Source: an uncultured Candidatus Saccharibacteria bacterium
Lineage (GTDB): Bacteria > Patescibacteriota > Doudnabacteria > UBA920
Reading direction: 5' to 3'
Length of the DNA stretch: 64,000 nt
Assembly (NCBI GenBank): GCA_964594755.1
Contig: CAZQMO010000004.1
Location: 4,311 to 68,310, forward strand
Positions 1 through 64,000 of the stretch are shown in pieces (the stretch's first letter is position 1; each line of letters opens with the position of its first letter). The notes below the pieces were generated by a model, which saw nothing but the letters and a program-made list of their open reading frames with translations, was not told where the DNA came from and ran no database searches. Made by a program: the position numbers and the translations under genes.

Positions 1-1518
1 ACAATTAGCTCTAACCCCGAAGATGTACCAGATGATACACCAGAAGGTGCGGCCACTACTGCCAATTATAAGCAGGTACCCAGCGGCATTAACTATTTTC
101 ATATCAAGGCGTTTAGAGATGGCCGTTGGGGTGGAGTCAGTCATTATAGTATTAAAGTAGATAATCAGCCACCAGCAGAGTTTATAATCGCTGTATTACC
201 GTCGAGTCGTACTAACGTCACGACTCCAATTATTGAATTTCAGACCACAGATTCTTTGTCTGGACTGGATCGATATGAAATTAAGATTATTCCACTTCGC
301 GTGGACGGCAGAAATAATGCTGAGCTTACAGAGCTATTGTTTGAGGAGACTGATAGTCCATACAAAAATGCTGATTTAGCCTTCGGAAGTTACGAAGTAA
401 TCGTGAGAGCCTACGACGAGGCAGGCAATATCCGTGAGGCTACCAGAAATATTGAGATTTCCAGCTCAATTTTTTGGTTCATGACTACGGACGGAGTTAT
501 CTTGCCATTTAATCATTTAGTAGGTTGGCCGGTAATCTTTGGTTTCTTGATATTACTCTTGTTACTATTACTGATCATTGCATACATTTTACGCAAGTGG
601 TACAAGCTGGCGCACGAGAAAGTGGTTTCAAATCAAGTTCCTGCAGGTTTGACTCAGCAACTTGAAGAACTTCAGCGCTACCGAGCCCGTTACGGCAAGA
701 TGGTCGCTGTATTTCTCGCCGTAATATTTATAGGAACACAACTAGCTGGTACTACTGTCTTTGCGCAAGCACCTACTCCAATTGATGAGACCGAACCAGC
801 TCCAGTGGAGCAGATGCAAACACCACAGCTTTCTGTTAGTGAGGATGTTAACGAATTTACCCCGCCGGTTATTACCAGCTATTCAGCCAATATTAAAGAT
901 GATGAACTCTTCTATGTAAACGGCCGAACCACTGAACCAAATCAAGAGGTGGTGGTTCACTTGCAAAGCATGGTGGACGGTAATGCTTATGACTTTATTA
1001 CTCAATCAGATAAGCGTGGGGATTGGACATATCGCCATCAGGATTTCTTAGAAGGTGGTCGCTATATCTTATGGGCTCATGTTCGTGAGAATGGCCAGTT
1101 GTCTAGCCCAAGCCCTCAGGTAGAAATGGATGTCAAACCAGTGGCGCTAAATTGGGGTAACTCTCGTATTACTTACCAAAGTTTATATTTGGGAATGATC
1201 GGCGCTTTGCTTTTAATGGTATTAGGTCTGATTGCTTATATTATCATTCACGCTATTTTGGTTCAGCGCCGCCGCCGCCAATTTGCGCATAGTTTACGCC
1301 AAGCAGAAGATTCAATTAAGCGTGGTTTCATAGCTTTGCGGCGTGATATTGAAGCTGAGTTGCTACTAGTAAAACAGGCTCACTTACCAGCTGATTTAGC
1401 AGGTGAACAGAAAGTACGTCAGGAGCAACTAGAAGCTGATTTGCGTAATATTGAACAATTAGTTGGCCGCGAAATGTGGGAAGTGGAAACTTTTGAAAAA
1501 CTACCAGGCTCGAGTTAA
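1..1518 (+). CDS. cell-surface/membrane protein, C-terminal part (5' end lies outside window)
   Basis: Frame 1 is open from nt 1 to the stop at 1518. There are two hydrophobic helices (LLLLLLLIIAYIL and IGALLLMVLGLIAYIII), each followed by an Arg-rich stop-transfer, and a charged coiled-coil tail. No family assigned. Confidence 0.6.
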   Translation, partial: TISSNPEDVPDDTPEGAATTANYKQVPSGINYFHIKAFRDGRWGGVSHYSIKVDNQPPAEFIIAVLPSSRTNVTTPIIEFQTTDSLSGLDRYEIKIIPLRVDGRNNAELTELLFEETDSPYKNADLAFGSYEVIVRAYDEAGNIREATRNIEISSSIFWFMTTDGVILPFNHLVGWPVIFGFLILLLLLLLIIAYILRKWYKLAHEKVVSNQVPAGLTQQLEELQRYRARYGKMVAVFLAVIFIGTQLAGTTVFAQAPTPIDETEPAPVEQMQTPQLSVSEDVNEFTPPVITSYSANIKDDELFYVNGRTTEPNQEVVVHLQSMVDGNAYDFITQSDKRGDWTYRHQDFLEGGRYILWAHVRENGQLSSPSPQVEMDVKPVALNWGNSRITYQSLYLGMIGALLLMVLGLIAYIIIHAILVQRRRRQFAHSLRQAEDSIKRGFIALRRDIEAELLLVKQAHLPADLAGEQKVRQEQLEADLRNIEQLVGREMWEVETFEKLPGSS

Positions 1519-1535
1519 CATGGTAAAATAATCAT

Positions 1536-1910
1536 ATGGAAGAAACCAATTATAAGGCCATTGCCGTAGTTGCTATTATCATCGTTGCCCTATTTGCAGG
1601 CGGCCTTTATTATGTAATTTCAGAGAGTAATAACCGAGCTGTCGCATTAAATTTGGTTAGAGAATACCTAAAGGCAAGCCCAAGTGATCAGTTGGTCTTG
1701 GAAGCTCAGATTAGAGAGCGCATCCAAAAACCGCCAATTGCTATGACTAGCCGCGCTAGCTTTGATTCTTTTGAGCAGTTAGTTGCCAATGCTCAAGCTT
1801 GCGAAAGTTATGCCACTATGACAACCTTTGGTCCAAGAGGTGAGCAAGTTAACACTGATGAAGCTTGGCGCTATTGTATGGACAACCCAGAAGTGCTAAA
1901 GCAAAAATAA
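1536..1910 (+). CDS. small N-terminally anchored membrane protein, hypothetical
   Basis: SD-like ggaag upstream; a single N-terminal TM helix (IAVVAIIIVALFAGGLYYVI) followed by a soluble tail. Confidence 0.5.
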   Translation: MEETNYKAIAVVAIIIVALFAGGLYYVISESNNRAVALNLVREYLKASPSDQLVLEAQIRERIQKPPIAMTSRASFDSFEQLVANAQACESYATMTTFGPRGEQVNTDEAWRYCMDNPEVLKQK

Positions 1911-1935
1911 AAAACCCGCCTTAAGGCGGGTTTTA
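1910..1935. terminator. bidirectional rho-independent terminator
   Basis: aaaaacccgccttaaggcgggtttta: a GC stem with A/T runs on both sides, sitting between convergent genes. Confidence 0.7.
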
Positions 1936-1937
1936 AA

Positions 1938-4112
1938 TTACTTCGGCCAGTTAGCTGTAAGCAGTAACTTTTCTTTGACTAACTTATGTTCAACAAGTTG
2001 TTGCCAAATTACTTCGGTAACAAATGGCATGAATGGATGGAGGAGTTTAAGAATGGTTGTTAAGACATGAAGTAAGATCGCTTGAGTGTTTTCCTTTTGG
2101 CTTTCATCTGCAAGTTGAGCTTTACTAGCTTCGATGTAAACATCAGCGAATTCTTTCCAGGTAAAATCATATAATGCCTGCGCAGCTTCATGAATTCGGA
2201 ATGCAGTGAGATGTTCATTAGCAGATGTAATCGCAGTAGCAAGTTGTTCAAGAATTAATTTATCTGAATCAGTCTTGGCTTCAGGATCAGCGCTGGGCTT
2301 GCCATCAAGGTTGGTAAGAATAAAGCGCGCGATATTCCAAAGTTTATTACCAAAGTGCTTCATACCTTTAATCTTGTCTTCGGCCAGTGGGATGTCATTG
2401 CCAGCTGCAGTAGAAAAGATTAAAGCAAAACGCAATGCGTCGGTGCCATAAGTGTCAATCACACCAAGTGGGTCAATTACGTTACCTTTACTCTTACTCA
2501 TCTTTTGGCGATCTTTATCGCGAACCAAGCCGTGCAAGAACACAGTTTCAAATGGTGGTTTGCCGGTGCGATAGTAAGACAACATAATCATCCGAGCTAC
2601 CCAGAAGAACAGAATATCCCAGCCAGTTTCCATGACCTGAGTAGGGAAGAAGGTATCGATATCTTTAGTGCCCTTTTTGGAATCATTGGCCATCAAAGTT
2701 GCGTACGGCCACTGCCCAGAAGAGAACCAAGTGTCAAAGGTATCTGGGTCGGCAGTTAGCTTGGTAGAGGAGCATTTTGGACACTCTGAGAGGCTATTTT
2801 CGGTGTCTATAACCACTTCTTGGCAATCCTCACAGTATTTGGCTGGAATCGGGATTCCCCACCAAATTTGGCGAGAAATAGGCCAATCACGGATATTTTG
2901 CATCCAGTGGAAAAAGGTCTTTTCAAAGCGGGGATTAAGGATTTTAACTTCACCATTTTTTACCCCTGAAACCGCCATATCACGAAGGGAAGGCCGGCCA
3001 TCAGGCAATTCTTTGGTCATGGCAATATACCACTGGTCAATGACTTGTGGCTCAATGATGTTATTGCACTTATAACAAACTTGAACATTGTGTTTGTAAT
3101 GTTCGTCAGTCTTGTCATCAAGAAGCAACCCTTTTTCGCGAAGTTTTTCTACAATCTTTGGCCGGGCTTCGGCAATTTTCATTCCTTCAAATTCACCGGC
3201 AATCGGCAGGAGCTTGCCGCGCAAATCAATGATTTGTTCAAAATCTAAATTGTGCCGCTTGGCGATTTCAAAGTCAGTAGCATCGTGCCAAGGTGTAATC
3301 GTCATTACACCAGTTCCGAATTCCATATCAATGGCGTCGTCTTTGATGATGGTTGCAGTGACTGGACCGTTAATCCACTCAACTTCAATTTGCTGACCGT
3401 CTTTATACTCTGCATAGCGTTTGTCATCTGGATGCATAACAATATATTTATCACCGAACTTGGTTTCTGGTCGTGCTGTGCCAATGACAAATGGACCATA
3501 CTGTAAGTAGTAGAAAGGATCTTGACGCTCTTCGTACTTAGTTTCCAAATCAGCTAAGTTGGTTTGATGTTTTACACACCAATTACAAATGCGGCCACTA
3601 CGATAAACCAAACTATCGTCATGTAATTGTTTGAAGGTTTCATAAACAATCTTCACTACCTCAGGGTCTAAAGTGAAAGTGTTGCGGCTCCAGTCGCAAG
3701 AAATACCAAGACGCTTAATACCTTCTTCGCTAATGTGTTTGTTGTTTTGTACAAAATCCCAGATCTCTTTATAGAACTCTTCGCGTTCCATAGCAAAGCG
3801 ACTACGTTTTTCTTTTTCAAGTTTCTTTTCGAACACGACTTGAGTTTCAAAACCAGCGTGGTCAGTGCCAGGCAAATAAAGTGCGCGACGGCCTTGCATG
3901 CGTTGCCAGCGAATAAATATATCTTGAATAGTCAATCCTAAAGCATGACCCACGTGCATAGGCGCGTTGGCATTAGGCGGCGGCATGATAATCGTAAATG
4001 GATCACCAGCATTTTTTAAATTGTCTGGATTAAAAAAGCCAGAGTTTTGCCAAAGTTCATAAATTTTGGATTCATGGTCCGTGGCATTATAATTTTTTTC
4101 GAGTTCTTTCAT
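1938..4112 (-). CDS. valS: valyl-tRNA synthetase (class I aaRS)
   Basis: PPPNANAPMHVGHA (HIGH motif), GTDHAGFETQ and KMSKSKGNV are typical of ValRS. The start is probably the internal ATG (MKELEK...) at 4112; the ORF-track extension to 4190 translates a GC-rich leader. Confidence 0.85.
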   Translation of the reverse strand: MKELEKNYNATDHESKIYELWQNSGFFNPDNLKNAGDPFTIIMPPPNANAPMHVGHALGLTIQDIFIRWQRMQGRRALYLPGTDHAGFETQVVFEKKLEKEKRSRFAMEREEFYKEIWDFVQNNKHISEEGIKRLGISCDWSRNTFTLDPEVVKIVYETFKQLHDDSLVYRSGRICNWCVKHQTNLADLETKYEERQDPFYYLQYGPFVIGTARPETKFGDKYIVMHPDDKRYAEYKDGQQIEVEWINGPVTATIIKDDAIDMEFGTGVMTITPWHDATDFEIAKRHNLDFEQIIDLRGKLLPIAGEFEGMKIAEARPKIVEKLREKGLLLDDKTDEHYKHNVQVCYKCNNIIEPQVIDQWYIAMTKELPDGRPSLRDMAVSGVKNGEVKILNPRFEKTFFHWMQNIRDWPISRQIWWGIPIPAKYCEDCQEVVIDTENSLSECPKCSSTKLTADPDTFDTWFSSGQWPYATLMANDSKKGTKDIDTFFPTQVMETGWDILFFWVARMIMLSYYRTGKPPFETVFLHGLVRDKDRQKMSKSKGNVIDPLGVIDTYGTDALRFALIFSTAAGNDIPLAEDKIKGMKHFGNKLWNIARFILTNLDGKPSADPEAKTDSDKLILEQLATAITSANEHLTAFRIHEAAQALYDFTWKEFADVYIEASKAQLADESQKENTQAILLHVLTTILKLLHPFMPFVTEVIWQQLVEHKLVKEKLLLTANWPK

Positions 4113-4290
4113 AGTTTTATTAAATAAAAGACACCATCTCGCAGAGCGAGGGTGTCTAGAGCCCCTTGACTTTGCCTGGGGCGGTACCATCTAGCAATTA
4201 ACTTAATTTTTCCGGGATTACGGCCGGGCCGGCAGGGTCTACTGGCTTATGCGTTCTTCCTGCGCCATGCCCTGCGCAGCTTAGCGGAAC
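4113..4290 (-). promoter_or_regulatory. probable T-box leader with intrinsic terminator upstream of valS
   Basis: Minus strand reads aattgctagaTGGTACCGCCcc, close to the T-box consensus AAUUAGGGUGGUACCGCGG. It is followed by hairpin agacaccctcgctctgcgagatggtgtc plus a U-run immediately 5' of the valS ATG, in a GC-rich structured leader. Confidence 0.35.
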
Positions 4291-4856
4291 AGGGACACTC
4301 TGGTGACAGCCAGAGTTTTGGCTTGAACTTGTGCCGTAAGTATAGGTTTTTTTGGTGGAATTGTCCAGCTGGGGAGTACGGCCACTATATTAGACTTTGG
4401 GAGTTCTAGAGTGGGCATAGGTAATTCTTCTACCAACTTCAGCTTGATTCGGTAGACTCGTTCAACTGTTTTCATAAACGAACTGACTTTGGATTGAAAT
4501 ACAGCGAACGGTTCAGAGCTTCGGAGCATTAAATATTCACCACTTTGATTCTCTTCCAAGTAGATCAGTGGGATGAGCCCTTCTCGAGAGAGTTCGTTGT
4601 AGAGCTCGAGTGTCTTCGTGGTAAAAGTCAGGGGACGACTTTCCATTTTCCGGTAAAGTTCGCCGAATACCGGTGCAGATAGCATCATGCCAATGCGGCG
4701 ATCAACTTCCACAGGTTCTCGCTCTAAAGTGACGGGGTTGGTGCGATAGTATTGGGTATCTTCGTCAACCAGATTCAGATACTTGATTTCGGTTTGGGTG
4801 ATCGCACTGACAGAAAAAAACATGCTCAGCAACAAGCTTGCAAATAGCTGCTTCAT
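4281..4856 (-). CDS. secreted protein, hypothetical
   Basis: AGGAGG SD 4 nt before the ATG; N-terminal signal peptide MKQLFASLLLSMFFSVSA; no recognisable family. Confidence 0.6.
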   Translation of the reverse strand: MKQLFASLLLSMFFSVSAITQTEIKYLNLVDEDTQYYRTNPVTLEREPVEVDRRIGMMLSAPVFGELYRKMESRPLTFTTKTLELYNELSREGLIPLIYLEENQSGEYLMLRSSEPFAVFQSKVSSFMKTVERVYRIKLKLVEELPMPTLELPKSNIVAVLPSWTIPPKKPILTAQVQAKTLAVTRVSLFR

Positions 4857-4911
4857 GATTGTTCCTCCTTTGGTATTGGTTAGTGTAGGCTCGTTTTAGA
4901 GATGTGTCAAT

Positions 4912-5952
4912 TTAGAGTAACTCCCAGGCAGGATTAGCGGAAACTTTAGATGCTGGGACAGGTTTCACTCCACTTCGGAGATTAAAGTAGGCAGCTAGCG
5001 CAATCATCTGGGCATTATCACCGCATAATTCTTGATTTGGCACTAAAAAATTGATTTTCTCTTGCTTAGCCATCTTGGTTAAGGCTTCGCGTAGGCTTCT
5101 ATTGGCCGCTACTCCGCCAGCCAAAGTTACGGTTTGGCATTGGTATTTATGTATGGCGCGAACAGCTTTTTGTACAAGTACATCCACAACAGCGTTTTCG
5201 AATGACATAGCCACATCAGCTTTGTGCTGTTTGCGCAGCGGCTTTTTTTGTTTGTCTAAATAATAAAGCACCGCCGTTTTAAGGCCGGCGAACGAGAAAT
5301 TAAAATTTTGATCGTGGAGCATTGGTCTTGGAAAATTCAAATCGGTTTTTCCTTGTTGGGCTAGCTTGGAAATCTCTGGCCCGCCAGGGTAGGGGAGATT
5401 CAATAGCCGAGCCACTTTATCAAACGCTTCGCCCGCTGCATCATCTACTGTTTGGCCAATCACTTTGTAGTTTGCGAAATCTTTCATTAATAAAAACATG
5501 GTGTGCCCACCAGAAACAATAATTGCTAGAGCTGGGAATTTGGCTTTGCTGGGTAGAGATGCGAATGCTGAATAGAGGTGACCACTCATATGGTTAGTTG
5601 GTAGAAGCGGGATGTTGGTTGCTGCGGATAAGCCTTTAGCGAATTCAGTTCCCACAATTAAAGACACGATTAAACCAGGCCCGCTAGTAACTGCAAGATA
5701 ATCTAACTCAGTCAATTCAACCTTGGCATTTTGTAAGGCTATTTGTGTCACCGGCAAGATATTTTCCATGTGGGCACGTGCTGCAACTTCTGGAACTACA
5801 CCGCCTGTCTTTTGATGAATGTTGATTTGCGATTTAATAACCGATGAGAGAAATTTGAACTTTGGCTTTGCTGATTTCAAATCACCACTCAGCACACTGG
5901 CTGCGGTTTCATCACAACTGGTTTCTATCGCAAGGATTTTTATTGACTTCAT
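4912..5952 (-). CDS. tsaD: tRNA N6-adenosine threonylcarbamoyltransferase TsaD (Kae1/YgjD family)
   Basis: Start is MKSIKILAIETSCDETA; the rest (GHLYS, VSGGHTMF, GGVAANRSLRE) is typical of TsaD. Start taken at the internal Met; the upstream 14 codons are probably not translated. Confidence 0.85.
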   Translation of the reverse strand: MKSIKILAIETSCDETAASVLSGDLKSAKPKFKFLSSVIKSQINIHQKTGGVVPEVAARAHMENILPVTQIALQNAKVELTELDYLAVTSGPGLIVSLIVGTEFAKGLSAATNIPLLPTNHMSGHLYSAFASLPSKAKFPALAIIVSGGHTMFLLMKDFANYKVIGQTVDDAAGEAFDKVARLLNLPYPGGPEISKLAQQGKTDLNFPRPMLHDQNFNFSFAGLKTAVLYYLDKQKKPLRKQHKADVAMSFENAVVDVLVQKAVRAIHKYQCQTVTLAGGVAANRSLREALTKMAKQEKINFLVPNQELCGDNAQMIALAAYFNLRSGVKPVPASKVSANPAWELL

Positions 5953-6025
5953 AACCACAGTATTATACCGATTTTTTGGCAAAACAAAAACCACTAAACT
6001 TAGTGGCTTTTGTATGCATACAATA

Positions 6026-6244
6026 TTACATGCTAGGGGATGAATTGCTGCTACCTTTCATGCTGTTTACAGCGACGAGGACAGCAGACAAACCTACGAG
6101 GATATACACGATGTTGGCAAGCATGCTTTCGCCAAGAATGGCTGAAACAAGGTTAAAGTCAAAGGCACCAACGAGGCCCCAGTTAAGACCGCCAACAACC
6201 AATAAGATCATCGCGATTGTGTTTATTGCTTTCAAATTTCTCAC
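6026..6244 (-). CDS. DUF378 (YuzA-like) small membrane protein
   Basis: GTG start; IAMILLVVGGLNWGLVGAFDFNLVSAILG matches the DUF378 signature. Confidence 0.7.
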   Translation of the reverse strand: MRNLKAINTIAMILLVVGGLNWGLVGAFDFNLVSAILGESMLANIVYILVGLSAVLVAVNSMKGSSNSSPSM

Positions 6245-6337
6245 CCCCTTTCCTTGGTAAGATAATTGCTAACTTCAGTATAGCATTTTTTTAGCCTGTC
6301 AACTATATTGGATAATTTGTAATGGTATAATTAAGGT

Positions 6338-6814
6338 ATGAATATTCAGCAACTCCGTCAAAAAGTTTGGCAGCATCTTTATCCAATTTGGCCTCAGATT
6401 GAACATTTCTTCTTGTTTATTCATGGTAATCGTCGTCAGCCTTATGCATTGGGTTGGCTCGCACAAGGAGAAACACTAGCCACATTAAAAACCTATCTAT
6501 CCAGAAAATGGGGCTTTGGAAATCACTTTGTTGCTTGGGAAGATAAGAATCAAGTTTTGTCTTGGCGTAAGTTGGATGGATTCGAGCATCAATATCATTT
6601 AAGGGTGTTCAGTGATGGAGAAATCCGCGGCCATTATGAATACACTCCTGAGTCTTCGGCTTTGATGCATTTTATGTCTGTGAAGAGCGAAGCCCGCACA
6701 AAAGATTTCGTAAAATTTTTGGGACCATTTCTATCTCATAAAAAAACTAGACACAGACTCCGGCCAGATTTTGTATCTCGCAAAAAAACACCAGAAGTCA
6801 CTTATCAAAACTAA
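6338..6814 (+). CDS. hypothetical protein (158 aa, W/H-rich)
   Basis: Clean ORF preceded by a tataat box, followed by terminator 6813-6835; no family recognised. Confidence 0.5.
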   Translation: MNIQQLRQKVWQHLYPIWPQIEHFFLFIHGNRRQPYALGWLAQGETLATLKTYLSRKWGFGNHFVAWEDKNQVLSWRKLDGFEHQYHLRVFSDGEIRGHYEYTPESSALMHFMSVKSEARTKDFVKFLGPFLSHKKTRHRLRPDFVSRKKTPEVTYQN

Positions 6815-6835
6815 ACCCCGCAGAACGCGGGGTTT
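6813..6835. terminator. bidirectional terminator
   Basis: aaaccccgcagaacgcggggttt between convergent genes. Confidence 0.65.
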
Positions 6836-6841
6836 AGTTAT

Positions 6842-7147
6842 TTAGAAATCAAATAATTCTCCCAAGAACGATTCTTTTTTACGTTTGTTGTGTCGGTAAT
6901 CGTCCCCATGGTGTGATGCATGCGGGCGATAGCCGTTATCCGCTGGGCGGTGATGTTCTTGAGGTTGGTGGCTTTGTTGGCCTCCGGCGATAAGCTTATC
7001 TAGCTCACCGCGATCTAGCCAAATTCCGCGGCAAGTGGGACAGTAGTCAATTTCTATCCCTTGTCGCTCCATCATGGCCAGAGGTGTTTGGTCGTTTGGG
7101 CATTGCATAGGCGCTTGGTTAATTATCTCTGCAGCCGACCTTAGCAA
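6842..7147 (-). CDS. zinc-ribbon protein (zf-TFIIB-like, pfam13453-like) with His-rich tail
   Basis: CPNDQTPL...YCPTCRGIWLDRGELDKL fits the zf-TFIIB-type ribbon pattern; C-terminus is His-rich (HHRPADNGYRPHASHHGDDYRH). Confidence 0.6.
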   Translation of the reverse strand: MLRSAAEIINQAPMQCPNDQTPLAMMERQGIEIDYCPTCRGIWLDRGELDKLIAGGQQSHQPQEHHRPADNGYRPHASHHGDDYRHNKRKKESFLGELFDF

Positions 7148-7152
7148 TAAAA

Positions 7153-7175
7153 AAGCCGGCTATGCCGGTTATAAT
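7153..7175 (-). terminator. minus-strand terminator
   Basis: Minus strand reads aaccggcatagccggcttttttatt. It lies inside the 7141-7335 ORF-track ORF, which is therefore probably spurious. Confidence 0.5.
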
Positions 7176-7365
7176 TGATGCTGAGTCTTCGGTTAAAGCG
7201 CTCAATGTTTGAGACCGCTCGCTTCTTCCTCACCAGCACCCAAGGCTCAAATATATTAGCATAAAGTTCTGCTATTTTCCATACCAAAGAAGCAATCCGA
7301 ACTACGTTCGATTCTTCTATAAACATTACCAACAAAAAATCGCCACTGGCGTGACGATCTTTTGT

Positions 7366-7402
7366 TGGTAGGCATCGTCTGAACGGTTGGAAAGCTTATT
7401 TG
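7366..7402 (+). repeat. 37-nt direct repeat, copy 1 (upstream of membrane-protein gene 7469)
   Basis: tggtaggcatcgtctgaacggttggaaagcttatttg; copy 2 at 7920-7956 differs at one position. Confidence 0.8.
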
Positions 7403-7468
7403 TTCTTAGTTAGGCAAATTTAGGGTATAATATAGTTAAAGTTAATTATTAAAAATTAATATGAATTT

Positions 7469-7855
7469 ATGGAAGTCAATTCATCTGGTCCAAAAGCAGA
7501 CCTCAACTCTTATCAGAAAAGCTTAAATAGTTTTGGAATAGCTAGTCTCTGGAATACATGCTTTAGTTTAACCATCGCTCTTACTTTATGTGTTTATGGT
7601 ACAGGAATTTACTTGAATGAAAGTACTGATCTTGATAACACTTTTAAATTAGTCTTAAGCATAATACAAATAGCCTCTTACATTGGATTAGTTATAGTGT
7701 TGGCATATTATGCTTACAGATTTTCAGGAAGAAAAATTTTATTACTAAATGGTTTATTTGGGGTTTTATCTGGATGGATATTCATGCCAGTGATAGGACT
7801 TATAATTATATATTCCTTTAAAAGGAAAATTATGAGAGAAAGTAAAATACTCTAA
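7469..7855 (+). CDS. small polytopic membrane protein, hypothetical (very AT-rich)
   Basis: 3-4 predicted TM helices; tataat box about 35 nt upstream; terminator follows. Confidence 0.55.
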   Translation: MEVNSSGPKADLNSYQKSLNSFGIASLWNTCFSLTIALTLCVYGTGIYLNESTDLDNTFKLVLSIIQIASYIGLVIVLAYYAYRFSGRKILLLNGLFGVLSGWIFMPVIGLIIIYSFKRKIMRESKIL

Positions 7856-7875
7856 TTATAATGCGCATATGAAAT

Positions 7876-7902
7876 AAAACACCGCCGTTAAGCGGTGTTT
7901 TT
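7876..7902 (+). terminator. rho-independent terminator
   Basis: aaaacaccgccgttaagcggtgttttt. Confidence 0.75.
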
Positions 7903-7919
7903 AATCTATAAATTGAGCG

Positions 7920-7956
7920 TGGTAGGCATCGTCTGAACGGTTGGAAAACTTATTTG
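7920..7956 (+). repeat. 37-nt direct repeat, copy 2 (upstream of membrane-protein gene 8079)
   Basis: tggtaggcatcgtctgaacggttggaaaacttatttg. Confidence 0.8.
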
Positions 7957-8078
7957 GCTTTGGTAAGGGAGTTATATAGGTGCTTAATTCAAGCGGGTAT
8001 CCATTGAGGGTTGAAAACTCCTTGATGGCTTGAGTAAACCAAGTCTAGTATAATATACTTAGCAATTAATATAAGACT

Positions 8079-9461
8079 ATGGACAACGAACAACTACCCA
8101 ATACTAACGAGATCTCTAGCACGAGTAATCCTACTCAGTATGCATCGCGATTTGAGGTTACTGTAAAAATACTTAAATGGTTTTTTCCTCCGAGTATTGT
8201 AGTGGCTTTTTTAGTAGGATTAGGTTCGGCAGGATTTTGTTTATTGTTCTGTTCGCCAACAACGATTGAGAATATCTTTATTTGGTTAGGAATAGGTTCA
8301 GTCGTTGCCGCGTTAATATATGTTCCTATTGTTAGTGCGAAAAAGATTTCTCAAGCAACTACGAAAAAAAGTTTAGTTCTCGAGACGTTGGGCTTAATAG
8401 TAATAGGTTATGCAATTATCTTTGGAATTACTCTTGGTTGGCTAGGTATTAGCAGTCATCAGCCTGAAGGCTGGAAACCATCATTAAACGAAAGAATGTT
8501 GGGTTGGATTCAGGTTACTGTGGGTGAAATTCAGGATTCCAAAAGAGATGCAATTAACCAAGCAAAATTTAATAATGACTCATTTGAATTTGTACCCGCT
8601 TCCAGTGAATTAACTCTCATAAACAGCCACGATGCTGTACTATCTACCACAGGAACGATAAGTGGTTTAGATAAGTTAAATGGTTTAGAAGGTAACTCTC
8701 AGTACATTGTGGTAATTTCTGAAGTTGCTGTTGGAGATATGGCTGCTCAAGGAGATGTGGTAAAGCGATTGAAAGGCGAACATGGAGTATTGGGTGAAGA
8801 GCTTTGGACAAGTACCTTGAATCTGGGTGCAGGTGATTCACAACAAATAACAATCTCAGCTGCTTTACCTAAAGAATTCGCTCAAGTGATAAAGGATAAA
8901 CCTGATACTACTTTTAAAGTAAAGTTAGAGCTATTAGCCGAATCTGCTTACACTTACCAAAAATTCAATTTTACTTCTATATGGTCTCAGGAAACATCAA
9001 TTGTCCCAAAATATGCCGGCCAATTTTTAAAAGATCGTCAACATGAGATTAATTTCCGACTTCCTGATGCTGCTGTAAAATTTACAAAAATTGATGAAAA
9101 AGGCAATTTTGTGACAGAATCAGACAATCAAGTAAATTTTACAGTCACTACCAATCCAAAGATGAGTTTGTGCTGTGAAGCTCCTGAACTTAAGGTAACT
9201 TCTACTTGGGGTAATTCCCAGTCGCTAGAAGACTATTTGGAAACGATATCGTGGAAGGGAGAGATTGTTAGCAAAAAAGTTGGTAAGTCAGGAACTGTAG
9301 CAATAGTAGAAGCTAATCCTACAATAGCTAGTCCTTACAAAGCAATTATATACAAAAGATTTGACGAATTTAGAGTTTATCAGTTAACTGAAAAAAATTC
9401 TGGCTTAGATGAACTATACAATTTGTATTTAGAATCATATAAAAAGTTTGATACATTTTAA
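8079..9461 (+). CDS. membrane protein with 4 N-terminal TM helices and ~330-aa extracytoplasmic domain, hypothetical
   Basis: tagtataatatact promoter-like box upstream; TM block 35-125 then a soluble domain; no family recognised. Confidence 0.6.
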   Translation: MDNEQLPNTNEISSTSNPTQYASRFEVTVKILKWFFPPSIVVAFLVGLGSAGFCLLFCSPTTIENIFIWLGIGSVVAALIYVPIVSAKKISQATTKKSLVLETLGLIVIGYAIIFGITLGWLGISSHQPEGWKPSLNERMLGWIQVTVGEIQDSKRDAINQAKFNNDSFEFVPASSELTLINSHDAVLSTTGTISGLDKLNGLEGNSQYIVVISEVAVGDMAAQGDVVKRLKGEHGVLGEELWTSTLNLGAGDSQQITISAALPKEFAQVIKDKPDTTFKVKLELLAESAYTYQKFNFTSIWSQETSIVPKYAGQFLKDRQHEINFRLPDAAVKFTKIDEKGNFVTESDNQVNFTVTTNPKMSLCCEAPELKVTSTWGNSQSLEDYLETISWKGEIVSKKVGKSGTVAIVEANPTIASPYKAIIYKRFDEFRVYQLTEKNSGLDELYNLYLESYKKFDTF

Positions 9462-9633
9462 TTATTCTATAATATGTTTTCATCCTTTAAATGAGACCAA
9501 AGAGAATTGAAAACCTATTTGCTTTAATTATCAGTATTCAACTTGATAATTCTAAATTGTTATAATTTTGGAAAACTTTTCTTGCACCAATAAAACCAAA
9601 TCAAAAACGCCCAACTGGGCGTTTTGTAATTTT

Positions 9634-9708
9634 TGGTAGCGCTACGGAGAATCGAACTCCGGTTACCAGGATGAAAACCTGGTGTCCTAACCACTAGACG
9701 ATAGCGCC
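9634..9708 (-). tRNA. tRNA-Glu (anticodon UUC)
   Basis: Minus strand: GGCGCTA acceptor, GTCT/AGTGGTTA/GGAC D-arm, CCAGG-TTTTCAT-CCTGG anticodon arm (TTC), CGGAG-TTCGATT-CTCCG T-arm, encoded CCA. Hairpin aacgcccaactgggcgtt follows downstream. Confidence 0.85.
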
Positions 9709-9717
9709 TCGTCCAAA

Positions 9718-9883
9718 TTTGGCTCACTTGCTTGTGGCCGCTCCTCGCCCTTGGCTCGACCGGCTCGCTCGCTTGTTCACCAACTTTCTCCTCTCAAATT
9801 TTCACTTAACTTACACCCTCGCTCCGAGCTTCCTTGTTACACTGCGTCAGCTCGGCTCGGGTTTAGCCCAAGTGAAAATTTGG
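9718..9883. repeat. GC-rich IR-bounded structured element (diverged member of the dispersed family)
   Basis: A 12-bp perfect IR (aaattttcactt at 9796-9807, aagtgaaaattt at 9870-9881) bounds a GC-rich loop. The flanking GC-rich segment to the left contains ggctcgctcgcttgttcacc, resembling the B/C module ggctcactcgttgctcgct. The ORF-track ORFs 9719-10041 here are probably noncoding. Confidence 0.4.
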
Positions 9884-10096
9884 GTAAATGCTTTTCTTCA
9901 AATAACTCTCGCATTTTAACAGATTTAGGGAGTTTTGGCAAGGCTGTTGGTGCAATAAATTTATTCTGGTACATTAAATGTAATGGTAAAGCAAAGTTTT
10001 GGTTTAAGCGGCAAGCCAGTGATTCGTTCCTATCAACTTAAGCGCCGCCAAGTCATCCCGAAATCAAAAACTCAAATTCAATCTTGGCGGTTATTG

Positions 10097-10708
10097 ATGT
10101 CAGGCGTGTTTATTGCTGGAGCATTAACTGGTGTGGTAGCTATGATGGGAGATGACTATGCTGAAGCCGAGCGAGCTGCTCAGGATAGACAGAAACTAAT
10201 AGCAGGGTCTTCATCTACGGAAGCGTGGACTATGCCACTAGATTTTTCTACTGAGGACTTAGAAGTTGTCGCAGTTATGTTGCCAATTCTGATTCAAGAA
10301 ACTCGTCATGAACCTAACGCAGCGGAATTAGCGAATCAGAAGCGCAAAGACGACTTGCGAGCTTACTTCGAAAGTCGAAATAGCCCGTTTGTGGATGATG
10401 CTACCTTAGATGCATTTTTGTCTTCTAACAATATGAAGCTGATGATTGCTATTTCTTTTGTAGAGAGCACGATGGGGAAACGTTGTTACTACAATAACTG
10501 TAGCGGTATAGGTGGTTATCCGCCAAACTTGCGAAAATATGATTCTTACGCGGATTGGGTTCGCGACTTTGATTCTTTGTTAGAACGGCGTTATAAGGGG
10601 ATGGAGCCAGAAGATATGATGGGTGTGTATGTTCAGCCGGGGAGTCCGAATTGGATTAATGGTGTTCGTCAGATCTTAGCGGAATTAGAAAAACAGGGGA
10701 TTGAATAA
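10097..10708 (+). CDS. membrane-anchored glucosaminidase-like peptidoglycan hydrolase (FlgJ/Gmd-type domain), putative
   Basis: N-terminal TM helix VFIAGALTGVVAMMG; ESTMGKR...NNCSGIGGY...YDSYADWVRDFDSLLERRY fits the N-acetylglucosaminidase domain pattern (ESgwG...NNlFGi...Y.s...S..dy). Start chosen at the internal ATG. Confidence 0.5.
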   Translation: MSGVFIAGALTGVVAMMGDDYAEAERAAQDRQKLIAGSSSTEAWTMPLDFSTEDLEVVAVMLPILIQETRHEPNAAELANQKRKDDLRAYFESRNSPFVDDATLDAFLSSNNMKLMIAISFVESTMGKRCYYNNCSGIGGYPPNLRKYDSYADWVRDFDSLLERRYKGMEPEDMMGVYVQPGSPNWINGVRQILAELEKQGIE

Positions 10709-10758
10709 AAGTTTATTGTTATTTTATTTGACACAGAAAAATATTATAGTAGGATATA

Positions 10759-10780
10759 GATACCCCCCCATGGGGGGTTA
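10759..10780. promoter_or_regulatory. G/C-tract palindromic operator (CsoR/RcnR-type) overlapping promoter and RBS
   Basis: gataCCCCCCCATGGGGGGttatc is a near-perfect palindrome between the tattatagt -10-like box and the ATG of the CsoR-like gene. It resembles known RcnR/CsoR operators (e.g. TACT-G6-N-AGTA). Confidence 0.5.
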
Positions 10781-10784
10781 TCCT

Positions 10785-11051
10785 ATGACTAAAGAACAAC
10801 AAAATTTAATAAAGCGAATTAAAACAGCACAAGGTCATCTTGGCGCAATTGCCGCCATGGTCGAAAAAGACACTTACTGCATGGACATTATTAACCAGAA
10901 CCATGCTGTTATAGAAGCCTTGCGTAAAGTTAATCAGTTAATTTTGGAAGGATATTTGGGTGAGTGTGCTCTTGATGCGGTCAACCATAAAAATCCAGCC
11001 AAGCGCAAAGCAGCAGTTGCTGAGTTAGTGAAGATTTATACTAAGAAATAA
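10785..11051 (+). CDS. CsoR/RcnR/CstR-family (DUF156) transcriptional repressor
   Basis: LIKRIKTAQGHLGAIAAMVEKDTYCMDIINQNHAVIEALRKVNQLILEGYLGEC matches the CsoR-family fold signature. Ligand-position residues are C...Y...C (two Cys, no His), which is CstR-like. Stop lies 1 nt before the trxB start. Confidence 0.7.
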   Translation: MTKEQQNLIKRIKTAQGHLGAIAAMVEKDTYCMDIINQNHAVIEALRKVNQLILEGYLGECALDAVNHKNPAKRKAAVAELVKIYTKK

Positions 11052-11052
11052 T

Positions 11053-11988
11053 ATGAACGACAAAATTTACAACACAATTATTATTGGTAGCGGTCCGGCA
11101 GGCCTCACCGCCGCGTTATATGCCGGTCGAGCAGAGTTAGAGCCATTGGTTATTGCAGGATTACAACCTGGCGGTCAGTTAACTATCACAACTGATGTCG
11201 AAAATTTTCCTGGTTTCCCAGAAGGTATTCAAGGTCCAGAACTGATGCAGAAGATGACTGCGCAAGCTGAAAGATTTGGCGCCAAAATTGTTCAAGAGAA
11301 TGTAGCTAGCGTGGATTTTTCTAGCAAACCATACAAAATAAAGACAGATAGCAATGAATATCACGCCCATAGCGTAATCATCGCCACTGGTGCCGAAGTG
11401 AAGTGGCTTGGCCTGCCCAACGAAACACGTCTCCGTGGTAAAGGCGTTACTGCTTGCGCGACTTGTGACGGCTTCTTCTTTAAGGATTTAGATATCGTGG
11501 TTATTGGGGGCGGAGATAGCGCCATGGAAGAAGCATTGTTTCTAACCAAATTCGGCAAGTCAGTTACGATTGTCCATCGCCGTGATGAATTCAAGGCTTC
11601 CAAGATTATGCTCAAGCGGGCCCAAGAACACCCAAAGATTTCCTTCATCACTGATGTCACCGTGGTTGATATTTTGGGAGAAGATTCGTTTACCGGAATA
11701 AAGATCAAAGACAATAAGACCGGAGAAGAACGAGAGGTTGCAGCTGGGGGTTATTTTGTGGCCATTGGGCACTCGCCAGCGGTTCAAGTTTTTAAGGACG
11801 CCGGCGTAGAGCTGGATAGCAAGGGTTACATTGCTCAAAAACAGTTTACTCAAACAAATATAGAAGGCGTATTTGTAGCCGGAGATGTCCACGACCACCG
11901 CTACCGTCAAGCCATTTCTTCTGCAGGGGAGGGGTGTAAGGCAGCTCTTGATGCAGAGAAGTATCTTACGGAGTTAAATCAAGAATAG
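11053..11988 (+). CDS. trxB: thioredoxin-disulfide reductase
   Basis: GSGPAG FAD motif, CATCDGFF redox-active CxxC, GGGDSAMEEA NADPH motif. Confidence 0.85.
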   Translation: MNDKIYNTIIIGSGPAGLTAALYAGRAELEPLVIAGLQPGGQLTITTDVENFPGFPEGIQGPELMQKMTAQAERFGAKIVQENVASVDFSSKPYKIKTDSNEYHAHSVIIATGAEVKWLGLPNETRLRGKGVTACATCDGFFFKDLDIVVIGGGDSAMEEALFLTKFGKSVTIVHRRDEFKASKIMLKRAQEHPKISFITDVTVVDILGEDSFTGIKIKDNKTGEEREVAAGGYFVAIGHSPAVQVFKDAGVELDSKGYIAQKQFTQTNIEGVFVAGDVHDHRYRQAISSAGEGCKAALDAEKYLTELNQE

Positions 11989-12108
11989 AAGTATGTCATT
12001 CCTGGGCCCACCGCAGGTAGGAACCGGGAATCCACTAGACAGTCAAGATAATTTAATAGATCCCCGGTTCTCCTCGCTTTGCTCGGGGACCAGGGGTGAC
12101 CAAATAAT

Positions 12109-13320
12109 ATGAACAATCCCTTTGAATCAGCCAAGCGGCAACTCCAGGCAGCGGCCGACGTAGCCAACTTGGATAAAAACAAAATTGACGAATTGATGCA
12201 TCCAGACCGGTATATTGAGGTTTCAATTCCAGTACAAATGGATGACGGGTCTCAAAAAATTTTTGAAGGTTTCCGCAGTCAGCATAACAATGCCCGAGGT
12301 CCATACAAAGGGGGTATTCGTTACCACCAAGATGTAAATTTAGACGAGGTGCGCGCTTTAAGCTTTTGGATGACTTTTAAGAATGCAGTCATTGACGTTC
12401 CTTTTGGCGGAGGCAAGGGCGGCATTATTGTAAACCCTAAGGAATTATCTGAAGTTGAGTTAGAAAAACTCTCCCGCGGCTATATGCAAAAAATGTTTCG
12501 CAATTTTGGCCCGGAAATAGATGTGCCTGCTCCAGACGTAAACACTAACGGCCAGATTATGGGCTGGATGCGTAACGAGTACGAAAACCTGACCGGCACT
12601 GTCGCTCCAGGGGTGATTACTGGCAAAGCGATAGAAGATGGTGGCAGCGAGGGTCGCACCGAAGCAACTGGGTATGGCGGGGGATATGTTTTACGCGAAG
12701 CTTTGAAGGCAGGGTTAGTATCGGATGATCGCAAGACTATCGCTGTGCAAGGGTTTGGTAATGTAGCGACTTACTTGGCCGAGTATGTTAAAGAGCATGG
12801 CTTTAAGGTGGTTGCTTTATCCGACAGCAAGGGCGGAGTGTATAACGAAGCTGGTATTGATATCTCTGCGGCCGAAGCACATAAAAAGGCCACAGGCTCT
12901 TTGAATGGCTTGGAAGGTGCTACTTCTATCACCAACGAGCAGTTATTAGAACTAGATGTCGAAGTTTTGGTACCAGCGGCATTAGAAAATGTTATTACTA
13001 AAGTTAATGCTGCAAAGATTAAAGCTAAGCTGATTTTGGAAATGGCCAATGGCCCAACGACACCTGAGGCCGACCAGATTTTGCAAGATAATGGCGTTGT
13101 GGTAATTCCAGATATCTTGGCCAATAGCGGTGGCGTCTGCGTGAGTTATTACGAATGGTATCAGAATATGCATAATGAAAAGTGGGCCAAGCAGGATGTT
13201 TTGGCCAAGCTTGATGCGCAGATTACCAAGGCATTTGCAGATGTTCTCGCAGGCTCAAAACAGCATGCTACTTCACTTAGAACAGCAGCCTATATAGTCG
13301 CCGCCGAGCGAATTATCTGA
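12109..13320 (+). CDS. gdhA: NAD(P)-dependent glutamate dehydrogenase
   Basis: GGGKGG catalytic motif (PFGGGKGGI), GFGNVATY Rossmann motif, ~400 aa ELFV dehydrogenase. Confidence 0.85.
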   Translation: MNNPFESAKRQLQAAADVANLDKNKIDELMHPDRYIEVSIPVQMDDGSQKIFEGFRSQHNNARGPYKGGIRYHQDVNLDEVRALSFWMTFKNAVIDVPFGGGKGGIIVNPKELSEVELEKLSRGYMQKMFRNFGPEIDVPAPDVNTNGQIMGWMRNEYENLTGTVAPGVITGKAIEDGGSEGRTEATGYGGGYVLREALKAGLVSDDRKTIAVQGFGNVATYLAEYVKEHGFKVVALSDSKGGVYNEAGIDISAAEAHKKATGSLNGLEGATSITNEQLLELDVEVLVPAALENVITKVNAAKIKAKLILEMANGPTTPEADQILQDNGVVVIPDILANSGGVCVSYYEWYQNMHNEKWAKQDVLAKLDAQITKAFADVLAGSKQHATSLRTAAYIVAAERII

Positions 13321-13344
13321 GAAATGTAAGAACAAAGCCAGTCG

Positions 13345-13728
13345 TTAGACTGGCTTTTGAGTTGCGTCAATTGCTTGAACAATGAAGCGTATAGCAATGG
13401 TTGCTTTCTGTTGCTCTCTCTGTTCCAGGCAAACAAATTTTTGGCCAGCAAGAATAGCATACGGTATTTGACTGTCTAAGCGGTAAACGCTGGTGCAGCC
13501 AGGTTGCCTGATTTGCATCGTGGACTGCGTGCCACCTTGCATACACCATTCAAAGTAGTAGCGACTGGTTCTAAAGTGCACAAAGTCGCATTCGCCAAAC
13601 TGGCCGGGGTAATATTTAACAAGATCAGGATTAGCTTCAATGTCCTCCGCGATCTTATCAAGGGTGGTTATTTGCGGGCATTCCTTGCTCATAACACTAC
13701 CTCCCTGCAATTTTTTCCAGTATAGCAT
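13345..13728 (-). CDS. Cys-rich hypothetical protein (GC-elevated), likely starts at internal MSKECPQ
   Basis: Six Cys (CPQ, GECDF, EWCMQGG, PGCTS, FVCLE); no family recognised; local GC is higher than the neighbours. Confidence 0.4.
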   Translation of the reverse strand: MLYWKKLQGGSVMSKECPQITTLDKIAEDIEANPDLVKYYPGQFGECDFVHFRTSRYYFEWCMQGGTQSTMQIRQPGCTSVYRLDSQIPYAILAGQKFVCLEQREQQKATIAIRFIVQAIDATQKPV

Positions 13729-13742
13729 GTTAAAATTATTAT

Positions 13743-14657
13743 ATGTATGACGTCATAATTATCGGTGCTGGCCCAGCAGGAATGACTGCGGCCATCTACA
13801 CAGCACGAAAAAAATTAAATACTTTGGTTCTAGCTAAAGAAGCTGGTGGTCAAATGGTATGGAGCAGTGATGTCGAGAACTATACTGGTTTCAATATGAT
13901 TAGTGGTGCTGAGTTAACTTTGAAATTTCAGGAACATTTGTCTACGCTTAAAGAAGATTTAGAAGTTAAGATAGGTGTGGAGGTTGCCAGAATTGAAAAG
14001 AATATCACTAGCTTTGAAGTAAGTGACAAGCAAGGCAATCAGTATTTTGGTAAGACTGTAATTATTGCTTCTGGGAAAAACCCACGTCATTTGAACATTC
14101 CTGGTGAGAGTGAATTCTATGGTCATGGCGTGGCTACCTGCGCAACCTGCGACGCGCCTCTTTACAAAGGAAAAGATGTCGCAGTGATAGGTGGTGGAAA
14201 TTCTGCTTTGGACGCAGTTTTGGCCTTGTCCAAAGTGGCCAAAACTGTGGCGGTTGTGAATATTAATCAAGCTTTATCTGGTGATTCAATTGTCAAAGAA
14301 AAAATTGAACATTCCGGTAATGTAAAAATATATAATAACACCAAAACTTTGTCTGTTTTAGGAGAGAAGGCCGTAACAGGTTTGGAGATTCATCAATTTG
14401 GTAAAGACAAGGAAATATTGACAGTGTCTGGAGTGTTTGTGGAAATCGGCTATGAGCCAAGCATTGCTTTTGATCAACTTACTAAAAAGAATGAAAAAAA
14501 CGAAATTGTCGTGGACGGCAACTTGCAGACTAGCGTACCCGGGATTTTTGCCGCCGGCGACATCAATGACGCCTGGGGCGAACAGATTATCATTGCAGCC
14601 GGGGAAGGCGCTAAGGCCGCCATGGCCGTGAGTAACTACTTGAACAGACTGAAGTAG
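13743..14657 (+). CDS. thioredoxin reductase-like flavoprotein disulfide reductase (second paralog)
   Basis: GAGPAG, CATCDAPLY (CxxC), GGGNSALDA, and a C-terminal GD motif GDINDAWGEQ. Confidence 0.75.
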   Translation: MYDVIIIGAGPAGMTAAIYTARKKLNTLVLAKEAGGQMVWSSDVENYTGFNMISGAELTLKFQEHLSTLKEDLEVKIGVEVARIEKNITSFEVSDKQGNQYFGKTVIIASGKNPRHLNIPGESEFYGHGVATCATCDAPLYKGKDVAVIGGGNSALDAVLALSKVAKTVAVVNINQALSGDSIVKEKIEHSGNVKIYNNTKTLSVLGEKAVTGLEIHQFGKDKEILTVSGVFVEIGYEPSIAFDQLTKKNEKNEIVVDGNLQTSVPGIFAAGDINDAWGEQIIIAAGEGAKAAMAVSNYLNRLK

Positions 14658-14711
14658 GTTGTTGATGATAAGTATACAAAAAAAGCTCTGGAATGTTCCA
14701 AAGCTTTTTAA

Positions 14712-15275
14712 TTAGTTATTGACGCGTTCTACGTAAGCGCCGCCTTCGCGAGTATCTACGCGCACCACATCACCTTCTTTGATGAACATTGGCGCCTGCA
14801 CGCTCAGTCCAGTTTCAAGCTTGACTGGCTTGGTAACGTTACCACCGCTGTTACCGGTTACTCCTGGAGGAGCTTCTATGACTTTAAGATCAACTTTAAT
14901 CGGCAGTTCTATAGAAACAGGTTTGCCGTTAAATCGCAAGATGATTACTTTTAAGCCTTCGGTCAAAAATGGTTCTTGTTCGGCTGTAATCTCTTTATCA
15001 AAATCAATCGTCTCAAAAGTTTCATTATTCATGAAGTGAGTACCTTCGTCGTCAGCGTACAAAAAGTTGGCGTTTTCGCGGGTGACGTCGGCACCTTCAA
15101 CTTTTTCACCGAACTTGAAGCTGTACTCCAAAACTTTTCCAGTAATTACATTGCGAAGCTTCGCTTGCATTACCGGTTTACGCTGGGCAGTTCGCATGCG
15201 GTTAGACCAGATTACCTGGAAAGGTTCGCCGTTCATCAATACAATTGCTCCTAATTTTACGTCGTTGAGGTCCAT
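14712..15275 (-). CDS. efp: elongation factor P
   Basis: KPVMQAKLRNVITGKVLEYSFKFGEKVE with the conserved KPG-region lysine context; 187 aa. Confidence 0.85.
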   Translation of the reverse strand: MDLNDVKLGAIVLMNGEPFQVIWSNRMRTAQRKPVMQAKLRNVITGKVLEYSFKFGEKVEGADVTRENANFLYADDEGTHFMNNETFETIDFDKEITAEQEPFLTEGLKVIILRFNGKPVSIELPIKVDLKVIEAPPGVTGNSGGNVTKPVKLETGLSVQAPMFIKEGDVVRVDTREGGAYVERVNN

Positions 15276-15374
15276 ATTTTATTACTATATTCATTCTCAA
15301 ATATCTATGTCATTCCGTGAATGCGGAACTTCATTCTTTGATTTTATGATTTAGAATTTTTAATTGTAAATTAG

Positions 15375-15474
15375 CCGTCCACTTTTTCGGGGGCGCTCTC
15401 GCGGCTTATCCAGTCAAATCCGCATAGATTTGACTGGGCCGCTGGCGCTAGCTTACCCCCTCTTAAGTGGACGG
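15375..15474. repeat. GC-rich nested-hairpin element downstream of rpsR
   Basis: Outer 10-bp IR ccgtccactt / aagtggacgg; inner 11-bp IR ccagtcaaatc / gatttgactgg; GC-rich interior. Confidence 0.5.
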
Positions 15475-15493
15475 CGGGAAGTAGTAAATGCTG

Positions 15494-15739
15494 TTAAGCG
15501 GCGACGAAAGGCAATAAAGCCATGTGGCGAGCGCGCTTAAGCGCGATAGTAATCATGCGTTGGTGCTTAGGGCAAGAACCAGTGCGGTTGCGAGATAAAA
15601 TCTTCGCGTGTGGAGACATAAAACGACGCAAAGTCTGGGTATCTTTGTAGTCTACAGTGCTAATTTTATTAGCACAGAAATAGCAGACTTTTTTGACAGG
15701 AGCCGCGTCGCGGTCCCGGTTATTCTTATTGTATGGCAT
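15494..15739 (-). CDS. rpsR: 30S ribosomal protein S18
   Basis: [16 protein letters not shown]...LRRFMS...[15 protein letters not shown]...[13 protein letters not shown]. Confidence 0.85.
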
Positions 15740-15758
15740 AGTTATTTAGAGAATAGGA

Positions 15759-16244
15759 TTAAAATGGAATATCATCTACGTTGATGTCTTCACCTTGTTG
15801 AATTGTTGGAAGTTCTTCAGCAGGTTCAGGTTGACTCACTGCAGAGCTAGCCATTGCGCCAGCTCCAGCTCCGGCAGCAGCATAACCTGCACCAGTAGAG
15901 GAGCCGTCACCGCGGCCACCATCTAACATAATCATGTTGTCGGCGATAATTTCGGTGCGGTAATTCTTCTTACCATCTTGACCATCCCAGCTGCGGGTCT
16001 GTAAGCGGCCTTCGATGTAAACGCGCTGACCTTTCTTAAGGTATTGTGCAGCGATTTCACCAAGCTTACGCCAGAGCACCACATTGTGGTATTCAACGTT
16101 TTCAACTTTTTGACCAGATTGCTGGTTAGTGTAGACGAAGTTAGTAGCAAGACCAAGCTGACAGACGCTAGCGCCAGAAGGAGTGGTCTTGAGTTCTGGA
16201 TCACGGGTTAGTCTCCCAATGATCATAGCTTTGTTTAAATCCAT
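15759..16244 (-). CDS. ssb: single-stranded DNA-binding protein
   Basis: OB-fold N-terminus MDLNKAMIIGRLTRDPELKTTPSGASVCQLGLATN, Gly/Ala-rich linker, acidic tail DDIPF. Confidence 0.85.
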   Translation of the reverse strand: MDLNKAMIIGRLTRDPELKTTPSGASVCQLGLATNFVYTNQQSGQKVENVEYHNVVLWRKLGEIAAQYLKKGQRVYIEGRLQTRSWDGQDGKKNYRTEIIADNMIMLDGGRGDGSSTGAGYAAAGAGAGAMASSAVSQPEPAEELPTIQQGEDINVDDIPF

Positions 16245-16254
16245 ATTCGTAGTT

Positions 16255-16435
16255 CCGAAGTTGTGGCCGCTGATTTTCAGTCTGGGGGACCCAGACTTCT
16301 AATCAGCCCTTGTCCGATAGCTGTGTTATTTTCCTCGCTGCCCACTCGGCGTACGTTTCAGTACGCGCCGTGTTCAGCTCGGAAAATGCCTTGCTCTCGG
16401 CCAAGCCAAAACTTCTTGATTAATGGTTTAAGTTT
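16255..16435. repeat. GC-rich structured spacer between rpsF and ssb (multi-hairpin element)
   Basis: Hairpins ctgatt-ttc-agtctggg-gga-cccagact-tct-aatcag and gcgtac-gtttca-gtacgc; outer IR gaagttgtggc / gccaaaacttc. About 180 nt at roughly 55% GC inside an AT-rich operon. Confidence 0.45.
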
Positions 16436-16443
16436 AAAATCTT

Positions 16444-16914
16444 TTAAGCGACTTCTTCGTTGAGTGCTTTTTCGATTTCTTCTTCCAACTTTTCGTTGGT
16501 AACCGGTGCAGCCTTTTTAGCAGGCTTAGCTTCTTTTGCTGGAGCAGTTTCTGCAGCGTCTTCGGTTGGGATGCGACGCTTCAATTTAGACTGAGCAACG
16601 CGGTCCTTTTCTAAGCGTTCTAGGTGTTCATCAATGTTCACGATGATGTGGCGGATGATGCTAGCTTTTTGGGTGCGGATTTTCGCTTCCAAAGGTGCTA
16701 AACCCTTACCTTCCATATCAAAATTGATGACCCCGTAATGACCGTTACGAGTCTTACCGATTTGGTAAGCTAATTTCTTTTTGCCCAATTGTTCGTGGAC
16801 AACGTTCTGACCGCCAAAATCAGCAACCATTTGCTCGATACCGGCGCTCGCGGAAGGGACTTGGTCGTCCGATACGCTAGAGGCGAGAATGTACATAAGT
16901 TCATATCTCGGCAT
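16444..16914 (-). CDS. rpsF: 30S ribosomal protein S6 (with C-terminal Lys/Ala/Glu-rich extension)
   Basis: MPRYELMYIL...GHYGVINFDMEG S6 core; gene order rpsF-ssb-rpsR. Confidence 0.8.
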   Translation of the reverse strand: MPRYELMYILASSVSDDQVPSASAGIEQMVADFGGQNVVHEQLGKKKLAYQIGKTRNGHYGVINFDMEGKGLAPLEAKIRTQKASIIRHIIVNIDEHLERLEKDRVAQSKLKRRIPTEDAAETAPAKEAKPAKKAAPVTNEKLEEEIEKALNEEVA

Positions 16915-17103
16915 AAGGAATTCTCCTTATCTCTACAATCCAATTATTATAGAGAACATTTAATTGTGTACAATCTTGGCCTTGGCTTAGGATTGCCTGG
17001 TTCTATATTAGCAGAGCTAAATAAAAAAAGAACCAAGAAAAACCTAAATTTGAACCAAAATTTCCTTAATTCTACCTAAAATCTTAACTTTTGGCAAGTA
17101 CTA

Positions 17104-17127
17104 AAAAAGACCCATTTGGGTCTTTAG
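17104..17127 (-). terminator. minus-strand terminator
   Basis: Minus strand reads aaagacccaaatgggtcttttttag. Confidence 0.6.
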
Positions 17128-17130
17128 ACA

Positions 17131-17270
17131 TTGAAGAGGAAGTGGACCACGTCGCCGTCGCGTCAGACTTGCCTTGCCCCGTTCGCTACTGGCTAAAGCC
17201 AATAGCTCACTAAGCTCGGAAGTCTTCCTTTATCCAAATCACTTAACCCTTTAGGTCCAAGTGATTTGGA
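17131..17270. repeat. GC-rich element in ychF 3' region, diverged family member
   Basis: ccccgttcgctactggct and gctcactaagctcgg resemble the ccgctactcgctggc / cggctcactcgttgctcg modules of A/B/C; terminal 11-bp IR ccaaatcactt / aagtgatttgg. Confidence 0.4.
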
Positions 17271-17287
17271 TTTTATTTAAGATGTAT

Positions 17288-18364
17288 TTATACGTTGAAT
17301 AGGAAATGAACGACATCACCATCTTGAACTATATACTCTTTACCTTCAGTGCGGAGCCAACCTTTGGCACGCGCGTTGGCATACGAACCAGCTTCTAAAA
17401 GCTTGTCCCAAGCAATGGTCTCTGCGCGGATGAAGCCGTGTTCAAAATCTGTGTGAATTACCCCGGCAGCCTGCGGCGCTTTGGTGCCAGCCGGGCAAGT
17501 CCAAGCCTTGCTTTCTTTTGGACCGGCAGTAATGAATGTGATCAATCCCAAAGTTTTGTACGCAGAAGTAATAATTCGATCCAAACCACTTTCTTTCATA
17601 CCGAGTTCTTCCATGTATTGCGCGCGGTCTGCGTCTTCCAGTTCAGCGAGCTCGCTTTCTAGCTTGGCATCGACTACAATCGCGTTTTCCGGCAGGGAAG
17701 CAGGCACATTCTCGAACTGATGTGTGTTCATATCAAAGGTAGAATTGAACGCGTACAAAAATGGCTTAGTAGTAAGTAGCTGGACTTCCTTGGCTGCTTC
17801 TTTTTCTTCTTCATTCAAAGTTACTGTGTTGGCCATTTTGCCATCTTCTAAAGTAGCTTTGTAGCGTTCTAAAACTCCTTGGCGAATTTTAGCCAAGCGA
17901 TCACCGGATTTTACTTGCTTGGCATTTGATTCAATACGTTTGTCTACGTTAGCTAAATCAGCCAATTGTAGTTCGATGGCAATTGTTGCCATATCGCGGT
18001 CAGCATCAACGCTGCCAGCGACATGAATAATATCATTGTTGTTAAACACTCGAGTTACTTCCATAATGGCGTCTACTTCGCGGATGTGAGACAAGAACTG
18101 ATTGCCCAAGCCTTCGCCTTTATGGGCGCCGGACACTAGGCCAGCGATATCCACAAACTCTATAGTAGTAGGAACAATCTTTTCGCTTTTTTCCTGAGCT
18201 GCCAGTTTAGCCAAGCGTTCGTCGGGCACGGCAACAACACCGACGTTTGGGTCGATTGTGGCAAAAGGATAGTTCGCAGCTTCAACCTGCGATTTAGTGA
18301 TGGCGTTAAATAAAGTGGACTTACCAACGTTTGGCAGCCCAACGATTCCGATTTGAAAGCTCAT
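17288..18364 (-). CDS. ychF: ribosome-binding ATPase YchF (Obg-family GTPase)
   Basis: GIVGLPNVGKSTLFNA G1 motif, DIAGLV, NNDIIHV, C-terminal TGS domain. Confidence 0.85.
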   Translation of the reverse strand: MSFQIGIVGLPNVGKSTLFNAITKSQVEAANYPFATIDPNVGVVAVPDERLAKLAAQEKSEKIVPTTIEFVDIAGLVSGAHKGEGLGNQFLSHIREVDAIMEVTRVFNNNDIIHVAGSVDADRDMATIAIELQLADLANVDKRIESNAKQVKSGDRLAKIRQGVLERYKATLEDGKMANTVTLNEEEKEAAKEVQLLTTKPFLYAFNSTFDMNTHQFENVPASLPENAIVVDAKLESELAELEDADRAQYMEELGMKESGLDRIITSAYKTLGLITFITAGPKESKAWTCPAGTKAPQAAGVIHTDFEHGFIRAETIAWDKLLEAGSYANARAKGWLRTEGKEYIVQDGDVVHFLFNV

Positions 18365-18452
18365 AACTAAGGTATTGTGCCTGAAAAGGGGCGACTTGTC
18401 TAATAAGTATGGTATTCTAAAGATGACAGAATAAGCTATAGGAGGTTACTTT

Positions 18453-18554
18453 GTGAAGAAATTTTGGCGTACACGCCATCAGCCCACAACTTTTTATCGA
18501 ACTGCGCCTCGTTGTTTTGTGCCTGTCTGGATGCGTCGATACAAACGCCGTTGT
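18453..18554 (+). CDS. candidate 33-aa highly basic small peptide (GTG start)
   Basis: taggaggt SD 7 nt before the GTG; VKKFWRTRHQPTTFYRTAPRCFVPVWMRRYKRRC. Not in the ORF track (<60 aa); identity unknown. Confidence 0.25.
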
Positions 18555-18702
18555 TGAGTTATTATTGAAGCGTCCTCATTACATTCTGGGGGCGCTTTAA
18601 TTTTCAGTAGTTGACAGAAATTAAGAAAATACTTATACTGACAATTACAGTCTTGCGGTTCCTATGGATAGGCTGAATACAATTTGAAGGAGAACACTTA
18701 GT

Positions 18703-18993
18703 ATGCAATCTGCTACTGCTCGAATGGTCTCGGGCAAAGATAACTCGATCACTCTCTCTCACCTAACGCCGAAAGAGCGCGCTCCGTTTTTCAAAGAAAT
18801 CCGCGCTAATTGCTGCCCGGAACTCAAAGATGCTGACGTTCAACAAGCGTTCGAAAAGGTCTTCAATGCCCAGAACTTTACGATTACCCCGCAAGGCGAA
18901 GGTCGTGTGACGTTCTCGGCTCGGCTCGACTTACCCCGGCTCAATGATCCAGTTTTGGTAACGTCCCGTGACTACCTGAAGCAGTTGTTTTAA
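18703..18993 (+). CDS. hypothetical protein (96 aa)
   Basis: TTGACA-17-TATACT promoter at 18611-18639, gaaggag SD, strong terminator at 19000-19040. Confidence 0.5.
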   Translation: MQSATARMVSGKDNSITLSHLTPKERAPFFKEIRANCCPELKDADVQQAFEKVFNAQNFTITPQGEGRVTFSARLDLPRLNDPVLVTSRDYLKQLF

Positions 18994-18999
18994 ACCCCA

Positions 19000-19040
19000 G
19001 CGGACAAGGAATTCCATCCTTGTCCGCTTTCGTTTTTTTA
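19000..19040 (+). terminator. rho-independent terminator
   Basis: gcggacaagg-aattccatc-cttgtccgc followed by tttcgttttttt. Confidence 0.75.
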
Positions 19041-19081
19041 AGATTACTATTTGATATAATATAAGAAAGTCTGGAGGGACA

Positions 19082-19426
19082 ATGACACAAATTAGTTCAG
19101 CACCTTATATCTATGTAAAAGAGGTTTGGTCGGAGCATTCGACTGAATTCTATGAACAGGAAGCGCATTGGTTACTGACTAACTTGGCGGGAAGATTGCG
19201 TAAACAATCTTTTCGTACAAGTCAGGATTTAGTTTTAAGCGTTGTGGAATATCTATTCTCCACAGATTGGTTTCGTTCGGTGCGCAGGGGTCGTAGCGAA
19301 GCAATTATTTTGGAGCGCAAACGCGGACAAATCTTTTTTGTGATCAGGATGCAGGACATCCCTGCAATTAGAACTTGGGCTAATCGTCGGCATCAAAACC
19401 GGCGACACCTAAGGAGAAGCGTGTGA
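19082..19426 (+). CDS. hypothetical protein (114 aa, basic C-terminus)
   Basis: tataat box then ggaggg SD; no family recognised. Confidence 0.5.
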   Translation: MTQISSAPYIYVKEVWSEHSTEFYEQEAHWLLTNLAGRLRKQSFRTSQDLVLSVVEYLFSTDWFRSVRRGRSEAIILERKRGQIFFVIRMQDIPAIRTWANRRHQNRRHLRRSV

Positions 19427-19468
19427 AAACGCGCTTTTTTATCCCAAAATTTTTGGTACACTTATAAC

Positions 19469-20263
19469 ATGAAAATTACAAACCTCAACAAAATTGGAAA
19501 GAAAAAGTTAATAGTTTTTGATTTGGACGATACTTTGGCAGAATCCAAAATTCCCATGGATCAGGAAATGGCAGGGTTGGTGGAAGAACTTATTGCCAAC
19601 AAAAAAATGGCTGTCATTGGTGGGGGAAAGTATGAGCTATTTAAATGGCAATTTTTAGCTTCGTTAAAAACCAGAAGTAAGATTCTTGAAAATTTGTTTT
19701 TATTTCCGACTTCAGGTAACGCATTTTATCTATATAGATCTGGTTGGAAAAAAGTTTATGCGCACAATTTAAGTGCTGCTGAAAAAAAACAGATTCGCCA
19801 AGCATTTGAAGAGGTCTTTAAAGATATCAGCTACAAACATCCTAAAAAAGTTTACGGCGAAATTTTAGAGGACCGTATCACACAGATGAGCTTTTCTCCG
19901 TTAGGACAAGACATTACCACAGTTCTGGGACGCAAAGGTGTACAAAAGAAAAAAGAGTGGCGAGCTAAATATGATCACGTTCGGTTAGATATAGCCAAGC
20001 GTTTAGCTAAGTATTTACCAAATTTAGAAGTTCGATTTGGTGGTATTACCACTATTGATATCACCATGAAAGGCCGAGATAAGGCGTATGGTGTAAGACA
20101 AATGGAAAAGTACTTGAAGGTTAAGGTTAAAGATATGGTGTATATTGGAGATGCAATTTTCCCAGGTGGTAATGACTATTCAGTTTTAAAGACAGGCATT
20201 GATTATATAAAAGTTACAGGTCCTGAAGACACTAAGAAAATAATCAGAAAAATTTTAGAATAA
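19469..20263 (+). CDS. HAD-superfamily hydrolase (IIB-like)
   Basis: FDLDDTL motif I with the catalytic Asp pair, K...GGGK, C-terminal GDAIFPGGNDY motif IV. Confidence 0.65.
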   Translation: MKITNLNKIGKKKLIVFDLDDTLAESKIPMDQEMAGLVEELIANKKMAVIGGGKYELFKWQFLASLKTRSKILENLFLFPTSGNAFYLYRSGWKKVYAHNLSAAEKKQIRQAFEEVFKDISYKHPKKVYGEILEDRITQMSFSPLGQDITTVLGRKGVQKKKEWRAKYDHVRLDIAKRLAKYLPNLEVRFGGITTIDITMKGRDKAYGVRQMEKYLKVKVKDMVYIGDAIFPGGNDYSVLKTGIDYIKVTGPEDTKKIIRKILE

Positions 20264-20267
20264 AAGA

Positions 20268-20288
20268 CCCCGGCTTTCGCCGGGGTTT
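20268..20288. terminator. bidirectional terminator
   Basis: accccggctttcgccggggt between convergent genes. Confidence 0.7.
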
Positions 20289-20293
20289 CTAAA

Positions 20294-21253
20294 TTACAGC
20301 AGGCCGATTTTTTGTTTAACTTCTTCCATGGTTTCGCTGGCAATTTTCCTAGCTTTATCCGCGCCGTCTTCTAGAATTTTATCCAGTTTCTTTTTATCTC
20401 CCAGAAGAGCAGTTTTTTTCTTGCGGAAATCTGCAAAATAATCAGAGATAGCTTTGGCAAGTTCAGTTTTTAAATCACTGTAACGGATGTCGCCAGACTT
20501 TTGTGCCGCAACAAACTGCTTGTGAGTGACTTCATCGCCAAAGTAGGAGAGTAAGTCTAATAAGTTTTGCGCTCCTTCTGGTGTAGTCACAGCTTTTTTG
20601 AGCTTTGCTTCTATTTCATTTGGTGAATCATCTATATATAATGGATCATCACCAGTTTTACTCATTTTCTTTTCTGGATTTTTGAGACTCATTATTCGAA
20701 GCGGTTTCTTTTCGAAAGGTTTTGGTTCTGGGAAAGTTTGGCCAAACTGGTTATTGAATTTGCGGGCTACAACGCGTGATAGTTCTATATGCTGTACTTG
20801 GTCTTCACCAACAGGCACAAAGTTTGGTTTGTAGAGTAAGATGTCTGCGGCCATCAGAGTAGGGTAGGTGAGTAGACCTGCGTTTACAGAATCTTTTTGA
20901 CTACGACCCTTGTCTTTATACTGAGTCATTCTTTCTAGTTCACCAACCGGAGTCAAGCAGTTAAATATCCAAGCTAATTCGGCGTGTTCCAAAACATGAT
21001 TTTGAATAAAGATGACGGATTTTTTAGGGTCTAACCCTGCGGCAATATATTCGGCTACGACTTCTAAAGTATCTTGGCGGAGCTGTTTTGGATCTCGAGG
21101 GACAGTTAGAGAGTGCAAATCAGCTACAAAAAAATAGCATTGTAATTTGCCTTCATTTTGAATGTCTATAAATTGTTTTAACGCACCTAAGTAGTTGCCA
21201 ATATGCATGCGGCCAGTGGCCTGCACGCCGGAGAGAATCGTCTCTTTTTTCAT
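20294..21253 (-). CDS. trpS: tryptophanyl-tRNA synthetase
   Basis: SGVQATGRMHIGNYLG (HIGH-type) and KMSKT motif; ~320 aa class I TrpRS. Confidence 0.85.
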   Translation of the reverse strand: MKKETILSGVQATGRMHIGNYLGALKQFIDIQNEGKLQCYFFVADLHSLTVPRDPKQLRQDTLEVVAEYIAAGLDPKKSVIFIQNHVLEHAELAWIFNCLTPVGELERMTQYKDKGRSQKDSVNAGLLTYPTLMAADILLYKPNFVPVGEDQVQHIELSRVVARKFNNQFGQTFPEPKPFEKKPLRIMSLKNPEKKMSKTGDDPLYIDDSPNEIEAKLKKAVTTPEGAQNLLDLLSYFGDEVTHKQFVAAQKSGDIRYSDLKTELAKAISDYFADFRKKKTALLGDKKKLDKILEDGADKARKIASETMEEVKQKIGLL

Positions 21254-21340
21254 AGAATCATTATACTAAAAAACTGTGTAATTGCCGAGCCTTGACTCTG
21301 AGGTGTATAATTGGTATAGTTTGTAGTTCAGAATAAAATC

Positions 21341-21769
21341 GTGGAGGAGCTAATGAACCAAGCAATACAGAAGATAGTTGACACAGAGGCGCTTGCTATT
21401 GAAATTCTGCTTCGTGCGGAAAAAGTTGACCCCTCTCCCATGGGATGCGACCAGCAGCGCTATCATCAGAGCTTGCTCAACCAGCTGAAGCTTAAGCGGG
21501 CAAAATTGATTTTCGGGCGTATGGAGCAAGAACGAGATTCTGACCGAGAGTTTGCCAAAGCTCACGGTCAACAGCGCCTTCATTCCGTGCAGGAATTTCC
21601 TGTCGGACCCAAAGATCGCAAAGTAGTCCGTGCGGCCGTTGAGAGTATCAACGAGGATGTAGACCGAATCAAGTTTTGGCTCAACACCGAACCAAGCCTA
21701 CAAGGCAAGGAAGGTGATGAGCTAATCAATTCCGCCGTGGAATTTTTCCATAATCAGAGAGCGAAGTAG
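21341..21769 (+). CDS. hypothetical protein (142 aa), GC-elevated
   Basis: ORF with ggagg SD; local GC ~50% vs ~40% flanks. Confidence 0.45.
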   Translation: MEELMNQAIQKIVDTEALAIEILLRAEKVDPSPMGCDQQRYHQSLLNQLKLKRAKLIFGRMEQERDSDREFAKAHGQQRLHSVQEFPVGPKDRKVVRAAVESINEDVDRIKFWLNTEPSLQGKEGDELINSAVEFFHNQRAK

Positions 21770-21777
21770 GAGGTTAT

Positions 21778-21975
21778 ATGGCGACTAACAAGTGCCCGCA
21801 GTGCGGCAAAGAGGATGTGCAGACCTACACGAATGGTTTGCTGGTATCTCACAAGCGCGATGATTTTAGCGACTGCCCTGGGTCGCTGAATCACCCGAAG
21901 GACCTTCCATTAAAGGAAGACGAAAGGGCTCCAGCCCGTTGGGTTCCGGGATTACATGCCCAGTTTAACCCTTAA
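21778..21975 (+). CDS. hypothetical small protein with CxxC pair (65 aa)
   Basis: gtaggaggttat SD immediately upstream; CPQCGK...SDCPGS; translationally coupled to the upstream ORF. Confidence 0.45.
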   Translation: MATNKCPQCGKEDVQTYTNGLLVSHKRDDFSDCPGSLNHPKDLPLKEDERAPARWVPGLHAQFNP

Positions 21976-21981
21976 CAAAAA

Positions 21982-22022
21982 AGCGGCCGAACGTTTAACG
22001 TTCGGACCGCTCTTTATTTTTT
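21982..22022. terminator. bidirectional terminator
   Basis: gcggccgaacg-ttta-acgttcggaccgc followed by a T-run. Confidence 0.75.
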
Positions 22023-23909
22023 TTATACTTCGATTACCACTGGGAGAATCATTGGACGACGCTGTGTCTTTTGGAACAAGTACTCGCCAATGTCGTCGCG
22101 AATCTTTTGGCGCAGATCAGCCCAGTTTGGCTCGCCAGTTTTGTGGCCGTTGCCTTCAATAATTTTGCGGATTTCATGCTTTACTTCGCGAACTAATTCG
22201 TCGTTGTTCTTCATATAGACGAAACCGCGAGACAAGATTTCCGGCTGATTAATCATTTTGTTGGTGTGACGGTCTAAGGTTGCAATAATCACGAACATAC
22301 CGTCTTGAGCCATAGCTTGGCGGTCGCGAATTACAACTTCGCCAACATCGCCGATACCAAGTCCGTCAACGAACACGTAACCAGAAGGTACTTTTTCGTT
22401 TAGGACTTTAGCTTCACCACGCTGATTGATTTCCATAATTGAACCGTTTTCCAAGAGGAAACAGTTTTCTTCTGGGATACCAATGCTTTGTGCGAGCTTA
22501 GCGTGAGCCGCAAGCATATGCAATTCACCGTGAATTGGTACAAAGAATTTTGGTCTAACTAGTTGCATCATCAGCTTAAGTTCTTCTTGCTGACCATGAC
22601 CACCGGTGTGAATGTCTAAGATTTTGTTATAGATAACGTTCGCACCAAGGCGAGTTAGGTTATCCAAAACAGTTACAATAGAACGTTCGTTACCAGGAAT
22701 TGTAGAAGCAGAAATCACTACTGTGTCACCCTTTTTGATTTTCACAAAACGGTGTTCACCGCGTGACATACGAGCTAATTGAGAAGATTCTTCGCCTTGG
22801 CCACCAGTTGAAAGCACTAAAATCTGCTTGTCTGGGTAGCGGCTGGCTTGCTCAGATTTGATAATAATCTTTGGTTGAATCTTAATGTAACCCATACTCA
22901 CCGCAGTTTCTAAAGTAGAAACAATACTGCGACCAGTTACGATAACTTTTCGGTCGTACTTGGCAGCTAAATCAAAAACTTGCTGAATACGGGCGATTAA
23001 GCTCGAGAAGCTAGTAAAGATAATGCGGCCTTTTGCATCTTGGAAGATGCGATCAATAGTGCGACCGATTTCGCGTTCGGATTGAGAATAACCAGGTTTA
23101 ATAGCGTTGGTTGAGTCGCTCATTAAAGCGAGCACACCTTGGCTACCATAGCTGGCGATTTTGTGGAATTCAGTTTGGACTTCGTTAACCGGAGTATGGT
23201 CAAATTTCCAGTCACCAGTGTGAATCACCTGCCCAATTGGAGTGTTGATAGACAAACCAACAGAATCAGGGATGTTGTGGTTAACCGCAAAGAAGCGGAC
23301 TTGAAATGCACCTGCAGGAACAGTGTCATCTAAGCCAACCACGTTGATTTTAGCGCGTCCGACAAGATTGAATTCTTCAAGACGCTTTTTAATCATGCTG
23401 GCAGACAACTTCATGGTATAGATTGGGGGATCACCAAGCTTGGCAAGCAAGTAGGGAATCGCACCAATGTGGTCCATGTGTCCGTGCGTTACGAACAAGC
23501 CACGAATATTCTTTTTCTTATCTTCCAAATACTTGGTTTCTGGAATGATGTAATCAATGCCAGGAGTGGTGTCGTCTGGGAAAGCAAATCCGGCATCAAC
23601 GATAATGATATCGTCACCGAATTCGTAAGCCATCATGTTAGCACCAACTTCTTCGAGTCCACCAAGTGGAATGACACGCAAAGTATTGCGGGACACAGTG
23701 TAAACACTGTTTGAACCAGAAGCTACGCGCTCCATAGGTGTGATTTTGCTCTCAGTCGGCATAATTGGTAAACCACGGCTGCGGCCACCTGGACGAGAGT
23801 TTCGTGCAGAGCTAGTTTTGCGAACAGGACGACCAGCTGGTTTGCTGGCAGGTGTACGACTTTTCGAACTCTGCGGAGTTGTTTTCTTTATCATAGTTTT
23901 CTTATGCAA
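22023..23909 (-). CDS. rnj: ribonuclease J (beta-CASP metallo-beta-lactamase RNase)
   Basis: IPLGGLEEVGANM, THGHMDHIGA, beta-CASP and C-terminal domain. Carries a 50-77 aa basic low-complexity N-terminal extension, or the true start is internal. Confidence 0.8.
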   Translation of the reverse strand: MHKKTMIKKTTPQSSKSRTPASKPAGRPVRKTSSARNSRPGGRSRGLPIMPTESKITPMERVASGSNSVYTVSRNTLRVIPLGGLEEVGANMMAYEFGDDIIIVDAGFAFPDDTTPGIDYIIPETKYLEDKKKNIRGLFVTHGHMDHIGAIPYLLAKLGDPPIYTMKLSASMIKKRLEEFNLVGRAKINVVGLDDTVPAGAFQVRFFAVNHNIPDSVGLSINTPIGQVIHTGDWKFDHTPVNEVQTEFHKIASYGSQGVLALMSDSTNAIKPGYSQSEREIGRTIDRIFQDAKGRIIFTSFSSLIARIQQVFDLAAKYDRKVIVTGRSIVSTLETAVSMGYIKIQPKIIIKSEQASRYPDKQILVLSTGGQGEESSQLARMSRGEHRFVKIKKGDTVVISASTIPGNERSIVTVLDNLTRLGANVIYNKILDIHTGGHGQQEELKLMMQLVRPKFFVPIHGELHMLAAHAKLAQSIGIPEENCFLLENGSIMEINQRGEAKVLNEKVPSGYVFVDGLGIGDVGEVVIRDRQAMAQDGMFVIIATLDRHTNKMINQPEILSRGFVYMKNNDELVREVKHEIRKIIEGNGHKTGEPNWADLRQKIRDDIGEYLFQKTQRRPMILPVVIEV

Positions 23910-24294
23910 AAGTTTCTGCTATGCGTATCACGCTTTGCGATTGCCCTAAAATAATTGATCGGCATCTGCAAGAAAGTTTGATCAGTGCATCCGGAATGAC
24001 GCGATTGCGTCAATAAAACAGAAACTGTTGCGTTAAATAATTTTGTGTCAGTTTAGAATCTAAGTTGGTAGAACACGTAGTTCACCAAATAAAAAATTGG
24101 GATTCTTGGGGAGTAGAGAAGTGGCTTCCGGGGCCGCCTTCTAGTACTCGTGCACTCGTAGTGCAATTAACACATGAATGATTACTTCTGAGAAATAACG
24201 ATTCATCTATCAATTGAACAAACTCATTATATCAGTGTATGGCTATTTTGTCAATGAAATTTGGCTAAAACTGGCTTGTTTATGGCAATTTTAA

Positions 24295-24381
24295 TGGTGC
24301 CGCGGGAGGGACTTGAACCCTCACGACCTTGCGGTCATACGCACCTGAAGCGTACGTGTATGCCAATTTCACCACCGCGGC
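24295..24381 (-). tRNA. tRNA-Leu (anticodon CAG), long variable arm
   Basis: Minus strand: GCCGCGG acceptor, TACGC-TTCAGGT-GCGTA anticodon arm, gaccgcaaggtcgt variable arm, GAGGG-TTCAAGT-CCCTC T-arm, CCA encoded. Confidence 0.8.
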
Positions 24382-24404
24382 TAGAGAAACAGTATGCTGT
24401 TTAG

Positions 24405-26051
24405 CTATTCAGTCTTCAATACTCGCTTGGTATCAATATACCAGTCGCGCAAGTTGTAATATCTTACGGTTTCATCAGGCATTTTATTTACCGAGAAGCC
24501 ATTGATTTCATTGTTGATGGCATAGGTGTAAACTGATTGGACTAAGAAAATCGCCGGTAAATCTTGCTTCATGATGTTATGAAGCTCTAAATACTTTGCA
24601 TCTCGCTCTTCCTTATCTGTAGAAGCGCGCGCTTCGCTAATAAGTTTGTCTACAGTTTGATTTGCATAACTCGATAAGTTTAGGCCAGGAGCTTTAGTTT
24701 GACTGGAGTGCCAAAATACAAATGGATCCGGGTCAGCACCAAGTTTATGAGCGAACAACAACATGTCGTAGTCGCGAGGTTTAATAATTTGTTCATTAAG
24801 ATCTTTGGTTGGCATCGTCACTAGTTCGATCTCTACACCTAAGTCACGCCACTGATCTTTAAGTATTTCGGCTGCACGGCGATTAACCCAATTTTCATTA
24901 GTTGCTAATTTATACTTAAGTTGCTGGTTACCTTTCTGGCGTACAGTGCCATTTTCTGGGTAGAACCAACCTGCTTGTTCTAGTAAAGTTTTAGCGGCTT
25001 CAAAATCTAGTGCTGCGTCATGAGCAGGTAAGTTATCAACTTGTTGGGAAAGTATTGGACTTTCGATTAACAAACCCTGGCCTTCAAACACTTCAGCTAA
25101 GATAGCGTCTTTATTAGTTGCCAGGTTAAGTGCTTGGCGAACTTTGGCTTCACCTAAACTTTTAATTGTGGTGTTAAAAAACAGTGCTTGGTATTGAGGT
25201 AGAGGAATCTGGTGGACATTGAGGTTTTTGGTTGATTTTTGGATGCTTACTCGGTTTTCAAATTGGTTGAACCCAAAACCATCGATTTGGTTACCGTGTA
25301 AAGCCTTTAACAAACTATCTGCATCTTCAAAGAAGACAATTTCTAGATTATCTAAATAGCTAGTTTTTGTATGAAAGCTGTTAAATGATTCGAGTAAAAT
25401 ACTTTGCACGCTACCATCAGTTAACTGCTCTACTTGCTTGATTTGATATGGGCCGTTTCCGATTGGTTGGATATTACCCTGGGAAAGGACAAATTCTTGT
25501 GGTGGGACCTTTTTCCAAATTACTTCACTAATGATGGGCAAAGTGAGGTTATTTAAGAATGGGCCTGAAGCGGCTTTTAAGGTAAATACTACAGTGCGTT
25601 CGTCTATGGCTTCAACTGTTGTAGATAGCCAATCGGCCCGGCGAGGACTATTATACTCAGGGTTTTGTAGAGTTTGGATGGTAAAAACTACATCACTGGC
25701 TGTGACTGGAACACCGTTATGCCATTGAGCTGACCTCAATTTTATTGTATAAGTTTTTTTATCTTCCGAGACTTCAGGAAAATTATCTGCTAAATCAGGG
25801 ATGACGTTACCATTTTCATCATAACGATATAATCCTGAGTAAATCAGGTTTACCAGAGCTCGATCAGTGCTACTAGTGGCATAGAGGGGATTGATGAATC
25901 GTGGTTCGCCGATTATCCCTTCCCGGTAAGTACCTCCTTCAGCTGGTACAACTGCAGTATAGGCTTGTAGGAAATTATTAGTAGTAAAGACGGAGCTCAC
26001 TAACGCTAACCCTAAGAGTATGATCCAAAATCTTTTTTCAGTTTTTCCCAT
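24405..26051 (-). CDS. ABC transporter substrate-binding protein, family 5 (oligopeptide/nickel binding, OppA-like)
   Basis: N-terminal signal/TM then SBP_bac_5 architecture; start taken at the internal MGKTEKRFWIILLGLALV. Confidence 0.7.
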   Translation of the reverse strand: MGKTEKRFWIILLGLALVSSVFTTNNFLQAYTAVVPAEGGTYREGIIGEPRFINPLYATSSTDRALVNLIYSGLYRYDENGNVIPDLADNFPEVSEDKKTYTIKLRSAQWHNGVPVTASDVVFTIQTLQNPEYNSPRRADWLSTTVEAIDERTVVFTLKAASGPFLNNLTLPIISEVIWKKVPPQEFVLSQGNIQPIGNGPYQIKQVEQLTDGSVQSILLESFNSFHTKTSYLDNLEIVFFEDADSLLKALHGNQIDGFGFNQFENRVSIQKSTKNLNVHQIPLPQYQALFFNTTIKSLGEAKVRQALNLATNKDAILAEVFEGQGLLIESPILSQQVDNLPAHDAALDFEAAKTLLEQAGWFYPENGTVRQKGNQQLKYKLATNENWVNRRAAEILKDQWRDLGVEIELVTMPTKDLNEQIIKPRDYDMLLFAHKLGADPDPFVFWHSSQTKAPGLNLSSYANQTVDKLISEARASTDKEERDAKYLELHNIMKQDLPAIFLVQSVYTYAINNEINGFSVNKMPDETVRYYNLRDWYIDTKRVLKTE

Positions 26052-26182
26052 TAATGAAAAAACTCTCCGCAACACGGAAAGTCGGATTTGAGGCAAGAGT
26101 CGCACTCCAGCGAGAATGCGTTTACTTTGCACAGAAAAATTGTTGCTAAATCCGTTCACTTGTTTTGGGTAACAATTTAGTA

Positions 26183-26410
26183 CTAACGGTTAAGTAGTAC
26201 GATTGTAAGACTGAGACCGGCGAACAATACAGCTAGAACGATTGTGGCATAGAATAACCACTTTTCACCACCACGGCGAGTTGTGATTACGCCTCCACCA
26301 CCAAAAATATTGGATAAACCTGAAGATTTGTTTTGCAGGGCAATACTGATAACCAAAAGCACCATTACTACCATATCAATGATTGTCAGAATATAAGCCA
26401 AATTTCTCAT
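26183..26410 (-). CDS. secG: preprotein translocase subunit SecG
   Basis: 75 aa, two TM helices, Gly-rich central loop (NIFGGGGV). Confidence 0.7.
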   Translation of the reverse strand: MRNLAYILTIIDMVVMVLLVISIALQNKSSGLSNIFGGGGVITTRRGGEKWLFYATIVLAVLFAGLSLTIVLLNR

Positions 26411-26518
26411 ATATTTTGTCTCAGCTAATTAAAAATTAAGCTAGGTTATTATAGTAATTCTAAGGTCTTGTGTCAATCTAGAGTTTGTTCTATAATGTTC
26501 TAATTGTAGGAGGAACTC

Positions 26519-26920
26519 ATGAAGAAGATTTGGAAATACTTGGTCAGTTTGCTTCCGGACAACTTAGTTATTGAACGATATTGTGAGGTGGGGTCAATCT
26601 ATGGGGATTTAGAAAGCTACTCTTACATTGGAGAGATTCCAGGTTTACAGAATTGGTTGGCGAAGTGGGTCTTTTGGGAAGAAGAAATTGTTAGGCGAGG
26701 ATACCGAGCAATTTCTCTGGACAATTTCATTCTGTACGGAGGAGGATATGTTGAAAATCTACCCAATGTACAGCTGCGGCTTTTAGGTGAAGAGCCTAAA
26801 TACCATGCCAGAATCCGGCAAGAACAGCTTGCCTTAGGTAAACCTGAGGGCGGTATGGTAAGGCAACACTCTGATGGTTCATTTACAGGATCGTATATAG
26901 TCCCTTCAACTGAAGAGTAA
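26519..26920 (+). CDS. hypothetical protein (133 aa)
   Basis: ggaggaact SD; no family recognised. Confidence 0.45.
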   Translation: MKKIWKYLVSLLPDNLVIERYCEVGSIYGDLESYSYIGEIPGLQNWLAKWVFWEEEIVRRGYRAISLDNFILYGGGYVENLPNVQLRLLGEEPKYHARIRQEQLALGKPEGGMVRQHSDGSFTGSYIVPSTEE

Positions 26921-26953
26921 CAACTAGTGCTATGGGTGTGTTGCTCGCTATCG

Positions 26954-28861
26954 TTAGACTAATTGGCTTTTAATGGTCTGAGCTTTAGTTTTTCCAACGA
27001 GTTTAATCAGCTCTTCAATCGGCGCGCGTTTGATTTGATCAACAGTGCCGATTTTTTGTTTGAGTAATTTTTTAGTTTTTGGTCCGATTCCTGGAATAGA
27101 ATCAAGAGCAGATTTCGTAGCCTGCTTGCTGCGCAGAGATTTATGGAAAGTTATTCCAAAGCGATGTGCTTCATCACGGAGCCGTTGCAACATTTGAAGA
27201 ACTGGGTTGTCATGACTAAGCACAATCGGTTGTGATTTACCTGGCAGAAAGATTTCTTCGATTCGCTTAGCAAGGCCAATCACAGGAATTTTTAATTTTG
27301 TATCTTTCAAAACCTGTACAGCCACTCCTAGCTGTCCTTTACCACCGTCTATTACTAATAAATCTGGTGCCGGCCAATATCCCCCTCCTTTTAAGGAGGG
27401 GTTAGGGGAGGTGTTAACCCCCTCCAGCTCCCCCTCAAGAGGGGGAGTGATACGCGCCAAACGGCGTTCTAACATCTCGCGCATCATCGCAAAATCATCT
27501 GGAGTTTGTTTCCGCGTAATTTTAAACTTTCGATATTCAGATTTAGCAGCTTGACCATCTTTAATCACCACCATACTCCCGACCGGATTGGTTCCTTGGA
27601 TGTTGCTAATATCGTAACCTTCAATGCGTCGTGGTAAATTTGGGAGTTTAAGTAGCTTCTTTAGGTTACTAAGAATTTCTTGAGTTAAGTCAGCGTTACT
27701 GGCTTGGCTACGTTGCCACTTGAGTAGATGCTCTTTGGCATTTGTTACTCCCATTTGCACAAGCTTCTGTTTCTCTCCTCGGCTTGGAATTGTGATTTTG
27801 ATCGCTTGTTTGCTTCTGGTTCGTAGTAGCTGCTCTAGCAATGAATGGTTGGGCAGTTCAGCTTGAACAAAAATGTCTGTCGGAAGATCAGTTGCCTGCG
27901 CATAATACATTTCCGTAAAAGTTTGCAGGACCTGAGCGGCTCTCTGGTCTTCGGGGATTGCCAGCATGTTGTTGTAAATAAAATTTTCTTTATCCTTAAG
28001 TTTGCCTTCCCGAACCTTAAATAGATTTACAGCCGCAGAAAGATTGTCGATGAAAACAGAGATGATGTCCCAAGAAACTTTCCGAGTCAAGACCGTAAGC
28101 TGTTTTTCTTCTAGAACGCTAATAGCCATAAATTCATCTCTCAGTCTCGCCGCTCTTTCGAATTGTTTGCGTTTGGATGCAGTCTTCATCTCTAACTGTA
28201 GCTGTTTTTTAATTGGCGCAGTCTGCCCGGATAAGAACAGAGAAATTTTCTGCAAATGCTGCTCGTATTCTTCCAAGCTCATCAATCCAATGCAGACGCC
28301 AGGACAGCGGTGCAAAAAATAATAGAAGCAGGGGCGCTTGCCGACTTCTTTGTTGGCGCAAAAATGAAAGACGCGCCTAACTAAATCCAAAGTTTGTCCA
28401 ATCTTTTTGGTAGAGGAGTACGGTCCAAAGAAGCGATCTCTGCTATCAGACTTTTTTTCTACTTTTCTGACGTAACTAATCTGCGGAATCTGGGTGCTGT
28501 GACTGATGTTTATAAATGCATAATTTTTATCATCGCGCAGCATGATATTATACGGCGGCATATACTCTTTGATGAGAGTATTTTCCAAAAACAGGCTTTC
28601 CAGTTCGCTTTGGACAACGATGTAGTCAAAATCTACCGCTTCTGCCATCAAGAAGGGAAGTTGAGGGCGATTATCAGACTTTCCGAAGTACTGTGATAGC
28701 CGAGATTTTAGCCGCTTGGCCTTACCCACATATAAAACAACTCCTTTATCATCAAGGAATTTATAAACACCGGGTTTTTGAGGGACGTCTTTAAGTTTTT
28801 CTCTCAATTGACTCATGAGTTTATTATAGCTAGAATACGCCCTAGAATAAATGGAGGGCAT
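26954..28861 (-). CDS. uvrC: excinuclease ABC subunit C
   Basis: GIY-YIG domain (GVYKFLD...VLYVGKAKRLKSRLSQY), UvrBC-binding region, RNase H-like endonuclease domain and C-terminal (HhH)2. True start may be the internal MSQLREK (28816). Confidence 0.85.
   Translation of the reverse strand: MPSIYSRAYSSYNKLMSQLREKLKDVPQKPGVYKFLDDKGVVLYVGKAKRLKSRLSQYFGKSDNRPQLPFLMAEAVDFDYIVVQSELESLFLENTLIKEYMPPYNIMLRDDKNYAFINISHSTQIPQISYVRKVEKKSDSRDRFFGPYSSTKKIGQTLDLVRRVFHFCANKEVGKRPCFYYFLHRCPGVCIGLMSLEEYEQHLQKISLFLSGQTAPIKKQLQLEMKTASKRKQFERAARLRDEFMAISVLEEKQLTVLTRKVSWDIISVFIDNLSAAVNLFKVREGKLKDKENFIYNNMLAIPEDQRAAQVLQTFTEMYYAQATDLPTDIFVQAELPNHSLLEQLLRTRSKQAIKITIPSRGEKQKLVQMGVTNAKEHLLKWQRSQASNADLTQEILSNLKKLLKLPNLPRRIEGYDISNIQGTNPVGSMVVIKDGQAAKSEYRKFKITRKQTPDDFAMMREMLERRLARITPPLEGELEGVNTSPNPSLKGGGYWPAPDLLVIDGGKGQLGVAVQVLKDTKLKIPVIGLAKRIEEIFLPGKSQPIVLSHDNPVLQMLQRLRDEAHRFGITFHKSLRSKQATKSALDSIPGIGPKTKKLLKQKIGTVDQIKRAPIEELIKLVGKTKAQTIKSQLV
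27378..27445. repeat. in-frame GC-rich triple-palindrome insertion within uvrC coding sequence
   Basis: cccctcctt-tt-aaggagggg, aggggagg...ccccctcc and ctccccc-tcaaga-gggggag encode PPLEGELEGVNTSPNPSLKGG, inserted between the conserved RRL and PDLLVIDGGKGQ positions of UvrC. Confidence 0.6.
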
Positions 28862-29368
28862 ATGTCAGAAAAAACCAGTAAGATGCAACAGTGGTTGATC
28901 CATGAGCTTAAAAATGGATTAACGTCGGATTTAGTTTTTCATTCATTCCTGTTTGGTGTGCTTACAGTGATAGTGAGCCAAAACTTTTATGATTATTTAT
29001 CAGGATGGGGTGCGATCCTGGGATGGTCTATCATCCTAGCCTTGATGGGATTACTTTTGTTTCTGTTATTTCACATCCAGAAGGTTGATCAGTACTTGAC
29101 TGCGCAGAATGAGATCTCTGACCTGGTTCGTGAATGCCTGGAACAGGTTGAGCTACTTCGTCCCAATTTACAGAGCGGCACGGTGTATACTTTGACAGAA
29201 GGGTATTATGCCTATAGTGTTGTGAAGTCTGTAGCTAGGCTGCTAGAAAACTCTTTAGGTCTCGGCCGTGTTGAGCCAGGCCCAATCAACTTTGATGGAG
29301 GAAAATATTTTGTGAAAATTCAATTGCACTATGATGGTAAACTTCCGCAACAAGAGCTTACGGGGTAG
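28862..29368 (+). CDS. membrane protein, hypothetical
   Basis: Start chosen at [11 protein letters not shown], divergent from uvrC; two TM helices. Confidence 0.45.
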
Positions 29369-29433
29369 GCTCTTGTTTTTTGTTGAAAATTCTGCTAGCG
29401 TTATTAAAGTTTGATATTTCATTTAATTTGAAC

Positions 29434-32316
29434 ATGGCTAAGAAAAATACTAAGAAAAACTCTGATTCTAGTAGTAATCCAGAGCACAAAATTGTTATCC
29501 GTGGTGCACGCGTACACAATCTTAAAAATGTAGACTTAGATTTACCGCGCCATAAGTTGATTGTCATGACAGGCTTGTCGGGTAGCGGCAAGTCTTCTTT
29601 AGCTTTTGATACGATTTACGCTGAAGGCCAGCGTCGGTATGTTGAATCACTTTCCGCTTATGCTCGTCAGTTCATTGGCTTAATGGATAAACCAGATGTC
29701 GATAAGATTGAGGGCCTTAGTCCAGCGATTTCGATTGATCAAAAGAGCGCCTCTCATAATCCACGTTCAACTGTAGGAACTGTTACTGAAATCTATGATT
29801 ACATGCGGTTGCTTTATGCTCGCATTGGGATTCCTCATTGTCCGGAGTGTGGTCTTAAGATAGAAGGTCAAACTTTGCAAGCTATGGTAGATAATTTATT
29901 GGCTGTACCTGAAGGAACCCGAGCCATGTTGTTGGCTCAAGTCATTAAAGATCAAAAAGGTGAACATAAATTAGTGTTTGAGCAACTCAAGAAATCGGGA
30001 TTTTCACGGTTGCGCGTTGATGGGCAGATGATGGATTTAACTGAAGCAGCTAATTTGAATCTGGATAAGCAAAAGAAGCACACTATTGAAGTTATTGTTG
30101 ACCGTTTAGCTATTAGTAGAGAAGATCGAGCCCGTTTATCAGAAAGTTTGGAAAAGGCTTTGGACTACGGTGATGGTTCAGCGTTGGTTTTGGTTATGGA
30201 TGGTGACGCTATTAAGAAAGAAATTCCATTGTCGCAGAAGTTTGCTTGCCCGAAGGGTCATGCTATTAGTTTAACTGAACTTGATCCACGCGAATTTTCA
30301 TTTAACAGCCCTCATGGTGCTTGTCCGGATTGTAAAGGTTTGGGTACCAAGCTAACCGTTGAACCTGATTTAGTGATTCCTAATCCAAAGCTAACCTTGG
30401 CCGAAGGCGCGGTTCGTCCTTGGAGTAAAACTACTTCCCGAGTGTCCTGGTATTCCCGAGTGTTGGAATCCATTGCCAATGAGTATGGTTTTTCGGTGAG
30501 CGTTCCAGTTAAAGATTTATCAAAGAAAGCTATTGATATCATTTTGTATGGCACTGGTGGTAAGAAAGTTACCATGCCAACCGAAGGCGGCCGTGCTTAT
30601 CAAGCTAATTTTGAAGGTGTCTTGGCTCAACTAGAGCGTCGTTGGCGCGAAACTGATTCAGAATACATGCGTAGTGAGATTGAAAACTATATGCGTATCC
30701 GCAAGTGTTCAACTTGTGGTGGCAAACGACTTAAGCCAGAGGTATTGTCTGTGACTGTGGGTGGAGAAGGTATTGTTGATGTTTCCAATAAGTCTATTGA
30801 GGACGCGGCCATCTTTTTTGAAAAACTACCAACCAATTTAAACGCCAAAGAAATGGCCATTGCCAAGCTGATTCTCAAGGAAATCACTGCGCGGTTGCAG
30901 TTTTTGTTGGATGTTGGCTTGTCTTATTTGTCTTTAGATCGTGGCGCCGACACTTTGAGTGGTGGAGAAGCACAGCGTATTCGCTTAGCAACTCAGATTG
31001 GTTCTGGGTTAACAGGGGTGCTCTATATTTTAGATGAACCTTCTATTGGTTTGCACCAACGGGACAACACCCGATTATTGGGTACGCTCAAGAATCTTCG
31101 TGATTTAGGTAACACTGTGATTGTGGTTGAACATGACGAAGAAACTATTCGCGAAGCTGACCACGTGGTAGATATCGGTCCTGGCGCTGGTAAGCACGGT
31201 GGTGAAGTAGTTTCAGAAGGAACCCCTGAAGCTATAGAAAAAGATAAAAATTCGATTACCGGACAATACTTAAGTGGTAAAGAGTTGATCGAGATTCCAA
31301 AGCGTCGTCGTAGCGGTAACGGTAAGAAGTTGCAGATTATGGGTGCAGTAGAAAACAACCTTCAGAATGTGAATGTTGATATTCCTCTAGGTAAGTTTGT
31401 TTGTATTACTGGTGTTTCAGGCAGCGGAAAATCAACTTTATTGAATGATATTTTAGCCAAAGCTTTGTCTAAGTATTTTTGGAACAGTAAAGATGAACCA
31501 GGTGAGCACAAAAAACTGCTTGGGATTGATCATATTGATAAGATGATCAACATTGACCAGTCACCGATTGGTCGTACGCCGCGTAGCAACCCAGCAACTT
31601 ATACAGGGATATTTACTTACATTCGGGATTTATTTGCTGATACCCGCGAGGCCAAAATGAAAGGGTATAAAGCTGGCCGCTTTAGTTTTAACGTTAAAGG
31701 TGGCCGTTGTGAAAAATGCCAAGGTGATGGTGTGATTAAAGTAGAGATGAATTTCTTACCTGATGTTTACATCACTTGTGAAGAATGTGCTGGAAAGCGC
31801 TATAATCGTGAAGCTTTGGAAATTCATTACAATGGTAAAACTATTTCTGATGTCTTGGAGATGACTGTTGATGAAGCAAAGCAGTTCTATGCGAATGTGC
31901 CACCAGTAAAGCGTAAGCTTGATACTTTATCAGAAGTAGGGTTGGGTTATATGCATTTGGGTCAGAACGCTACAACTTTGAGTGGTGGGGAAGCACAGCG
32001 TATTAAACTCGCTACTGAATTATCTCGCGCTTCAACTGGTCGCACTTTGTACATCTTAGATGAGCCAACAACTGGCTTGCACTTTGCGGATGTAAAGCGA
32101 CTAATTCATGTTTTGAATCAACTGGTGGAGAAGGGTAATACTGTAATTGTTATCGAACATAACTTGGATATGATTAAGACCGCCGATTGGATTATTGATC
32201 TTGGCCCAGAAGGCGGCGATAAAGGTGGTAAGGTGGTTGCCTCAGGCACCCCAGAAGACGTTGCAAAAGTTAAAGGTAGTTTTACCGGACAGTATTTAAA
32301 GAAAATGCTTAAATAA
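29434..32316 (+). CDS. uvrA: excinuclease ABC subunit A
   Basis: Two ABC ATPase modules ([12 protein letters not shown] and [13 protein letters not shown]), LSGGEAQRI signatures, and zinc fingers ([13 protein letters not shown]...CEEC). Confidence 0.9.
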
Positions 32317-32320
32317 AATT

Positions 32321-32352
32321 CCCCGCATCATTAAGTGTGATGCGGGGTTTTG
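32321..32352 (+). terminator. rho-independent terminator
   Basis: ccccgcatca-ttaagtg-tgatgcgggg followed by ttttgc. Confidence 0.7.
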
Positions 32353-32606
32353 CTTAGCAGGACGGAAAGTGGCCGCTTACTAGACCCATAGTGAATGCGG
32401 CGGGATTGCCAGGATTATGTTCTTCATCTAGTTTCGTCTGACAAGAATCTTGTTTGCTTCGAGAGATGAGTATATCAAGCACTACCTCGTTGCAAACCCG
32501 TGACTTATTAATCTTAGGATTTTCTAAAACCTGTTTTGCAATCTTCATTGTTGCCAGAAATTGCTCTGAGGTATTTGTAGTTTCCATTTGTCCTCCTGAT
32601 TGAAAT

Positions 32607-32975
32607 CTACCTTCTATAATTCAAGTATATCAAGGAAATAATCTTTGACAAGTTAATACCTATCAGTGCTGCCAGTAACCAATAATCCAATTGATGGGTT
32701 ATAAAAATTTGATAGATGACACCTAGAGAAAGAATTACAGTTCCAGTTATCATTGCAAAACGGTTTGCCACTCGACGGTGGTGTAAATCGCGTTCATCTT
32801 CAGTTTTACCTTCACCGATTAGCGACATAGCGACAACGTACAAGCCCAAAGCTACGCTGATTCCAAGCATGGTGCCCATATCCATCGCGTCTTTGGTTTG
32901 TGTATGCGAAACCAGGTAGCCAGTAACCATGGCCAAAAATACGAGCAAGGATAGGTAATAGAAAATTAACTTCAT
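32607..32975 (-). CDS. small polytopic membrane protein partnered with XRE regulator
   Basis: Four TM helices; 15 nt downstream of the HTH gene in the same operon. Confidence 0.5.
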   Translation of the reverse strand: MKLIFYYLSLLVFLAMVTGYLVSHTQTKDAMDMGTMLGISVALGLYVVAMSLIGEGKTEDERDLHHRRVANRFAMITGTVILSLGVIYQIFITHQLDYWLLAALIGINLSKIISLIYLNYRR

Positions 32976-32992
32976 AGATTTAGTTTAGCAAA

Positions 32993-33208
32993 TTATTGGC
33001 GTTTAAAAATATGTTCAATTGGTTTTTGAAAATGTTCGGCAATTTGCATAGCTAATAACAGTGAAGGAACATAATTGCCCTTTTCTATTGCAATTACAGT
33101 TTGTCTGGACACGCCCAAAGCTGCCGCCAAGTCTTCTTGGGTGATGTTTTGTTCGGTACGGAGTTTTTTAATCTGATTTTCTATCATATTTGTAAGAAGC
33201 CGAAGCAT
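32993..33208 (-). CDS. XRE-family helix-turn-helix transcriptional regulator
   Basis: QNITQEDLAAALGVSRQTVIAIEKGNYVPSLLLAMQIA is a Cro/C1-type HTH. Confidence 0.7.
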   Translation of the reverse strand: MLRLLTNMIENQIKKLRTEQNITQEDLAAALGVSRQTVIAIEKGNYVPSLLLAMQIAEHFQKPIEHIFKRQ

Positions 33209-33213
33209 CTGGT

Positions 33214-34269
33214 TTAGCCGAAAGTAAATGTAAATATTTCAATTCCTGACTCAGGCATTTCGATTTCAAGAATATGGTTACCAGCCTGCGCCTCATCATA
33301 TAGAGGATATAGATCAGAGGCGCTAATGGAAACTCCTTTTTGGAGTTTGCCATCGATATATACTTTAACTGTGATTGGTTTGGTGCTTTGCGCAACCATA
33401 AAAACTTTTGCCGCTGTAAAATTGAGGCGTAGCCGGCCGTAACCATTAGTATGGACTACCGCTTCGGGGTCAAACCGCCAGCGACCTTCCAAAGCGAAAT
33501 TGTTTTTCGCTAGTCTTTTTGGGAACGCATAAATTTGTTCACTAGGTAGCGGTTGCTCTGGACCGCCAAAGTTTTTTAATCGTAAACTACCCAAGTAAAT
33601 TTCAGGAGTACCAGCTTGGTTTTCTTCAGAAACCGGCGGTGGAGTAAATTCACCTTCTAATCCCAATAAGGTGCGAATGGCTTTTTCGGTTTGTTCGTAC
33701 TGGCCTTCACCAAAATGGGTGTAAACTATATCACCATTTTTATCTATCAAGTAATGCGCTGGCCAAAATTGATTTTGAAAAGCGCGCCAGGTGGTGTAAT
33801 TATTATCTTGCGCCACTGGATAATTGATGGAGTAGCGCTTGGTCGCGGTTTCTACATTGCTCGCTACACGCTCAAAGGCAAACTCGGGAGTATGGATTCC
33901 TAGTACGACAAATCCTTGGTCTTTATAAGTGTCATACCACTTGGTCACATAAGGTAAGGTGCGAATACAATTGATGCACGAGTAAGTCCAGAAATCTACC
34001 AATACTACTTTTCCTTGCAGCTCCGCTAAAGTTAGAGGGTCACTATTAAACCATTTTTGTAGACCAGTGAGTTCTGGCGCTGGGCCGAGGTTTTTAAAGA
34101 TAGGATTATTAATTTGGCCTGGTTCTTGTTTTGATTCAGTCACTGGTTGCTTGGCTCCGAATGATAGATTCAAAAAATTTCCTTCAGGATTGCGGTACTG
34201 TAAAAACAAACCAGAAGCAACCAATAAGACTATAAGAATTAAGATGTAGGGAAGCGCCTTTTTGAACAT
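33214..34269 (-). CDS. membrane-anchored thioredoxin-fold thiol:disulfide oxidoreductase (TlpA/ResA-like) with extra C-terminal domain
   Basis: N-terminal TM helix; WTYSCINCIRTLPYV CxxC in a redoxin fold; ~140-aa C-terminal beta-rich domain. Confidence 0.65.
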   Translation of the reverse strand: MFKKALPYILILIVLLVASGLFLQYRNPEGNFLNLSFGAKQPVTESKQEPGQINNPIFKNLGPAPELTGLQKWFNSDPLTLAELQGKVVLVDFWTYSCINCIRTLPYVTKWYDTYKDQGFVVLGIHTPEFAFERVASNVETATKRYSINYPVAQDNNYTTWRAFQNQFWPAHYLIDKNGDIVYTHFGEGQYEQTEKAIRTLLGLEGEFTPPPVSEENQAGTPEIYLGSLRLKNFGGPEQPLPSEQIYAFPKRLAKNNFALEGRWRFDPEAVVHTNGYGRLRLNFTAAKVFMVAQSTKPITVKVYIDGKLQKGVSISASDLYPLYDEAQAGNHILEIEMPESGIEIFTFTFG

Positions 34270-34988
34270 TAGCGATCAGGATTGATGAACTTAGTTTCTA
34301 GATTACCAAAATCGTAGACTTCTAAGATCTTAGTTTGCAGAACTGTATCATAGCCGAAATATATAGCTGCTGCCATTAAGATAATCAGCACTCCAAATAT
34401 TTGTTGAATGCGCACGGTATATGGGGCAATAGCTCGAACTTTTTCGGCAGCCAACTGACCGCCATAAGCAATAATTAACATTGGTAAAGCAGCTCCAATG
34501 GCATATGCAATGAGTAGAATGGACGCAGCCGCGATATCTGTTCGTGTGGCAATCAAAGTAAGAATTGATCCCAGAACTGGACCTGCACAAGGCGTCCAGA
34601 TGATTCCTAAAATTACGCCGAGAACGAAACCACCAACGTTACCATTTCCTGCACTACGACTCCATCCTGTAGCTTTTGTGGAGAAATTACTGAGGTAAGC
34701 AGTTAGTTTTTCGAATGGAGTTGGCCAAATCATCAATACTCCAAAAATTGCCAACAAAACTACAGCGATATGGCGCAAGTTATTTGGGTCAATATCTAAA
34801 GTAGTGGTGATATAGGATAGTGTTAATCCTAAAACGGCGAAAGTGATTGCAAAACCACCAGCAATGAATAGCGGCCGAGTTTTACTTCCACCAATAGAAC
34901 TGCCCAGTAAAATTGGGAGTAGGGGAAGGATGCAGGGCGCACCGATTGTTAGTACGCCCGCTAGAACTGCAAAGATAATTTCTAACAT
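34269..34988 (-). CDS. ccdA: cytochrome c-type biogenesis protein CcdA / DsbD-family thiol-disulfide transporter
   Basis: Six TM helices with paired conserved Cys (GAPCILPLLP ... WTPCAGPVLG). Confidence 0.75.
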   Translation of the reverse strand: MLEIIFAVLAGVLTIGAPCILPLLPILLGSSIGGSKTRPLFIAGGFAITFAVLGLTLSYITTTLDIDPNNLRHIAVVLLAIFGVLMIWPTPFEKLTAYLSNFSTKATGWSRSAGNGNVGGFVLGVILGIIWTPCAGPVLGSILTLIATRTDIAAASILLIAYAIGAALPMLIIAYGGQLAAEKVRAIAPYTVRIQQIFGVLIILMAAAIYFGYDTVLQTKILEVYDFGNLETKFINPDR

Positions 34989-35014
34989 GATTGGTTAATC
35001 GCAGAACGCAATTT

Positions 35015-35560
35015 TTATTTAATATTTTTGATTAGTGCATCAATGTCACCGCTTATCCACTTTGTCACTAGCTCGCCATTGTTATCAATTTGAACAAACG
35101 TGTGTTGTGTAGTAACGCCATATTTGGTTTTAAGTTCGGTGTTAGAGTCGTAATCAGTTTTTAACACCGTGACACCTGCAGGGATTTTATCCATACTAGT
35201 TTTGAACGCGCTATCAGCTGTTCGGCAGAATGGACACCATGGCGCATGAAAGAACAATACCACTTTATTTCCAGCTTGTTGTTCAGAGGAAACAGTGCTT
35301 TCCGAGTAATCCTTGTAACTGCCAGATTTTTCCATCATGACCTCACTAGATTCCATTTTGTCTTCTGACATCATTTTGTCGTTGTCTTTGGCCATCAGAG
35401 AATTATCTTCTATCATGGCACCATCTTTTTCTTGCATCATGGCGTCACCAGTGACCCGATCCGAAGCAACGTCAGAATTAGAATTATTATTGACTACAAG
35501 TACTGCGGCGATAATCACTGCCAGCACTCCAAGTCCAATCCAAATATATTTTTGATTCAT
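35015..35560 (-). CDS. membrane-anchored thioredoxin-like protein with Met-rich linker
   Basis: N-terminal TM helix, a Met-rich segment (MMQEKDGAMIEDNSLMAKDNDKMMSEDKMESSEVMMEK), and a WCPFC thioredoxin motif. Confidence 0.65.
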   Translation of the reverse strand: MNQKYIWIGLGVLAVIIAAVLVVNNNSNSDVASDRVTGDAMMQEKDGAMIEDNSLMAKDNDKMMSEDKMESSEVMMEKSGSYKDYSESTVSSEQQAGNKVVLFFHAPWCPFCRTADSAFKTSMDKIPAGVTVLKTDYDSNTELKTKYGVTTQHTFVQIDNNGELVTKWISGDIDALIKNIK

Positions 35561-35681
35561 AAAACTCCTTGATTAATTAGTTTTATTATATAGGCTATTA
35601 ATTTAATGTCAAGTGGACTTTACATTGATTTATACACAGACTTTATTTATAGTAAAAAATAGATTTTAGAGGAGGATAGCG

Positions 35682-36269
35682 ATGAAAAGTTATGAATTTT
35701 TAATTGTCTTCTCAGGAAATTACAGAAGGATCCTGATGACAGAAACCAGTCCTAGAATTTTCTCTTTTGAACTGCCGATGGTAAAGGTGTTTTCTAACCA
35801 GGATGATGCTGAGCTATGGGCAGAGTCAAGCGAGGCGTTTTTCTACAACCCTGAACTCGACTGGGTTCAAAAAAAGCACAAAGTCTATAATCTGGCCAAG
35901 ATTAGCAGCCGTGATTACTTTTTGGACTGCATCACCCCGTTTTTTAAAAACAGTCTCAAAGAAGAAATCGAGGGTTTGGTTTTCCAGTTCATGGCAGATA
36001 ATTATCAGTCGCAGTTTCGGGGCGTTATGATGCGGCTGCTAGGCAAAGCAGAATATCCTGACATTGAGAATCGTAATCAGGCCTTCGCAAAATTCATTCA
36101 GCGACCGCTCGAACTTGAACTTGCTCATCAATTAGCTCATTTTAAGGAGTTTTTTAGCGGTGATGTTGGTGTGATTATAGAGAATGCCTTGATGCAATTT
36201 TTCAAAGACAAGGAGCCATACCAGGAGTCCGTTCCGGATAAAGCGGTAGGCAATGACAAAGTTTTTTAG
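35682..36269 (+). CDS. hypothetical protein (195 aa)
   Basis: ggaggat SD; no family recognised; its stop overlaps the CIRCE element. Confidence 0.5.
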   Translation: MKSYEFLIVFSGNYRRILMTETSPRIFSFELPMVKVFSNQDDAELWAESSEAFFYNPELDWVQKKHKVYNLAKISSRDYFLDCITPFFKNSLKEEIEGLVFQFMADNYQSQFRGVMMRLLGKAEYPDIENRNQAFAKFIQRPLELELAHQLAHFKEFFSGDVGVIIENALMQFFKDKEPYQESVPDKAVGNDKVF

Positions 36270-36292
36270 CACTCTGCTTGACAGAGTGCTAA
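36266..36292. promoter_or_regulatory. CIRCE operator (HrcA binding site) with embedded promoter
   Basis: TTAGCACTC-tgcttgaca-GAGTGCTAA is a perfect match to the CIRCE consensus. TTGACA sits inside the spacer and TATCTT lies 17 nt downstream. Confidence 0.8.
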
Positions 36293-36337
36293 TTTTTTTA
36301 TATCTTAAAATTACTGTGCATTAACTATATAAACGTT

Positions 36338-37093
36338 ATGCCTCACAATTCAGAAATCACCCAAAGACAAGCCAAAGTTTTAGCTTGTATCGTCAAACTT
36401 CATAGCGAAACAGGCAAACCTGTGGCTTCCAAAGAGCTGATTGAAAAAGGCTACTTTGATGTCAGTGGTGCAACCTTGCGCAATGAGATGCAGGCGCTTG
36501 AAGAAGCTGGTTTAATCACTCATCCGCATACTTCGAGTGGTCGCATCCCGACAGACGAAGGGTTCCGTTACTTTGTGAACCAACTCATGGATCACGTTGA
36601 GCTTTCCATCAAAGAACGCCAAGCTCTTAAAGCGGAGATTCTTAAACTCCAAGCCGTAAATGCAGAAATAGGTCGGCGCTTAGCAAAAATTCTTTCTCTG
36701 CATTCCTCACAGGCTTCGTTTGCCATCCTTCCAGAAGAAGTTTCTTCAACTGGAATTTCTAATATCCTAGACAACGATCAGTTGTTACCAGAAGATGCTA
36801 AAGAGATTGCTCGCTTCTTTGATAATTTGGATGATTACGCCGATCAAATTATTGCTGATTACTCGGATAAAGAACCTCAAACCTTCATTGGTAAGGAGTT
36901 AACTCTTTCCAAAGGGAGTGATTACTCTATGATTGTTTCTGGCGTTAAACTGCCGTCAGGAAAGAAAGGTGTAATCGGTTTGGTTGGCCCAAAAAGCATG
37001 AAGTACCCAAAGAATATTTCTTTAATGGAGTACATCAGTAAGTTTTTGGGAGGCGGGGGAGCCGCAATACTATTAATTTCAATTACCACATAG
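36338..37093 (+). CDS. hrcA: heat-inducible transcription repressor HrcA (compact form)
   Basis: Sits downstream of CIRCE and upstream of grpE-dnaK. N-terminal wHTH (RQAKVLACIVKLHSETGKPVASKELIE) and C-terminal GVIGLVGPKSMKY motif. Confidence 0.8.
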   Translation: MPHNSEITQRQAKVLACIVKLHSETGKPVASKELIEKGYFDVSGATLRNEMQALEEAGLITHPHTSSGRIPTDEGFRYFVNQLMDHVELSIKERQALKAEILKLQAVNAEIGRRLAKILSLHSSQASFAILPEEVSSTGISNILDNDQLLPEDAKEIARFFDNLDDYADQIIADYSDKEPQTFIGKELTLSKGSDYSMIVSGVKLPSGKKGVIGLVGPKSMKYPKNISLMEYISKFLGGGGAAILLISITT

Positions 37094-37588
37094 ATGGACA
37101 ACGAACAAGAAGACAAATTGGAGTTTGATGAAGCAGGTTTAGCTCGCAAACTCGAAGAAGCTAAAGAAGAAGCGCGTACCAATCTTGGTGGATGGCAACG
37201 TGCGCAAGCAGATTTTGAAAACTACAAGAAGCGCGAAGAAGCTAAACAGAAAGAAATCTTGGAATTCGCCAAAGAAGTTACCATTGTAAAGCTGTTACCA
37301 ACTTTGGACAGTCTCCAGCAAGGTCTCAAGCATGTCCCGCAGGATGTAGACCAGGCTTGGCTCCGTGGCATCAATGGCACTCTCACTCAGCTAGATAAAG
37401 TGTTAACAGAACTAGGTGTAAAGAAGATTGAAGCTTTAGGGAAGCATTTCAATCCAAATTTTCACGAAGCAGTTCGCGAAGTACCTGGGGATGAAGACGG
37501 TTTAATAGTTGAAGATTTACAAACCGGGTACGAATTGAACGGCAAGGTCATCCGACCAAGCCAGGTAGTAATAAGTAAGAAAGCGTAG
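37094..37588 (+). CDS. grpE: nucleotide exchange factor GrpE
   Basis: Coiled-coil N-terminus (WQRAQADFENYKKR), C-terminal beta domain; adjacent to dnaK. Confidence 0.85.
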   Translation: MDNEQEDKLEFDEAGLARKLEEAKEEARTNLGGWQRAQADFENYKKREEAKQKEILEFAKEVTIVKLLPTLDSLQQGLKHVPQDVDQAWLRGINGTLTQLDKVLTELGVKKIEALGKHFNPNFHEAVREVPGDEDGLIVEDLQTGYELNGKVIRPSQVVISKKA

Positions 37589-37669
37589 AAATTTGTGAGC
37601 TTGGCCAATTTCTTTGTCGCCAGCTCCGCTACTCGCTGGCTTCGCGAACTTGGCACAATTCACAAATTT
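37589..37669. repeat. GC-rich IR-bounded element, copy A (minimal form) in grpE-dnaK spacer
   Basis: aaatttgtgagcTTGGCCAATTTCTTTGTCGCCAGCTCCGCTACTCGCTGGCTTCGCGAACTTGGCacaattcacaaattt. Terminal IR aaatttgtga..ttggcc / ttggc..tcacaaattt. The core is 36/37 nt identical to copies B and C. Confidence 0.8.
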
Positions 37670-37695
37670 CTAATCATTATTAAGGAATCAATTAT

Positions 37696-39582
37696 ATGTC
37701 AAAAATTATTGGAATCGACTTGGGAACAAGTAATAGTGCGGCTGCTGCCATCGAAGGTGGTAAGCCGGTAATCATTCCAGCTGCAGAAGGAACTTCTGTA
37801 GGCGGTAAAGCTTTTCCGTCTTATGTAGCTTTCACCAAAGACGGACAACTCTTGGTAGGTGAGCCAGCTCGCCGCCAAGCTGTGACAAATCCAGAAAACA
37901 CAGTTTTTGAAGCCAAGCGTAAAATGGGAACCTCTTTCCGTTACAACATCAATGGTAAAGAATATTCACCAGAACAAATTAGCGCGTTCATTTTGCAAAA
38001 AATTAAACGCGACGCGGAAGCGTATCTTGGCGACAAAGTAGAGAAGGCAGTTATTACTGTGCCTGCGTATTTTGATGACGCGCAGCGACAAGCAACCAAG
38101 CAAGCAGGGGAAATTGCCGGACTCGAAGTCGTCCGTGTGATTAACGAACCAACCGCTGCTGCCTTTGCTTACGGTATTGATAAAACTGGCGCTCAAGATC
38201 AAAAGATTTTAGTATTCGACCTTGGTGGCGGTACTTTGGATGTAACCATTATGGAATTCTCCGAGCATGAAGAAGATGGTAAAACTCAAGCTACTTTCGA
38301 AGTGAAATCTACTTCTGGTGATACTGCGCTTGGTGGAAAGGATATGGACCAAGCGTTGATTGATTATATTCTGGCTGAATTTAAATCTCAGAGTGGCATT
38401 GATTTGACTAGTGACAAGATGGCTATGAACCGTGTTCGTGAAGCTGCCGAAAAAGCTAAGATTGAACTTTCTACCACTCTTGAGACAGATATAATTTTGC
38501 CGTTTATTGCACAGAATGAATCAGGCTCTCAGAACTTAGAACTCAAATTAACTCGCGCCAAGCTGGAAGATTTGGTAAAACCGATTGTTTCCCGTATGCG
38601 CGCGCCAGTCGAACAGGCTATTAAGGATGCTGGTTTAACCCCTCAAGCAATCGATAAAATTATTTTGATCGGTGGTCCAACCCGTATGCCAATCGTGGCC
38701 AAGTTTGTGGAAGACTACGTTGGTAAGCAAGTTGAGCGCGGCGTTGACCCAATGGAAGCTGTTGCAAAAGGTGCGGCTGTACAAGCCGGTGTTCTAGGCG
38801 GAGATGTTCAAGGTAAAGAAATTTTGCTTCTGGATGTAACCCCATTAACTCTTGGTCTAGAAACTTTGGGTGGTGTTCGCACTCCACTGATTGATCGAAA
38901 CACTACCATTCCAACTTCTAAGTCTCAAGTCTTTTCTACTGCGGCAGACAATCAAACCTCTGTACAGATTCATGTTCTGCAAGGGGAGCGTGAGTTCGCA
39001 GCGGACAATAAATCTCTGGGAACTTTCAATTTGGACGGCATTCCACCAGCACCACGCGGCGTGCCTCAAGTGGAAGTAACCTTTGACATTGATGCTAACG
39101 GTATTTTGAAAGTTACTGCCAAGGATAAAGCCAGCGGCAAGGATGCTCACATTACCATTCAGGGTTCAACCAATCTTTCTAAAGAAGATGTGGAAAGAAT
39201 GAAGCAGGAAGCTGAAGCGCATGCTAGTGAAGATCGCAAGCGTCGCGAAACTGTTGATGCACGCAACGAAGCTGATACTTTGATTGCAGTTTCCGAAAAA
39301 ACTTTGACTGACGCTGGTGATAAAGCCAACGCAGAGGATAAAGCTGCTGTAGAAACTGCCATCACTGAGCTTAAAGCTATCAAAGATAATGATGATGTCG
39401 ATGCTATCAAAGCTAAGATTCAAGCGCTTTCAACTGCGATTCAAAAAGTTGGTGCGGCTATGTATGAAAAGCAGCCTGGTGATGTCGGTACGGTTGATCC
39501 GAAGGAAAAAGAAATTTCTGAAGATGATAAACCAGTTGATGCGGAGTACACCGAAGTTCCTAAAGACGAAGAAAAAAAGTAA
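37696..39582 (+). CDS. dnaK: molecular chaperone DnaK (Hsp70)
   Basis: [18 protein letters not shown], and an EEVD-less bacterial C-terminus; 628 aa. Confidence 0.95.
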
Positions 39583-39590
39583 ATTTAAAA

Positions 39591-39617
39591 GCAGGGCATT
39601 TGGAGAGTGCCCTGCTT
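39591..39617. terminator. bidirectional terminator after dnaK
   Basis: gcagggcat-ttggagag-tgccctgc with an A-run 5' and a U-run on the minus strand. Confidence 0.6.
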
Positions 39618-39723
39618 GAGGATAACCCGCTCTTAGGTAGGAATCTGCATTGATCTGTTTTTCTGTTTATCAGTTCTAAATTCGAGCGGAGGTAGGGACA
39701 GAAGACATGTGGTAGAATTTCAG

Positions 39724-39906
39724 TTTCTACGAACCTAAGGGCCCCTTTCCCTTCTTTTGGATCACCTCCAAAGGGGTCTGCTTGGCGCTTGGGAGTAGCG
39801 AGATGCGACGTGCTTGGTTTAAGTGGCCGAAACGCGCATTGAATGTTTTGGCCAGTCGTATCTTTTCTTCTGTGCTTAGGGTCATTTGACCCATTACTTT
39901 GTTCAT
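39724..39906 (-). CDS. candidate 59-aa small protein antisense in dnaK-dnaJ interval
   Basis: GGAGG sits 8 nt before the ATG; MNKVMGQMTLSTEEKIRLAKTFNARFGHLNQARRISLLPSAKQTPLEVIQKKGKGPLGS. Transcript would end at the 39591-39617 terminator. Below the ORF-track size cutoff. Confidence 0.3.
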
Positions 39907-39974
39907 AATATAGGGACCTCCTCAGTCGATTAGTAAGCACTCATATCTTATCTAAAATCATTAAAATATTCAAT

Positions 39975-40271
39975 ATGGCTCAAAACAAAGCCTCAGGACA
40001 GCAAGTTCAAATTAAAGCCAGTGACGAAAAATTAGCTGGTAATTATGCTAATATGATGCAGGTATCTCACACTCGTGAAGAATTTGTGTTGGATTTTGTG
40101 AACTTAATTCCGCCTTCTGGACAATTGGTGTCGCGGGTGTTAATTAGTCCGGCTCATGCCAAGCGTATTGTGGCAGCATTGTCGGATAATATTAAAAAGT
40201 ATGAAACTCAGTTTCAGAAAATCAATGAAGCCGGAGTAGATAAGCCTAATTTTGGCTTCAAGACCGAGTAA
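39975..40271 (+). CDS. DUF3467-like small protein
   Basis: VQIKASDEKLAGNYANMMQVSHTREEFVLDFV matches the DUF3467 pattern. Confidence 0.6.
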   Translation: MAQNKASGQQVQIKASDEKLAGNYANMMQVSHTREEFVLDFVNLIPPSGQLVSRVLISPAHAKRIVAALSDNIKKYETQFQKINEAGVDKPNFGFKTE

Positions 40272-40497
40272 AAGAAAACAACCCTGAGGGAGCAGGGTTG
40301 CCAGTTGAACGAAACAGAGGAGCTAAGTAGCTGAACTTGGGGGTACCTTTAAGGTTGAAGGTCTTACGAAGTAACTCGGAGGATGTACGGCGGAAGATAT
40401 GCTGGAACTAGGTAGCTCCACCCCTCTTACTATATTTGTATTTTTATTTTATCACTGTTATTTTGGAACGTAAAACTACGGCGGTGGAAAACTTATT

Positions 40498-41649
40498 ATG
40501 GCCGATAACTATTACGACATTTTAGGCGTAAGCAAAACAGCTAGCGCAGATGAGATTAAGAAAGCTTATCGCAAGTTAGCTCATAAATATCACCCTGATA
40601 AAGGCGAAGGTAACGACGTTAAGTTTAAAGAAGTTAACGAAGCTTATCAGGTGTTGTCTAACCCCGAAAAGCGTGGTCAATATGACCAGTATGGTCAAAC
40701 CTTTGATCAAGCACAAAGGAATGGACAAGGATTTGGTGGCGCTGGTGGCCCATTTGGCGCTGGCGGTTTTGATTTTTCTGGGTTTGGTGGTCAAGGTGGG
40801 ATGGAATTTGATTTGGGAGATATTTTTGGAGATATCTTTGGATCGCAACGCAGCCGCCAAGCGCGCCGAGAGCGCGGCATTGATTTAGAAATGCCATTAA
40901 CTATTTCTTTTGAAGAAGCCGTCTTTGGAGTTGAAAAGAGTATTACTTTGGAAAAAAAGGATGCCTGTCCGACCTGTGAAGGGAGTGGTGCCAAACCAGA
41001 TACCAAAGTCATTACCTGTCCGGTTTGTCATGGTCAAGGACAAATTCGTACTCAGCGCCGGACTATTTTAGGCAACATTGCTACTTCTACAACTTGTGAT
41101 CGTTGTGATGGTTCAGGTAAGGTACCAGAAGTGCCTTGTGAGAAGTGTAGCGGTGCTGGAATTTTGCGCCAAGAAAAAACTATTGAGGTAAAAATTCCTG
41201 CAGGTATAGATAATGGCCAGCGCGTGGCAATTCGCGGAGAAGGAGAGGTTGGTTACCGGGGTTCGAAAGCTGGTGATTTGTACTTAGCAATCAAAGTTCA
41301 ACCGCACAAAGATTTTCAAAGACAAGGTTTTAATCTCCTCAAAGATTTACCTTTAAGCTTTACTCAAGCCACTCTTGGCACCAAGATTAATGTTGAAACT
41401 TTAGACGGTAAAATTGAGTTAAAGATCCCAAGCGGTACTCAGCCCGGAAAGGTTTTTAGAGTTGCTGGCAAAGGTGTTCCACTAATTAATTCATCTAAAC
41501 GAGGGGATTTGTATATTACCGCTCGTGTGGTGGTGCCAAATAAACTTACTAAAGAAGAAACTGAGTTAATTAAAAAACTCGCCGAACTAAGTGGTGAGAG
41601 TGTCGAAGTTAATAAAAGTTTTTGGGATAATATCAAAGATAATTTTTAA
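40498..41649 (+). CDS. dnaJ: molecular chaperone DnaJ
   Basis: J-domain with HPD (YHPDKG), G/F-rich linker, four CxxCxGxG zinc-finger repeats, C-terminal domains. Confidence 0.9.
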
Positions 41650-41652
41650 TTT

Positions 41653-41680
41653 AAACCCCGCCGGAGGCGGGGTTTTTATA
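41653..41680 (+). terminator. rho-independent terminator
   Basis: aaccccgcc-gga-ggcggggtt followed by ttttata. Confidence 0.75.
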
Positions 41681-41775
41681 AGGCCGGCGGGTCCTGTCGC
41701 TGTCCACCTCCATCCATCCTCCTTCGTGCGGGTGGATGGAGGTCCGCCGGACTGCGCCACCCGCCGGTTAAAAGA
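41681..41775. repeat. GC-rich nested-palindrome element downstream of dnaJ
   Basis: 11-bp stem acctccatcca / tggatggaggt nested inside ccggcgggtcc / ggtccgccgg; ~70% GC. Produces spurious ORFs on both strands (41587-41821). Confidence 0.5.
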
Positions 41776-41829
41776 GGAGAAGAGAAGAAATACGTGGTAT
41801 AATATAGAAAACTTCAATTAGAAACAAAC

Positions 41830-42378
41830 GTGGAATTTTTTAGTAACTTCTCTAATTTAGCGCAAACCTTCAATTGGCATTCGCCGTCGTGGGATTTGTT
41901 TATATTGCTGTTCTGGGTAGTTGCCAGTGTTATCTATGCTTTCAGTGCTGGAAGTGGCCGTATTTTAACGATTTTAGTAAGTGTTTATATGGCTCAGCTG
42001 TTGGTGATTGAGATGCCCTTTTTAGCTGAAGCAGTCTCTGATCGTGCCAATATTGCAACAGGAACATTACAACAGCTCGCTGCCTTTGGAGTGTTATTTG
42101 TTCTGTTGTTTATTTTTCTGAGCCGTTATGCTTTTAAGACTTCAATTGATGGGCGTCGGTTCGCAGCAATTGGCTTTGGTTTGGTTTTTGCTTTCTTGCA
42201 AATAGGACTGCTTATCAATATCATTATTGGTTATTTACCAGTTGATATCCAGAATAATTTTTCACCTTTAGTAACTTTGATCTTCTTGCATCCCAACAGC
42301 AGTTTTGCCTGGCTGGTTTTACCAGTAGTATTCTTGGTTTTGCTTGGTAGATTTATTTCTGATCGCCACGAAATGTAA
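41830..42378 (+). CDS. CvpA-like (colicin V production family) membrane protein
   Basis: Four TM helices, 182 aa, topology and size typical of CvpA; weak assignment. Confidence 0.45.
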   Translation: MEFFSNFSNLAQTFNWHSPSWDLFILLFWVVASVIYAFSAGSGRILTILVSVYMAQLLVIEMPFLAEAVSDRANIATGTLQQLAAFGVLFVLLFIFLSRYAFKTSIDGRRFAAIGFGLVFAFLQIGLLINIIIGYLPVDIQNNFSPLVTLIFLHPNSSFAWLVLPVVFLVLLGRFISDRHEM

Positions 42379-43239
42379 TCAGTTTTCCCAGCGAGCGAAT
42401 ATGCCGGTTGATATCATTCGACCGGTTTTTTGTTTTAGAGTTAATTCGCCAGATGACACTTGACCTCTTCGTTCTGCGAAAATATCTTCTACAATGTTTT
42501 GTAAAGCTAAAGCTGAAGAGTTAGTGGCGTACCCATTGATAAGTAAAAATTTAGCATCTAGTGAAAGTAGTTGTTCACACGCTTCTAAAAGTTTGGGTAC
42601 ATCGCGATTGAATTTCCAAGTTTTCCCTGTTGGTGAGTGGCCGAAGGCAGGCGGGTCCATGATAATCCCGTCATAGGTTTGTCCACGTTTGAGTTCTCGT
42701 TGTACAAATTTGAGTGCATCATCTAAAATCCAGCGAATGCTTTCTTCGGGAAATTTATTCAGCATCTGGTTTTCTTTGGCCCAAGCAATGGCTGGTTTAC
42801 TGGCATCAACATGAGTAACTAAGTGCCCCATGCGGGTTAGAACCATAGTGGCAGCACCAGTGTAAGCAAATAAGTTTAAGATACGAAGTTGTGGTTGATT
42901 TTTGGTTAAATCCATAAACCATTCCCAGTTGGCAGCCTGTTCTGCAAAAATCCCAGTGTGTTTAAAAGGGGTGAGCTTAGCTAAAAATTTGATGTCAGGA
43001 CGGAAATAAACTTCCCACTGTTCTGGTAGACCTGGTTTTTTATTCCAGCGTCCGCGTTCTCCAGAAGACAGAAATTCAGCGTCTATATTATCCCACTCAG
43101 CTTGCGAAAGCGATGGTTGCCAAATGATTTGCGGGTCAGGTCGCTTGAGGCGAATGTTGCCCCAGCGTTCTAGCCGAAAACCATGGCCTGTGTCCAGCAG
43201 TTCAAAGTCTAAAAATTCGTTAAATGTTTCTAAGTTCAT
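42379..43239 (-). CDS. class I SAM-dependent RNA methyltransferase (RlmI/RlmK-like)
   Basis: LNLFAYTGAATMV (SAM motif I), DASKPAIAWAKEN, IMDPPAFGHS (motif IV DPP). Confidence 0.7.
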   Translation of the reverse strand: MNLETFNEFLDFELLDTGHGFRLERWGNIRLKRPDPQIIWQPSLSQAEWDNIDAEFLSSGERGRWNKKPGLPEQWEVYFRPDIKFLAKLTPFKHTGIFAEQAANWEWFMDLTKNQPQLRILNLFAYTGAATMVLTRMGHLVTHVDASKPAIAWAKENQMLNKFPEESIRWILDDALKFVQRELKRGQTYDGIIMDPPAFGHSPTGKTWKFNRDVPKLLEACEQLLSLDAKFLLINGYATNSSALALQNIVEDIFAERRGQVSSGELTLKQKTGRMISTGIFARWEN

Positions 43240-43254
43240 AAAATCATCTTAACA

Positions 43255-43280
43255 TAAAAACCGCCGTAAGGCGGTTCTTT
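43255..43280. terminator. bidirectional terminator
   Basis: aaaaaccgccgtaaggcggttctttt. Confidence 0.65.
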
Positions 43281-43356
43281 TGGTGGGTTCGGTGGGGCTC
43301 GAACCCACGACAAATGGCTTAAAAGGCCACTGCTCTACCAACTGAGCTACGAACCC
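43281..43356 (-). tRNA. tRNA-Lys (anticodon UUU)
   Basis: Minus strand: GGGTTCG acceptor, GCTC-AGTTGGTA-GAGC D-arm, anticodon loop CTTTTAA, GTGGG-TTCGAGC-CCCAC T-arm, CCA encoded. Confidence 0.85.
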
Positions 43357-43444
43357 TAGTTCAGCTGTAAATACTAACAAATTTTACAACATTTATAGCT
43401 TTTTTTCAAGCCCTAAAGTGTTATAATTTAAGCAAAGATCCAAT

Positions 43445-44671
43445 ATGACACCAAAACAAATCGTGATAATCGGCGCTGGATTTGGAGGAATTCGTACTGC
43501 TAAAGCCCTGATTGCTGCTAATCCAAAACTGCATATCACTATCATCGACCAATACCCGCACCACACCATTCATGGTCAGTTATACGAAGTTGCGACCAGT
43601 CCTGATGAATTGGTTGATTTAACTGAGCTTAAAACTAGCGTGGAAATTCCTTTATCAGAAATCTTTTTAGATACTAACGTGGCGGTGTTTACAGCTAAAG
43701 TAGAGCACGTTGATTTTGCTGCGAACGTCGTATCTGCAGGCGGTAGGACTATTCATTATGATTATCTAATTTCCGCTCTGGGCGCAGGTCCAAACTTTTT
43801 TTCTATTCCTGGAGCTAAAGAATTTACAATTCCATTTAGTTCTAGCTACGATGCGTTACGCATTCGTTCTGCTGTTGAAAATAGTGTGGTTTTAGCAAAG
43901 AATAACTCAAAACGAAACAATGTAAACATTTTAATTGCTGGTGGAGGAGTTGGTGGAGTAGAAATTGCTGCCGAACTGCACGGCATGCTCGATTATTTAT
44001 CTTGGCGTGAAAATTTTCCGCGAGAAAAGTTGCAGGTAACAATTATTGAGAGAAACGATAAAGTTTTATCAGTCTTTCCTGAATCTGTCATCAGGGCAGC
44101 AATCGAACGCTTAACAGAATTAGATATCAAGTTTCAATTAGGCACAGCTATTCAAAGTATTACTCAACATGTTGTGGTGACTGATAAGGGTGAGTTTGAT
44201 TATGACGTGTTGGTGTGGTCAGCAGGAGTGAGAGCCAATCTGTTGCCAACTCATCAAGAGCTGCCAGTTAAAAAGGGCGATCGAATAGAAGTTGATGGAT
44301 ATTTTCGCTTAAAACAGTTTAGTAACGTGTATATTTTAGGTGATCAATGCTTCTGGGTTGATTCTGATGGCATAGCTTTGCCAGGAACAGCTGCTCAAGC
44401 ACTGCATCAAGCTGATTATGTTGCCAAGGCTGTATTAGCCCAAGCGCAGAACAAACAACTTCCTAGTTTTTCCTGTCAGTCATTCCCATATTTAATTCCA
44501 TTAGGCCCTAAGTGGGCAATCTTTAGTTATGGGAATAAGATGCTTAAAGGGTATTTAGGATATTTAATAAGGCAAATGGTTTGGTGGCGATACTATATGT
44601 CTATATTAGGATTTCAAGCAGGTACTCACTGGTTGTTACGCACTACTGAATTATTTAGAAGGAACGATTAA
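43445..44671 (+). CDS. ndh: type II NADH dehydrogenase (FAD-dependent pyridine nucleotide-disulfide oxidoreductase)
   Basis: Two Rossmann motifs (IVIIGAGFGG; ILIAGGGVGGVE), ~400 aa, C-terminal amphipathic helix. Confidence 0.75.
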   Translation: MTPKQIVIIGAGFGGIRTAKALIAANPKLHITIIDQYPHHTIHGQLYEVATSPDELVDLTELKTSVEIPLSEIFLDTNVAVFTAKVEHVDFAANVVSAGGRTIHYDYLISALGAGPNFFSIPGAKEFTIPFSSSYDALRIRSAVENSVVLAKNNSKRNNVNILIAGGGVGGVEIAAELHGMLDYLSWRENFPREKLQVTIIERNDKVLSVFPESVIRAAIERLTELDIKFQLGTAIQSITQHVVVTDKGEFDYDVLVWSAGVRANLLPTHQELPVKKGDRIEVDGYFRLKQFSNVYILGDQCFWVDSDGIALPGTAAQALHQADYVAKAVLAQAQNKQLPSFSCQSFPYLIPLGPKWAIFSYGNKMLKGYLGYLIRQMVWWRYYMSILGFQAGTHWLLRTTELFRRND

Positions 44672-45342
44672 TGTCGCGATATTATAATCTTATTAAGCAG
44701 CTTCGCTACGGATCTCAGTTTGCATTGCTGTTGGCAGTATTTGTGTTTTCTTTAGCAGCTTACTCGTATTTTGTGGGTACTCCATACTTTGACGTGTTTG
44801 AACGGTGGGCCGAGCAGAATTATTGGAATTTGGTCATCTTTTTATTGCTTTTAAAAATTATTGGCATCATTTGGCCTCCACTCCCCGGTGTGATTCCATT
44901 AATTGGAGCCATCCCAGTGATTGGTTGGCTGCCTGCTTTCCTGATTGATACTGTTGGCTATATCATTGGCTCTGTCATTGCATATTTTTTAGCCAATAGA
45001 TACGGTATGCAAGTGATTAGTAAGTTATTTGGTCAAGCTGGGGTGATAGAAGTGAGTAAATTTAAAATTAAGCCAGAGCGTGAACTAGAGGCGATAGTGT
45101 TAATGAAGATCTTTGGCGGCGGTATCGGCGAGTTCATCAGTTATGCGGCAGGCTTAACTAAGATTAAGTTAAAGAATTTTATTTTTGGAAGCATTATCGC
45201 CAGTGTGGTTGTAGGTATCCCGTTGTTTTACTATTTTAATTTTGCCTTATCGCATAATAATTTGTTATTTTCATTAGTGCCTTTAGGCGTGGGCATTCTG
45301 TTATTTTACATTATGCGCCGCCGCTACTTTGATTGGCAATAA
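44671..45342 (+). CDS. DedA/TVP38-family membrane protein
   Basis: Polytopic; contains the G(x)2-3GxxxG DedA-type motif region (PLPGVIPLIGAIPVIG). Confidence 0.65.
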   Translation: MSRYYNLIKQLRYGSQFALLLAVFVFSLAAYSYFVGTPYFDVFERWAEQNYWNLVIFLLLLKIIGIIWPPLPGVIPLIGAIPVIGWLPAFLIDTVGYIIGSVIAYFLANRYGMQVISKLFGQAGVIEVSKFKIKPERELEAIVLMKIFGGGIGEFISYAAGLTKIKLKNFIFGSIIASVVVGIPLFYYFNFALSHNNLLFSLVPLGVGILLFYIMRRRYFDWQ

Positions 45343-45378
45343 AAAAACCGCACTTCGATTAACTCAGTGCGGTTTTTT
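45341..45378. terminator. bidirectional terminator overlapping topA stop
   Basis: aaaaaaaccgcact-tcgattaactc-agtgcggtttttt. Confidence 0.7.
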
Positions 45379-47677
45379 CTTCATCAGCTTCTGATTTCTT
45401 TGTTGCTTTCTTGGCAACTTTTTTCTTTGCTGTTTTGCTGGCTGGTTTCTTTTCACCCTTCGGAGTTGGGGGATTGTCTTTCCAATTCTGGAAGAGTTCC
45501 ATGAGTTCTGCTTCTGATTCAGGTTTTTTATTCATAATCAAGGTACAGTCTGGCCAGCGAGTACAAGCATAGAATGGTTTGCCGCGACCACGACCTTTCT
45601 TTTCTACAATATCGCCAGGCTTGTCTTTACGGTCTTCAGTTTCCAAACATAGTGGACACTTAAAGCCAGTTTTATTCCAGATTTTAGAAATGCCTTTGCA
45701 GTTCGGATAATCACTACACCCAAGGAAGAATCCAAACCGGCCGCGTTTGACGTTCATAGTCTTACCACAAATCGGACATTTTTCGTCTTTGGTCTTTTCT
45801 TCTAAGGCCTTAATCTGCGCGGCTTCTTCTGGCATTGGCAAAGTTACTTTGCTGCCTTCTTCCGGACAGGCCAAGAATTTACCCATGCGTCCGTACTTGA
45901 TAAGCATTGGCTTGCTGCAGTGCGGGCATGGCGTTGTAGAAACTTCTACCTGTTTTTCTACTTCTTTTTCTTTTTCTATCAGGTGCTTTTTGAAAGGAGT
46001 GTAGAAGTGTTCAATAACAGGAACCCACTTAAGTTTTCCTTCAGCGATCTCATCAAGCTCGCCCTCAATTTGGGAGGTGAAGTTAATATCTACGATTTCT
46101 GGGAAATGCTCTACCAGCATGTCGGTGACAAGGTTGCCTTCGTCTGTAGGAGCATACTTCTTGTCCTCTTTGGTGACATAACCTCGTTCTTGAATCGTAG
46201 TCAGAGTTGGCGCATAAGTTGAAGGACGTCCAATCCCGTGCGCTTCTAACGCTTTTACTAGTGTCGCATCTGTGTAGCGTGGAGGTGGTTCGGTAAAGTG
46301 TTGAATTGGAGATAGTTCGTGGAGTTTTAGGGTCTCACCGACTTTAAGCTCAGGCAAAGCGCCTTCTACTTCGTCTTCGCTCTTTTCATCTGTGCCTTCG
46401 GTATAAGCTCGGACAAATCCATCAAATTTAATCACCTGACCATTGGCGCGGAAAGTATAATCTTTGGCTGTTATATCAACTGCAGTTTGGTCAAAAATGG
46501 CTTGCTGCATTTGGGAGGCGATTGTACGCTTCCAGATTAAATCATACAGCCGACCAGCGTTACGATCTAGCTTCAATTTCATGTTTTGCGGTAATGCAGC
46601 AAGGTCGGTTGGGCGAATCGCTTCGTGTGCTTCCTGCGCGCCTTTACTCTTGTTAGAAAAATGACGTGCTTCTTTGAGGCCATAGTTTTTGCCGAACTCC
46701 TGTTCAATTACTTGTTGCGCTTGAGCTAAGGCAGATTGTGCCAAATTCAAGCTGTCGGTTCTCATATAGGTAATGTGACCGTGTTCGTACAAACTTTGCG
46801 CTACCGCCATGGTTTGTTTGGCACTAAAACCTAATTTTCGTGCGGCTTCCTGTTGTAGCGTTGAAGTTGTGAATGGGGGAGAGGGATTGCGCTTTACTTC
46901 TTTTTTGGTGATGTCAGCAACTTTGTATTCAGCACCTTCTAAATCAGAGGTAATCCGTTTTGCATCAGCTTCATTGTTAATTCCCATCTTGCCGACAGCC
47001 TTGTCTTTGATTTTAGTGAGCTTGGAATTAAACTGCAGTTTATCCTGAAGTTTGGAAAGCAAGGCCTCAATGCTCCAGTACTCCTCAGCTTTAAAGGCTT
47101 TGATTTCGCGTTCGCGTTCAACGATTAAGCGAACCGCTACTGATTGCACGCGTCCAGCAGATAAACCATAACGAATCTTCCGCCACAAAAACGGTGATAG
47201 TTCATATCCTACTAAGCGATCTAGTACACGGCGGGCTTGCTGAGCATCTACTAGGTTTAGATCAATATCGCGTGGGTTTTCTAAAGCTTTATCAATAGCA
47301 GTCTTAGTGATTTCATGAAAAACAATACGCTTAATTCGCTTGTCTTCTTTTCCGTCAACAATTTGTTTTTCGTTGCCTAAGCCTAAGGCTTGCACTAAGT
47401 GCCAAGAAATCGCTTCACCTTCTCGGTCTTCATCAGTTGCCAGTATAATAGAGGACGCTGATTTGGCCATTTTCTTGAGTTTGGTAATAACTTCTTTGGC
47501 TTTTGGTGGAATAATATAGTTAGGTTCAAAGTTATTGTCTACATCGATAGAAAGTTTGGATTTTGGCAGGTCGCGGACATGACCAAAACTGGCTTCTACT
47601 TCGTAGCCAGAACCTAAAAATTTGGAAATTGTTTTCGCCTTGGTAGGCGACTCTACTATAATGAGTTGCTTGGGCAT
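45359..47677 (-). CDS. topA: DNA topoisomerase I with C-terminal zinc ribbons and Lys-rich tail
   Basis: Toprim (LIIVESPTKAKTI), active-site Tyr region (GHITYMRTDS), multiple CxxC ribbons, KK-rich tail; start taken at the internal MPKQLIIVESP. Confidence 0.9.
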   Translation of the reverse strand: MPKQLIIVESPTKAKTISKFLGSGYEVEASFGHVRDLPKSKLSIDVDNNFEPNYIIPPKAKEVITKLKKMAKSASSIILATDEDREGEAISWHLVQALGLGNEKQIVDGKEDKRIKRIVFHEITKTAIDKALENPRDIDLNLVDAQQARRVLDRLVGYELSPFLWRKIRYGLSAGRVQSVAVRLIVEREREIKAFKAEEYWSIEALLSKLQDKLQFNSKLTKIKDKAVGKMGINNEADAKRITSDLEGAEYKVADITKKEVKRNPSPPFTTSTLQQEAARKLGFSAKQTMAVAQSLYEHGHITYMRTDSLNLAQSALAQAQQVIEQEFGKNYGLKEARHFSNKSKGAQEAHEAIRPTDLAALPQNMKLKLDRNAGRLYDLIWKRTIASQMQQAIFDQTAVDITAKDYTFRANGQVIKFDGFVRAYTEGTDEKSEDEVEGALPELKVGETLKLHELSPIQHFTEPPPRYTDATLVKALEAHGIGRPSTYAPTLTTIQERGYVTKEDKKYAPTDEGNLVTDMLVEHFPEIVDINFTSQIEGELDEIAEGKLKWVPVIEHFYTPFKKHLIEKEKEVEKQVEVSTTPCPHCSKPMLIKYGRMGKFLACPEEGSKVTLPMPEEAAQIKALEEKTKDEKCPICGKTMNVKRGRFGFFLGCSDYPNCKGISKIWNKTGFKCPLCLETEDRKDKPGDIVEKKGRGRGKPFYACTRWPDCTLIMNKKPESEAELMELFQNWKDNPPTPKGEKKPASKTAKKKVAKKATKKSEADEEKTALS

Positions 47678-47752
47678 AAAAAATTTAAATTGATACAAAA
47701 GGGAGTTTAGCTGAGCTTGCACTGCCTTGTCAAATCACTGTTGTAGACAGGA

Positions 47753-48028
47753 TTGAGAAAAGTTTTTATAATATTCACAAAGGAGGTGGGTATGAAGTCA
47801 ACATCCGAGTGGCAGTGGATTTGGAGATTTATTGCATTCTCTTTCATTTTTGGGCTTGTATTGACTCTGAATTTTCTGGACAGCATGCATGTTGTTTTTC
47901 CTTCTGTGTTCAAATTTGAAGAGTCGGTTTACCAGCGAGTATTTGAGGAACCATATCTGTTGGTTGCTTTGTTTGTCGGGTCAGTCGCGGTTGATATGAT
48001 TATCGGCCGATTAAGTCGTAGTTCCTAA
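47753..48028 (+). CDS. small membrane protein, hypothetical
   Basis: aaggaggtgggt SD; two TM helices. Confidence 0.4.
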   Translation: MRKVFIIFTKEVGMKSTSEWQWIWRFIAFSFIFGLVLTLNFLDSMHVVFPSVFKFEESVYQRVFEEPYLLVALFVGSVAVDMIIGRLSRSS

Positions 48029-48031
48029 GGT

Positions 48032-49255
48032 TTAGCGCGGCGTAATCACATTTGTGGTTGCGCCAATTTTATTTAAGATTTTTTGTTTCTCCTGTTCGGT
48101 TGCCAAACGAGGTTGCCCGTAATTTTCGATGATCACAGGAACTAACTCGATTTGTTTAAGAGTAGCTGGCTTTGGCGTGCCTTGCAACTCAGTTGTGCAC
48201 ACAAGGTTAATTTGCTCAGTTCTAGACAGGGGAGTGGGCGAGTTTGGTAGTAATCCAGGATGACATAAACCTGGTTTAGTAAGAGTGATTTTTAGCATTA
48301 AACCTTCCCGTGTATCTTGGCTCCACATTTGATCGAATACAAAGTTTCCCAAAGAATAAAAAATTTGTTTGCCTTTGTATTCTTCAATGGTTTGGATCCA
48401 GTGTGGATGAGCACCAATAACGATATCAGCTCCAGCATCGATAGCGGCTCGAGCAAAACCTGTTTGCTCATAATTAGGTTCACGCGTATATTCTTCTCCG
48501 GCATGCATGGTTACCACAATAAAATCGCTACGGGTTTTTAGTTCTTTGATTGATTCGGATAAACGGCTCTGGTCTTTGATTCTTGCTGTGTGTTGTGCAT
48601 CAATGAACCCATCTGGAGTAATGGCAGCGTAGGTAGCTCCAATAAAACCTACTCTTACACCTTTAATAGAAAACACTTGTCCTTTCCAAGCTTCATCTAA
48701 GTTTGAACCAACTCCTAGTGCTTTAAGGTTATTTTCTTCTAAGATTTTTTTGGTGTAAGTTAGACCATCAAGACCTTGATTAAAAATGTGGTTGTTGGCC
48801 AAGTTTAAAACAGTAAAGTTGTATTGCACAAGTCCTGGTAGTGACCAAGATGGCGAATTAAAAATAAATTGGTTCTGGAATTTGTATTCATCACTCCCAC
48901 TAAAAGGTGACTCTAAATTGCCAAAATTAAAATCCACATCCCAACGGAGTTCATTTTCTAGATTGCGAAAAGGCCAATAGGCATCTCTTTGGTTTGCATA
49001 CATTTTATTGGCCACTTCGCGAGAAAGCATGATGTCGCCAACCGCATTAAAGGTAACTTCTGTGTTAGCGTCTTTGAGATTTCTAAGCTGTTGCTGTGAC
49101 CATTGATAGTAGTCTTCAAGCGAATCTCCAGAGATTCCTCCGTAAAGAGGTGGGCTTTGCGAGTTTGGATTCAGTGTTTGATAACCGAGTACTCCGAAAG
49201 CGCCTAGAATAAATAGTAATACTGCGCTGATAAAAATTTTAGGGTGAAAGTTCAT
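48032..49255 (-). CDS. CapA-family metallophosphatase (poly-gamma-glutamate synthesis-type)
   Basis: N-terminal TM helix; GDIML, GNLES, NNHIFNQG, GAHPHW metallophosphoesterase motifs. Confidence 0.7.
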   Translation of the reverse strand: MNFHPKIFISAVLLFILGAFGVLGYQTLNPNSQSPPLYGGISGDSLEDYYQWSQQQLRNLKDANTEVTFNAVGDIMLSREVANKMYANQRDAYWPFRNLENELRWDVDFNFGNLESPFSGSDEYKFQNQFIFNSPSWSLPGLVQYNFTVLNLANNHIFNQGLDGLTYTKKILEENNLKALGVGSNLDEAWKGQVFSIKGVRVGFIGATYAAITPDGFIDAQHTARIKDQSRLSESIKELKTRSDFIVVTMHAGEEYTREPNYEQTGFARAAIDAGADIVIGAHPHWIQTIEEYKGKQIFYSLGNFVFDQMWSQDTREGLMLKITLTKPGLCHPGLLPNSPTPLSRTEQINLVCTTELQGTPKPATLKQIELVPVIIENYGQPRLATEQEKQKILNKIGATTNVITPR

Positions 49256-50373
49256 AAAATTGTTTGATATATCTGAGGGTGAATTTGTTTAATTTTGGAT
49301 TTAAGTTCCAGGGTACTGAGGATAGCTTGTAAATTTGTGGTGGTTAATTTTGTTGAGCTCTGAAGTTGCTGAAAGCTTTGTGGTTCATTTTGCATATATT
49401 TTAACACATTCAACTCTTCGGGCTTATAATTGAGGTCTGGGGATGGTTGAGGAAGCTTAAGATCTAGTTCTTGGAGAATCGAGTTGCCAGACATAATTGA
49501 TACTGCGCCATTTGAGATCAATTGGTTGGTGCCGATACTTTGAGGGGATAGGATAGAACCTGGCACGGCCATGACGGTGCGGTTATAATCAGCTGCGAAA
49601 TCAGCTGTAAGTAATGCGCCGCTCTTTTGCGCTGCTTCGACTATTAATACGGCTTGGCTGAGCCCAGCAATAATTCGATTACGAGCTACAAAGAAATATT
49701 TTTGTGGGACAGTTGTCGGAGGGTACTCAGAGACTAATAAGCCATTATTTTGGATGATGGAGTGGGCAAGCTGATAGTTTTCTTTAGGAAAGATATTTAC
49801 GTTATCTAAACCGCTACCTAATACTGCAATAGTCGGCAGTTGATTTTTTAATGCTGTCTGATGAGCGTACGCATCAATCCCATATGCTAAACCAGAAACG
49901 ATACCAATCGGACTTCCGGACAGTTCTGAGACAATTTTATTTACGGCGAGCTCCCCATATTTAGTCGCCCGTCGACTACCTATGATTGCGAGGTTATGTT
50001 GGTGATTGAGTAATTGTTTATTACCACGGTAGTATAAAATTAACGGAGGGTCTGGCAAATGCTTGAGGATGATAGGATAATCTTCTTCAAACATATTTAC
50101 GACAGAGACTTTTGAGTCTCTTAGAAGTTGTAGATACTTTTCTTCAGAGTTGGCTTGCAAGACTGTTAAAAATTTTTGACTGTGATCGCCTGATAGTCTC
50201 AGGATTTGGGGTAGTTTCTCTAATCTAAAACTATGTGGCAGAGTTTCAAATTGAGCTTGCCAACTGACTAAACTATCGATTATGAATGGTTTTGGTTGGC
50301 TAATTGCTAGGCCTAATATATAGAGCAGATAGGTGAGTTTATTCATGCTTAAATTGTGGCATTTAGCAATCAA
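49252..50373 (-). CDS. dprA: DNA-processing protein DprA (Smf)
   Basis: Rossmann-like DprA domain (IIGSRRATKYG...VSGLAYGIDAYAHQ), C-terminal wH; start may be the internal Met at 50346. Confidence 0.8.
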   Translation of the reverse strand: MIAKCHNLSMNKLTYLLYILGLAISQPKPFIIDSLVSWQAQFETLPHSFRLEKLPQILRLSGDHSQKFLTVLQANSEEKYLQLLRDSKVSVVNMFEEDYPIILKHLPDPPLILYYRGNKQLLNHQHNLAIIGSRRATKYGELAVNKIVSELSGSPIGIVSGLAYGIDAYAHQTALKNQLPTIAVLGSGLDNVNIFPKENYQLAHSIIQNNGLLVSEYPPTTVPQKYFFVARNRIIAGLSQAVLIVEAAQKSGALLTADFAADYNRTVMAVPGSILSPQSIGTNQLISNGAVSIMSGNSILQELDLKLPQPSPDLNYKPEELNVLKYMQNEPQSFQQLQSSTKLTTTNLQAILSTLELKSKIKQIHPQIYQTIL

Positions 50374-50430
50374 AACCCTATTAATTTTGCTTGAATTTTA
50401 GTTAAAAAATTGTTGAGGTTTCTTTAAATA

Positions 50431-50459
50431 TTGACAAAATAGCTATTTTGAGGTACAAT
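50431..50459 (+). promoter_or_regulatory. consensus sigma-70-type promoter
   Basis: TTGACA-17 nt-TACAAT. Confidence 0.6.
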
Positions 50460-50465
50460 TCCAGC

Positions 50466-50880
50466 ACAAAACTTAATTGTTTGACCAAGTTTGGTCTTGC
50501 GCCAGACTGTAAAGTGGTAAAGAAAAGTTTTGAAAATTTGTCTTCAGTATCCTACTTGTAAGTCGCGAGAGCGGGGATCATCCCTCCTATTTCTCCGCTA
50601 GTAGCGGTTAAGCAGAGACTTCGCAGCGATTGCTGTGTGCCTCTCACTTGCAGGTGGGGTAGTGAAGATAAAAACCATCAAACCATCTTCTACTGTTTGT
50701 TCATGAGGCTTCGCCGCTTTGCGGCTGCAGATTCATTCTCAAACAGTAGCAGATGGTTTTTATCTTCTTGGGAGAGAGGGTTTTGGAATACAGCTGCAGA
50801 TTGGTTCACAAACAATAGCGGGATTTTTATCTTCACAGGGATAGTGGGAAAACTAATACCGGCCTGGGCCGGTTTTAGTT
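50466..50880 (+). ncRNA. candidate ~410-nt structured noncoding RNA (unclassified)
   Basis: Consensus promoter, many short GC hairpins, a 107-nt IR hairpin (gtgaagataaaaaccatc ... gatggtttttatcttc), a 49-nt tandem duplication (50728-50776 and 50794-50842) giving alternative pairing partners, and an intrinsic terminator accggcctgggccggttttagtttt. The only ORF (87 aa, W-rich) is implausible. No RNase P, tmRNA, 6S or SRP signature seen. Confidence 0.4.
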
Positions 50881-51414
50881 TTGGAGGAACTTTTCGATGA
50901 GTTTGTTGGTCTCTGGGAAAACTTTTTCTTGTAAAGTATTTAACTCTTCATCAGTGAATTTTTGCAACACGAATTCATCAGTTGGTAGAGGGGAGTCGGG
51001 TTCGCGTGATTCAACTCCAATGCGAATTCGAGCAAAATCTTTACTTCCGAGTTCATCAACAATGTTTTGAACACCATTATGACCTGCGGCGCCGTTACCA
51101 TGAGCTTCGCGCAAACCACCAAATGGTAAATCCTTTTCATCGTGAATGACTAACAGGTCATATTTATAATCAACTTTATAGAATGAGCAAATCTCTCTAA
51201 CTACTTCACCAGACAAGTTCATAAAACTTTGTGGTTTAACTAAGAAAACCTTTTCTCCATTTTCGTGATACTCACAAATTTTGGCATCGAACTTGCTTTG
51301 ACAAGCAATTACATCACGGTCCTTCATAAAATAATCCAAAGCCAAGAATCCGGCATTGTGACGGGTGAGTTCGTATTTGTTTCCAGGGTTTCCCAAGCCA
51401 ACGATTATTTTCAT
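50875..51414 (-). CDS. pth: peptidyl-tRNA hydrolase
   Basis: MKIIVGLGNPGNKYELTRHNAGF...VIHDE; start taken at the internal Met; the ORF-track 5' extension is probably untranslated. Confidence 0.85.
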   Translation of the reverse strand: MKIIVGLGNPGNKYELTRHNAGFLALDYFMKDRDVIACQSKFDAKICEYHENGEKVFLVKPQSFMNLSGEVVREICSFYKVDYKYDLLVIHDEKDLPFGGLREAHGNGAAGHNGVQNIVDELGSKDFARIRIGVESREPDSPLPTDEFVLQKFTDEELNTLQEKVFPETNKLIEKFLQN

Positions 51415-51503
51415 GCCAGTATTATAGCAAAAAATAATGTGCTTATTGACTAATTTGCAAGACCGCGTGATAATAAAAAAAATTCGAAGGAGTGTTGCTG
51501 AAT

Positions 51504-52010
51504 ATGGCTGTATACGAGTTGCACATTTTTCCCGATGAGATTTTGGTGGTTCGTCATAACTTTGAAAAAAAGTTACTAGTTGTTGAGTTCTTACCACACC
51601 AAGCTCCTGAGCATATTCCCGAGTGTCCAACCATTGCTTGGATAAATTGGGGATTCGATCGTTATCTCCGTTTTTTGGGTACAGCAGTCTGCCCTAAGGT
51701 AAAACATAACTTGGCGTTGTTTTTTGGAAAGATCTGTTTTCAGGGTTGTTATGAGAGCAAGATTGTTCAACAAGCGACCTTACAAGACTTTCCTGGAAAG
51801 CTACGAGTCTGGTATCGGCAAATTTTGTTGTTCTTGCGACGATACTCTCAAGGAAGTTATCTAACGGATTATTTCCGAAAGCAACTCAAGCTAAGTTTGA
51901 TGTATTTTTGGAATTCTGGTGTTCAATATGGTAATGGGATTCGGAGCGCCTCGCAAGATGCTTGGCTACCTGAAGGCTGCCTAGATCTAACAGCAGTTTC
52001 GATTTCCTAG
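51504..52010 (+). CDS. hypothetical protein (Cys/Trp-rich)
   Basis: TTGACT-17-GATAAT promoter at 51439-51467, aaggag SD, terminator at 52016-52044; no family recognised. Confidence 0.4.
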   Translation: MAVYELHIFPDEILVVRHNFEKKLLVVEFLPHQAPEHIPECPTIAWINWGFDRYLRFLGTAVCPKVKHNLALFFGKICFQGCYESKIVQQATLQDFPGKLRVWYRQILLFLRRYSQGSYLTDYFRKQLKLSLMYFWNSGVQYGNGIRSASQDAWLPEGCLDLTAVSIS

Positions 52011-52015
52011 TTTTT

Positions 52016-52044
52016 CAGGCCCAGAGTAATCTGGGCCTTTTGTG
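52016..52044 (+). terminator. rho-independent terminator
   Basis: aggcccagagtaatctgggcct followed by tttgtg. Confidence 0.65.
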
Positions 52045-52077
52045 TTATACTCAAATTGTCATTAATTTATTTATCAT

Positions 52078-52497
52078 ATGTTAGATGAGCGAAGAAATTT
52101 TGAATCTGGTTCGGACATTTCTCATTTAGTTGAGGGTATGAAAACCGAACATTTTAATGAGGGTGCGGAGCGTTCAGTGGATGCAGGTACAGACCAAGCC
52201 CGCGATTTAATCAATTCTGAAGTGTTAGATTTTAACACAAAGTTTCCAGTAATCGATATTACTAATCATGAACAGATGCTGGCTATCCAAGACTATATTA
52301 TGGGGGTGTATAAAAATGATTCTGAGGCTGGTCGGGAGTTGTTAAAATTATTGAATGCTGAAACAGCCAGGCAGTTGCCGGCTGTGCAAAATCAAGAGCA
52401 AATCGATTTCGTTAATCAAGTTGCTAGTCAGCTCGAAGGTATGACCGGTGAAGATCTGGATGCTGGTATAGAGAAGGCACGCAGTGCACACTCATAA
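52078..52497 (+). CDS. hypothetical acidic protein (139 aa)
   Basis: ORF followed by terminator aaaccgccctgag...agggcggttttt; no family recognised. Confidence 0.45.
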   Translation: MLDERRNFESGSDISHLVEGMKTEHFNEGAERSVDAGTDQARDLINSEVLDFNTKFPVIDITNHEQMLAIQDYIMGVYKNDSEAGRELLKLLNAETARQLPAVQNQEQIDFVNQVASQLEGMTGEDLDAGIEKARSAHS

Positions 52498-52538
52498 GCA
52501 ATTTAAAACCGCCCTGAGCATAAGTCGAAGGGCGGTTT

Positions 52539-53858
52539 TTACTTTTTAGTGAGGTGTATTTTAATCGGTGTTCCCCAGAATCCTAACTTTTGAATGATTT
52601 GTTTTTCGAGATAGCGTCGGTATTGCTTAGAGATTGCTGCGGGGTGGTTAACAATGAGTTCAAACATGGGCGCAAAGCTGCCAATTTGGTTTAGTTCGTA
52701 AACTTTTGGAACTTTTTGATCTAACATTCGGCGCGGGGGATTTTTTTCCAAGGTATAGGCCAGCAATCTATCCAAGTCTGCTTGAGTTACAATTTTGGCT
52801 CTCGCTTCATAAATTGGTTTGAGTGCTTGTAGTGCTTCGGTGAGACCATCACCGGTTTTTGCAGACACGAAAAACACTGGTGCAAACCACAGGAAAGGGA
52901 AGTGCTGGGATACATAATCTTGAAGTTGTTTATCATCACCATCGTATTGGTCCATTTTGTTGACGACAATTACTACACCACGACCTAGATCTAAGATTTC
53001 ACCTGCGATGGCTTGATCTTGTTTGGTAATTGGTTCCACTGCATCGATGACAAACATGACCACTTCACTTTTGCGAATGGATTTAAAAGTCTGAAAAACA
53101 GAGAAAACGTCTGGTTGGGCTTGGCGGTATGACTTCTTTTTTAGCCCGGCTGTATCGATGAGTGTAAAATCTGTGCCTTCAAATTGAATGTCTACATCAA
53201 TAGAGGTTCGGGTGGTGCCGGGTATGTCTGATACCACTACACGGTCTTCCCCTAAAATTTTATTAACCAAACTTGATTTCCCAACATTTGGTTTTCCGAC
53301 AATTGCGACTGGAATTCCGCTAGGCTTTTCGGGTTTCGGAATTTTAAGTTTTTTGAGCTGATTAGCAATTTCATCCAAAAGTTCACCTATGCCGCGACCA
53401 GTTTGAGCAGAAACAGGAAAAATTAACTTAATACCTAACCGGTTCCATTCGGCTCCAAATTCTCGTAAAGCTTTCGGTGAATCAAGTTTATTGACAGCTA
53501 AAACTACTGGTTTGGTGGTCTTGCGAAATTTAACCAGAGCTTTACGGTCAATAGTGTTACTGTCAGTTTTACTGTCTCCTACAAACAGAATTAAATCTGC
53601 TTCGTTTAGAGCGTGGTCGATTTGTGTTTCAAGTTCAGCTTCTAGCTCTTGTTTCTGACCGTAAGTTAGTCCAGCGGTGTCTACCAAAGTAAAATCCACT
53701 CCGTTCCAGGAGGTGTCGATATATTGTCGGTCACGCGTGGTGCCAGCGACATCAGAAGTCACCGCTGCCCTTGTGCCAGCAATTTTATTTAGCAAAGTAG
53801 ATTTACCAACATTTGGTTCACCGACGATTGCTACGATTGGGAGACGTTGTTTGTTCAT
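52539..53858 (-). CDS. der: ribosome-biogenesis GTPase Der (EngA), tandem GTPase domains
   Basis: Two G domains (GEPNVGKSTLLN; GKPNVGKSSLVN) and a C-terminal KH-like domain. Confidence 0.9.
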   Translation of the reverse strand: MNKQRLPIVAIVGEPNVGKSTLLNKIAGTRAAVTSDVAGTTRDRQYIDTSWNGVDFTLVDTAGLTYGQKQELEAELETQIDHALNEADLILFVGDSKTDSNTIDRKALVKFRKTTKPVVLAVNKLDSPKALREFGAEWNRLGIKLIFPVSAQTGRGIGELLDEIANQLKKLKIPKPEKPSGIPVAIVGKPNVGKSSLVNKILGEDRVVVSDIPGTTRTSIDVDIQFEGTDFTLIDTAGLKKKSYRQAQPDVFSVFQTFKSIRKSEVVMFVIDAVEPITKQDQAIAGEILDLGRGVVIVVNKMDQYDGDDKQLQDYVSQHFPFLWFAPVFFVSAKTGDGLTEALQALKPIYEARAKIVTQADLDRLLAYTLEKNPPRRMLDQKVPKVYELNQIGSFAPMFELIVNHPAAISKQYRRYLEKQIIQKLGFWGTPIKIHLTKK

Positions 53859-53872
53859 ATTATAGGACTTAC

Positions 53873-53987
53873 ATTTTTGGCCAATTTCTTTGTCGCCAGC
53901 TCCGCTACTCGTTCACCGTTCCGCCAGCTGGCGGATTCACTACGGCTCACTCGTTGCTCGCTAGCTTCGCGAACTTGGCTCAAAAAT
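53873..53987. repeat. GC-rich IR-bounded element, copy B (long form) in der-LCP spacer
   Basis: atttttGGCCAATTTCTTTGTCGCCAGCTCCGCTACTCG-[ttcaccgttccgccagctggcggattcactacggctcactcgttgctcg]-CTAGCTTCGCGAACTTGGctcaaaaat. Terminal IR atttttggccaa / ttggctcaaaaat. Same plus-strand orientation as copy A although the flanking genes are on the minus strand. Confidence 0.8.
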
Positions 53988-54067
53988 CTAAGCCCGGGTT
54001 GGTCAATAATTATTAATTATTCCACTTTCTGAGAACTGGGTGGCTTAACTGAATTTTAAATATATAT

Positions 54068-55507
54068 TTAATTAGAATCTCCTAAAATGACGATGACATC
54101 AACTTTAGCTGGATCAATTTTAATTCCTGGAGGAGCCAATGAAACCTCGCTCGCGTTAAGGCGGTTTTTAATTAGTTCTATGGTAGCCTGTTTTTGATTT
54201 ACTGGGTAGACCACGTTTTGCTGCAATGGCTTTCCTGTATAAATGACTTTATAGACTGTTAAGCCGTTAGCAGATAATTCTTGTTCCGCTTGCTTGTATA
54301 GTTTTTGGGATACAGTGCTGTCAGCTAACCAAATGACTGCTTTTTCTGCCAACACAGCACCACCATCAAAGCTATCTTTAAAAAAGGCCATTATGTCTTC
54401 TGTTTTTTTGCCTTCACAAGTAGTAAGGACAAATGCACCGCTTTCTTCTAAAATCTTTGGACAGATTAAACCGCTCGACGGGTCTAGGCTGAGACTCACC
54501 ACTTGTTCGGAGTTATAGTCTTTCGTTAGTGAATAAAGACGAATCATTTCTCCTGGAGTTAGGTTGGTGTGAAAGTGGTCTCCAATAATTGTGAATAGTT
54601 CGTTGATTTTACCGGCATCGCCAACGATGTTGAGTGAAACCAGTTTAGTTTTGGCAGCTTGAATAATTTTTTGTTGACGAGCACTGCGAGCAAAGTCGCT
54701 TCCTTCTGCTCCCGCAGCATGTCGAGAACGAGCGAAGATTAACGCCCTCTCACCATTCATAGTTTCCATTCCTTCAGTAAAGGTGACTGGGGGTAGGTAG
54801 CCATTAGAATCATTTGGGAAAGTATAGTCGGTAAAAGTACGATCGATTTGGACATCAACACCACCTAGAAGATTGACAGTTTTTTCAAAACCATCAAAGT
54901 CAATTACTGCAAAGTAGGGGATGTCGAGTCCAGATATTTTTTCGACAACATCAATGGTGGCTTGTCCAGCTGTGTTCCAGTCTTGGGTGTTCTGATAAGT
55001 TTGCGCGAACACAGCATTAATTCGACCTTGGCCAAATTCTTTGGTGTTCACCAAGTAATCGCGCGGTACGGAAATTAAAGTTGCTTTATTTTCTTTGGGT
55101 TTTAACTGAGCCACAATGATGGTATCAGATAGGTAAGGTCCATCATGGCCAGGACCACCAATTCCCAACAACAACACGTTGACCTGACCATCGCTTTCGC
55201 CGATTAATTTACTTCCACTGCCCAAACTGAGTAAATCAGAGATACGGCTAGACAAACTTTGGCTATTTCCGACAAAGATTTTGTCTGCCAAGCTGGTGGT
55301 GCGGATCAAAACAAAACCGCCCAAGCCAACAATCAGTAAGATTACTAGGGCGAGAGTTATTTTTAAGCCGCGGCGGCCTTTGTGCTTAGGTGGCTGAGGT
55401 TCTAAGGTCTGGCTCGATTGATTGGGACCAAAACTAGTGTATTTGACTGGGCCAAATCTTGATCCCGACACGCTTTGGCTGTTTATTCTTGGGGGGCGAA
55501 TTTCCAT
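54068..55507 (-). CDS. LytR-CpsA-Psr (LCP) family cell-envelope phosphotransferase
   Basis: N-terminal TM helix, LCP catalytic domain (VNVLLLGIGGPGHDGPYLSDTIIVAQL), C-terminal LytR_C-like domain. Confidence 0.8.
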   Translation of the reverse strand: MEIRPPRINSQSVSGSRFGPVKYTSFGPNQSSQTLEPQPPKHKGRRGLKITLALVILLIVGLGGFVLIRTTSLADKIFVGNSQSLSSRISDLLSLGSGSKLIGESDGQVNVLLLGIGGPGHDGPYLSDTIIVAQLKPKENKATLISVPRDYLVNTKEFGQGRINAVFAQTYQNTQDWNTAGQATIDVVEKISGLDIPYFAVIDFDGFEKTVNLLGGVDVQIDRTFTDYTFPNDSNGYLPPVTFTEGMETMNGERALIFARSRHAAGAEGSDFARSARQQKIIQAAKTKLVSLNIVGDAGKINELFTIIGDHFHTNLTPGEMIRLYSLTKDYNSEQVVSLSLDPSSGLICPKILEESGAFVLTTCEGKKTEDIMAFFKDSFDGGAVLAEKAVIWLADSTVSQKLYKQAEQELSANGLTVYKVIYTGKPLQQNVVYPVNQKQATIELIKNRLNASEVSLAPPGIKIDPAKVDVIVILGDSN

Positions 55508-55698
55508 GTTCTGGGGGTGAAAGTTTCAAAATTACTTTGCTATTATATCGGAATTATTATCTAAAGTTAAGGGTAATTTTTACAAAAAAATGAGTAAAAT
55601 TTTACTTGCATCGCGTGTTGGGCAGTGTTATAGTGCAAATGTTATTCGTAATAATACGCATTACTAGACAGGACTTCTGGTAGTGTCAGAAACAAAAT

Positions 55699-56307
55699 AT
55701 GTCAGAACAAAAAATTGTAATCGAATCTGCTACCGAACAAGATCAACAGGCTACCACTGGATCATTCTTATGGGAATTAATCCGCATAATCATAGTTGCT
55801 TTTGTATTAATGGTAGGATTTAGAATTTTTGTAGCCGAACCGTTCGTGGTCTCCGGTTCTTCGATGGTGCCAAACTTCCACAACAAAGAATATTTAGTTA
55901 TCGACAAAGTCACTTACCGTTTTGGTGAGCCAGAACGTGGCGATGTGATAGTTTTTAAGTACCCAAAGGATACTTCTCAATACTTTATTAAACGAATCAT
56001 CGGTTTACCGGGAGAAAGAGTTCAAATAGATGATGGGAAAGTAGTAATATTTAATTCCGAACATCCTGACGGTATTACTATTACGGAACCTTACTTACCT
56101 GGTAACGATGCAACGTTTGGAAAGACAGATATCGTGAGTTTGGGTAGCGGTGAATATTATGTGTTAGGGGATAATCGTTTAGCTTCGAGTGATTCCCGCG
56201 TTTGGGGGGTATTGCCCGAGCGTAACATAGTAGGTCGTGCCTGGCTCAGAGCCTTCCCGATTTCTGAGTTCGGCTTACCAAAGTTCCCAGACCCAGTATT
56301 GAACTAA
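55699..56307 (+). CDS. lepB: signal peptidase I
   Basis: TM helix, SGSSMVP catalytic Ser box, KRIIGLPGE Lys box, GDNRLASSDSR box. Confidence 0.85.
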   Translation: MSEQKIVIESATEQDQQATTGSFLWELIRIIIVAFVLMVGFRIFVAEPFVVSGSSMVPNFHNKEYLVIDKVTYRFGEPERGDVIVFKYPKDTSQYFIKRIIGLPGERVQIDDGKVVIFNSEHPDGITITEPYLPGNDATFGKTDIVSLGSGEYYVLGDNRLASSDSRVWGVLPERNIVGRAWLRAFPISEFGLPKFPDPVLN

Positions 56308-56310
56308 GTA

Positions 56311-56429
56311 TGATTCCTGGATTTGCCCAATTTCTTTGTCGCCAGCTCCGCTACTCGTTCACCGTAGCTTTCACTACGGCTCACTCGTTGCTCGCTGGCT
56401 CCTCGAACTTGAACTAACCAGAAATCATC
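56311..56429. repeat. GC-rich IR-bounded element, copy C (intermediate form) in lepB-hisZ-like spacer
   Basis: tgattcctggatTTGCCCAATTTCTTTGTCGCCAGCTCCGCTACTCG-[ttcaccgtagctttcactacggctcactcgttgctcg]-CTGGCTCCTCGAACTTGaactaaccagaaatcatc. Terminal IR gattcctgg / ccagaaatc. The internal module equals B's minus the ccgccagctggcgg palindrome. Confidence 0.8.
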
Positions 56430-56473
56430 TAGGCTAGATATCTAATCCAAATCTACATAATTTTTCTAAAATA

Positions 56474-57757
56474 ATGCCAAAGATAGCAACGAAAAAATCT
56501 ACCAGCGCCACCAAGCCGGGCAGTATGAACGGCCTGCGTGACATCTATACTCAGACTAATCCACATTGGCATGCGATTCTTAAGCGCCTACGTAAGACTG
56601 GTAAGTCGTATGGTTTTTTACCTGTGGAAACGCCAATCGTAGAAGAGGAAAAAATCTATACTGATTTATTTAGAGACCAGCCTCAAGTTTTAGAAAAGAC
56701 CATCTTTACTCAACTTGGTAATAAGTCAGTGGCTTTGCGTTCTAGTGTTCTACCTTCGGTGCTTCGTTATTATGTTCAGCAAAAGTTATTTGATGAACAG
56801 CCAATGTCCAAGTGGTTTTATGCCGGTAATATTATTGAGCAGGACGAACGACAAGCCGCTCATCTGAACTACCAGTTTGGTTTTGAAGTTTTGGGTGACT
56901 TCAATCATCTATCTGAAGCACAAGTGATATGTGCGGTTTGGGAATTTTTGCAGTCTTTAGGTTTAGATAATTTGCAGTTAGAGATTAATATGGTTGGTGA
57001 CGGCTCAAATAGCGGTTACCAAAGCGTACTTAAGGATTACTTAAAGAGTAAAGATTTTGATTTGTGCGACGATTGCATTGCGCATTGCGGTGGCCGAGTT
57101 TTTAATGTGTTACGTTGTAATAATCTAAATTGCCAACTCGTTGTCGCAGAAGCACCAAGTGTCCTTGATTATTTGGATGAAGATTCCAAGTCCCATTTCA
57201 CTAATGTCCTAGAAGCTTTGGATGAACTAGCAATACCTTACCAGCTTAATCAGTATTACGCCGGCCCTCCAGGAACATCTCGCACCAATTTTGTGATTAA
57301 GTATGTGACCGATAAAGATCAGTTAGTTTTAGGGGAGGGTGGTCACCACGAATTATTACTCAAAAACATTGCCGGGAAAGTTTTACCAGCGTTTGGTTTT
57401 GTAGGTAACCTTTCGGCGATTGCCCGGTCTATGGAATTAGTAAATGTTGAACCTGAACCAGATTACAGTAACGAAGTATTCTTAGTCCCGTTGGGGGAGT
57501 TAGCAGCTAAGAAAAGTTTACGGTTATTCCGCGATCTAGTTCAGCAGAACATCAAAGTTCATGATCACTTTGGAGTAGAAGGTGTAAAGAATCAGCTTAA
57601 AGCTGCTCAAGAGTTTCGTGCCCCGGTGGCTTTAATCATGGGCCAGAAAGAAGCAATGGATGAGATGGTGATTTTACGCGATGTCAAATCAGGAATGCAA
57701 GAAATTTTTCCATACGAAAAAATTATTGATGAAGTAAAAAAGCGTCTAGGACGGTAA
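56474..57757 (+). CDS. HisRS-like class II aaRS paralog (HisZ-like, probably non-catalytic) with Cys cluster
   Basis: Class II HisRS fold with a degenerate motif 2 (FYAGNIIEQDERQAAHLNYQFGFEVLG, versus genuine hisS RYQIAPVWRADNPQKGRLREFYQCDVDVVG at 62829+); an anticodon-binding-like C-terminus; and a CDDCIAHCGG...LRCNNLNC insertion. Confidence 0.6.
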   Translation: MPKIATKKSTSATKPGSMNGLRDIYTQTNPHWHAILKRLRKTGKSYGFLPVETPIVEEEKIYTDLFRDQPQVLEKTIFTQLGNKSVALRSSVLPSVLRYYVQQKLFDEQPMSKWFYAGNIIEQDERQAAHLNYQFGFEVLGDFNHLSEAQVICAVWEFLQSLGLDNLQLEINMVGDGSNSGYQSVLKDYLKSKDFDLCDDCIAHCGGRVFNVLRCNNLNCQLVVAEAPSVLDYLDEDSKSHFTNVLEALDELAIPYQLNQYYAGPPGTSRTNFVIKYVTDKDQLVLGEGGHHELLLKNIAGKVLPAFGFVGNLSAIARSMELVNVEPEPDYSNEVFLVPLGELAAKKSLRLFRDLVQQNIKVHDHFGVEGVKNQLKAAQEFRAPVALIMGQKEAMDEMVILRDVKSGMQEIFPYEKIIDEVKKRLGR

Positions 57758-57901
57758 CAGGAAGTAATAACTAAGAAGTAAATAGTAAAAAGTGGTAGAG
57801 CTTTGAATCCTGTAGCCCCTTACTTTCTACTTATCACTATTTACTACGCACAATTTTAAAATACCAATATACCATCATTACTTATTAAGCTATAAAATAT
57901 T

Positions 57902-58243
57902 ATGGACACTCAAAATTGCGTGTTTTGCAAAATCGGCAAGCACGAACAGGTGGCTGAAATTTTGTACGAAACCGACACTCATTATGTGGTTCGTGACATC
58001 ATGCCAAAAGCGCCTATCCATTTTTTAGTGATTCCCAAAGAACACATTGAATCGGTAAATCATTTACCCGAAGATAAAGCAGGCTTGGTTGGTGAAATGA
58101 TTATCACGGCCAAGAATCAAGCTGCTTTGCAAGGGATTGGCAGCACTGGGTATAAGTTGGTGTTTAATGTTGGTAAAGATGGTGGACAAGTAATTCCACA
58201 TTTGCACCTTCATGTTTTAGGCGGGAAACAAATGCCTGAATAG
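57902..58243 (+). CDS. HIT-family (Hint-like) nucleotide hydrolase
   Basis: CVFCKI zinc motif and the histidine triad IPHLHLHVLGG. Confidence 0.8.
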   Translation: MDTQNCVFCKIGKHEQVAEILYETDTHYVVRDIMPKAPIHFLVIPKEHIESVNHLPEDKAGLVGEMIITAKNQAALQGIGSTGYKLVFNVGKDGGQVIPHLHLHVLGGKQMPE

Positions 58244-58261
58244 CCTCATCCAGTTCAGTTA

Positions 58262-58288
58262 AAGCCTGGGTAGCCCAGGCTTTTTTGT
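58262..58288 (+). terminator. rho-independent terminator
   Basis: aaagcctgggtagcccaggctttttt. Confidence 0.75.
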
Positions 58289-58395
58289 TTGACCAGTTCG
58301 GCTAAATAAGGTATAATTACAACATATTTAAAGTCGGGTGCCTTCAAATTTAACCATTTGAGGCAGTGTACACTATAGAATTGAGGTGAAATTCA

Positions 58396-58635
58396 TTGGT
58401 AGAAGTAAAGAAGAAAGAAAACGAATCCTTTGACAGCTTGCTCCGCCGGTTCAATCGTAAGATTCAACAGAGCGGTGTTTTAGTGCGTGCTCGCAAGACG
58501 AGATTTTTTGAACCAACGAAGAGTCGCAACTTGCAACGTACTAATGCCATTCGTCGTAGCGAATTGCGAGAATTACGTGAAGAAATGAAGCGCACAGGCC
58601 GCCCTGTTAAAGCTACTAAGAAAGGACAGCGCTAA
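58396..58635 (+). CDS. rpsU: 30S ribosomal protein S21
   Basis: VEVKKKENESFDSLLRRFNRKIQQSGVLVRARKTRFFEPTKS. Confidence 0.8.
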   Translation: MVEVKKKENESFDSLLRRFNRKIQQSGVLVRARKTRFFEPTKSRNLQRTNAIRRSELRELREEMKRTGRPVKATKKGQR

Positions 58636-59078
58636 TGGAACTTTCCATGCAAGTTATTGAGGCTAAGCTGACAGAAGCTTTAAAAGCAAAGAATCAAATT
58701 GCTGTTGATACGCTTCGCGGCCTCAAAACTAGAATTACAAACGAACAGATTAATAAAGGTGAAGCATTGACTAGCGATGAAGTATTAGCGCTGGTTAAAT
58801 CAGAAGCCAAGCGACGCAAAGAAGCTGTAGATGCTTTCTCCGCTGGTGGTCGCACCGAAGCTGCTGCTAAAGAAACCGCAGAACTAGAAGTTTTGAGTGA
58901 GTTCTTACCTGCACAGCTTTCTGAAGAGCAAATAGCTAGCAAAATAGATGAAGCCATTAGTCAAAATAACTGGACAGCAGCAGATTTTGGTAAAGCTATG
59001 GGTTCTCTTAAACAAGAATTTGGCAACAGTGCTGATGGTGCTGTAGTTGCAAAACTCCTCAAGGCCAAACTCTCATAA
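58635..59078 (+). CDS. yqeY: GatB/YqeY-domain protein
   Basis: 147 aa; LTEALKAKNQIAVDTLRGLKTRI...AKRRKEAVDAF matches the YqeY pattern; follows rpsU as in many Firmicutes-like genomes. Confidence 0.7.
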   Translation: MELSMQVIEAKLTEALKAKNQIAVDTLRGLKTRITNEQINKGEALTSDEVLALVKSEAKRRKEAVDAFSAGGRTEAAAKETAELEVLSEFLPAQLSEEQIASKIDEAISQNNWTAADFGKAMGSLKQEFGNSADGAVVAKLLKAKLS

Positions 59079-59103
59079 ATTCTAAATTTAAAACAAACAT
59101 TTA

Positions 59104-60351
59104 ATGCCAAGAGAACAATACATTGTCGGTCTTGATATCGGAACCCAAAATATCCGGGTTGTTCAAGGCAAAGTCGAAGAAAACGGCCATGTGAATATCA
59201 TCGGTGCGAGCTCAGTCCCAGCAGTGGGGTTGCGCCGCGGTGTTATCGTTGATATTGATGAGGCCGTTTCTTCTATTTCTAATGCTTTAGAGCGTGTTGA
59301 ACGAATGACAGGTGTTCCGGTGGGTGCGGCTAATATTGCTGTCGGCGGTAATCACATTGCGTGCGTTGACTCCAAAGGTGTGATTGCTGTGTCGCGTGCT
59401 GATGGGGAGATTAGTGAGAATGACGTGGTGCGCGTGATTGATGCCTCCCAAGCAATTTCTATTCCACCAAACCGCGACATCATTCATGTGATTCCGAAAA
59501 CTTTCACTTTGGATGGGCAGGCTGGGATTAAAGACCCGCTGGGTATGACCGGGATTCGTTTAGAAGTAGAAACCATCCTTATACACGGTGCGACACCGTT
59601 TATTAAGAATCTTCAAAAAGCGATATTGCAAGCCGGTGTAGAGATTGATCAGTTAGTGTTGTCACCCTTAGCCGCAGCTAGCGCTGTGTTATCCAAGCGT
59701 CAAAAAGAATTAGGTGTAGCTGTTGTTGATTTAGGAGCGGGGACAACTAGCTTAGCGGTGTTCGAAGAAAATAATTTGGTACATACAGCGATTGTCCCAG
59801 TAGGTTCAATGCATATTACTAACGATATTGCCATTGGCCTTCGCTGCACGATTGATACAGCGGAGAAAGTTAAGCTCATGTACGGACAAGCTTCAGCCAA
59901 GCTGATGGATAAGTTGGCTGAAGTGGATCTCAATCGTATTGACTCAGAAGAAACCGCCACGGTACCTCAAACTTTAGTTGGTGATATTATTGAAGCGCGC
60001 TTGGAAGAAATTTTTGATATGGTAGTCCGCGAATTAAAATTAATCGATCGTGATGGCAAATTACCAGGTGGGATTATTTTAACCGGCGGTGGCAGTGCGT
60101 TACCAGGTATTGTTGAATATGCTAAACACCGTTTCCGTTTGCCAGTGGCGATTGGTGTGCCTAGCGAAATGGATACAGTCATCGATCAAGTTATCGACCC
60201 ATCTTTTGCGACTGTGGTAGGCTTGTCTTTGTGGGGCGGCGGTCATTCCAGTGGCGGCATGAACTTCAATTTTTTGGGTCCAATTCAAGGGTTGTTAAAT
60301 CAAAAATTTGTGCTAAAATTGAAGCAATGGGTGAAGTCATTCATGCCCTAG
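59104..60351 (+). CDS. ftsA: cell division protein FtsA
   Basis: Actin-like ATPase (VGLDIGTQNIRVV; VDLGAGTTSLAVF; ILTGGGSALPGI), located upstream of ftsZ. Confidence 0.85.
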   Translation: MPREQYIVGLDIGTQNIRVVQGKVEENGHVNIIGASSVPAVGLRRGVIVDIDEAVSSISNALERVERMTGVPVGAANIAVGGNHIACVDSKGVIAVSRADGEISENDVVRVIDASQAISIPPNRDIIHVIPKTFTLDGQAGIKDPLGMTGIRLEVETILIHGATPFIKNLQKAILQAGVEIDQLVLSPLAAASAVLSKRQKELGVAVVDLGAGTTSLAVFEENNLVHTAIVPVGSMHITNDIAIGLRCTIDTAEKVKLMYGQASAKLMDKLAEVDLNRIDSEETATVPQTLVGDIIEARLEEIFDMVVRELKLIDRDGKLPGGIILTGGGSALPGIVEYAKHRFRLPVAIGVPSEMDTVIDQVIDPSFATVVGLSLWGGGHSSGGMNFNFLGPIQGLLNQKFVLKLKQWVKSFMP

Positions 60352-60368
60352 TCGACCTGAATTACCCA

Positions 60369-60501
60369 AAAATAAAACGAAAACGCAAAAATAACAACTG
60401 ACACCGCAGGTGTCATCCTGAGCGAACCCTAGTTACCCAAAGGTGAGTCGAGGGAGCTCTGCTATCGATAGCCATATTTGTTATTTTGCGTTTTATTTTT
60501 T
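60369..60501. repeat. MITE-like element in ftsA-ftsZ spacer (AT-rich ~22-bp terminal IRs, GC-rich core)
   Basis: Left aaaataaaacgaaaacgcaaaaataacaa versus right (reverse complement) aaaaaataaaacgcaaaataacaaa. Core contains hairpin tgacacc-gca-ggtgtca and a ttacccaaa direct repeat. Confidence 0.5.
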
Positions 60502-60531
60502 ACACTATAAGAACAAATTTAATTATCTCAC

Positions 60532-61731
60532 ATGAAAAAAGCCATGGAAGTTAAACCTAAAATTGAGACCTTTGCCCGAATCAAAGTATTGGGTATTGGT
60601 GGCGGCGGAACCTCAGCTGTTAGCCGTATGTCAGAATGGGGGATTAAGGGCGTAGAGTTTGTGTCTGTAAACACCGACGCTCAAGCACTACATAATAATC
60701 AAGCAGATCGCAAAGTACACATTGGTAAATCAATTACCAAAGGTCTTGGTAGTGGGATGAATCCTGAGCTTGGTCGCCAGGCTGCTGAAGAAAGCCAAGA
60801 AGAAATCGAAGACGCGATTGCCAATGCAGACATGATTTTTATTACATGTGGTTTAGGTGGTGGAACTGGTACTGGCGCTGCGCCAATAGTTGCTGAGTTA
60901 GCAAAAAACCGAGACATCTTAACAATTGCAGTTGTCACTAAACCTTTTACGTTTGAAGGTAGTAAGCGCCGCGAAGTTGCTGAGACTGGCTATGATAATT
61001 TAAAAGATAAAGTTGATGCCATTATCTCGATCCAGAATGATCGCATTTTACAAATCATCGACAAAAAAACTTCTATCATGGATGCGTTTAAAACTGTGGA
61101 TGAAGTTTTGCGCCAAGGTATCGCTGGTATCTCTGACTTAATTACCACTCACGGTTTGGTTAATGCCGACTTTGCTGACGTTCGCACCATTATGCAGAAC
61201 GCTGGTACTGCTATGATGGGTATTGGGTCTGCTTCTGGTGAAAACCGCGCCGAGTTAGCTGCTAAGGCTGCTGTGAACTCTCCATTGCTTGATATGACTA
61301 TCGATGGGGCTAGTGGGGTACTGTTCAACATTACTGGGGGTGGTGATCTTGGTATGTTCGAAATCGATGAAGCTGCTAAGGTTATTACCAAGAACGTTGA
61401 CCCAGATGCCACTGTGAAGTTTGGTACTGTGGTTGATGAAGCTATGGGTGATGAAATCCGCATTACTGTGATTGCTACTGGTTTTGACGAAAACAATCGT
61501 CGCGCCGCGCCAATTTCCTTCAGCCCGGTTGATGATCGTGAATTGATTCAAAAGCCAGCACCTGCTCCAGCTGTCAATCCAATCTTTGAAGACGAAGAAG
61601 ATAGTGAGCCAGCGGTGCGCCGACCATTATTTAAACCCAAGCCAGTTGAGCCGGTACAAACTGTAAATGACGAAGTGGCTACTGATGATGAACTAGATAT
61701 CCCAGCGTTCATCCGCAAGAAAATGAAGTAG
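60532..61731 (+). CDS. ftsZ: cell division protein FtsZ
   Basis: GIGGGGTSAV, tubulin signature GGGTGTGAAP, T7 loop, C-terminal conserved peptide DIPAFIRKK. Confidence 0.95.
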   Translation: MKKAMEVKPKIETFARIKVLGIGGGGTSAVSRMSEWGIKGVEFVSVNTDAQALHNNQADRKVHIGKSITKGLGSGMNPELGRQAAEESQEEIEDAIANADMIFITCGLGGGTGTGAAPIVAELAKNRDILTIAVVTKPFTFEGSKRREVAETGYDNLKDKVDAIISIQNDRILQIIDKKTSIMDAFKTVDEVLRQGIAGISDLITTHGLVNADFADVRTIMQNAGTAMMGIGSASGENRAELAAKAAVNSPLLDMTIDGASGVLFNITGGGDLGMFEIDEAAKVITKNVDPDATVKFGTVVDEAMGDEIRITVIATGFDENNRRAAPISFSPVDDRELIQKPAPAPAVNPIFEDEEDSEPAVRRPLFKPKPVEPVQTVNDEVATDDELDIPAFIRKKMK

Positions 61732-61738
61732 AATTTTT

Positions 61739-61762
61739 ACCCCGCCTTACGGCGGGGTTTTG
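61739..61762 (+). terminator. rho-independent terminator
   Basis: accccgccttacggcggggtttt. Confidence 0.75.
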
Positions 61763-61782
61763 ATTATAAAAACATGATGAGA

Positions 61783-61848
61783 TTCGCTGGCTTCCGCCTC
61801 GGCTCGTCTAGGCGAGATGGGCCGCGAACTTGAGCAATTTTTGAATTG
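61783..61848. repeat. partial copy (3' half) of the A/B/C element with a further nested insertion
   Basis: cgctggcttc-[cgcctcggctcgtctaggcgagatgggc]-cgcgaacttgagcaatttttgaattg aligns to A's ctcgctggcttcgcgaacttggcacaattcacaaattt. Confidence 0.55.
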
Positions 61849-61962
61849 TCTAGCTTCACTCCATAACGGCGGGTTTTTTTACGTTCAGACTGGCGTGATT
61901 TATAAAAGTATGCTATAATAATAAAGTAACAAAACTCTTCGAAACAAAAACCCAACTTAGTT

Positions 61963-62334
61963 ATGTCCGAGAAACCATATTCATCCTATATTAAGGATCA
62001 TAAGAGTATGATCCTGCGTGATTATTTAGCCATTGACCGTACCATTTTAACTAATGAAACGGCTTTTATGGCTTACGTGCGTACTGCGCTGGCTCTCTTG
62101 GCTGCTGGTGTATCGTTAATCAAATTCTTTAATGATCCTGTAATGCACGTTCTAGGTTGGGCATTTATGGGAATCGGTACTGTTCTAGCGATGTATGGCT
62201 ATCATCGTTATCGCCAAGTGGATAATTTAATGCACAAAGTGAAAGGCGATTTAATCGAGGAGCATTTAAAAGGTACAAAAAAGATGAAAGAAGTATCTAA
62301 CTGGGCCTTAAGGCTATTTCGCAAGAATAATTAA
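61963..62334 (+). CDS. DUF202 (YidH-like) membrane protein
   Basis: RDYLAIDRTILTNETAFMAYVRTALALLAAGVSLI matches the DUF202 signature. Confidence 0.65.
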   Translation: MSEKPYSSYIKDHKSMILRDYLAIDRTILTNETAFMAYVRTALALLAAGVSLIKFFNDPVMHVLGWAFMGIGTVLAMYGYHRYRQVDNLMHKVKGDLIEEHLKGTKKMKEVSNWALRLFRKNN

Positions 62335-62356
62335 ACGCCGCCTGGCGTTTTTTTGA
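62335..62356 (+). terminator. rho-independent terminator
   Basis: aacgccgcctggcgttttttt. Confidence 0.75.
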
Positions 62357-62424
62357 TATACTAAATTTACATACGGATTAGTCTAAGGAGGATAAAACTT
62401 GCCGAACATTTAGGGTATGATTTA

Positions 62425-62772
62425 TTGGATGAACCCCTTGGTCAGCTCCATCCTGAGGTCGAAAGTCTCTTAGAAAGCTGTGAGCAGTATGCTCATAACT
62501 TTGAATATTTGTATTTTGGTAAGGGTCAGATGTTCGCTGAATTCATTTGGAATGAGCCAATCTTTGGCTATGATTTTGAGGCGGAGATAAATATCTACCT
62601 AAAAAATCACAGCATCATTCTGGTCTTATTCGGGGTCGCGGATCCTGGTGAGGTACAGGCTTTGGCTGAAACTTATAGTTTACTGGCTCCACATGTTGTC
62701 AGCCAAATTGTTTACAGCGTTGATGAAGACATGTCTCTTTACGTGATTCAAGGCACCAATGGACATTGTTAG
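62425..62772 (+). CDS. hypothetical acidic protein (115 aa)
   Basis: ORF followed by terminator agccgct-atgacctaa-agcggct-ttttg at 62771-62798. Confidence 0.45.
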   Translation: MDEPLGQLHPEVESLLESCEQYAHNFEYLYFGKGQMFAEFIWNEPIFGYDFEAEINIYLKNHSIILVLFGVADPGEVQALAETYSLLAPHVVSQIVYSVDEDMSLYVIQGTNGHC

Positions 62773-62828
62773 CCGCTATGACCTAAAGCGGCTTTTTGTT
62801 TTGCGCTTATAATTGATATAATTTCTGT

Positions 62829-64000
62829 ATGACACGAATCGAACCAAGAACATTAAAAGGGTTTCGCGATTACTCTGCGAATGAGCAGTATGCGCGCCAA
62901 GCCATGTTTGCCAAAATCCAAACTGTCTTTGAACAATTTGGTTTTTCGCCATTGTCTACCCCAACCTTAGAGTATAAAGAAATTTTGATGGGGAAGTACG
63001 GTGACGACGAGAAATTGGTTTATTCGTTTAAGGATAATGGTGATCGTGATGTAGCTATGCGTTATGACTTAACTGTGCCATTGGCAAGATATGTGGCGCA
63101 GAATCAAGGTTCTTTGCAGTGGCCATTCAAGCGTTACCAGATTGCGCCAGTGTGGCGCGCTGACAATCCTCAAAAAGGACGTCTTCGTGAATTCTATCAA
63201 TGCGATGTCGATGTAGTGGGAAGTGATGCAGAGATGGCTGATGCCGAAGTGATTGCTTGTGCTGCTACAGCTTTAGAAGCAGTTGGTGTGACGAATTATA
63301 AAATTTTAATCAATGACCGAAGTCTTCTTTCTGGATTTTCTCAGGAGGCAATTCGAATCTTAGATAAAGTGCAAAAGATAGGTGTGGATGGGATGGTCGC
63401 CGAGATGAAAGAGCGGGGGGTCAGTGGTACTGAAATTGACCAAGCTAAAAGTTTAGTTGAAGGTTCAAAACCAGCTATGCCTGAGCGTTTAGCCAAAGTC
63501 AATGAACTTCTCAAGCAATTTGGTTTGCAAGGACAGATTGAATTCGACCCAAGTATTGCGCGTGGTTTAGATTATTATTCTGGTACGGTTTTTGAAACCG
63601 TACTTCCAGAAAAGCCTGAATACGGCAGTATTTGTAGCGGGGGACGCTATGATGGATTAGTTAATAATTTTTCTGACACACCACTACCAGCAGTTGGGGC
63701 AAGTATTGGCATTGATCGTCTCTATGGCGCTTTAGAGGAGCTAGGGTTATTGCCAAAACCCACACTAAAGTCAATTTTAATAGTGAATGTGGAAGCTGAG
63801 TTAGCTAATGAATATATTCAGTTGGCAGCTGAGCTTCGCGCCAAAGGTTTATTGGCAGAGGTGTATTACCAAGCGGCAAAATTAGATAAGCAATTTAAGT
63901 ACGCTGAACGCAAAGGTATGAATTGGGCAGTGATTATGGGGAGTAGTGAAAAGTCGCAGAATAAAGTTCAGCTTAAGGATTTATCAACTCGGGAACAAAC
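62829..64000 (+). CDS. hisS: histidyl-tRNA synthetase (3' end outside window)
   Basis: Translating from the ATG at 62829 gives MTRIEPRTLKGFRDY..., motif 2 RYQIAPVWRADNPQKGRLREFYQCDVDVVG, and the HisRS histidine-binding region GGRYDGL. No stop within the window. Confidence 0.85.
   Translation, partial: MTRIEPRTLKGFRDYSANEQYARQAMFAKIQTVFEQFGFSPLSTPTLEYKEILMGKYGDDEKLVYSFKDNGDRDVAMRYDLTVPLARYVAQNQGSLQWPFKRYQIAPVWRADNPQKGRLREFYQCDVDVVGSDAEMADAEVIACAATALEAVGVTNYKILINDRSLLSGFSQEAIRILDKVQKIGVDGMVAEMKERGVSGTEIDQAKSLVEGSKPAMPERLAKVNELLKQFGLQGQIEFDPSIARGLDYYSGTVFETVLPEKPEYGSICSGGRYDGLVNNFSDTPLPAVGASIGIDRLYGALEELGLLPKPTLKSILIVNVEAELANEYIQLAAELRAKGLLAEVYYQAAKLDKQFKYAERKGMNWAVIMGSSEKSQNKVQLKDLSTREQ

Follow-up and report, generated by a model that had tools for sequence, protein, structure and literature searches.

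A small family of ~100-nt hairpin repeats between housekeeping genes of a Saccharibacteria-type genome

Repeat copies in the window and their neighbors

The window, by which we mean the whole stretch of 64,000 nucleotides analyzed here, carries between LytR and der a repeat that we designate copy B (53865–53995, minus strand); both neighbors are minus-strand genes, and the purine-rich strand of B is thus sense. Copy B comprises a full core (53874–53985), an apical mini-palindrome insert at about 53919–53937, and an outer stem specific to the locus. Copy A (37588–37670, minus strand) lies between grpE and dnaK, beginning at the final base of the grpE stop codon and standing 26 nt before the dnaK start codon; its 63-nt core (37598–37660) is enclosed by a perfect, locus-specific outer stem of 11 bp, GAAATTTGTGA/TCACAAATTTC. 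Copy C (56310–56428, minus strand) lies between lepB and hisS, beginning 3 nt past the lepB stop codon and upstream of hisS, and has a full-length core (56320–56419), an apical loop GAAA on the minus strand, and an outer stem, again locus-specific, of ATGATTCCTGG/CCAGAAATCAT.

A 30-nt core, CAATTTCTTTGTCGCCAGCTCCGCTACTCG, has exactly three exact matches in the window, all on the plus strand and starting at 37606, 53882, and 56328, with 0 expected from shuffles. The stretch identical in A, B, and C is 31 nt long, with 35 nt common to A and B and 39 nt to B and C; the core that the original prediction had put at 37 nt is thus shared, at a shorter length. The predicted common 3′ module, CTGGCTTCGCGAACTTGG, is present at 37636 (0 mismatches), 53961 (1), and 56395 (3). 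Element GC content is 0.48–0.57 compared with 0.42 for the window, figures that replace the earlier estimate of about 60% GC elements in a genome of about 40%. The copies form the size series A < C (+37 nt) < B, with B exceeding C by 12 nt and bearing CCGCCAGCTGGCGG. This order agrees with what had been proposed, but the proposed growth from A does not hold, and nested palindrome insertion applies to the apex of B and to copy D (below) but not to the step from A to C. Covariance-model scores are 111 bits for C, 93 bits for B, and 51 bits for A, and the ~100-nt form is the one kept across species. Copy A is a deletion derivative and not the ancestral form, because 37 model positions are missing and CTCG stands at both edges of the missing segment.

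Downstream of the ftsZ terminator (stem 61740–61757) lies copy D (61783–61848, minus strand), which had been predicted to be a partial copy with an insert of its own. Such it proved: its 3′ module, GCTGGCTTC/CGCGAACTTGAGCAA in plus-strand reading, is split by a 28-nt hairpin insert (61795–61822), and its 5′ half is gone. The fold of D is no better than that of shuffles, and the covariance model does not detect it. Copy D aligns with the 3′ end and right flank of an intact post-ftsZ copy in the related assembly L023, and with a remnant in L029, whereas the post-ftsZ site is empty in L027. These alignments indicate that D is a decayed 3′ remnant of an element still intact at the same site in L023.

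A diverged fifth member, copy E (16307–16407, minus strand), was recognized by the covariance model (47.3 bits, E about 3e-8, many compensatory pairs). It has the same architecture of helices and loops as the other copies and an apex, GTACGTTTCAGTAC, in common with the L023 post-ftsZ copy, and differs in the sequence of the arm that is invariant elsewhere. Copy E lies between rpsF and ssb, both minus-strand genes, and its purine-rich strand is sense. Directly 3′ of E on that strand is a small hairpin, module 2 (16274–16298, minus strand), reading AAGTCTGG...CCAGACTGAAAA on the minus strand. Module 2 also follows the main hairpin in L035 (z = 6.9 for the flanks of E and L035 in a flank comparison) and occurs alone at 50469–50535 of the window, in a 67-nt plus-strand insert, AAACTTAATTG...AAAAGTTTTGAAA, that contains no main hairpin. 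This insert separates a sigma-70-like promoter from a conserved 137-nt small RNA (sRNA) candidate. The insert at the same site measures 22 nt in L029, ~81 nt in L032, and 166 nt in L035, where it is a composite with the main hairpin among its parts; L019 and L023 have nothing there, and in five assemblies CACA stands at the end of the left flank.

All nine copies or remnants in the window and related assemblies are intergenic, and all five in the window have one orientation, on the strand with positive GC skew. The flagged sequences are confirmed as real members of a small family of ~100-nt hairpin repeats located between housekeeping genes.

A conserved structure on the purine-rich strand

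The repeat unit is an interrupted hairpin of ~100 nt with four helices and 35 pairs. Both partners change in 19 of these pairs, and pairing holds in 89.9% of pair cells; none of 500 shuffles reached the observed values, and slid controls gave 28–39% paired. One arm is invariant, GGAGCTGGCGACAAAG(A/T)AAT, while the opposite arm drifts with pairing kept. On the window minus strand, G.U pairs outnumber A.C pairs 24 to 4, over at least 15 pair positions. The internal loops of the minus strand (G 79, A 111, C 11, T 1; ~94% purine) consist almost only of G and A, with 5′-GA/5′-GA tandem mismatches. Minus-strand RNA folds have z-scores of about −8, and the predicted energies differ between strands both for B (−63.9 kcal/mol minus compared with −42.5 plus) and for C (−58.2 compared with −34.7); DNA folding parameters give the same strand preference. 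Stability is much greater for the RNA fold than for the DNA fold, and the apical loops are GNRA-like (GAAA or UGAAAC). The selected structure is thus on one strand only, the purine-rich minus strand of the window. This location had gone unremarked in the original reading of the sequence.

The ends of the core are near-palindromic and conserved, TTTGSCCAA...TTGGSCAAA. Outside them, bounding AT-rich inverted repeats exist as predicted but are not shared, since those of A, B, C, and the copy in L002 differ at each locus; five of eight copies have such locus-specific stem extensions, which no standard transposition mechanism predicts. Copies are often found in or beside other hairpins, and hairpins are nested within the apex of B and within D. 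The apical 19-mer of B recurs at 2437–2455 of L032, from another species, within a different hairpin, and a GC-rich insert specific to the window interrupts the loop of the conserved ftsA-ftsZ hairpin. For A, B, and C, insertion into terminator hairpins that were already in place is unsupported, as the empty sites of relatives are spacers of only 3–14 bp that contain no hairpin. Many unrelated long hairpins occupy other spacers of the window.

We detected with Rfam only three tRNAs at gathering score in the window, and nothing over B or C at E ≤ 10 (6S RNA, SRP RNA, and terminator or attenuator classes being among the families covered), so that the check proposed originally yielded no known family. 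The minus-strand apex GAGCCGUAGUGAAAGCUACGGU resembles domain V of group II introns, a likeness only, given the absence of an Rfam match at E ≤ 10 and the variation of the apex between copies. Consensus scans found no promoter-like or terminator-like sites beside B, C, and E. Two promoter matches at consensus level were found at copy A and are leads only; one promoter-like sequence on the minus strand, TTGACA-18-AATGAT, has its predicted transcription start at the hairpin of A. The inverted repeat at A does not read TTAGCACTC-N9-GAGTGCTAA, and a CIRCE/HrcA operator was rejected on that ground.

Spread and insertion polymorphism among relatives

The core is also found at nonorthologous spacers of three Saccharibacteria-type assemblies, L002, L023 (two copies), and L035, so the family is not the product of a local segmental duplication. 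A search of a species-representative genome collection with an exact 20-mer gave one true locus (L002) and one chance match, a scan of JGI metagenomes with the core gave only chance matches in high-GC contigs, and no match to the core was found among viral contigs, phage records, and plasmid records. The copy number of the family may be low.

Empty sites, which the original prediction had suggested looking for, were present in the nearest relatives retrieved for A, B, C, and E, all as short element-free spacers. Site A is empty in L038 (GrpE 91% identical), L041, and L039. The spacer orthologous to site B measures 3–13 bp in L019, L023, L027, L029, and L035 and 71 bp, again with no element, in L032, and that of site C is 14–40 bp and element-free in L027, L029, L019, L023, L032, and L035, so that B and C are missing from six related assemblies with conserved gene order. 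The rpsF-ssb spacer is 199 bp in the window compared with 55 bp in L044 (S18 93% identical), where E is absent. Several spacers of 3–55 bp in sister genomes correspond to spacers of 107–209 bp in the window, including within the hrcA-grpE-dnaK and rpsF-ssb-rpsR operons, a growth due to hairpin insertions. As the core lies at nonorthologous spacers and the sites are empty in relatives, the earlier argument against a simple UTR motif is upheld.

Assemblies L023 and L035 are 86% identical at the DNA level over lepB-hisS, yet they differ at yqeY-ftsA, post-ftsZ, and dprA-pth. The dprA-pth site provides the cleanest filled and empty pair, in which L035 differs from L023 by an insertion of exactly 166 nt (junction TATCACA/ATTTGTC) with no target duplication of 2 nt or more. 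The two copies in L023 are 3 kb apart in opposite orientations, which led us to reject replication-oriented insertion as a rule, and partial tandem copies adjoin the one at yqeY-ftsA. The L002 copy, like A and C, begins 0–10 nt past a stop codon. Apart from the CACA flank mentioned above, no common target motif was seen at other copies, and the only flanking sequence common to copies is module 2 (E and L035) and a 10-mer (L023 and L035). No target-site duplication is consistent across copies: TA flanks both sides of the 11-bp inverted repeat of A and of no other copy, and a 9-nt direct repeat, TTGAACTAA, occurs at C (56299–56307 and 56408–56416) and at no other copy. These comparisons show that the family gains and loses copies within short spans of evolution, in either orientation to genes, that insertions can be precise and free of target duplication, and that copies decay by internal deletion (A) or by truncation and nested insertion (D).

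Domains of transposases, integrases, reverse transcriptases, and HUH enzymes were absent from the window ORFs scanned (44 of ~69), in line with the predicted absence of a transposase, and from the listed Pfam families of genes across ~150 kb of related loci (syntenic to 27–64 kb). Neither RAYT nor TnpA was found in these two sets of genes, nor was any insertion sequence found in the DNA read (the window and related loci). Integron attC sites were also considered, as they share the strand-specific hairpin, and rejected: there are no RYYYAAC/GTTRRRY core sites and no cassette arrays, the copies being located between housekeeping genes in conserved order, and no integrase was found in the scanned ORFs. 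Our literature search returned no such repeats, and no relevant IS200, described for Saccharibacteria, and no small palindromic repeats for Patescibacteria.

Possible origin and comparison with known repeats

We consider it reasonably probable that these sequences form a lineage-restricted family of nonautonomous intergenic hairpin repeats, similar to REPINs and ERICs, that is copied in trans, probably via a single-stranded intermediate. A trans-acting enzyme with its gene elsewhere in the genome would recognize the invariant arm and hairpin, copying would proceed through a hairpin intermediate of single-stranded DNA (or RNA), as in REP/REPIN-RAYT systems and the "peel and paste" of IS200/IS605, and effects on neighboring genes would be incidental. 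We infer this mechanism of mobilization by analogy with those systems. An RNA-level role or an RNA intermediate is equally compatible with the strand asymmetry as single-stranded DNA, given the much greater stability of the RNA fold and the GNRA-like apical loops. Of the original description as a selfish MITE/REP-like element, the dispersed, noncoding, and nonautonomous nature is retained, but the MITE component is not, the outer repeats being locus-specific and target duplication inconsistent.

Among the alternatives, a family of structured noncoding RNAs or cis-acting RNA elements with a host function (a protein sponge, a processing or stability signal, or an antisense RNA), of which the purine-rich strand would be the transcript, has an outside but serious chance. 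Strong covariation, the confinement of G.U pairs and tandem G.A loops to one strand, the GAAA or UGAAAC apical loops, and the minus-strand z-scores would all suit it, as would the promoter-like TTGACA-18-AATGAT with its start at the hairpin of A, the L035 copy that lies in sense orientation directly 3′ of the sigma-70-like promoter as a 5′ extension of the conserved sRNA candidate, and the sense orientation of the purine-rich strand in operons at B, E, and the L023 yqeY-ftsA copy. Relative to local transcription, however, the purine-rich strand is sense in four cases and antisense in five, promoter-like and terminator-like sites do not flank B, C, and E, copies decay (A and D), and Rfam offers no match at E ≤ 10. 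Furthermore, every window copy is absent from the orthologous spacers of close relatives, essential operons included, and therefore no window copy is required at its site. Termination or attenuation of upstream genes is a very remote prospect. The start of A, C, and the L002 copy 0–10 nt past a stop codon is what intrinsic terminators would lead one to expect, but T-runs are missing after the hairpin on both strands, and scanning for the consensus showed no terminator at A, B, C, and E. In this genome, a genuine terminator consists of a short GC stem with a T-run behind it, such as the one after ftsZ (61740–61761); termination would do harm within hrcA-grpE-dnaK and rpsF-ssb-rpsR, the operons that contain A and E, and the hairpins are missing in relatives.

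A classical MITE, derived by deletion from the insertion sequence of a DDE transposase and moved as a duplex by cut and paste, with terminal inverted repeats and target-site duplications like those of ERIC, Correia, and RUP, is decidedly unlikely. The near-palindromic core termini, the TA on either side of the 11-bp inverted repeat of A, the 9-nt direct repeat flanking C, and a size and intergenic location that fit ERIC-like units (PMC2759123) speak for it. Against these stand the L035 insertion with no duplication of at least 2 nt relative to L023, the restriction of TA flanks to A, outer inverted repeats that differ at every locus instead of being shared, and the blank search for transposase domains in the scanned window ORFs and Pfam-listed related genes; purine loops and G.U pairs on one strand are also unexpected for an element recognized as a duplex. 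Immobile sequences, with palindromes made or enlarged by local template switching in replication, or copies arising by segmental duplication or gene conversion, are highly unlikely. Such processes could account for locus-specific stem extensions, for hairpins inserted within hairpins (B apex, D, and the ftsA-ftsZ loop), for the partial tandem copies beside the L023 yqeY-ftsA copy, and for the abundance of unrelated long hairpins in other window spacers. A 28–31-nt core is found, however, at differing, nonorthologous spacers in four assemblies that cannot be aligned across their ordinary intergenic DNA, and copies have no flanking sequence in common except module 2. The same sequence at so many sites is beyond the reach of independent local template switching, and the distribution over loci and species largely refutes an immobile origin. 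We regard as unlikely, if less so, a mobile element of a new type, one that moves in the form of a folded DNA or RNA single strand, integrates into or beside other hairpins, and builds a locus-specific stem extension with no conventional transposase, perhaps through host handling of single-stranded DNA (competence, DprA/SSB, or replication restart). If true, it would amount to a "parasite of hairpins," which together with several sister families is taking up the spacers of a Patescibacteria genome that is minimal in other respects.

Proteobacteria and Firmicutes are well-known hosts of small dispersed palindromic repeats. The genomes of Saccharibacteria and other Patescibacteria are very small and tight, and selfish DNA is expected to be rare in them. 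The family described here is a previously undescribed member of a familiar kind of bacterial "junk" repeat, and on present evidence it changes no general principle. Its copies are sensitive strain markers and probably break assemblies of metagenome-assembled genomes, and its one-strand signature of purine-only loops and an invariant arm provides a handle for finding the enzyme or RNA-level process by which it is copied.

On the preferred reading of a hairpin repeat copied in trans, the closest comparison is with REPINs, which consist of two inverted copies of one highly conserved REP, with invariant 16-mers at both ends and a spacer between (Bertels & Rainey 2011, PMC3116915), and which form hairpins with compensatory changes and excise precisely (PMC3116915). 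Like them, the present repeats are extragenic, nonautonomous, and ~100 nt long, and a long hairpin is predicted for them both as single-stranded DNA and as mRNA; a recognition sequence is conserved while the remainder is less conserved and evolves by compensation, presence and absence are precise with no target duplication, and tandem or partial clusters occur at some sites. Unlike in REPINs, only one arm here has an invariant ~20-mer, the reverse complement of which is absent from the other arm: the arms have in common the helices GCCAGC/GCTGGC and CCAA/TTGG, whereas their internal loops differ (5′-GCGAA compared with 5′-GACAAA). REPINs are mobilized by RAYT, a Y1 (HUH) transposase whose single-copy gene is itself bordered by REPs; no RAYT was found in the scanned ORFs and Pfam-listed related loci, copy number is apparently low, and REPINs are known chiefly in Proteobacteria rather than Patescibacteria. 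In ERIC and Correia elements, terminal inverted repeats with TA at their ends are common to the copies, and these elements form stem-loops and duplicate TA on insertion (PMC2759123). The window family resembles ERIC/IRU (RU-1), enterobacterial MITE-like units, and the Correia elements of Neisseria as imperfect intergenic palindromes of ~70–170 bp, often in transcribed DNA and in either orientation, which form stable stem-loops, have size variants through internal deletion or insertion at set positions, and may incidentally create promoter-like sequences. It differs in its locus-specific outer repeats, its lack of a consistent duplication, and its marked one-strand purine-loop asymmetry.

With IS200/IS605 elements and PATEs, their nonautonomous derivatives, there is a likeness in strand-specific recognition of imperfect single-stranded DNA hairpins and in seamless insertion and excision with neither target duplication nor terminal inverted repeats, duplication being absent here at one site. 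Those elements have two distinct subterminal hairpins, at the left and right ends, in place of the one long hairpin found here, and their insertion point is 3′ of a set tetra- or pentanucleotide, whereas no fixed motif is established for this family, no TnpA was found in the scanned ORFs, and orientation to replication is inconsistent, L023 holding both. The pneumococcal BOX elements, the palindromic elements of Rickettsia (RPEs), and the GC clusters of yeast mitochondria are modular or GC-rich palindromic repeats in AT-rich genomes; BOX is built of boxA, boxB, and boxC modules with tandem boxB repeats, and RPEs often lie in-frame within genes, whereas none of the copies of the window family is inside a gene. 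There is no sequence relationship to any of these; the likeness to them lies in a GC content above that of the host, modular combinations of sub-hairpins, proliferation in a small genome, and nesting in one another or in hotspots.

Repeat copies in the window and in related genomes

A 30-nt core, CAATTTCTTTGTCGCCAGCTCCGCTACTCG, has three exact matches in the window, all on the plus strand (37606, 53882, and 56328), where chance expectation is none, and is followed each time by a 3′ module, CTGGCTTCGCGAACTTGG, at 37636, 53961, and 56395 with zero, one, and three mismatches, respectively. These copies, A, B, and C, are intergenic: A lies in the grpE/dnaK spacer of the hrcA-grpE-dnaK operon, B in the spacer between LytR and der, both minus-strand genes, and C in the lepB/hisS spacer. 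The original prediction of a dispersed repeat was confirmed, as was its size series, A being smaller than C (+37 nt) and C smaller by 12 nt than B, which carries CCGCCAGCTGGCGG. The shared core stands but is shorter than the 37 nt claimed, identity extending over 31 nt in A, B, and C together (35 nt between A and B, 39 nt between B and C), and the GC content of the elements is 0.48 to 0.57 against 0.42 for the window, rather than about 60% against 40%. Intergenic copy D, beyond the ftsZ terminator, consists of the 3′ module alone, interrupted by a 28-nt hairpin. Covariance model R1, built on the purine-rich (window minus) strand of six full copies, detected a diverged fifth window copy, E (16307–16407; 47 bits), and with filters off no other window match rose above noise. 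Most of copy C lies between two direct copies of the 9-nt sequence TTGAACTAA: one, at 56299–56307, is the end of lepB including the stop codon, and the other, at 56408–56416, stands in place of the element's consensus 3′ terminus. The repeat may reflect microhomology exploited during insertion or be a coincidence.

Syntenic loci (L numbers) from seven related assemblies were reached through LepB, GrpE, and S18 homologs and their encoding contigs. BLAST and R1 identified full copies in L023, in the yqeY/ftsA spacer (13341–13440) and after ftsZ (16189–16289), and in the dprA/pth spacer of L035 (3305–3405). Upstream of the yqeY-ftsA copy, at L023 13185–13340, the left flank and element start recur together as a ∼50-nt direct repeat, and the element start appears twice more in truncated form (GTTTGACCCAGTAGTGAGCG and GTTTAGTCAAGTTCGC), an arrangement that resembles clustered partial copies in tandem. 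A search of 185,579 species-representative genomes for the exact core 20-mer gave one true locus, L002, in a MAG labelled uncultured Candidatus Saccharibacteria; the full element there sits upstream of rpmI. A JGI metagenome scan with the core gave chance matches in high-GC contigs only, and no matches came from viral contigs, phage records, or plasmid records.

Hairpin structure and strand asymmetry

Every copy is predicted to fold into one long interrupted hairpin. In a covariance-model alignment of eight copies, which was fitted to the model and so favors the structure, standard pairs occupy 89.9% of pair cells and both partners have changed in 19 of 35 pairs; no observed measure was reached in 500 shuffles, and slid controls were 28 to 39% paired. 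An independent MAFFT/RNAalifold run on seven sequences recovered the same helices, and 8 of 30 pairs covaried. As RNA, the minus strand folds more stably than the plus strand (B, −63.9 versus −42.5 kcal/mol; C, −58.2 versus −34.7 kcal/mol), and DNA parameters give a difference in the same direction. The purine-rich strand of the eight copies contains 24 G·U pairs versus 4 A·C pairs (A·C being G·U on the other strand), distributed over at least 15 pair positions, and the wobble is mostly a U of the variable 5′ arm facing a conserved G. Internal-loop residues (G 79, A 111, C 11, T 1) form symmetric 5′-GA/5′-GA loops in CGAG-type contexts; tandem sheared G·A pairs are stable in RNA and DNA alike. 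Seven copies, drawn from four assemblies, carry one arm, GGAGCTGGCGACAAAG(A/T)AAT, without any change, and its partner arm varies. Neither a symmetric protein on a duplex palindrome nor neutral decay would give these features, and for deamination, the window GC skew predicts the opposite strand bias.

The conserved element termini are TTTGSCCAA...TTGGSCAAA. Beyond them, complementary flanks in five of eight copies extend the stem by −8.7 to −18.9 kcal/mol, compared with −4.2 ± 3.6 kcal/mol for mismatched flank combinations; these flanks are locus-specific, so that the bounding AT-rich inverted repeats originally described are real but do not amount to terminal repeats common to the copies. In B, C, and L002, the extensions have wobble and purine–purine mismatches on the purine-rich strand only. 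Where relatives are empty at A, B, and C, they have no hairpin, and therefore the extensions came with the insertion or formed later.

Filled, empty, and nested sites

At the der-LytR site (B), the spacer is 209 bp in the window and 3 to 13 bp in L019, L023, L027, L029, and L035; that of L032, 71 bp, holds an unrelated hairpin. The lepB-hisS spacer (C) is 166 bp versus 14 to 40 bp in relatives, the rpsF-ssb spacer (E) 199 bp versus 55 bp in L044, and the grpE-dnaK spacer (A) 107 bp versus 4 bp in L041. Content of the grpE-dnaK spacer varies among relatives: L038, the closest relative found (GrpE 91% identical), has a 48-codon ORF with a hydrophobic tail (1422–1568), and in the L023 genome (L039 10503–10799) a DUF3467 gene occupies the spacer, with another copy beyond dnaK. 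The empty sites that the original prediction proposed to look for were thus found, A, B, C, and E being element-free in all relatives compared, and from these spacers all window copies appear to be lineage-specific. L027 and L002 belong to one assembly, and the family is present in that genome but absent at sites B, C, and D.

Over lepB-hisS, the DNA of L023 matches that of L035 at 86% identity, with flanks that align. The L035 spacer is longer by exactly 166 nt (3296–3461), where L023 runs uninterrupted from TATCACA into ATTTGTC, and the junction shows no target duplication of 2 nt or more. The insert consists, in order, of AAACTTATTCG, the main hairpin, module 2 (AAGTCTGG..CCAGACTG; a small second hairpin that also adjoins E), and ..CGAAAAGTTTTGGAG, and its two ends pair with each other. 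This site, with a sigma-70-like promoter on one side and a conserved 137-nt sRNA candidate on the other, holds nothing in L019 or L023, 22 nt in L029, ∼81 nt in L032, and in the window 67 nt, module 2 without the main hairpin. L023 and L035 also differ at yqeY-ftsA and post-ftsZ, making three gains or losses between close relatives.

The sRNA candidate between dprA and pth (window 50431–50672, plus strand; L019 3226–3400; L023 5030–5204; L029 4006–4202; L032 5325–5579; L035 3462–3598) has a promoter, TTGACA-17-TATACT or TACAAT, and a terminator after it. Its predicted shape is two hairpins on a 26-bp closing stem, with an invariant C-rich loop, CAUCCCUCCUAU; five sequences show covariation at 6 of 50 predicted pairs, and a search at E ≤ 10 matched no Rfam family. 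The hairpin that follows in the window (50673–50765) has long arms, AAAACCATCTTCTACTGTTTG / CAAACAGTAGCAGATGGTTTT, and a 40-nt GC-rich loop, in the position of a short simple terminator in relatives.

Aligned with the intact copy after ftsZ in L023 (CGCGAACTTGRGCAATTTTTGAATTG), D corresponds to its 3′ end and right flank; L029 has a similar remnant and L027 is empty, so that D is a decaying copy. The post-ftsZ spacer contains three different hairpin families across species, two further GC-rich ones being CACGGCAGGG...CCCCGCCGTG (L019 15869–15985, L035 15858–15902) and a third at L029 14591–14680; with L027 empty, the site is therefore a hotspot.

The apical 19-mer of B, CCGCCAGCTGGCGGATTCA, also lies inside an unrelated L032 hairpin, and the E apex is common to the L023 post-ftsZ copy. 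In the ftsA-ftsZ spacer (window 60373–60500), an AT-rich inverted repeat, AAAATAAAACGAAAACGCAAAAATAACAA / TTGTTATTTTGCGTTTTATTTT, has arms invariant in six of six assemblies and a loop of 22 to 28 nt in five relatives versus ∼80 nt, GC-rich, in the window, which indicates that an insert entered this conserved hairpin at its loop. Together with the split D module, these cases show that hairpin-in-hairpin insertion is real. The proposed growth by nested palindrome insertion is supported to that extent, but A does not appear to be its insert-free ancestor: it lacks 37 model positions, CTCG stands at both sides of the missing segment, and the ∼100-nt form is the one common across species, so that A is best read as a deletion derivative.

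Other intergenic hairpins occur in the window. The rpsR/efp spacer, 218 bp versus 20 bp in L044, holds an unrelated ∼100-nt GC-rich hairpin (15374–15475; about −61 to −63 kcal/mol whichever strand is folded), and further long ones lie at 17160–17230, 11995–12100, and 7313–7372. The 17.2-kb hairpin (minus strand −45.8 versus −33.7 kcal/mol) has GA-type loops and was not called a family member by the covariance model. A 49-nt direct repeat, 88% identical, occurs at 7366–7414 and 7920–7968, 554 bp apart.

Mobilization and comparison with known systems

Neither the 44 window ORFs scanned (∼25 lie outside the direct scan) nor the Pfam families listed for genes across ∼150 kb of related loci include a transposase, integrase, reverse-transcriptase, or HUH domain, which within the scanned set bears out the claim that no transposase is present. 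We regard the elements as very probably a non-autonomous, insertion-polymorphic hairpin repeat family. A more speculative proposal, drawn by analogy, is that an enzyme encoded elsewhere would recognize the invariant arm and hairpin and that copying would pass through a single-stranded intermediate, like REPIN-RAYT or IS200/IS605.

Action of the hairpins at the RNA level is unlikely but stays a live explanation, since they fold far more strongly as RNA and the sigma-70-like promoter precedes the L035 copy. The elements match zero Rfam families, a check that had been suggested, and consensus scans detected no terminator-like sites at any copy and no promoter-like sites adjoining B, C, or E. Copy A has two promoter-like matches, at consensus level only (37650–37677, plus; 37702–37673, minus): TTGGCA, the element's own end, is a possible −35 box toward dnaK, and with TTGACA-18-AATGAT on the minus strand, the start would fall at the purine-rich strand of A. 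Relative to local transcription, the purine-rich strand has the sense orientation at four copies (B, E, L023 yqeY-ftsA, and L035) and the antisense orientation at five (A, C, D, L002, and L023 post-ftsZ).

The repeat-family reading, which we prefer, upholds the original interpretation in part: the repeat family stands, and the TA ends and duplications of an ERIC-type element are not present. REPINs (PMC3116915) are like this family in forming a hairpin with compensatory changes, excising precisely, and occurring in tandem clusters, but their defining inverted doublet of one REP is absent here. ERIC-type MITEs, characterized by TA ends and TA duplications (PMC2759123), resemble it in size, stem-loops, and size variants but differ in those two features, both missing here. 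As far as we found in the literature, the family is new in sequence and host phylum; its general kind is well known, and its one-strand signature is unusual.
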